A stretch of DNA of 27,850 bases from Chthoniobacteraceae bacterium (GTDB lineage: Bacteria > Verrucomicrobiota > Verrucomicrobiia > Chthoniobacterales > Chthoniobacteraceae): assembly GCA_031409335.1 (NCBI GenBank), contig JANNWY010000154.1:1-27850 (forward strand), read 5' to 3'. The translations under genes and the position numbers were made by a program. The notes beneath the pieces are model-generated. The model was not told the DNA's origin and did no database searches. It saw only the letters and a list, made by a program, of their open reading frames with translations. Below are positions 1-27,850 of this stretch, one piece after another (positions within the stretch are counted from its first letter, which is position 1; each line of letters opens with the position of its first letter).

Positions 1-141
1 CGAGATCTTCGCCTATATCGAATCTTACTACAACACCCATCGGAAACATTCCTCCTTGGGCTACCTTTCACCAGCTCAATTCGAGTCAAATCTCTCCCAA
101 AACATCTAACTAAAAATGGTCCAGAAATCGGTTGCACCTCA
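1..141 (+). mobile_element. Right end of an IS3-family insertion sequence (partial, continues left of window)
   Basis: Transposase C-terminus at 2-109 followed by TGGTCCAGAAATCGGTTGCACCTCA (117-141), which ends in CA (TG on the other strand) as IS3-family ends do. Confidence 0.85.
2..109 (+). CDS. IS3-family transposase OrfB, C-terminal 35 aa (partial)
   Basis: Manual translation EIFAYIESYYNTHRKHSSLGYLSPAQFESNLSQNI* matches the YIExYYNxxRxHSSLGYxSP signature of IS3 integrase cores. Not in the ORF track. Confidence 0.92.
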   Translation, partial: EIFAYIESYYNTHRKHSSLGYLSPAQFESNLSQNI

Positions 142-184
142 GTCGGCCTTTGAAAGGCTGCCGACTAGCCAGCTTGCACCACAT

Positions 185-335
185 TTAACCTGCATTTCTC
201 ACACCCAAAAAGGAACAGACCACAGCCTGTTTTCTTCCTCTTCCTCTTCCGCTTAATCTTCCTCCTATCGTGACAGAGGAAGATTAAGCGGAAGAGGAAG
301 AGGAAGAGCGGAGGGCTGTGAGAAATGCGGGTTAA
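185..335. repeat. Nested inverted-repeat element (REP/MITE-like)
   Basis: Outer arms 185-203 and 317-335 (18/19 complementary, the mismatch being G-U compatible); inner perfect 32-bp arms 233-264 and 276-307 around an 11-nt loop. Confidence 0.9.
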
Positions 336-404
336 TCACACTACGCGCTTCCCCTGGCTCGCATTTGCCGTTGCCATCCGAAGCGGCTTGCCTATCGAAA
401 AAAC

Positions 405-1730
405 ATGCGTGCGCTTCTCTGGCTGCTGCTTTTTCTCCTCCTCGCGCCATTCGCGCGGGCAGGTGGAGTGACTTGGACGGATCGCGGGGCGAGCGCGATC
501 AAGCGCATGAATTTCGACGGCACCGCGCTGGTCACCGTGCCGGTCAGCGGTGCGGTGAGTTCACCGGGCACAAACATCCGGGGGATCGCGCTCGACCTTG
601 CCGGCGGGCGGATGTTTTGGGCGGATAACGGTGCGGATCGCATCCTGCGCGCGAATCTCAATGGGACGAACGCGACGATTCTCGCATCGCTGCCAGTGGG
701 CTTTCCGGCGGATGTGCGACTCGATCCCGCGGGACAGCTCGTGTATTTCTGCGATCAGCAGCGGAATCTCCTCCAGCGGATGACCTTCGACGGTGCCGCG
801 CTCGCGACGGTGATCGACACGGTGAATGGCAATCAGCCCTACTTTCTCGATTTCGTGCCCGCGGCGGGGAAGGTTTATTGGGGAGGCTTCGCGAGTGGAA
901 ATCTCTATCGCGCGAACCTCGACGGCTCGGGCTTCGAGACGCTCGTCACTGGCAACAACAACGTGCGCGGCGTGTGCGTCGATCCGGCGGGCGGCATGAT
1001 TTACTGGATCAATCGCGATGACAAAAAGGTGCATCGCTGCGCGCTGTCCGCGCTGCCGGTGAATGTCCCGACCAGCCCGGCGGTGCAGACGCTTTATCAG
1101 GGACTCGATACGCCGCACGGCCTGGTGCTCGACCTGCCCGCGCGCAAGCTCTACTGGGCGGACACGGGTAGCAATGCCGGGATCGGTCTCGGCGACAAAG
1201 CGGTGAGCCGCGGCGATCTGGACGGTGCGACTCCGCAGGAGGTGCTCGCGACAGGCTCGGAGCCTTGGGATGTGGATGTTGACCCGCGCTGCACGACTTA
1301 CGCTGAATGGCGCGCGCGCCATTTCCGCAAGGACGCGCTGCCTGACGTCACCGCGCCAACGGCCGACCCGGACGCCGATGGCCAGGTGAACGCGCTCGAG
1401 TACGCCTGCGGCTCGCATCCGTTGCGGCCGGACGCGCCGGCTTCACCGATCGAGGGATTCATCTACCACGATGGCGCGACTGGTTTCTCGCATCTGGCAG
1501 TGCGCTTCCGCCGCCGCCCTGCCGCCACGGACCTTGGCTACCACGTGCAGGTTTCCGACGATCTGATCGCGTGGCGCGATAGCCGCAACGGCGGTCCGTT
1601 GCCGACGACGGTGGAAGTCAGCGCCGAACCAGCCGCGGATTATCTGGAACTCGTGACCACACGGGAGGAAGCGCGCATCGCCAGCGGCAGTCAATCGTTC
1701 CTCCGATTGCAGGTGGTGCTGATGCCGTAA
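405..1730 (+). CDS. Secreted YWTD (LDL-receptor class B-like) beta-propeller protein with C-terminal extracellular domain
   Basis: Signal peptide MRALLWLLLFLLLAPFARA; repeated MFWAD, VYFCD, VYWGG, IYWIN and LYWAD blades with RANLxG motifs; C-terminal ADPDADGQVNALEYACG and terminal FLRLQV. Confidence 0.85.
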   Translation: MRALLWLLLFLLLAPFARAGGVTWTDRGASAIKRMNFDGTALVTVPVSGAVSSPGTNIRGIALDLAGGRMFWADNGADRILRANLNGTNATILASLPVGFPADVRLDPAGQLVYFCDQQRNLLQRMTFDGAALATVIDTVNGNQPYFLDFVPAAGKVYWGGFASGNLYRANLDGSGFETLVTGNNNVRGVCVDPAGGMIYWINRDDKKVHRCALSALPVNVPTSPAVQTLYQGLDTPHGLVLDLPARKLYWADTGSNAGIGLGDKAVSRGDLDGATPQEVLATGSEPWDVDVDPRCTTYAEWRARHFRKDALPDVTAPTADPDADGQVNALEYACGSHPLRPDAPASPIEGFIYHDGATGFSHLAVRFRRRPAATDLGYHVQVSDDLIAWRDSRNGGPLPTTVEVSAEPAADYLELVTTREEARIASGSQSFLRLQVVLMP

Positions 1731-1800
1731 AAATGGCGGTGGGAGTTACCGCGGAGGACGTGGATGAGCAGCGGTTGGCGGATGAAAAAGACCGCGTCGG

Positions 1801-3063
1801 CTATTTCCCGCCGATGCAAAAAAGGTTCCCCGCCGTGCGGATGAAAATCCGGCCCTGCGAAATCGCGGGCGATGCCTGAATTTTTTCATCCAGCGCGTTT
1901 CGCGCGAGCACTTTGAAATGCGGGCCGGCTTCGATCACCGTCGTCACGCCTTCGTCGGACAGCAGATAGAGCCTTCCATCCGCGAACACCGGCGACGCGG
2001 AGAAATTTCCGCCCACGCGCTCGCGCCACACCGGCTCGCCGTTGTCGGCCCGCAGACACGACATCACGCCAGCGTCGCTCATCGCGAAAAGATGCGGCTC
2101 CACGTAGATCATCGACGGGAGCTTCGGCTCACCCTTGCGCTGCTCCCACACGAGATTCGTCTCCTTCAGATCGCCTTTTCCGTCCAAACGAAACGCCTTG
2201 ATCGAATTCCGCCCGCCCGCACCGCCCGCGGTGAAAACGAGACCTTTTCCCAAAACGGCGGACGGCACTTTCCCCTCGCCGATCACCTCGCTCGACCATA
2301 TCCGCTCGCCCGTCACCGCGTCGAATCCCTGCACCACATCGCCCGCCTCGCTCACCACCTGCGCCCTGCCGTCGTGCTCCCAAATATTCGGCACGCCGTG
2401 CGCGATGCGCGACATCCCGCGTTTGCTTTTCCATCGCTCCTTCCCCGTCTTCGCATCGAGCGCGAGCACGTAGGATTGATCCCACGGCTTCTGCCAGCCA
2501 ACCGATTTGTCCTCGCCATTGCTGCTGCCATCGCGCGCCATGATGAGCAGCCCATCGTGCAAAATCGGCGAAGTCCCGAGTCCGTGCTGGCTGTAAAAAG
2601 GATGGTCGCGATTCGTCCAAACGACCTCACCCGCGAAATCGAGCGCGACAAAACTGCCGTCGCCAAAACACGCGTACACCCGCTCGCCATCCGTCGCGGG
2701 CGTCGGTGTCGCATAGCTGTTGCGGTCTTCCTTTTTCAGCGGCACCTGCCGGAAGACTTCCTTGTTCCAAAGCACGCGCCCCGACTTCACATCGAGCGAA
2801 AGCACGCGGCAGGATTGGCTGGCCACCGTCGCGGTGGTGACGAAAACACGGTCTTCCCACACGATCGGCGACGACCAGCTTTGACCGGGGATATCCGTCT
2901 TCCAGGCAATGTTGGAAATCGCGCTCCATTCCAGCGGCAGCCCGGTTTCCGACGAGACACCCTGCCGCGAAGGTCCGCGAAATTGCGGCCAGTTTTCCGC
3001 GTGCGCGAGAGCGGTGGCAAAGATGGACGCCGCCGTGAATAGGGAAAGTGTGGTGTGTTTCAT
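1801..3063 (-). CDS. PQQ-binding-like / BamB-like beta-propeller repeat protein, secreted
   Basis: Signal peptide, then ENWPQFRGP; WSSPIVWEDRVFV, ATPTPATDGERVYA, repeated xDAKTGKERW-type blades and SPAISQGRIFIRT C-terminus, typical of the family expanded in PVC bacteria. Confidence 0.92.
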   Translation of the reverse strand: MKHTTLSLFTAASIFATALAHAENWPQFRGPSRQGVSSETGLPLEWSAISNIAWKTDIPGQSWSSPIVWEDRVFVTTATVASQSCRVLSLDVKSGRVLWNKEVFRQVPLKKEDRNSYATPTPATDGERVYACFGDGSFVALDFAGEVVWTNRDHPFYSQHGLGTSPILHDGLLIMARDGSSNGEDKSVGWQKPWDQSYVLALDAKTGKERWKSKRGMSRIAHGVPNIWEHDGRAQVVSEAGDVVQGFDAVTGERIWSSEVIGEGKVPSAVLGKGLVFTAGGAGGRNSIKAFRLDGKGDLKETNLVWEQRKGEPKLPSMIYVEPHLFAMSDAGVMSCLRADNGEPVWRERVGGNFSASPVFADGRLYLLSDEGVTTVIEAGPHFKVLARNALDEKIQASPAISQGRIFIRTAGNLFCIGGK

Positions 3064-3160
3064 TTGAGGGTTCCAGGAGCAGAAACGTTTTTCGCCGCGT
3101 CATCCAGCACAAGCACCCAGTCCAGCGCCTCGCCCGGAATTGGCGGAGTAAACTCACTCT
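3060..3160 (-). pseudogene. Orphan C-terminal remnant resembling the DUF4038 / putative collagen-binding-domain glycoside hydrolase tail
   Basis: EFTPPIPGEALDWVLVLDDAAKNVSAPGTLK* resembles the FTPP...DWVLVLDD tail of that family. Its TGA overlaps the next ATG (ATGA). Upstream the frame is only the antisense shadow of the opposite-strand gene. Confidence 0.6.
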
Positions 3161-3362
3161 TTTGGGCGATTTTCAACGGAGCCGGTTCGTAGGCGAGTTT
3201 GCAAACTAGCTCGGGCGCGCGAAGCGAGACGGCGCTGCCTGCGGGCTCTCCGCCACCGCGCCGCACGAGGTGGCAAACCTCGCCTGCGCGAGATTGATAA
3301 TAAAGTTTCTGGCCAGTCCGCCCGCACGCCGGTATCCGCTCCGCGTCGCACGGCCCCACCCT

Positions 3363-6103
3363 ATGAACCGCCTCCCGCTCACCTGCCTCGCCCTCCTCCT
3401 TTTTTGCGAACCATCCGTGCTCGGCAGGGACGCTGCGCGCTTCACGCCGACCGAGCCGGAGATCACCACGATCCGCGGGCGCATCGTGAAGGTGCACATC
3501 CCGGACGGATTCGAGCGCGTGACCTTGCAAGTGCTCAATCCCCCGCGCCAACGGCTGCGCCGATCTTCCACCGACACCGGCGGCCAGTGGAAGACGGTCG
3601 GCGTGAACTATCCGCAAAAGCTCGGCGCGACGATCGACTTCCGGCTCGACCGGCTCACCCCGCGCCGGCTGCTGCGCGTCTTCGGCACGCGCTTGGAAAC
3701 GCTGCCAGGAAGCATGCTGACCGGCATCACGACCTTTCTGCCCGAGTCGGATGCGCTCAGCGTTCCCGTCATCGGGAATCTCCTTGCGCCCCTGAGTGAC
3801 GCACCTGCTTTCGCATCCACGAATGCTCTCGGCGCGGCAAACGCGTCCGGCACGCCCGCAGCGGTCGCCGTGGAAACCCGCGCGGTCGCCGAGGCCGACA
3901 TCTGGAAGCTGGATGGCGATCGGCTCTACTTTTTCAATGCACTCCGCGGACTCCAGGTCTTCGATCTCAGCAAACCCGACAGCCCCGCCCTGCTCGGCGC
4001 GCTGCGGATGCCGGCGATGGGCGAAGACATGTATCTGCTGGATGCGGCGCACATCGTCCTGCTGAAAAAATCGTGGAATTGGTATTGGAGCGGCGACCTC
4101 CTCACGACTCCCGACGCGGCGGCCAGCGCGGAAACGCTCCCGCTTGCCGCCGACAGCGCGGCGATCCGCGCCGCGCATTTCACGATCGCTCCGCAGCGCG
4201 AGGCGAACAGAAGCCGCGAAATCGTCATCGCCGATGTGCGCGATGGCCAGCCGCGCGTGGTCGGCAGCGTGCCTTTCGATGGCACGGTGCGCGAGAGCCG
4301 GATGGTGGGCAAAGTCCTCTACCTCGCCACCGACACATATCGGCCCGCCACCCCGGGCGCGCAGCCGCAGTGGGGACTCGCGGTCACCTCTTTCGACCTG
4401 CACGATCCAGCCCATCCGGTGCGGCGCGCCAGCATTCATCTCGGCGGCTGGGCAAATGCCGTCACCGCCAATGACCGCACTTTGCTCGTCGCAAAATCGG
4501 GCGCGCAGGGCGGCACCGAAATCGACATCCTCGACATCTCCGATCCGAACGGCGCGATGACGCGCGGTGGCTCCGTGTCGGTCGTCGGCAGTGTCGCGGA
4601 CAAGTTCAAGCTGCGCGAAGTGGGCGGCGTCCTCACCGTCGTCTCGCAGAAATGGCGCGCGCACGCGCAAGGAAATCGACGATCTGCTGAATCTTCCGGC
4701 CAATGTGCGCCCGCCCGATTTCGTCAGCGCGTCGTCGGTCGGCATCACCGCGGTGAATACTTTTTCCCTCGTCAGCCCCGCCGCGCCAGTGCCGCTCGGC
4801 ACGCTCGATCTCGCGCTGGATGAAACGCTGCACGCCACCCGCTTCGACGGCGACCGGCGGCGCTTTCCTCGTCCCGTACTGGAACGATCCGGCTCCGTAC
4901 GACACCTATTCGTCCACCTGGATTCCAAACCCCAAGGCCCCATCCGTGGATGCGGAAGCGATCGACGCAGGCAGCGTGGCTGACGTTACCGTGAGGCAGA
5001 TTTACATCGGAAAATTGGCGGGGCACTGGGAGCACGTGAAGACCGGCACGATCGACCCGCCGGGATACTGGTCTCCGAGCAACGTCTGGCGCAACACCCA
5101 GCGCGTCTTCGCATTCGATGTGCGCAATCCCGCGCGGCTTCGGTTCGCATCATACATCAAGATTGGCAACGACCAGCCGTGAGATGTCGATTCGCCCGTC
5201 GCAGTCGATGGCACAATCTTCGCCAGCTATCGGCACCTCGGTTCGCCAGTCACCTCGAAAGATTTTGCCGCCGCAAACACGAGCGACCCAAACGCATTTG
5301 CGAGGCCGGAAATCACGCGTCAGGGCCGCCACTTCCTTCAGTCCGTGGACTACTCGAATCCGCTGCGTCCAGTCCTCTCGCCCGACCATCCGAATCTCCC
5401 GGGACGTCTGATCGGGACGGCTCCCGGAGGCGCGATTCTTTTCACCATGGGCCGCCAGTACGACGCAATTACGGGTGCCATCTTCGGCTACCAGCGCATG
5501 CTCCACGCCAGCGCGCTCGACGGCAAAGTCGTCCACCTCCTCGACCAGCTCCCGCTGACCCAAACCGACTGGCCGCCATCCTTACTTCGCGGGCGGACGA
5601 TTTTCCAACTCCAAACCCAGCCCGCGAAAATTTGGGTGCCATCCAACGAGCCGCCGCCCGTCCGCGATGTGATTGTTGGCGAAGAGTTCACCTTGTCAGG
5701 CACGCTAACCCTGCCCGGCTTCACACCCATCCACGGCGATGCTCTCTTCACCGGCCAGCCTTACCTCCACTGGAATCGCGGCACCTACGAGGACAATCCG
5801 AAAAAGAGCACCCTCACGACTTGGGAACTCCGCGCGGATGGAAAGTTCGCGCAACTCGATGAAGTCGAACTCGCCCACGAGAGCACCTTCCACCTTATTG
5901 GAAATCTCGGCGTCACCTACGAGCGCGAGAATCAACCGCGCTTGCTCGATGTCACCGACCCTGCAAACCTCCGCGTCCTTGGCTACCGCAGCTTCGAGGG
6001 CGCGCCGTACCTGAACTACCAATTTGCCGACGGTGCCGTCGGCAGCGGCCTATGGGTGCCTGCTGGCCAGCACGGACTCGAAGCCATCCTCTTTCCGAAG
6101 TAG
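3363..6103 (+). pseudogene. Secreted beta-propeller domain protein (Beta_propel / PF09826-like), disrupted
   Basis: Signal-like MNRLPLTCLALLLFC at 3363; VAEADIWKLDGDRLY and ETLHATRFDGDR motifs. Frameshift near 4660, frame change or deletion near 4858, in-frame TGA at 5180-5182; the same frame then stays open to TAG at 6103. Confidence 0.8.
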
Positions 6104-6168
6104 GAAAATGCGCGGGCGGCTGGTTCGTTCCCATAAGTGCGATTGAAAGTGGCGGCAGCTTACGGAAA

Positions 6169-6248
6169 TCGTCCTCGTCCTCCTACCTACTCGTCCTCTA
6201 TGTAAGCACTCTTTTCGACGACGTGTTGGTGTTGTAGGACGTGGACGA
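6169..6248. repeat. Degenerate (TCGTCC)n/(GGACGA)n palindromic repeat between convergent genes
   Basis: TCGTCCTCGTCCTC...CTCGTCCTC at 6169-6200 is imperfectly complementary to 6215-6248 (...AGGACGTGGACGA). Confidence 0.6.
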
Positions 6249-6256
6249 CAGCTTCT

Positions 6257-7666
6257 TCAGAATCCGAAGACGCTCCGCACTGCCTGCACCGTTTGCCGCT
6301 GCTCGAAGTAGTTGCAGTGATGCACGGTGCGCGAGTCACCGAAATCGTGGGCAACGTTCTTGATGAGACTCATCGCTGGCTTGGGTTCGGCAATTTCACC
6401 AGTTTGGTCCATCGAGTCCAAATCGACCACGAGATCGTTCGCGCCCGGAAAGACCGCGTCCGCCGCAGTGTCGAGAAAGGACGCGCCGGGACGCGCGACA
6501 AACGATTTCAAAAAGCCCCACACGCCCGATTCGACAGGCTCGAAATTCGACCGGACGACCCAGTAATGAACTGGCTTGGTAGCGTCGGCAAAATCGAAGG
6601 CTCCCGTGTTCACACGCAAAGCGCGCAGCTCAGGATTCGAGCCATGCCGCGACTGCGCGGCGATGCCGGGGATCATCGCCACGATGGCATCCGCGAGCGG
6701 CGTGCTCAGCGCGCCAGTCACGCGCGCGAAAAATCCCGCGAGCGAACCCGCCAACGCGAGCAGCGGACCGCCCGCCATGCCAGCAGCCAGGCCAACGGCT
6801 TCTCCCGCGTTTGAAAGAAAATCCATGACGGCCCTGATGCGCGCGGGTGCGGCGAGGCTGGTGCCTGCGAGCGGCGCACCGACCATGATGACGCGGCAGC
6901 GGGTCTGCTCCTGGCGGAAGCCTTCGCAAAACCAGCGTGCCACCAGCCCGCCGCGACTATGCGCGATGATATCGAGCGTCTTCGGCACACCGTGCGCAAG
7001 TTTCGCCGCAAGATCGAAGGCATTCAGCATCGGGCTCATCGCGAGCGTGGGATGATCGAATGCGAGCACGAAGTCGTAGCTGGTGAGCGCCGCGGAAAAC
7101 ATCGCATCGCCGCCGGGTGCCTTCCCCAAGCCGCGCAGCACCGCGTCATTATCGCTGAAGGTGCCATGAATCAGCAGCAGCACGTTCTTTTCCGCAAGTT
7201 TACCCAGGATACCAGGATCGAGCGGCAGGAGGGTTCCATCCTTCGCGAACTGGCGCAGGCCCCAGAGCTGACCTTGCGCATTCCACGCCGGGCGCGAGAG
7301 CCGCCGGTCCGCCGCGATCAATAGGTCACTTACTTTTGAAGTCTCCTGCTTCTCAAACAAGGTCTGGCTGAGAACGATGGGTGCCGCGAGTGGCGCACGA
7401 CGCAACCCACGCCGCTTCCCAAGTGCTTCATGCCCGGGACCCGGCGAGTGCGGCCTGCCGATCTGCCAGCGCAGCAATCCACCGTCATCGCGCACCAGAT
7501 TCAGCGCCCGACTTTCGAGCGCGGCCCGCTGCGGGGCGGCGCGCATTTTCTTCGCCGAAACCACCTCCGCGAGTGGCTCGCAACCGATGTCGCCGAGCAC
7601 GCCGCCGACGATTTCCCGCACCAGAGGATCCTGCGCTCCGACATCCCGAGTGGCCTCCTTCTTCAT
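6257..7666 (-). CDS. Alpha/beta hydrolase (lipase/PGAP1-like, of the type usually linked to CHAT domains)
   Basis: LLIHGTFS oxyanion strand, AFDHPTL, nucleophile elbow AHSRGG, candidate acid NDLVVD and His in VHHCNYF; about 160-aa N-terminal extension; no signal peptide. Confidence 0.88.
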   Translation of the reverse strand: MKKEATRDVGAQDPLVREIVGGVLGDIGCEPLAEVVSAKKMRAAPQRAALESRALNLVRDDGGLLRWQIGRPHSPGPGHEALGKRRGLRRAPLAAPIVLSQTLFEKQETSKVSDLLIAADRRLSRPAWNAQGQLWGLRQFAKDGTLLPLDPGILGKLAEKNVLLLIHGTFSDNDAVLRGLGKAPGGDAMFSAALTSYDFVLAFDHPTLAMSPMLNAFDLAAKLAHGVPKTLDIIAHSRGGLVARWFCEGFRQEQTRCRVIMVGAPLAGTSLAAPARIRAVMDFLSNAGEAVGLAAGMAGGPLLALAGSLAGFFARVTGALSTPLADAIVAMIPGIAAQSRHGSNPELRALRVNTGAFDFADATKPVHYWVVRSNFEPVESGVWGFLKSFVARPGASFLDTAADAVFPGANDLVVDLDSMDQTGEIAEPKPAMSLIKNVAHDFGDSRTVHHCNYFEQRQTVQAVRSVFGF

Positions 7667-7670
7667 CGCA

Positions 7671-9977
7671 TCAAGCCACCGTGCCCTGCGTGATGATCGC
7701 CAGCGGAGTCACGCCTTTTTCGCGCGCAGTCTGCACGTCGATCATGCCATCGAACTCTTCCGGCCCACGCAGGTCGGCGAGCAGTTGCCGCGATTCGCTG
7801 ACCGCGTCGGTGAAAGAACGTTGCAGGGGAATGTAGGTCGCCTCCACTGGCACGAGTTCACCCTTGAGCACCGCCGCGCGAATCCCGGCAAGGTGATGCG
7901 GCTCGGCGAACATCCATGGCTCCGAAGCATTTTTTTCGCGCCCGCCGCCGAGCACTTTTTCCTGCGTCACTTTTCCGGTGGCTTTTGCGTGCTTGGGCAT
8001 TTTCGTCAATCCCTCGATGAATCCCACGCGGGCACTTTCGCTCGTCCAATAGCCCGCGAAGGCATGACCGCTGGTCAGAAAGATGACTGGAAAAATCCCC
8101 ACGTGTTCCCAGCAAGACGCAAGTAACAGAGCCAGCTCAATGCAGGTTCCGCGGCGTGCCCGCAGGATTTCCTCCGGCGTGCGCAGGCGCTGCGACGCAT
8201 TGGTATAGGATGGCGGTGGATTGACGTAGTCGAGTCGCAAGGTGTGCTGCAGCGCCGCCCAGATAGCTCGCGTTTGCAGAGCCACTCCCTCGTCGGGATT
8301 GGAGCCAAAGCCACCCTGATAGCCATCGAAGCCCGCAGTCGGCTGATCGCACAAAGCGCGAAGAAAGGGCTGCGACGCGCTGAGAATATCACGCACCGCT
8401 GGGTCGCGCGGGAAAACGAACGAAGGCAGGAAATGCCGCCCCGAGGTATCATCACGCCACTCATCGCATGGCAGCAGTTTGATCGACTTAAGAAGATGAA
8501 ACACCTGCACTGCTCCGCACTTGATGGCGATTTCCACCGTGGCCAGCAGCGTCTCACCGCGCTGACGCAGGAGCTGCGATCCGAGCGGCAAGGCAACACT
8601 CGCAGCGAGGTCTTGCTGGCGGGGAGCCTCTTCGGGAAGGTCCACAAAGAAGTGGCATTCGGCGGGTCGATCCAAGCCAGTGTCGAGCCGGACGGTGACT
8701 TCCAGCGGGTCCATCACACCCTCGCGGATTTTGGTAACGGTGAACCCTTTGAAAAGACCGCCGCGGCTGTTGTGAAGTACGGAGTAGTTCAGCGCATCCT
8801 CGAGATCGCAATTCACCGGCAAAGCCGCCTTCGCGTCCGCCGGTTTGATCGCGCCGCCAGCGGCCGGGATGCCAAACTCCACCAGCGTTTCGTCTTGAGG
8901 TTTGGCTGCCGCGCGTTTGCCGATTAAATCGACGGCAGACCAAAGCGTCACGGTTCCCAAGGCATTTGGGTCGGCTTGAGATTTATTGGCTGCCAGTCCA
9001 GCCCGCAACGCCCCGAGCGCATCCGGTTCCTTTTTCCAAGCACGGTAGAATGCTCCGAAGAAGACCGGGATGCTGGCATCCATCACTTCGCCGTGAAAGC
9101 CGATGGCTATTTTCGCACCATGCGCCAAGGCCAGCGGAGCCAGTCTCCGCCCCGTATAACACGAGCTGAATACGACAATCTCCGCACCGTGCGACGCAAC
9201 GGTCTCGGCCACATCCTCCGTCAGCCGCTCGTCGATTCCCTCCTTGAGTTGCTCCAAGTCTTTAGCGGAAACCGCCACACCTTTCTCGGCGGAATTCAGC
9301 ACGAGGTGGACGATCCTTGGCTTTTTCGCAGCCACTTCCGCCTCAAGCTCCAGCAGCGACTTTGCGCCCAAGGTTTGCATCGTGCCTTGCAATGCTGCCT
9401 CAATCGCAGCCCGCTCGGTTTTGTAATCGAAGCCCGCTGCCTCCGCGCATTCCGTCACAGCAAAACCCGGAGCACCCGTCGAGATCGCTCGCTCATCGCC
9501 ACCGGACAAAACGCGCACCACCACGAAGTCTTCCTGAGCGATCCGAGTCCTTTCATCCTTGGTGGCAAGTGCCAGCAAAGCTTCCCAGGGAAATACCCGC
9601 ACAGCCCAGCCTATCGACTCCCCCTGCCATGCCATTTCCACCTGCACCACTCCGCTCGCCGCCGCTGCCACGATGAAATCCTCGACGCCCTTTTTGGTGA
9701 GACCGCCCGACAGACCGAGTTCCAGAATCGCTTCGTGCGCATTGGCGCGCCATGAACGCACCTCCTTTTCCTTGTCGATCTGCCTGCCACGATCGGACGA
9801 AAGCAGACGGTTCCACGCCAGTGCCCTTGGGTAAAGCACGCGATCTTCCACCGCCGCCGAAAGCTCCATCCCGCCACCTTCGCGCAATATCACCTTACCC
9901 AGCACTGCCTTGCTCGCCCGCACAGGCGCTTTCGCTGTCTTCTTGGATTTTGGAGGGGTGATCGCTTTCGTGGCCAT
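7671..9977 (-). CDS. CHAT (caspase-like) domain fused to a beta-rich linker and transglutaminase-like domain
   Basis: Start moved to ATG 9977 (MATKAIT) to avoid overlapping the upstream gene. CHAT-like motifs FPWEALL, PRIVHL, VVFSSCYTG, AIGF..V.D....FFGAFY. C-terminal YVNPPPSY..QRLRTP..GTCIELALLLASCWE..GHAFAGYW..VPVEAT matches the transglutaminase-like N-terminal module of DUF4011/DUF3320 helicases. Confidence 0.8.
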   Translation of the reverse strand: MATKAITPPKSKKTAKAPVRASKAVLGKVILREGGGMELSAAVEDRVLYPRALAWNRLLSSDRGRQIDKEKEVRSWRANAHEAILELGLSGGLTKKGVEDFIVAAAASGVVQVEMAWQGESIGWAVRVFPWEALLALATKDERTRIAQEDFVVVRVLSGGDERAISTGAPGFAVTECAEAAGFDYKTERAAIEAALQGTMQTLGAKSLLELEAEVAAKKPRIVHLVLNSAEKGVAVSAKDLEQLKEGIDERLTEDVAETVASHGAEIVVFSSCYTGRRLAPLALAHGAKIAIGFHGEVMDASIPVFFGAFYRAWKKEPDALGALRAGLAANKSQADPNALGTVTLWSAVDLIGKRAAAKPQDETLVEFGIPAAGGAIKPADAKAALPVNCDLEDALNYSVLHNSRGGLFKGFTVTKIREGVMDPLEVTVRLDTGLDRPAECHFFVDLPEEAPRQQDLAASVALPLGSQLLRQRGETLLATVEIAIKCGAVQVFHLLKSIKLLPCDEWRDDTSGRHFLPSFVFPRDPAVRDILSASQPFLRALCDQPTAGFDGYQGGFGSNPDEGVALQTRAIWAALQHTLRLDYVNPPPSYTNASQRLRTPEEILRARRGTCIELALLLASCWEHVGIFPVIFLTSGHAFAGYWTSESARVGFIEGLTKMPKHAKATGKVTQEKVLGGGREKNASEPWMFAEPHHLAGIRAAVLKGELVPVEATYIPLQRSFTDAVSESRQLLADLRGPEEFDGMIDVQTAREKGVTPLAIITQGTVA

Positions 9978-9997
9978 GACGGTTCGAACTACAAAGA

Positions 9998-11308
9998 CTA
10001 TGCCATGCGCGCGGCGAGAAACGCTCCCCAGCCGCCCTTTGCAAAATCGAGGTTCTTGTAAAGCGGCGATACCTTGCCCAATGGCAGATAGATCGAAAGG
10101 CCGTGCGACGCTTTCACCTTGGTATTGGGAGCGCTGTTGGCAAAGACACAAGCTGCCACCGCATCGCGCACCTTCTTCGCGACCAGTGCGAAACCCGGCA
10201 GGCTCGCTGCCAGGCGGCTGGCAAAGTCGGTGAGATCCACATAGTCGGCATGTTCGTAGCCTTGCGCCCGGACCCGCGCGTTCATGATCGCGCCTTGCGT
10301 GGCAAAGTCTCTGGTCTTGTAAGCCTTCGCGAGCAATGTGCCGAGTTCGTTGGCCGCTTTCTGCACAGTCTTCAGGGCAGCGAGATCGAAGCCGGATTGT
10401 GTCACTGCCTGGCTCTTCGAGTAGGAAGCGACAAACTCCTTCACGATTACCTTGGTCAATTCACGTCCGTCCATCTCGGGCTTCGCTGCCAAGACCTTCA
10501 AAATGCGATCGTAGGGCCAGCCTTCACCGGGTTCCACTTCCTGGGAACCGCAAAAGACTTCGCCGGCCTGCTGCACTTGCAGTCCAGTTTCCACCATGCT
10601 CATCAGGCACGCATCCATGCCGATCACGTCGAACTTTCGTTTGGCGGCCCTGGCCGCGGCGATGAACACCTTCTTCATCTCAACGCTGTCCAGAAAGTCC
10701 TGCGCATCGTCGTCAAACGCGATCGCACGACGTTTTCCACCCACTTTTTCCAACTGAAATGCGGTCAGGAAAAATGGCCCGCGGAAACGCTTCTTCGCCG
10801 CACTGCGATGAATGAATCCGCCCGGCAGCATGGGTCGCCCTCGCGCTCCGCTGCGACGTTGCCCCGCCGCGCTCGGTGGCCGCGATGGCGGCGGATTCAG
10901 CCCGCGCCGTTTCGCTTCGGCATAGATGTCCGTGTCGTCCCAGCCCGAGCCATGATTCCATAGCACTGCCATCGTGCGTTTGGCGGGATACTGGGTCCGT
11001 CCCCATTTCAGAAAATCAGCGAGCACCTTGGGATCGCCAGTATTGGTTTCGCCAATGGACTGCACCACATCGGTTTCGGCGGTCGTGCCTTTTCGCACCC
11101 GATAGCGCTTCGCGGGGACACCGGCGGCAGCGGTGTCGCGCTGCACGAGAACGTGGATGCGATCGCTTGATCCGACCTTCTTCATCTCGTCGATGTCATC
11201 GCCTCCGAAGTCGTCGAGATCATTGTCGCCAGCCATGTAGATCAGGATGGTCCAGTCAGCCAGCTTGGCTGGCTTTGAAGTGGTCGGTGCGGGTTTGGTC
11301 TTTTTCAT
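9998..11308 (-). CDS. Clostripain-family cysteine peptidase (C11), no signal peptide
   Basis: WTILIYMAGDNDL, ETNTGDP, catalytic His in WNHGSGW, catalytic Cys in DACLMSMVE, GSQEVEPGEGWPY, YVDL and HGLSIYLP. Confidence 0.95.
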   Translation of the reverse strand: MKKTKPAPTTSKPAKLADWTILIYMAGDNDLDDFGGDDIDEMKKVGSSDRIHVLVQRDTAAAGVPAKRYRVRKGTTAETDVVQSIGETNTGDPKVLADFLKWGRTQYPAKRTMAVLWNHGSGWDDTDIYAEAKRRGLNPPPSRPPSAAGQRRSGARGRPMLPGGFIHRSAAKKRFRGPFFLTAFQLEKVGGKRRAIAFDDDAQDFLDSVEMKKVFIAAARAAKRKFDVIGMDACLMSMVETGLQVQQAGEVFCGSQEVEPGEGWPYDRILKVLAAKPEMDGRELTKVIVKEFVASYSKSQAVTQSGFDLAALKTVQKAANELGTLLAKAYKTRDFATQGAIMNARVRAQGYEHADYVDLTDFASRLAASLPGFALVAKKVRDAVAACVFANSAPNTKVKASHGLSIYLPLGKVSPLYKNLDFAKGGWGAFLAARMA

Positions 11309-11314
11309 ATGGGT

Positions 11315-12928
11315 CTATTTGGATGCCTTTGCTTTCGTTTTGGATCTGGCTTTGGCGCCACTGCGGCGCCCGCGGGTCGGGCCGACTGGCACGCCGGCGC
11401 CGATCCCACGCTCGACGACACAACCGAATCGCGCCTTGCCAGCATGATCGAAGACCTGGAACTCGAAGGCCCCCGGCTTGGTATCGATCCTGCCAAAACC
11501 AAATGGCACTACGCGTTGGCCTTCGTAGATCGGCGCATCGGCATCGAGCCGGTTCTCTTCCCAAAGCACGTCCGCGATCCTCTTCTCAACCTCCAGATTC
11601 TTCTTCGTCACGGGCACGCCGCCATGGCCAAGGCAGGCGCAAAAACCGGGCGCGTCCTTCAAGCGTTGGTTAGTCCGTTGAGCCTTTGGTTTGAAGACAA
11701 CGCACCGATGCTCGTGACCCCAAATCCACGCGTCAATTTGAGAATACACGCCCGCTGCTTTCAGCGATGCCACCGCTTCGTCCGCGTGCTGCGATTCGCT
11801 GGTGCGGGACGATCCGGGTTGATGGTGCGTGAGCAGGATGCAGCCCTTGGCGGGATTCCGCGCCTGGCTCATCCACTTCACCTGCTCCTTGGTCAGCACC
11901 CCATTTTGGCCGCCGTAGTCTTTCAGCGATGGCTTGCCAAAGATCGCGTGACCGAGGGATGGAAGATTCCATGAAGTATCCAATCCGAAGATCTGCCAGT
12001 CCTTGTCTTCTATCAGAAAAAAGCTGGATGGCTCGCCCGAGTCGTCGCCATGCCAGCGGAGCATATTGTCCGTGCGCAGCAAGGTATCGAAGTAACCCTC
12101 GCCGCCGGAATACATGTCGTGGTTTCCATTGAGGCTCCACGATCCGATCCGATTCCGCTGTGCCGATGTGACCGGCCAGAACGGAATCATGCGCTCCAGA
12201 TATTCATCCTTTTCACCCACGTAATAAACGTCGCCAAGATGGATGACATGGCACTGGCGGGAGCCATCGCTGGCATTGAGTTGCTCGCGGATGCGCTGGG
12301 TGACTTGCGCCGCCAGGCTGAGCCCGGTGCCCCAGTCGCCAAACAGGAACAGGCTCAGCGGCTTTGCGGATCGTGCCACGCGCGCCGGGTTGGGATTGAA
12401 GGCGCGGCGCTTGGCGAATAGCGCGCCGAACTTCGCCTTGAACCCATCCAGCCCATAACGAGCGTCTTCCCCTTCGATGAATGGAGCCTTCGTCACACCC
12501 GCGCGTTTCCCTTTCGCAGCGGGGACCGCTCGCCGCCGCAGCCGGAGCATCGGCGATGTGTCCGAGGCTGCCTTTCCCACACCACGCCGCACCGTTGTTT
12601 TCGCAGTCGGAGCCGGCGCGTTAGCCTGCACCTCTCCAGATTCGATCGCGATGCGCGTCAGACCAGCCTGAAGGCCGCAGGTGACCGGATCTTTCGGGAT
12701 GTAAGGCGTTCCCTGCGGATGCTCCCTGTCCTTCTTTGCATTCGCGAGCGCATCACCCAGCGCAGCGATGGCGCGCGCGAGCTGCGCCGGAGTGATCTTG
12801 TGCTTTCGCAGTTCAGCGAGAGTCGCCTTGTCTTTCTTGATGACCTTCTTTTGCAAAGCCATCAGCCAGTCCCGCTGCGCGCGAGTTTCGGAAAGCACGT
12901 ATTCGCGATCGAGGTAGTCGGAGATCAT
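11315..12928 (-). CDS. Calcineurin-like metallophosphoesterase with N-terminal extension
   Basis: All five metal-binding motifs: GDWGTG, HLGDVYY, GNHDMY, LTHH, WGHEH; about 190-aa N-terminal helical and basic region. Confidence 0.93.
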   Translation of the reverse strand: MISDYLDREYVLSETRAQRDWLMALQKKVIKKDKATLAELRKHKITPAQLARAIAALGDALANAKKDREHPQGTPYIPKDPVTCGLQAGLTRIAIESGEVQANAPAPTAKTTVRRGVGKAASDTSPMLRLRRRAVPAAKGKRAGVTKAPFIEGEDARYGLDGFKAKFGALFAKRRAFNPNPARVARSAKPLSLFLFGDWGTGLSLAAQVTQRIREQLNASDGSRQCHVIHLGDVYYVGEKDEYLERMIPFWPVTSAQRNRIGSWSLNGNHDMYSGGEGYFDTLLRTDNMLRWHGDDSGEPSSFFLIEDKDWQIFGLDTSWNLPSLGHAIFGKPSLKDYGGQNGVLTKEQVKWMSQARNPAKGCILLTHHQPGSSRTSESQHADEAVASLKAAGVYSQIDAWIWGHEHRCVVFKPKAQRTNQRLKDAPGFCACLGHGGVPVTKKNLEVEKRIADVLWEENRLDADAPIYEGQRVVPFGFGRIDTKPGAFEFQVFDHAGKARFGCVVERGIGAGVPVGPTRGRRSGAKARSKTKAKASK

Positions 12929-13014
12929 GGTTTTGTGGAAATCGAGATCGACTCCATGATCCTAGAGCGTGGTGCGGCCCGAGGTCGAGAACGGACTACG
13001 GCGGAATGCAGCGC

Positions 13015-14394
13015 GGGGTGTCATCAATTGTGGTGCACAGCTGGGATGGATTGGGTGGGCCAGAAGGCGTCCCAATGTTGATTGGCAGGCAGGACGCAGA
13101 GTTGGGCGAGGGCGTCGGCGTTGGCGGGCAGCCAGGCGGTGCCGGCGCCTTTGAGCCGGGCGTGCAGGACGTGCTTGTGGCCGCTTTCGATGGGCAGTTT
13201 CCGGGCGATGGCTCCGGCGTAGTCCAGCGGGGCGCGCCGGTTCTCCAGGTAGCGCCGGGCGGCGCGCACCGGGGCGAGCGCTCCGCGCTTGAGGCGCTTT
13301 TGCTGGGTGTGCAGCCAGTGGCGCGGCGCGTCCAGACGGCAGACCGGCCCGGCGGCGGCGAGGGATTCGCTGGCGTGGTAAAAGTCCGTCAGCACGGTGG
13401 CCTGCGTGCCGAAGAATTCGCGGCTCTGGAGGTGATCCATTCCGCACCTTCGGCCCACGACTTGGATGCGGCTGGTGAGCGCCCAACCCACCTCGCGCGT
13501 GCACTGGCCCCAGCACCGCCCGGCCTCGGCGACACTCCAAAAGGTCGCCGCTTAGGTGGCCTGCGCCGCACCTTGGGCCCGGGCCGCGAGCAGCCGCATT
13601 TCCTTCCACTGCCGGGGCCGTTTGCCGGCGCGGGCGCGGTTCGGATCGACGGTGCAAACCATGGTGCCATTGGCCTCGGCCACGAGGGCCCTGGCACCCT
13701 TGGCGGGCAGGATGCGGAAGCTCTTCTGATACACCTTCGCGAGCACCTGCCCCGCCCGCCCCGCGTGCGCGAGCGTCACCATGCGCACGGCCGGGGCATT
13801 CAGGCTGAAGCCGCAATGTTCCCGCAGCCGCGCCCCGCCCGCGGCAAAGGAATGCTCGGCCCCGAAGTCCGTGAGCACTCGCTGCGGCCGCCGCGATTTG
13901 CCCCGCGCGCTGACCTGCACGCGCGCGGTGACAGGCCGCAGATAGCCGCACCCCGGCTCCCGCCAGATCCGCTCAGCGACGGTGACCGCGCCGAAGACGC
14001 ACCACCAGGTCAGCGCTTTTTTTTCGCACCGAAGCTCGCGGCTGGGCGACCGCAAACTCGCCCGCCGTGCGCTCCTTGGCCTGCGCCGCCCATTGGTGCA
14101 CCGTCTCGCTGCCAGGCCAGCGCACCTCCTCGACCAGCAACTCCTCGACCTCGTCGGCCGTGCGCAACTCGCCCCCTTCGACCTCGGTCAGCGCGAGAAT
14201 GGCCTTGAAGCGCACCCATAAATCCGGGCGTCCTCGCAGCCTTTCGAGCATCTGGATTTCCCGTTTGGTGCGCGGGTTGGTTCCATGGTTTTGCTTCACG
14301 GATTTGAAAAACTAACCACATCTTTCAAAAAGTACATTTCTAGTATTTATAGCCGGACCGCTCCAATTCCATCCACCTCTTTCAATCAGACCCC
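13015..14394 (-). mobile_element. Decayed ISKra4-like (UPF0236 / Mutator-type DDE) insertion sequence
   Basis: Imperfect terminal IRs GGGGTGTCATCAATTGTGGTG (13015-13035) and reverse complement of 14374-14394 GGGGTCTGATTGAAAGAGGTG (14/21 identical) enclose a broken transposase. No clear target duplication. Confidence 0.7.
13024..14299 (-). pseudogene. ISKra4-like transposase pseudogene
   Basis: Fragments across frames: ADEVEELLVEEVR; KKALTWWCVFGAVTVAE...LTDFGAEHSF; VVG/EGAEWI (degenerate GDGAxWI); DFYHASE; LPIESGHKHVLHARLKGAGTAW. Frame break at the A8 run 14017-14024, TAA at 13552-13554, further shifts near 13430-13455. Confidence 0.85.
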
Positions 14395-14419
14395 ACCGCA
14401 GCAAAATCCAAGAAACTTC

Positions 14420-14448
14420 TTGCAAGAAAGACGGCTCACCGGAATATT
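14420..14448 (+). promoter_or_regulatory. Possible sigma70-type promoter for the tRNA
   Basis: TTGCAA (14420-14425), 17-nt spacer, AATATT (14443-14448), about 20 nt before the tRNA. The -10 match is weak. Confidence 0.35.
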
Positions 14449-14467
14449 TCGCGCTGCTTTACAAAAG

Positions 14468-14539
14468 GACCCTATCGTCCAGCGGTTAGGACACCGCCCT
14501 TTCACGGCGGATACACGGGTTCGAATCCCGTTAGGGTCG
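14468..14539 (+). tRNA. tRNA-Glu (anticodon TTC), CCA not encoded
   Basis: Acceptor GACCCTA/TAGGGTC plus discriminator G; D arm GTCC-AGCGGTTA-GGAC; anticodon arm CCGCC-CTTTCAC-GGCGG; T arm ACGGG-TTCGAAT-CCCGT. Confidence 0.98.
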
Positions 14540-14610
14540 CTTGTATCCATCAGGGTTTGCGGGCGATTCAAGATTTGGCGTGACAAAGCGGGAGGATTTT
14601 CTTCCTGAAA

Positions 14611-14713
14611 GTAAACATCCTCGGGGCAAGCCCCGAGGCATTGATGAGATGATTTCACAGTTCGAAGAAAAGCCGAAGCACGCTCAGGGGAAGCGGACCC
14701 TAAGGGAATGAAA
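14611..14713. repeat. Hairpin element reminiscent of IS200/IS605-type ends
   Basis: Perfect CCTCGGGGC-AA-GCCCCGAGG (14619-14638) preceded by GTAAACAT; a second degenerate hairpin CCGAAGCACGCTCAGG lies near 14673-14688. Family link is from recalled resemblance only. Confidence 0.45.
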
Positions 14714-14941
14714 CTCTTAGCAAAAACCGAGGGCTTGCTTTGCTACACACCGGCTGAGCTTGCGCGGGCGAAAGCGCGACTGCTCCCGCCGGTCACACCT
14801 CCACCGGCATCGGATGATGAAGCCACCGCGCTCGCGTCGCGTTTCGCTGCGTGCGACACCCCGCACGCACAGACCGCGTTCTGGCGTAGCCTCACTTCGT
14901 GGGAGCGCACCGCGCTGACACGGGCAAAGTCGCAGACTTGA
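14708..14941 (+). CDS. Small hypothetical protein (77 aa) or gene remnant
   Basis: Fills the gap after the tRNA; protein-like composition with a Pro linker followed by a helical AQTAFWRSLTSWERTAL segment. No family recognised. Confidence 0.4.
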   Translation: MKLLAKTEGLLCYTPAELARAKARLLPPVTPPPASDDEATALASRFAACDTPHAQTAFWRSLTSWERTALTRAKSQT

Positions 14942-15182
14942 TACCATCGTCGGCGCGAGTGCGACGTTGCTGTGTCGTTTGCGAACGTCGATTGGCACTG
15001 GAGCCAGCACGTTCAATCTGAACGCGGTCAGCCGCAGGCGAAGGATCGTCGGCGGTGGATCACGAATGCGTTCGAAAGGTGCCGGCTACGCTGTCGCCCG
15101 GCGCGTTCGCATACGACGTGTGTCTTCTGCTCATCCTCGATTGTATCTGGAGTTTTGTCGGCGAAGCTGGCGGGCTCTTTAT

Positions 15183-17432
15183 ATGAAATACTCCAGGACC
15201 TTCGGAAGCCTGACGGCGGCGCTTCTTTTGATGACGTTTTTGGCTCGAAGCCAGTTCGCTGTGGCGCAATCGGCCGAGCAAATCCAGGGGCGGCCGAAGA
15301 TCGGGCTGGTGCTCAGCGGAGGCGGCGCCTTGGGTGTGGCGCACGTTGGCGTGCTCAAGGCTCTGGAGGAGCTGCAGATCCCGATCGATTACATCGCAGG
15401 GACGAGCATGGGGGCGGTGGTCGGTGGGTTGTATGCGAGCGGGATGTCGCCGGCGGAGATCGACGATTGGTTCCGCCATGCGGACTGGCACTTCCTGCTT
15501 TCGGACGGGCTGCCACGCGAGAGTGAATCGGTCCGCACGAAACAGCGGCAGTTCGATATCAATCAGGGAATCGCGTTCAGCGTTTCGCGCAAGGCGACGA
15601 AGCTGCCGGCGGGGCTGGTCTCGGGCCGCAATGTCATGGCCAGTCTGCGTCAGCTCACGGTGCCGGTGCGCGACGTCCGTGATTTCGACCGGCTGCCGAT
15701 TCCGTTTCGCGCGATTGCGACGGATATCGAGACGGGGGAGACGATGAAGCTGCGGGGCGGCGACTTTGTGGAGGCGATTCGCGCGAGCATGTCGATCCCG
15801 GGGGTCTTTACGCCGCAGCGGATCGATGGCCGGCTGCTGGGCGATGGCGGGATGGCGAACAATCTGCCGATCAGCGTGGTGCAGGAGATGGGGGCGGATG
15901 TGGTGATTGCGATCGACGCGAGCGATCAGCTTAAAAAGGAATCCGAACTCGATACAGCGGGCGCGATGGCGAATCAGGTGCTCACGATTTTCGTCCAAAA
16001 GCAGACGCGCACGGAGATTGCGCGGCTCGGGCCGGGCGACGTCTTGGTGCAGTTGAAGCAAGGGGACATGTCGGCTTCCGATTTCGTGAAAGCGGCGAAA
16101 GGGATCGACGCGGGATACCAGCAGACGATGCAGGCGCGGACGGCGCTGGCGCGGCTTTCCGCGGAGCCGGGGCGATTCGGGGACTACGTCGCTGGGCAGC
16201 GCGTGGCGCGAGGGGAGGTCGTGCGGGTTTCTTTTTTGAAAGTGCGGACGCCCGATGGGGAATTCGAGCACGCGCTGCCGGAGCCGGTTGAGTTTCAGGT
16301 GAAGCACGGGCCGTTCGTCCGGCTCCAGAGCTTGCTCGGCGGGCTGGGCGAGTTGCAGAAGTTCGACGTGAGCGATTATGAGGTGATCGGGAAAGAGGGC
16401 GGCTACGGGTTGCTGGTGAATGCGCGCAAGAAGCGCACGGGGCCGAGCGAGATGAGCTTCGGTTTCAGCTTCGGCTACAGCTCTGCCGACGAGACCGATT
16501 TCAGCCTGCTGCTCTCCTATCGCATGACGGAGCTGAACTCGCTCGGCGCCGAGTGGGCGACGTTCGTGCGCCTCGGAAATACGACCCGCGTGCTGACCGA
16601 ATGGTATCAGCCGGTGGATTGGCAGCGCCGCTTTTTTCTCGCCGCGCAGGGGCTGTTTGGGAGCGACTTCATCAATGGCCGCAGCGCCGATGGCGACCCG
16701 CTGCGTTTTCGGCAGCAGGACTTGTCCGCGGGGCTCGATCTCGGCGCGCGGCTCGGGCAGTCCGGCGAATTCCGCGTCGGTATCGCGCGCGGTTTCACGC
16801 GAGTCAGCCGCCGCCTCGGCGTGCCGGACGACGTGCCGACGACCGTGGACCGCGGCTGGGTGCATGCGGACCTGACGCTCGATACGCTCGATGCGCCAAG
16901 CTTTGCCACACGCGGCACGTATGGGCGCGTGTCGCTCGTGGCGTCGCGCGAGGAACTCGGCGCCTCCGACAACTACACGCGGCTCGAAGGCCAGCTCTAT
17001 CAGCCGGTCACTTTCGGAAAATACACGCTGGTCCCGCGAGTGAGCGCCGCGCTGAAACTGGGCGGCGGTCGCGTGCCGATCTACGACCAGGCGCCGCTCG
17101 GCGGTTTCCTGAATCTCTCGGGCCTCTCGAACGGAAGTCTGTTCGGCGAAAACGCCGCACTCGCGGAGTTGGTCTGCTATCGGAAATTGCTGGAGATCAC
17201 GCCCGGCTTGGGCCGCGCGCTTTACGGCGGCTTCTCGGTCGAGGCGGGCGAGGTGTGGACGGATTCGCGGGACTTCGCGCTCGGTGACGCGCTCGTCGCG
17301 GGGAGCGTCTTCCTTGGCGCGGATACCACGCTCGGCGCGCTCTATCTCGGCGTCGGTGTGACGGAGGGCGGCAACACCGCGATCTATCTCCAACTCGGCT
17401 CGCTCTTCGGCCAGGGACGCCACCAGCGCTGA
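15183..17432 (+). CDS. Patatin-like phospholipase fused to Omp85/BamA-type beta-barrel (PlpD-like, type Vd)
   Basis: Start moved to ATG 15183 giving a signal peptide; LSGGGALG, GTSMG (catalytic Ser), DGG (catalytic Asp); C-terminal amphipathic strands with LGGFLNLSGL and LGADTTLGALYLGVG. Confidence 0.92.
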   Translation: MKYSRTFGSLTAALLLMTFLARSQFAVAQSAEQIQGRPKIGLVLSGGGALGVAHVGVLKALEELQIPIDYIAGTSMGAVVGGLYASGMSPAEIDDWFRHADWHFLLSDGLPRESESVRTKQRQFDINQGIAFSVSRKATKLPAGLVSGRNVMASLRQLTVPVRDVRDFDRLPIPFRAIATDIETGETMKLRGGDFVEAIRASMSIPGVFTPQRIDGRLLGDGGMANNLPISVVQEMGADVVIAIDASDQLKKESELDTAGAMANQVLTIFVQKQTRTEIARLGPGDVLVQLKQGDMSASDFVKAAKGIDAGYQQTMQARTALARLSAEPGRFGDYVAGQRVARGEVVRVSFLKVRTPDGEFEHALPEPVEFQVKHGPFVRLQSLLGGLGELQKFDVSDYEVIGKEGGYGLLVNARKKRTGPSEMSFGFSFGYSSADETDFSLLLSYRMTELNSLGAEWATFVRLGNTTRVLTEWYQPVDWQRRFFLAAQGLFGSDFINGRSADGDPLRFRQQDLSAGLDLGARLGQSGEFRVGIARGFTRVSRRLGVPDDVPTTVDRGWVHADLTLDTLDAPSFATRGTYGRVSLVASREELGASDNYTRLEGQLYQPVTFGKYTLVPRVSAALKLGGGRVPIYDQAPLGGFLNLSGLSNGSLFGENAALAELVCYRKLLEITPGLGRALYGGFSVEAGEVWTDSRDFALGDALVAGSVFLGADTTLGALYLGVGVTEGGNTAIYLQLGSLFGQGRHQR

Positions 17433-17438
17433 GCCGCC

Positions 17439-18080
17439 ATGACCACGGACCGGCGGATTCCGCTTTGGATCAAGATCGCGTATTCGGCGTTTCTCGCGGT
17501 GATGATCCCCAGCTATTGGCGCGATTACGGACCGACCAATTTCCTCTACTTCTGCGATGTCGCCGCGTTCCTGACGCTGGCGGCCCTTTGGTCGGAAAGC
17601 GCGCTGATCGCAAGCGTCGCCGCGGTGGGCATCGTCCTGCCGCAGTTGGTTTGGGTGCTCGATTTCGCCGTCCATTTTGCGGGCATGAAAATCACGGGGA
17701 TGAGCGATTACATGTTCGATTCAAAGCTGCCGATGTTCACGCGCGGGATCTCGCTTTTCCACGGCTGGCTGCCGTTCCTGCTGTTGTTCGCAGTCCGGCG
17801 ATTGGGCTATGATCGCCGCGGACTCGCAGTCTGGGTGAGCATCGCGTGGCTGCTGATTCTCGTCTCGTATTTCTGGATGCCGCCGCCCGGCGCAGTGCTC
17901 GCGAATCCCAAGCAACCGGTGAACATCAACTACGTCTTCGGTTTCAGCGATCACACTCCGCAGACATGGATGCCCGCCTGGGCTTGGGTGCTCACAATGA
18001 TGCTCGGCCTGCCGATCCTCGTCTGGTGGCCGACGCATCTACTGCTGAGCAGATTCTTCCCGCGCGACAGAGCGAAGTGA
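17439..18080 (+). CDS. Conserved integral membrane protein
   Basis: Multiple hydrophobic segments; YGPTNFLYFCD, SLFHGWLP, NINYVFG and WWPTH motifs; starts 6 nt after the patatin gene. Confidence 0.85.
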   Translation: MTTDRRIPLWIKIAYSAFLAVMIPSYWRDYGPTNFLYFCDVAAFLTLAALWSESALIASVAAVGIVLPQLVWVLDFAVHFAGMKITGMSDYMFDSKLPMFTRGISLFHGWLPFLLLFAVRRLGYDRRGLAVWVSIAWLLILVSYFWMPPPGAVLANPKQPVNINYVFGFSDHTPQTWMPAWAWVLTMMLGLPILVWWPTHLLLSRFFPRDRAK

Positions 18081-18145
18081 CATTGTGCTCGTGAGCGAAA
18101 CACTTGGACCGCCATGGAGTCGTCCCTAACATGCCGCCTCCACTT

Positions 18146-19444
18146 ATGAAAAAATCTGTCCTCGCGATCGCAGGCTACGCTCTTTTGCCGACGCTATTCT
18201 TGGGCGGTTGTGCGACGCCGTTTGGCGGAGCGAGGACTGCATCGAAGGACCACGCTTACCTCACTTACTGGCCGCCGGCGGATGGGGCGAAGACGCGGGT
18301 GGCGGTGAAGGATCTCATCGATATGCAGGGGACCGTGACGACGGCGGGGTCGCAGTTTTTTGCGAAGACAGGGAGGCCGGCGGCGAGTGATGCGGAGTGT
18401 TTGCGCGGGGTGCGAAATGGCAATGTGCAGATCGTGGGGAAGACGAATCTGACGGAGCTGGCGGTCGGGGTTTCGGGGATCAATGATTACTTCGGCACGC
18501 CGAGAAATCCGGTGACACCGAGGGGTCGGCGGATTCCGGGCGGGTCGTCGAGCGGGTCAGCGGTGGCGGTCGCGAATGGCACGGCGGATATCGCGATCGG
18601 GACGGATACGGCCGGATCGATCCGCGTGCCGGCGGCGTGCTGCGGGATCGTGGGGTTGAAAACGACATTCGGGCTCGTGCCGATCGATGGCGTATATCCG
18701 ATTTCGCCGAAGCACCTCGACACGGTCGGGCCGATGGCGAAGGACGTGGCGCACACGGCGCAGGGCATGGATTTGCTGAAGCCGGGATTCGCCGGGCGTT
18801 ATCGCGCGGCGGTGGCGGCGAAACCGTCGGCGAGGATGATCCGGATCGGGCGGCTGCGCGTGAGCGGCACGAGCGACAAGGTGGATGGCGCGGTGGATGA
18901 CGCGCTGGCGCGGACGGGTTTCAAGGTGGTGGAACTCGGCGCGGATTTTCAAAAGAAATGGGCGCAGGCCCAGACGGACGGGAACACCGTCGCGGCGGCG
19001 AGCGCGTGGCTGACGAATCAGAAACTGCTGATCGCACCCGGCGTCACAGCGAGGACCAAGGCGATCATCACGCTCGGTCTGGTGGAATCGCAGACGCGGT
19101 ATGCGGCCGCGCTGAAGCGGCAGGCGGAGTGGCAGGCGACGTTGCGCGCGGTTTTCAAAAAGGTGGACTTCATCGCGCTGCCGACGCTCCAGACGCTGCC
19201 GCCGAAGGTTCCGCTCTTCGGCTTGTCGGCGGCGTTCGAGGCGCTGGTGCTCGGGTCGCAAAACACGGTCGCGGTCAACTACGCGGGCAACCCCGCGCTC
19301 GCGCTGCCGATTCCCGTCGGTGACGAAGACGTCCCGGTTTCCAGCCTGCAACTCGTCGGGCCGCGCCTGAGCGAGGCGGCGCTGCTGAATGCCGGCCGAC
19401 TCGTGGAAGCGCGCGGCGGCGTCGCGAATAATTCGTCGCGGTGA
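18146..19444 (+). CDS. Amidase-signature family enzyme, predicted lipoprotein
   Basis: VAVKDLID (Lys), GKTNLTE, GGSSSGSA and GTDTAGSIRVPAACCG (Ser-cisSer-Lys triad); MKKSVLAIAGYALLPTLFLGGC ends in a lipobox-like LGGC. Confidence 0.9.
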   Translation: MKKSVLAIAGYALLPTLFLGGCATPFGGARTASKDHAYLTYWPPADGAKTRVAVKDLIDMQGTVTTAGSQFFAKTGRPAASDAECLRGVRNGNVQIVGKTNLTELAVGVSGINDYFGTPRNPVTPRGRRIPGGSSSGSAVAVANGTADIAIGTDTAGSIRVPAACCGIVGLKTTFGLVPIDGVYPISPKHLDTVGPMAKDVAHTAQGMDLLKPGFAGRYRAAVAAKPSARMIRIGRLRVSGTSDKVDGAVDDALARTGFKVVELGADFQKKWAQAQTDGNTVAAASAWLTNQKLLIAPGVTARTKAIITLGLVESQTRYAAALKRQAEWQATLRAVFKKVDFIALPTLQTLPPKVPLFGLSAAFEALVLGSQNTVAVNYAGNPALALPIPVGDEDVPVSSLQLVGPRLSEAALLNAGRLVEARGGVANNSSR

Positions 19445-19535
19445 CGACCGCGGGCGCGCCGGGATGCGATCCATTGGTCGGCGACGCGATGTTGATCGCA
19501 ACTTGCGATCCTTCGTTTTGTCCCGACCATATCAA

Positions 19536-20306
19536 ATGCGCTCCCCGTTCTACCTCATCACGATCTCCGCTACAGCGGCGCTGATGCTCAGCGCCAAGCC
19601 GGCCCGCGCCACGGGCTCCGCGGATGACCTCATTAGAGAAGGCGACGCTTTTTACGCCCGGCTGCTGCCCGTGGAGGCGCTGAAGTTTTACCTCCCCGCG
19701 GAGGTGCTGGACCCGAACAACGCGGATCTGCTCGTGCGCATTTCGCGGCAATACCGCCACCTCATGAGCGACGCGCCGAAGCGCGAGGAGAAGCTCCGGC
19801 TCGGCGGCATCGCGGTGAATTATTCACGCCGCGCTGTGGCGCTCGCGCCGAACGATCCCGAGGCACAGCTCTGCGTGGCCATCAGCTATGGCAAGGTGCT
19901 GCCGCTGCAAGGCAACCGGGAGCGGATCGAAAATTCGCGCATCATCAAGGCGGCCGCGGAAAAGGTCATCAAGCTCGACCCGCGCAACGATCTCGGCTGG
20001 CACGTGCTGGGTCGCTGGCATTTGCTCATGGCCGATGTCGGTGGGGTGAAGCGCGCGCTGGCACAGGTCGTTTATGGCAATCTGCCTGTAGCCACAAACG
20101 AGGACGCGGTGCGCTGCTTCGAAAAGGCGATCGCGCTCAATCCCAACCGCCTGATGCACTACGTCGAACTCGGTCGCACCTATGCGCAGATGGGCCGCAA
20201 GGCGGATGCGCGGAAATTCATCACGAAAGGCCTGGCCATGGCGGACACCGAGAAGGACGACCGGGAGACGAAAAGCAAAGGGCGCGAAGTGCTGGCGAAG
20301 CTGTAA
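19536..20306 (+). CDS. Secreted TPR-like helical repeat protein
   Basis: Start moved to ATG 19536 giving a signal peptide ending ARA; TPR-type helices ending LDPNNAD, LAPNDPE, LDPRND and FEKAIALNP. Confidence 0.85.
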   Translation: MRSPFYLITISATAALMLSAKPARATGSADDLIREGDAFYARLLPVEALKFYLPAEVLDPNNADLLVRISRQYRHLMSDAPKREEKLRLGGIAVNYSRRAVALAPNDPEAQLCVAISYGKVLPLQGNRERIENSRIIKAAAEKVIKLDPRNDLGWHVLGRWHLLMADVGGVKRALAQVVYGNLPVATNEDAVRCFEKAIALNPNRLMHYVELGRTYAQMGRKADARKFITKGLAMADTEKDDRETKSKGREVLAKL

Positions 20307-20316
20307 ACGGCGACGG

Positions 20317-20416
20317 CCCGCGAAAGGCGCGAAAGGTCGTGAAAACGGGATTCACCAAGCCTTCGAGTTCTGTGAACTCGTCTTGATTTTTCGCGTTCTT
20401 TCGCGCCTTTCGCGGG
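20317..20416. repeat. Palindromic CGCGAAA-type intergenic repeat between convergent genes (possible bidirectional terminator)
   Basis: Arms 20317-20345 and 20388-20416 are complementary at 26/29 positions (outer 19 perfect) with a 42-nt spacer. Confidence 0.85.
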
Positions 20417-20423
20417 AACTAAA

Positions 20424-22385
20424 TCAGCTTTTCCCCGGCAGATCCGCGAGATTGCCGTCGATGAAATGGTGATGCCAGAGCTGCGTCGCCACGACAGCGG
20501 CGAGGCCCATTTCGATGGAAAGGCGCGGGAGCGAACCGGCGCGCATCTGGCGAAAGGCGCGCCGCCAGTGCTGCACTTCGGCGACGTCGAAATAGCCGGT
20601 GCGCCGCAGCGATTCCTCGCTCATCAGGTCCGCCACGTAGGCCGGCTCCGGGTCCATGTGGAAGCTGTCGAGCGGCGCGCGAAAGATCGCTTTGCGCTTT
20701 CGATAGACCGACGGCGGCAGCCAGCGTTCCGCGAGCAGGCGCAGGATGTGTTTGTCGCGAAAGCCGCGCAGTTTCCACCGCGGGTCGAGCCGCGCTGTGA
20801 AGTCGAACACGGCCTCGTCGAGAAATGGGTAGCGCACTTCGACCGAGGAGTGCATCGCCACGCGATCGCCCTTCGCCTGGAGAAGATGTCCGGCCAGCGT
20901 CACGCGCGCCGCGATCCAGATGCCGCGGTTCAGCGGGTGCCATCTCTTGGCGCGCTCGATGGGAAAACCGAGCTGCTCCCACGGGCGATTTTGCGCGAGC
21001 ACTTCGCGCATCGGCTCGGCGTAAAAGCGCAGCTTCGAGAGACCGAGGAGGCCGTAGGAATCGATCCACGCATTCGGTCCGCCGACCGCCGCCTCCACGC
21101 CCGCACGAAACTCGGCGGGATATTGCGGGACGTTGTTCAGCCGGAGAAAAGCGCGCCGCGCGCGGTCGCTGAGTTTTAGGCCGGGGATGAAGTCTAGAAA
21201 CTCCATCGCCTTCGCCGCTTTATACCACGGATAGCCGACCAGCCACTCATCGGCACCCTCGCCGGTGAGGACGACTTTTTGCCCACACGAATGAACCCGC
21301 CGCGCCAACTGCAACAGCGCCGCGCTCGACGTGTCGATGACCGGCGCCTCCGCGGCGGCGATCAGTTCGGGATACGTGTTCACCGCATCCGCCGCGGTGA
21401 ATTCCTGCACGACCGGCGGCTTCGTCCCGATGTGCTTCGCCACGAGATTCGCGCCGCTGAGTTCGTCCAGCTCCGGCGAGTCCACGCGGATCGTGTAGGT
21501 ATTGATCGCCGCGCCTTTCAGCCGGCAGGCCATCGCCGCGATCATCGCGGAATCCACGCCGCCGGAAAGATACGAGCCGACCGGCACATCCGCGCGCAGC
21601 CGCACCTCGACCGCCTGCAGCATCACCTGCTCGAATTCATCCACGAGCCGCCGCGGATCGAGTCCGCGCTCCTCGTCGCCCATGTCGGGGAAATCCATTT
21701 CCCAATACGCGCGCTCCTCGATGACCGCCTCACTCGCGCGCTCACTCGCCGGCGTGATTTCCAAATAGTGACCCGCCCGCAGAAGCTGCACGCCCTCGAA
21801 ACACGTGATCGGCCCCGGCAGCGCCGCGAACGAAAACACATGATCGATCCCGCGCCGATCCGCCCTCGCCGGCACCAGCCCCGACGCGAGCAGCGCCTTG
21901 ATTTCCGACGCGAAAAGCAGCCAGTCGCCCTGCCGCGTCCAGTAAAGCGGACAGATCCCAAAGCGATCCCGCCCGAGCATCAGCCGCCGCGCGCGTTCGT
22001 CCCACAGCGCGATCGCAAACTGCCCTCGCAACCGCTCCCACATCCCCGCGCCATGCTCCTCCCACATGTGCGGAATGATCTCCGTGTCGCAGTGTTTGAT
22101 GAGCCGATGCCCGCGCGCCTCCAGCTCATGCCGCTTTTCGAGATGATCAAAAAGCTCACCGTTAAAAATGACCGAGACGTTTCCGTCCTCGTTGAAAACC
22201 GGCTGCTGCCCATCCGCGAGCCCCACGATGCTCAGCCGCCGCGACCCCAGCGCGAGCCCCGCCCGCTGAAAGTAACCCTCCTCATCCGGCCCGCGATGCA
22301 CGATCGCGCGCGTCATCCGGCGGATGATTTCGTCCGGCGCAGTTCGTTGATCGGCGAGATGGAGGATGCCTGCGATGCCGCACAT
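20424..22385 (-). CDS. asnB: Asparagine synthase (glutamine-hydrolysing) family amidotransferase
   Basis: N-terminal MCGIAG (Ntn Cys), HRGPD, FNGE, DTE, SGGVDS PP-loop, TGEGADE, KGDRVAMHSSVEVRYPFLD. Confidence 0.95.
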   Translation of the reverse strand: MCGIAGILHLADQRTAPDEIIRRMTRAIVHRGPDEEGYFQRAGLALGSRRLSIVGLADGQQPVFNEDGNVSVIFNGELFDHLEKRHELEARGHRLIKHCDTEIIPHMWEEHGAGMWERLRGQFAIALWDERARRLMLGRDRFGICPLYWTRQGDWLLFASEIKALLASGLVPARADRRGIDHVFSFAALPGPITCFEGVQLLRAGHYLEITPASERASEAVIEERAYWEMDFPDMGDEERGLDPRRLVDEFEQVMLQAVEVRLRADVPVGSYLSGGVDSAMIAAMACRLKGAAINTYTIRVDSPELDELSGANLVAKHIGTKPPVVQEFTAADAVNTYPELIAAAEAPVIDTSSAALLQLARRVHSCGQKVVLTGEGADEWLVGYPWYKAAKAMEFLDFIPGLKLSDRARRAFLRLNNVPQYPAEFRAGVEAAVGGPNAWIDSYGLLGLSKLRFYAEPMREVLAQNRPWEQLGFPIERAKRWHPLNRGIWIAARVTLAGHLLQAKGDRVAMHSSVEVRYPFLDEAVFDFTARLDPRWKLRGFRDKHILRLLAERWLPPSVYRKRKAIFRAPLDSFHMDPEPAYVADLMSEESLRRTGYFDVAEVQHWRRAFRQMRAGSLPRLSIEMGLAAVVATQLWHHHFIDGNLADLPGKS

Positions 22386-22645
22386 GTTGCTGAGCCTCTA
22401 GTTCGCAACTCACCCCCCGGACGAGCGTTTTTTTTTTGGATTTTATCGGGCGGGGAAAATCGCGGAGTGCGAAACAGGGGTGCGCAACCAGTCGGTCGAC
22501 CGGTTCACCGCAGGAACCCGAATGTCTCCGCTTCGAGAATGGCCTTGATTCGCTCGGACGTCATCGGCGGCGCGCCCTCTGGCGCCACAAGCACACGCCG
22601 ACCGAACTCACCCATGACAAGCCGGCCCTGCATCTCGTGCCCCGA

Positions 22646-23791
22646 TCATTTTTTGCCGAGCATGTCATCGGAATGGGGCAGTTCCGGCCACTCGCTGATT
22701 CGCCCCCACCACCGCCGCAGCCAGCGTAGGTGTTCCTTCGGTTTGGGCATCCGATTCGCAACGCCGATGTTGCCCAGCGACTTGTCGGGCCAGAGATGGA
22801 GGCGGTCCGCCAAGCCGAATTCATCGACCAGTCGTTCCACGGTCCGCAGCGAATTCACGGCATAATCCTGCCACTGCTCGCGTGTCTCGAAGACGTCGGT
22901 CTTCAACGTCACACCGAGTTCTTCCGCGTGAGATTGGATGCGTTCCACGTTCTCGGCGCGAATGTTGATCGGTTCGTGGAAGATGGTCACGGGATCAACT
23001 TCGGCGACAGCGCGGAGTGTGGCCCGTAAATCGGCTTCGTCGCACTCCGGGTAGGTGGGTGCGATGGCCACATAGACGTGCAGGCCGGCTTCGCTGGCGG
23101 CGTGCAGCGCGGCGAGGCGTTGCGACGGCGCAGGGGCTTTTGGTTCGTAAATCCTAGCGAGGTCGTTGCGCAGTGTCGGCAGGCTCATGCCGAACAGCAG
23201 GCGCGGGCCGAGAGTCTTGAATAATTCGAAATCCGCCCGAGCTAGCGGGCTGCGCGTGAGGATGCGGACGTTGAGCGTGGAATGGTCGCGAATCAGCTCC
23301 AGCGAACGTCGCACAAGCCGGCGGGCGTGCTGCCCGAGCATCCGCTGCCGCTCGGGGTCGGGATGGCGGATGACCTGATAGGGATCGGTGGTGCTGCAAT
23401 ACATCACCGCGCGATTGCCGTCGGGTTTGAGCTGCGAGCGCGGCGTGTTCTCCGCCGAGCGCAACGACGCGAGGAATTTGTCCTCATCCCACGGACGGAG
23501 CAGAACGTAATAGCCCCACTCGGCATCCGGGTCTTTCACCCCATATTCGGCGAGCTTCGGCCCCTGCTTGATGGTCGCGGCGCTGGGCACGTAACAGAAT
23601 CGGCACGCATGCGAGCAACCGACCGCGACGTTGAACGCCCAATTCGACAGGCTCTTGTAAACGAAGTTGTTCGGCGCGATGACCGCGGGCGATGACCAAA
23701 TGCCGACGCGATGGTCAGGATGCACCTCGCGCCGCTGCACGCGACTTGGCGCTTTGAGGATTGCGCCGGTTGTGTCCAGTAAGGCAGTCAT
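22646..23791 (-). CDS. Radical SAM protein, spore photoproduct lyase-like clade
   Basis: NVAVGCSHACRFCYV (CxxxCxxC), STTDPYQ, ILTRSPL and YEPKAPAPSQRL; ATG 23791 overlaps the upstream TGA (ATGA). Confidence 0.88.
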   Translation of the reverse strand: MTALLDTTGAILKAPSRVQRREVHPDHRVGIWSSPAVIAPNNFVYKSLSNWAFNVAVGCSHACRFCYVPSAATIKQGPKLAEYGVKDPDAEWGYYVLLRPWDEDKFLASLRSAENTPRSQLKPDGNRAVMYCSTTDPYQVIRHPDPERQRMLGQHARRLVRRSLELIRDHSTLNVRILTRSPLARADFELFKTLGPRLLFGMSLPTLRNDLARIYEPKAPAPSQRLAALHAASEAGLHVYVAIAPTYPECDEADLRATLRAVAEVDPVTIFHEPINIRAENVERIQSHAEELGVTLKTDVFETREQWQDYAVNSLRTVERLVDEFGLADRLHLWPDKSLGNIGVANRMPKPKEHLRWLRRWWGRISEWPELPHSDDMLGKK

Positions 23792-24669
23792 TGTTTCAAA
23801 ATGTCTTGGGCAATCTTCACGGCCGTCTTTGCGCCGCGCTCGTTGCCTGCGGCAAAACATAGCAGGTAAAGCGGTGTGTTCGCCGAGTTGTGGAGTGCGA
23901 GCGGATTTTGGGCGACGCCGGGAAAGATGCTCGTGAGACGTTCGACAAAGAACCGCCCGATGGAATCGAAATCCGCGACTTTCTCAGTCTTCGCCTCGTT
24001 GCCAAAGAGGCCTTCCTCGGTCTTGGTTTCGTAGAATGCGTCCTGCCAGTCACGGGTGCCGAAGAAGTCATCCAGCCGCCTCTGCCAAGCTTCGGGGATT
24101 TTCGCGTCGCGTCGCAGGAGGCTGTTCACCCCGATGCCGAGAGGAAAGAGAATCCAAAGATCAATGGCCTTGGTCTTGGCGATAGCTTTCATCGTGTCCC
24201 AAGTGACCTGCATGCCGAAGGGATCGAGGAACAGGACCGCTCGATTCCGACTCCATTTGCGATTCTCGCAGAGATCCCGCAGGTAGGCATTCGCGTCAGC
24301 GTTGACGACAACGATGTCGCTCCCGAGTTCGGGAAACTCATCTTTCAGTTTCACGAGTTCATCGACGCGCTCCGAATCTTTTTCGATGAAGATGTATTTT
24401 GTGAACCGAGGTTCGACCTTGAGCGCGATGCGGGCCGAACCGTCAAGGAAGCTGGCAGCGTCGTCGTCAGCGAGTTCAGGGAACAGCAATGTTCCCTCCT
24501 TCTTTTTCGCACGCGGCGTGTTATACCCCGTGCCTGCAAAGGCGTCGATGTAGGCAAATCGGAAATCCTGGCTCCGCATGATCTTCGCGTAGGCCACGAG
24601 GTATTTCCTCACACGTTCCAACTTCTCCGCCGTCCAATCGCCGCCGAACTGTTGTTTCTGAGCGCTCAT
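23788..24669 (-). CDS. tcmP: Three-Cys-motif partner protein (SAM-dependent methyltransferase-like fold)
   Basis: FGGDWTAEKLERVRKYL, YIDAFAGTG, GSARIAL, FIEKD, DAN, LFLDPFGMQVTW, DLWILFP and LYLLCFA. Start set at ATG 24669. Confidence 0.9.
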   Translation of the reverse strand: MSAQKQQFGGDWTAEKLERVRKYLVAYAKIMRSQDFRFAYIDAFAGTGYNTPRAKKKEGTLLFPELADDDAASFLDGSARIALKVEPRFTKYIFIEKDSERVDELVKLKDEFPELGSDIVVVNADANAYLRDLCENRKWSRNRAVLFLDPFGMQVTWDTMKAIAKTKAIDLWILFPLGIGVNSLLRRDAKIPEAWQRRLDDFFGTRDWQDAFYETKTEEGLFGNEAKTEKVADFDSIGRFFVERLTSIFPGVAQNPLALHNSANTPLYLLCFAAGNERGAKTAVKIAQDILKQ

Positions 24670-24982
24670 GGAATCCAAATTTGCCGGTCCGTTTTCTATT
24701 TGCGAACCAGATTTTGAGAAGAAACGAAAATGCACTGAGGAAAATGTTGATCGTCAACCCGCGAGGATCCGGGACGGTGCTTTCTCTCATACTCCATCGC
24801 CTTGAGAAAATTCATGGACGCAAAACCCCACCGGCGCACGATTCCCATGGATCCCATGCTCACATATCGCGCGTCGCGCACCGATTTACTTTGCGCTTCC
24901 GTGGGCGCGAACCACGGCTTGACCTTCCCGCACGTTGACGGGCCTAATCGCCCCTCGCACGCGTCAATCCAGTTCTCTATTT

Positions 24983-27850
24983 ATGTCTAAAGATCGTATC
25001 GCCATCATCGGCATTGGCTGCCGTTTCCCCGGTGGAATCAATGACTCCCACGCCTTTTGGAAACTCCTCGTCGAGGGGCGCGAGGCGGTGGGGGAAATCC
25101 CGGCGGATCGCTGGAACGTGGAGCGCTTTTTTGACGCGGAGCCGGGGCTGGCGGGCAAGTCGATCGCGCGGCGCGGCGGATTTCTCGACAGCATCGATCA
25201 GTTCGATCCGCAGTTTTTCGGCATCTCGCCGCGCGAGGCGCCCTACGTCGATCCGCAGCAGCGGCTGCTGCTCGAGACGGCGTGGGAGGCGATGGAAGAC
25301 GCGGGGCTCGTGCTCGATCTCGAACGCGGGACCGACATCGGCGTGTTCGTCGGCATCTCGCACAACGACTACCAGATCATCCAGGGCACGCCGTGGGATT
25401 CCGCCGGGATCAGCCCGCACTCGCCGACGGGAAGTGCGCACAGCATCGCGGCGAATCGCATTTCTTATTGCTTCAATCTGCGCGGCCCGAGCGTGGCGAT
25501 GGACACGGCGTGTTCGTCGGCACTGACGGCGGTCCATGCGGCGTGCGAGCACATCCGCGCGGGACGTGGCGATGTCGCTCTCGCGGGCGGCGTGACGGTG
25601 ATGATCACGCCCGGCGGGTTCATCGGATTTTCGCAGGCGTCGATGCTGTCGCCGGAGGGAAAGTGCAAGGCGTTCGATGCGGCGGCCAACGGCTTCGTGC
25701 GCGGCGAGGGCGCGGGGATGGTGCTTTTGAAAAGGCTCGATCAGGCGCTCGCAGACGGCGATCCGATCCACGGCGTCATTGTCGGCACGTCGATCAATCA
25801 GGACGGCCACACGAACGGCATCTCGCTCCCGAGCACCGAGGCGCAGGCGCGGCTCGTGCGCGACGCGTGCGCGGATGCGGGCATCGCGCCGTCGCAGATC
25901 AGCTTTGTCGAAGCGCACGGGACGGGCACGGCGGTCGGTGACCCGATCGAGGCGCACGCGCTCGCGGAGGCGCTCTGCGTCGATCGCCCGGCGAATGCGC
26001 CGCTGCCCATCGGTTCAGTCAAAACGAATCTCGGCCACTTGGAAACCGCCGCGGGCATCGCTGGTCTGGTCAAGGCCGTGCTCGCGCTCCAGCACCGCCA
26101 GATCCCGGCGAGTCTGCATTTTGAAAAGCCGAATCCGCACATCGATTTCGCCGCGCTGAAACTCCGCGTGCCGGTCGCGCTGGAGCCTTTCCCCGAGAGC
26201 GACGGACCGCTTTTCGTCGGCGTGAATTCCTTCGGTTTCGGCGGCGCGAACGCGCACGTCATTCTCGAGGAGCCGCCGCTGCGCGCTCACGCGGAAAATC
26301 CCGACACGCTGACCGAGCGCGCGTGGCCCATCGTGCTCTCCGCGCGCTCCGAGGAAGCACTGCGCGGGTCCGCGTTGCACCTCGCCGCATGGCTCGAAGA
26401 ACGCGCGCACGCCAACGGCAGTTCGCCCACGTTGCCCGATCTCGTTTACAGTCTCGGCGCGCGGCGCAATCACCACCCGCACCGCCTCACCGTCGTCGTG
26501 AATTCGACGAGCGAACTCGTGCAGGAACTCGACGGTTTCGCGATCAAAGAGGAAAGCCCGAAGGTCCGCGCCGGCTTCTCGCCGCGCCCGGAGCACGCGC
26601 CGCGCGTGGCCTTCGTGATGAGCGGCCAGGGCCCGCAATGGTGGGGCATGGGCCGCGAGCTGATGCGGCACGAGCCGGTCTTCCGCGAGACCATGGAGCG
26701 CTGCGCCGCGGCGATGAAACCGTATGCGCGCTTCTCCCTGCTCGAAGAACTCGGACGCACCGAGGAAACGTCGCAACTGAGCCGCACCGAGATCGCGCAG
26801 CCCGCGATTTTCGCGATGCAGGTCGCGCTGGCGGAGCTGTGGAAATCGTGGGGCGTGCAGCCGACGGCGATTGTCGGGCACAGCGTCGGCGAGATCGCGG
26901 CGGCGTGTGTCGCGGGCGTGTTCAGTTTGGAGGAAGGCGCGCGCGTCATCGCACTGCGGGCGCGCTTCATGGGCGACTGCGCGCGCGACGAAGGCACGAT
27001 GCTCGCCGTCGGTCTCGGCGAAGAAGAGGCGCGCGCGCTCATCGCCCGCCACGATCGCACCGTGACGATCGCCGCCTTCAACGGCCCGCGCTCGCTGACC
27101 CTCGCGGGCGCCCGCATTTCCCTCGAAGCCATGCTCGCCGAGTTGGAGCCGCAGGGCGTGTTCGCGCGGCTCGTGCGCGTCGATCATCCTTTCCACCACC
27201 CGCTGATGCAGCCGGCTTCCGAGCAGCTCGAGGAAGCGCTCGCGGACCTCGAATCGCAGCCCGACACGACCCCGTTTTTCAGCACTGTGAGCGGCGACCG
27301 CTGCCCCGGCGCAACGTGCGATGCGGCCCACTGGGGACGCGGCGTGCGGCAGCCCGTGCAGTTTGCGGCGGCGGTGAAAGCGCTCGCGGATTTCGGCGTG
27401 GATGTGTGGCTGGAAATCGGGGCGCATCCCGCCCTCGTGCATTCGATCCAGGAATGTCTCGCGGCTGGCGGCGGCAAGCCGGTGGTGCTCTCGTCGGCGC
27501 GTCGCGAACGCGAGCACGAGTCGCTTTTGGAAACCGCGATGGATTTGCACCGCGCTTGCGTGGCGCTGGATTTCGCGGCGATGACGCCCTCGCGCCGCCT
27601 GCTCGCGCTGCCCGCCTACGCGTGGGACAAAAGCCGCTGGTGGAATGAAGCGAGCGACTGGCGCGATGGCCGTCTTGGCACGGGCGGCAAGGGCCTGCTC
27701 GACATCCGCCTGCCGCGCGCGACGCCGACCTGGACGGCGCGGCTCGATGGCCGCCACATGGCTTTCCTCAAGGATCACAAAGTGGACAGCCACGTCATTT
27801 TTCCCGCCGCGGCGTTTGTCGATATGGTGCTGGAGGCGGGCGTGCAGTTG
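24983..27850 (+). CDS. Type I polyketide synthase, KS-AT-DH..., 3' truncated by window end
   Basis: Manual translation MSKDRIAIIGIGCRFPGG...; same-frame DPQQRLLLE, DTACSS (Cys 25511), HGTGT (25916), KTNLGHLE, GQGPQW, GHSVG (26876), HPFH (27185) and DH motif DHKVDSHVIFP (His 27776). Missing from the ORF track because there is no stop in the window. Confidence 0.97.
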   Translation, partial: MSKDRIAIIGIGCRFPGGINDSHAFWKLLVEGREAVGEIPADRWNVERFFDAEPGLAGKSIARRGGFLDSIDQFDPQFFGISPREAPYVDPQQRLLLETAWEAMEDAGLVLDLERGTDIGVFVGISHNDYQIIQGTPWDSAGISPHSPTGSAHSIAANRISYCFNLRGPSVAMDTACSSALTAVHAACEHIRAGRGDVALAGGVTVMITPGGFIGFSQASMLSPEGKCKAFDAAANGFVRGEGAGMVLLKRLDQALADGDPIHGVIVGTSINQDGHTNGISLPSTEAQARLVRDACADAGIAPSQISFVEAHGTGTAVGDPIEAHALAEALCVDRPANAPLPIGSVKTNLGHLETAAGIAGLVKAVLALQHRQIPASLHFEKPNPHIDFAALKLRVPVALEPFPESDGPLFVGVNSFGFGGANAHVILEEPPLRAHAENPDTLTERAWPIVLSARSEEALRGSALHLAAWLEERAHANGSSPTLPDLVYSLGARRNHHPHRLTVVVNSTSELVQELDGFAIKEESPKVRAGFSPRPEHAPRVAFVMSGQGPQWWGMGRELMRHEPVFRETMERCAAAMKPYARFSLLEELGRTEETSQLSRTEIAQPAIFAMQVALAELWKSWGVQPTAIVGHSVGEIAAACVAGVFSLEEGARVIALRARFMGDCARDEGTMLAVGLGEEEARALIARHDRTVTIAAFNGPRSLTLAGARISLEAMLAELEPQGVFARLVRVDHPFHHPLMQPASEQLEEALADLESQPDTTPFFSTVSGDRCPGATCDAAHWGRGVRQPVQFAAAVKALADFGVDVWLEIGAHPALVHSIQECLAAGGGKPVVLSSARREREHESLLETAMDLHRACVALDFAAMTPSRRLLALPAYAWDKSRWWNEASDWRDGRLGTGGKGLLDIRLPRATPTWTARLDGRHMAFLKDHKVDSHVIFPAAAFVDMVLEAGVQL

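Follow-up and report, generated by a model that had tools for sequence, protein, structure and literature searches.

The four-gene cassette and its surroundings

The window, the whole stretch of 27,850 nt that was analysed, contains four intact, co-oriented ORFs at 6257..12928 on the minus strand. Gene 1 (11315..12928, 537 aa) encodes a calcineurin-like metallophosphoesterase (PF00149; Metallophos, E 1e-10), gene 2 (9998..11308, 436 aa) a clostripain-family (C11) cysteine protease (PF03415; Peptidase_C11, E 1e-43), gene 3 (7671..9977, 768 aa) a predicted pseudo-CHAT/Ig-like/transglutaminase-like protein (CHAT PF12770, E 1e-6, and a structure model), and gene 4 (6257..7666, 469 aa) a DUF7379 lipase-fold alpha/beta hydrolase (PF24096, E 3e-34). 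Each Pfam match is above its cut-off. The gaps from gene 1 to gene 4 are 6, 20 and 4 nt, and the GNHD, DACL, SSCY, GTCI and HSRGG motifs are all found in the proteins. The initial annotation had described this arrangement, the four domain families and the motifs, all of which were confirmed. In line with the lack of signal peptides that it had also noted, in none of the four proteins does a 19-residue hydrophobic window above 1.22 start within the first 25 positions. A contig from run X1 covers 3642-13186 without an indel; the run is possibly the source data and is therefore not independent. A sigma-70 promoter search gave no match, and terminator-like sites were at chance level only.

The A/T-ending codon bias noticed earlier is real: GC3 is 0.70, 0.69, 0.67 and 0.73 in genes 1 to 4 and 0.74-0.83 in 11 of the 12 other window genes, the TcmP gene (0.69) being the exception. 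The bias is modest, however, and in a genome-wide comparison, whose control set was contaminated by shadow ORFs, the cassette was no outlier.

The decayed insertion sequence and the tRNA reported alongside were both recovered as context. A fragmented ISKra4-family element (about 13015..14394, minus strand; NF033572, E 8e-14), outside the conserved unit, stops 86 nt upstream of gene 1; its transposase region is spread over several frames, it ends in imperfect GGGGT, and related copies lie on other contigs of the source genome. The tRNA-Glu(TTC) gene (14468..14540, plus strand) was located by ARAGORN. Since the tRNA 3' end has no att-like duplicate of at least 12 nt within the window and no tRNA was found at the 14 homologous loci checked, tRNA-targeted integration is not supported.

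The four genes travel as one mobile block. In two congeners, DNA homology stops at the gene ends and the flanks differ. Full-length gene 3 occurs in 2 of 401 genomes of the phylum, the source genome included, and the distribution is very patchy and non-syntenic. A core, syntenic locus, which the initial annotation had named as counting against its proposal, is not what was found.

The pseudo-CHAT and transglutaminase-like domains of gene 3

The gene 3 model (pLDDT 81) comprises a CHAT domain (25-353), an Ig-like domain (384-502) and a transglutaminase/papain-like domain (510-760). Residue conservation was counted over 140 representatives, namely gene 3 and 139 others of at least 650 aa, clustered at 50%, among the best 150 matches. 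The caspase-like CHAT fold is indicated by PF12770 and by VIA-align to SAVED-CHAT (8TL0; Z 17.4, rmsd 3.0, 174 aligned), and the model also resembles Craspase Csx29 (7Y9X; Z 12.4). In the sequence alignment, Asn228 falls opposite the catalytic His375 of SAVED-CHAT, and the canonical HxxxHG occurs in at most 2 of the 140 representatives. Judged from this alignment, the CHAT domain is a pseudo-protease whose catalytic His has been lost family-wide.

This bears on the cascade first proposed for the locus, in which the clostripain and an active CHAT protease would cut in sequence. Of the two clan CD proteases that had been claimed, the C11 enzyme has an intact dyad whereas the CHAT domain lacks its catalytic His. 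Among 51 close homologues of gene 3, His224 is invariant and Cys273 is kept in 48, which would fit an active CHAT site. However, His224 pairs with the first His of HFIGHG and not with His375 of SAVED-CHAT, and Cys273 is present in only 9 of the 140 distant representatives. We regard such a two-protease cascade as highly improbable.

The C-terminal part shows the opposite pattern. Cys612 and His638 are present in 140/140 representatives and Glu712 in 139/140; Glu712 was assigned as the third triad residue by alignment alone, and Asp747 is likewise conserved (136/140). Structure comparison of the whole model gave Ig-type matches (Z about 8.5) and middling matches of Z 8.3-9.3 to transglutaminase/papain-like folds, namely 3KD4 (9.3), TglA and PNGase (8.3) and 4XZ7. 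By modelled fold and Cys-His-acid triad, gene 3 is thus assigned as a transglutaminase-like/papain-fold enzyme, the type of reaction being a prediction. Enzymes of the transglutaminase fold may cross-link or deamidate instead of cutting. Since the CHAT site is lost and Cys612, His638 and Glu712 are kept, the transglutaminase-like centre is the sole conserved protease-type site of the gene 3-gene 4 pair.

The N-terminus of the Prometheus ProA profile NF058533 matches gene 3 (E 3e-49); the transglutaminase-like domain of gene 3 is homologous to this part of ProA and also heads ProA-type defence helicases (PMC3710099). Gene 3 shares with these transglutaminase-SF1 helicase-Vsr proteins (PMC3710099; PMC13700489) the Ig-like and transglutaminase-like module and the GTC, GHA and ET motifs. 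It differs from them in lacking the DUF4011, helicase, nuclease and DUF3320 regions, in carrying the putative pseudo-CHAT domain instead, and in covering just the N-terminal stretch of the model's 1903 positions, with 167 bits where 1500 are required. The N-terminal domain of ProA has been put forward as a peptidase, by prediction only (PMC3710099). The likeness to the SAVED-CHAT/PCaspase cascade and to Craspase Csx29 is confined to the CHAT fold; the cassette has no catalytic His there, and no SAVED or Cas match was obtained among the four proteins or the scanned window proteins.

The conserved gene pair and its accessory members

Co-occurrence of all four genes, implied by the initial annotation, was found at 4 of 92 gene 3 loci, but the conserved core is gene 3 with gene 4. 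These adjoin in 73 of the 87 loci having at least 600 nt downstream, and after dereplication in 52/63 (at 90%) and 18/22 (at 55%). Their pairwise identities are correlated over 46 loci (Spearman 0.51; highest permutation 0.26), which shows joint inheritance only. The clostripain is present in 12 of the 92 loci and the phosphoesterase in 9; among the loci examined, both are add-ons within one mostly Verrucomicrobiota clade, and a phosphoesterase also lies near a gene 3 homologue at locus L136. Inside that clade the hydrolase is found in just 6 of 17 loci with room for it, so gene 3 persists there without it. A pattern-limited search of viral contigs with both alignments found no relatives, and a plasmid search found no full-length match.

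The hydrolase model (pLDDT 87) resembles lipase and phospholipase folds (Z 17.6), and its triad Ser237-Asp411-His450 is kept in 104, 105 and 105 of 105 hydrolases. In its N-terminal region, Arg42/Arg47 and Arg85/Arg90 flank a conserved hairpin; these columns are Arg in 94, 96, 104 and 100 of the 105 proteins, and both clusters are present in 102, often as R-A. The second cluster lies in a low-confidence loop (71-100). The cluster patterns also match 22-25% of windows in the hydrolase core, a folded-core background that flatters the enrichment. We predict that gene 4 encodes a zymogen. Arg or basic clusters could instead bind membranes or nucleic acid.

Gene 2 has an intact His119/Cys234 dyad, aligned to the solved C11 proteases 6N9J and 6MZO, with an Arg-rich insert between the two residues; the NHG and DAC motifs are present in 11/11 full-length copies at the loci. 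Members of the clostripain family are Arg-specific and self-activate within the insert. Gene 2 resembles clostripain in fold, as recognized by sequence, and in dyad and insert, but it lacks a hydrophobic leader, lies in an operon with predicted effectors and scores far under the clostripain equivalog cut-off (44 vs 550 bits). Gene 1 has a helical N-terminal region, an Arg/Lys-rich linker (about 105-148) and five metal-binding motifs, with D198, D233, N269, H270, H369, H405 and H407 conserved in 85/85 aligned homologues; no PDB relative was found by sequence. It is predicted to be an accessory, latent effector.

An Arg-specific protease, the clostripain here and another enzyme elsewhere, might do the cutting, with gene 3 serving as scaffold or sensor and its transglutaminase-like domain having some other target. 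The intact dyad and Arg-rich insert of gene 2 would suit such a role, and the protease slot seems exchangeable: a canonical CHAT gene is found at L025/L026, caspases at L018 and L135, and an HEXXH gene at 29 of the 92 loci and at L136. The two HEXXH proteins showed no detectable relatedness. The source genome (G000) also has a caspase and three further CHAT proteins, of which two carry intact motifs. Nevertheless, no C11 match was obtained at any of the 73 loci outside the four-gene clade (32 with at least 1.5 kb upstream), where the Arg clusters of the hydrolase persist, and a close C11 relative at L140 has no gene 3 beside it. We consider this explanation unlikely.

Possible gating of the hydrolase by proteolysis

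The reading we favour, with somewhat less than even confidence, is that the mobile cassette functions in conflict, as an anti-invader effector gated by proteolysis. Upon a presumed trigger, the dead CHAT domain would dock the Arg-rich N-terminal region of the hydrolase, and the Cys-His-Glu centre of the transglutaminase-like domain would cut this region, serving as the switch. The freed hydrolase would be toxic, likely damaging lipids or other esters. In the four-gene lineage, the clostripain may add an Arg-specific amplifier and could also cleave the Arg-rich linker of the phosphoesterase, the predicted second effector. There is a precedent for the protease-unlocked alpha/beta hydrolase that the initial annotation had proposed: an alpha/beta hydrolase paired with a caspase is produced as a zymogen and becomes toxic after being cleaved at two R|G sites (PMC12642450). 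Conflict systems also contain inactive caspase domains, which are predicted to bind peptides (PMC7159879).

That caspase-alpha/beta-hydrolase module (Kaur 2020, PMC7159879; Evans 2025, PMC12642450) resembles the present pair in that a lipase-like hydrolase gene with an intact triad adjoins a clan CD fold, and possibly in conserved Arg-small-residue motifs at two places, here often R-A and likened to the Lysobacter hydrolase by motif only; a metallophosphoesterase is among the protease-associated effectors listed for it. In contrast, the clan CD neighbour here lacks its catalytic His, and the centre that is conserved in its place is transglutaminase-like. A clan CD partner with an intact site, C11, occurs at 12/92 loci only, and the hydrolase is larger (469 aa vs fragments summing to about 33 kDa), with no fused sensor. 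The main text of Evans 2025 mentions CHAT, clostripain and transglutaminase 0 times (PMC12642450). The DUF7379-CHAT fusions (for example Ruegeria pomeroyi WP_051420469.1) share the hydrolase family (hhalign 99.7%), Arg-rich N-terminal linkers and the link to CHAT; they differ in being one polypeptide with intact CHAT motifs beside an AAA ATPase, with no transglutaminase-like domain seen. On plasmids, 8/8 DUF7379 matches sit in proteins annotated CHAT or caspase, and the one plasmid DUF7379-CHAT protein examined has intact HFIGHG and LNAC motifs.

Proteolysis might not be involved at all. The Arg clusters would then be basic patches for binding, the pseudo-CHAT domain would bind the hydrolase and inhibit it in an antitoxin-like manner, and the transglutaminase-like domain would modify or cross-link proteins. 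The loss of CHAT catalysis across the family is compatible with this, as are the Lys/Arg low-complexity stretches abundant in all four proteins and the 15 of 92 loci where the CHAT and Ig-transglutaminase parts are encoded as separate genes, split at the same junction. The Arg-small-residue columns, however, are position-specific (Arg90-Ala91 in 100 and 93 of 105) and follow the same R|G logic as the tested module (PMC12642450), and we consider this alternative quite unlikely. A complex prediction of gene 3 (375-762, without CHAT) with gene 4 (30-469) scored 0.26 against a mark of 0.32 and speaks neither for nor against any of these readings.

Beyond the proteolysis-gated reading of this cassette, it is possible but doubtful that the pair is a widespread bacterial immune module. 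Activation of a lipase zymogen would in that case have passed from the caspase to a protease of the transglutaminase fold that docks its substrate through a dead caspase-like domain, the clostripain having been recruited as an intracellular amplifier. Protease-gated effectors in the cited literature use trypsin-like, caspase-like or subtilisin-like proteases, whereas the large family here pairs a dead CHAT domain, as predicted, and an invariant transglutaminase-like centre with a lipase-fold partner. If true, protease-gated effectors would gain a new class of activator, and a role open to testing would follow for the same domain in Prometheus-type helicases. With two genes as the minimal system and clear-cut point mutants, the question lends itself to testing, and its outcome matters for the N-terminal domain of Prometheus ProA. 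The literature search found no description of this combination; figures and supplements, outside the search, may list the architecture.

The initial annotation recognized no named system, and the four proteins indeed matched 0 families of PADLOC-DB 2.0 (library 2023) at E 0.1. Its expectation of defence-island enrichment fared poorly for the widespread pair: outside the four-gene clade, 1 of 90 scanned near neighbours matches PADLOC, an uncontrolled figure from a scan covering 134 of 155 near-neighbour representatives. The defence-island context of the widespread pair is thus weak. The missing PADLOC matches, the flanks of the pair (mostly transporters and metabolic genes) and the amidase and lysozyme-like neighbours at L018, L019 and L135 would also fit a module that is not anti-phage but is used for autolysis, for antagonism between cells, or for remodelling lipids and the envelope under stress or in development. 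We think this improbable in view of the patchy presence, the changing flanks and the domain common to ProA-type helicases. The cassette carries no sensor domain (STAND, SAVED or TIR), which counts against the conflict reading. The neighbours in the four-gene clade favour that reading, since among them are type I RM, SIR2 with nSTAND1, caspases, a Gabija B gene and lysozyme-like genes.

The four-gene cassette and its distribution

The ORF reading of window 6257-12928 gave four ORFs on the minus strand, separated by 6, 20 and 4 nt, in agreement with the co-oriented, tightly spaced operon of the initial annotation. Its domain calls also hold, since each protein has one Pfam match above cut-off: Metallophos (gene 1), Peptidase_C11 (gene 2, clostripain), CHAT (gene 3, residues 186-333) and DUF7379 (gene 4). 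The reported codon bias was recovered, although the shift is modest (GC3 0.67-0.73 vs 0.74-0.83 in 11 of the 12 other window genes), and the decayed IS is a fragmented ISKra4 element (about 13015-14394) that reaches to within 86 nt of gene 1 and is followed by tRNA-Glu. A PADLOC scan of the four proteins gave no match, consistent with the view that the combination is not a named system.

The closest homologues are in records labelled Chthoniobacterales, Chthoniobacter, Verrucomicrobiaceae, Luteolibacter and one Planctomycetaceae. Of four congeners (71-90% complete), two have a full-length gene 3, as do one more genome among 60 relatives searched and 2/401 phylum genomes, the source genome of the window included. 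DNA homology in the two congeners, whose contigs are the same as loci L013 and L014 and were counted once, spans window 6257-12928 (76%) and 6253-12941 (73%) with none beyond those limits, and other genes flank the cassette there. With gene 3 this rare and the flanks differing, the locus is not core and syntenic across relatives. In one congener the cassette proteins are 76-86% identical vs 89% for the patatin gene. In the ESM Atlas, the clusters of the core proteins (genes 3 and 4) belong, where assigned, mainly to Pseudomonadota, and Acidobacteriota appear in one hydrolase cluster.

Core pair and accessory genes

Gene 3 neighbourhoods were compared in 92 loci, namely 11 from genomes, the best 80 of 219 metagenome matches, and L004. 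The hydrolase lies beside gene 3 in 74/92, or 73/87 among loci with 600 nt or more downstream, and in 52/63 and 18/22 loci after dereplication at 90% and 55%; in L028 it lies upstream of gene 3, and in L101 and L102 the two genes converge. C11 and the phosphoesterase, each sought with a single query, occur in 12/92 and 9/92 loci, and all four genes in 4/92. Because of these counts, we conclude that the conserved unit is the pair of gene 3 and the hydrolase, and that the cassette of four genes is a variant of one lineage. Co-occurrence of all four genes thus holds at four loci, whereas conservation as a unit is confined to genes 3 and 4. The close clade (L013-L030) has the hydrolase in 6/17, C11 in 12/18 and the phosphoesterase in 9/18 loci; the corresponding counts for the widespread pair (L031-L103) are 67/69, 0/73 and 0/73, with 1.5 kb upstream available in 32/73 loci. 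Neither core gene was seen in the 4 kb loci of four more distant phosphoesterases.

Several variants were observed. Directly downstream of the pair, 29/92 loci have a convergent gene for a ~210-aa HELAH/HEIAH (HEXXH, zincin-like) protein without Pfam or NCBIfam match (for example L049:12848-13477, minus strand). In L136:6423-11488 three genes follow one another, for a divergent phosphoesterase, an HEAGH-motif protein of 471 aa and a homologue of gene 3; the HEXXH protein occupies the clostripain slot. Phosphoesterase and clostripain share a single open frame in L025:730-3771 and L026:718-3759, possibly by loss of a stop codon, with the C11 part keeping its own Met; both loci have a canonical CHAT gene in the hydrolase's place.

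Domains of the core pair

The structure model of gene 3 (pLDDT 81) comprises CHAT (25-353), Ig-like (384-502) and transglutaminase/papain-like (510-760) domains, and in 15/92 loci the gene is divided in two between CHAT and Ig. The CHAT domain resembles SAVED-CHAT 8TL0 (Z 17.4), whose catalytic dyad is His375 and Cys422 according to the SAVED-CHAT preprint (10.1101/2023.06.23.546230). A residue count, in which the offset stays at 20, equates them with the second His of HFIGHG and the Cys of LNACC. Since HLVLNS of gene 3 falls on HFIGHG in the profile alignment, Asn228 stands, on alignment, in place of the catalytic His. None of 51 close homologues has His at this position, and 48/51 keep Cys273. 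Across 140 sequences (the query and 139 representatives no shorter than 650 aa), no more than two carry the canonical motif and nine have Cys273. The proposal that CHAT is a second active clan CD protease is therefore not upheld; even with Cys273 kept in close homologues, an active CHAT domain is very improbable.

The transglutaminase/papain-like domain gave Z 8.3-9.3, middling values obtained with the whole gene 3 model. In the 140-sequence set Cys612 and His638 are invariant and Glu712 is kept in 139; in the locus copies the counts are 92/92, 92/92 and 90/92. The ProA model matches gene 3 over residues 410-648 with its N-terminal part (E 3e-49), at a score far short of the model cut-off; Prometheus has been described as a four-domain defence protein (PMC13700489). 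Of 21 partial matches in the phylum sample, 20 lie in frames of 1666-2196 aa, and most keep the motifs (Cys in 19, His in 17 and Glu in 17 of the 21). Among the 40 listed of 78 plasmid matches, most are annotated DUF3320 or DUF4011. A transglutaminase-like peptidase domain has been predicted in giant helicases of this type (PMC3710099).

Gene 4 has a lipase or phospholipase-like fold and a retained triad (Ser237 104/105, Asp411 105/105, His450 105/105). Arg42 (94/105) and Arg47 (96/105), and Arg85 (104/105) and Arg90 (100/105), sit either side of a conserved hairpin, the second cluster within a low-confidence loop of the model. Both clusters occur in 102/105 hydrolases, whereas each pattern hits 22-25% of core windows, which make a lenient background. 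Arg-rich linkers are also present in genes 1 and 2 and weak in distant phosphoesterases. All eight relatives on plasmids lie within proteins that have a CHAT or caspase annotation; in that from Ruegeria the CHAT motifs are intact.

Proposed working and defence context

Evans et al. (PMC12642450) show that a caspase makes two R|G cuts in an alpha/beta hydrolase, yielding toxic products, and they include an MPE among the protease-associated effectors. Kaur et al. (PMC7159879) report pairs of caspase and hydrolase and describe inactive caspases that may bind peptides. The core pair may have arisen from an ancestral CHAT-hydrolase unit that lost CHAT catalysis and gained the transglutaminase-like centre. 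We tentatively propose that the inactive CHAT domain would serve as a docking site for the hydrolase's Arg-rich region, which the transglutaminase-like centre would cut. Clostripain cleaves specifically at Arg, and in this lineage it would contribute further cutting of this kind. By analogy, the module would work like the known caspase-paired, protease-gated hydrolase, but without an active caspase.

The source genome of the window encodes three other CHAT proteins and one caspase (contigs C195, C214, C251 and C204), and two of these CHAT proteins have intact His-Gly and Cys motifs. It is possible that they act as activators in trans; that some protease other than the transglutaminase-like centre does the cutting is, overall, unlikely. 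A pair working without any proteolysis seems somewhat less likely still. L140:4910-18948 has a close C11 homologue in one cluster with two unassigned ORFs that carry His-Gly motifs, a caspase and an nSTAND1-WD40 protein; gene 3 is absent from the region.

A PADLOC neighbour scan at E 1e-12 covered 134 of 155 representatives within 3 kb and matched in 9/134 (8/44 near the close clade and L004, 1/90 elsewhere; raw counts without a control set). Three of the eight close-clade matches look generic-domain (phosphoesterase, sigma-54-type ATPase, cNMP-binding protein). Pfam added SIR2 with nSTAND1-WD40 near L016, an amidase-caspase near L018, pesticin-like lysozymes near L019 and L135 (the latter also with caspase and subtilase), and canonical CHAT near L025 and L026. 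The widespread pair is flanked mostly by transporters and enzymes, and with 1/90 neighbours matched the expected defence-island enrichment did not appear for it. A role outside defence would suit these flanks; overall, we consider it unlikely.

In the literature searched, figures and supplements apart, neither the pseudo-CHAT-transglutaminase/DUF7379 pair nor clostripain in such a module is described, and an earlier mention of either is possible. Nor does the accessible text of PMC8195603, PMC12799240, PMC13069673, PMC3482391 and 10.1101/2025.09.03.673762 describe either, and a search for DUF7379 gave no papers.

Elsewhere in the window, a palindromic, REP-like repeat of ~75 nt (about 232-315) matches several congener contigs on both strands. 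A beta-propeller gene (3270-6103, plus strand) is in at least three broken frames, with no indel in the compared sequencing-run contigs; most homologues have frames of ~1050-1500 aa. The intergenic stretch 3' of gene 4 (6104-6256) has 10 single-base differences from the contig of run X1, outside ORFs, four of them common to run X2. A radical SAM gene and its TcmP three-Cys-motif partner (TIGR04474; PADLOC PDC-M41A, E 1e-124) lie at 22646-24735 on the minus strand, the TcmP gene having low GC3. From translation, 24935-27850 (plus strand) reads as the beginning of a type I polyketide synthase-like gene that runs off the window.
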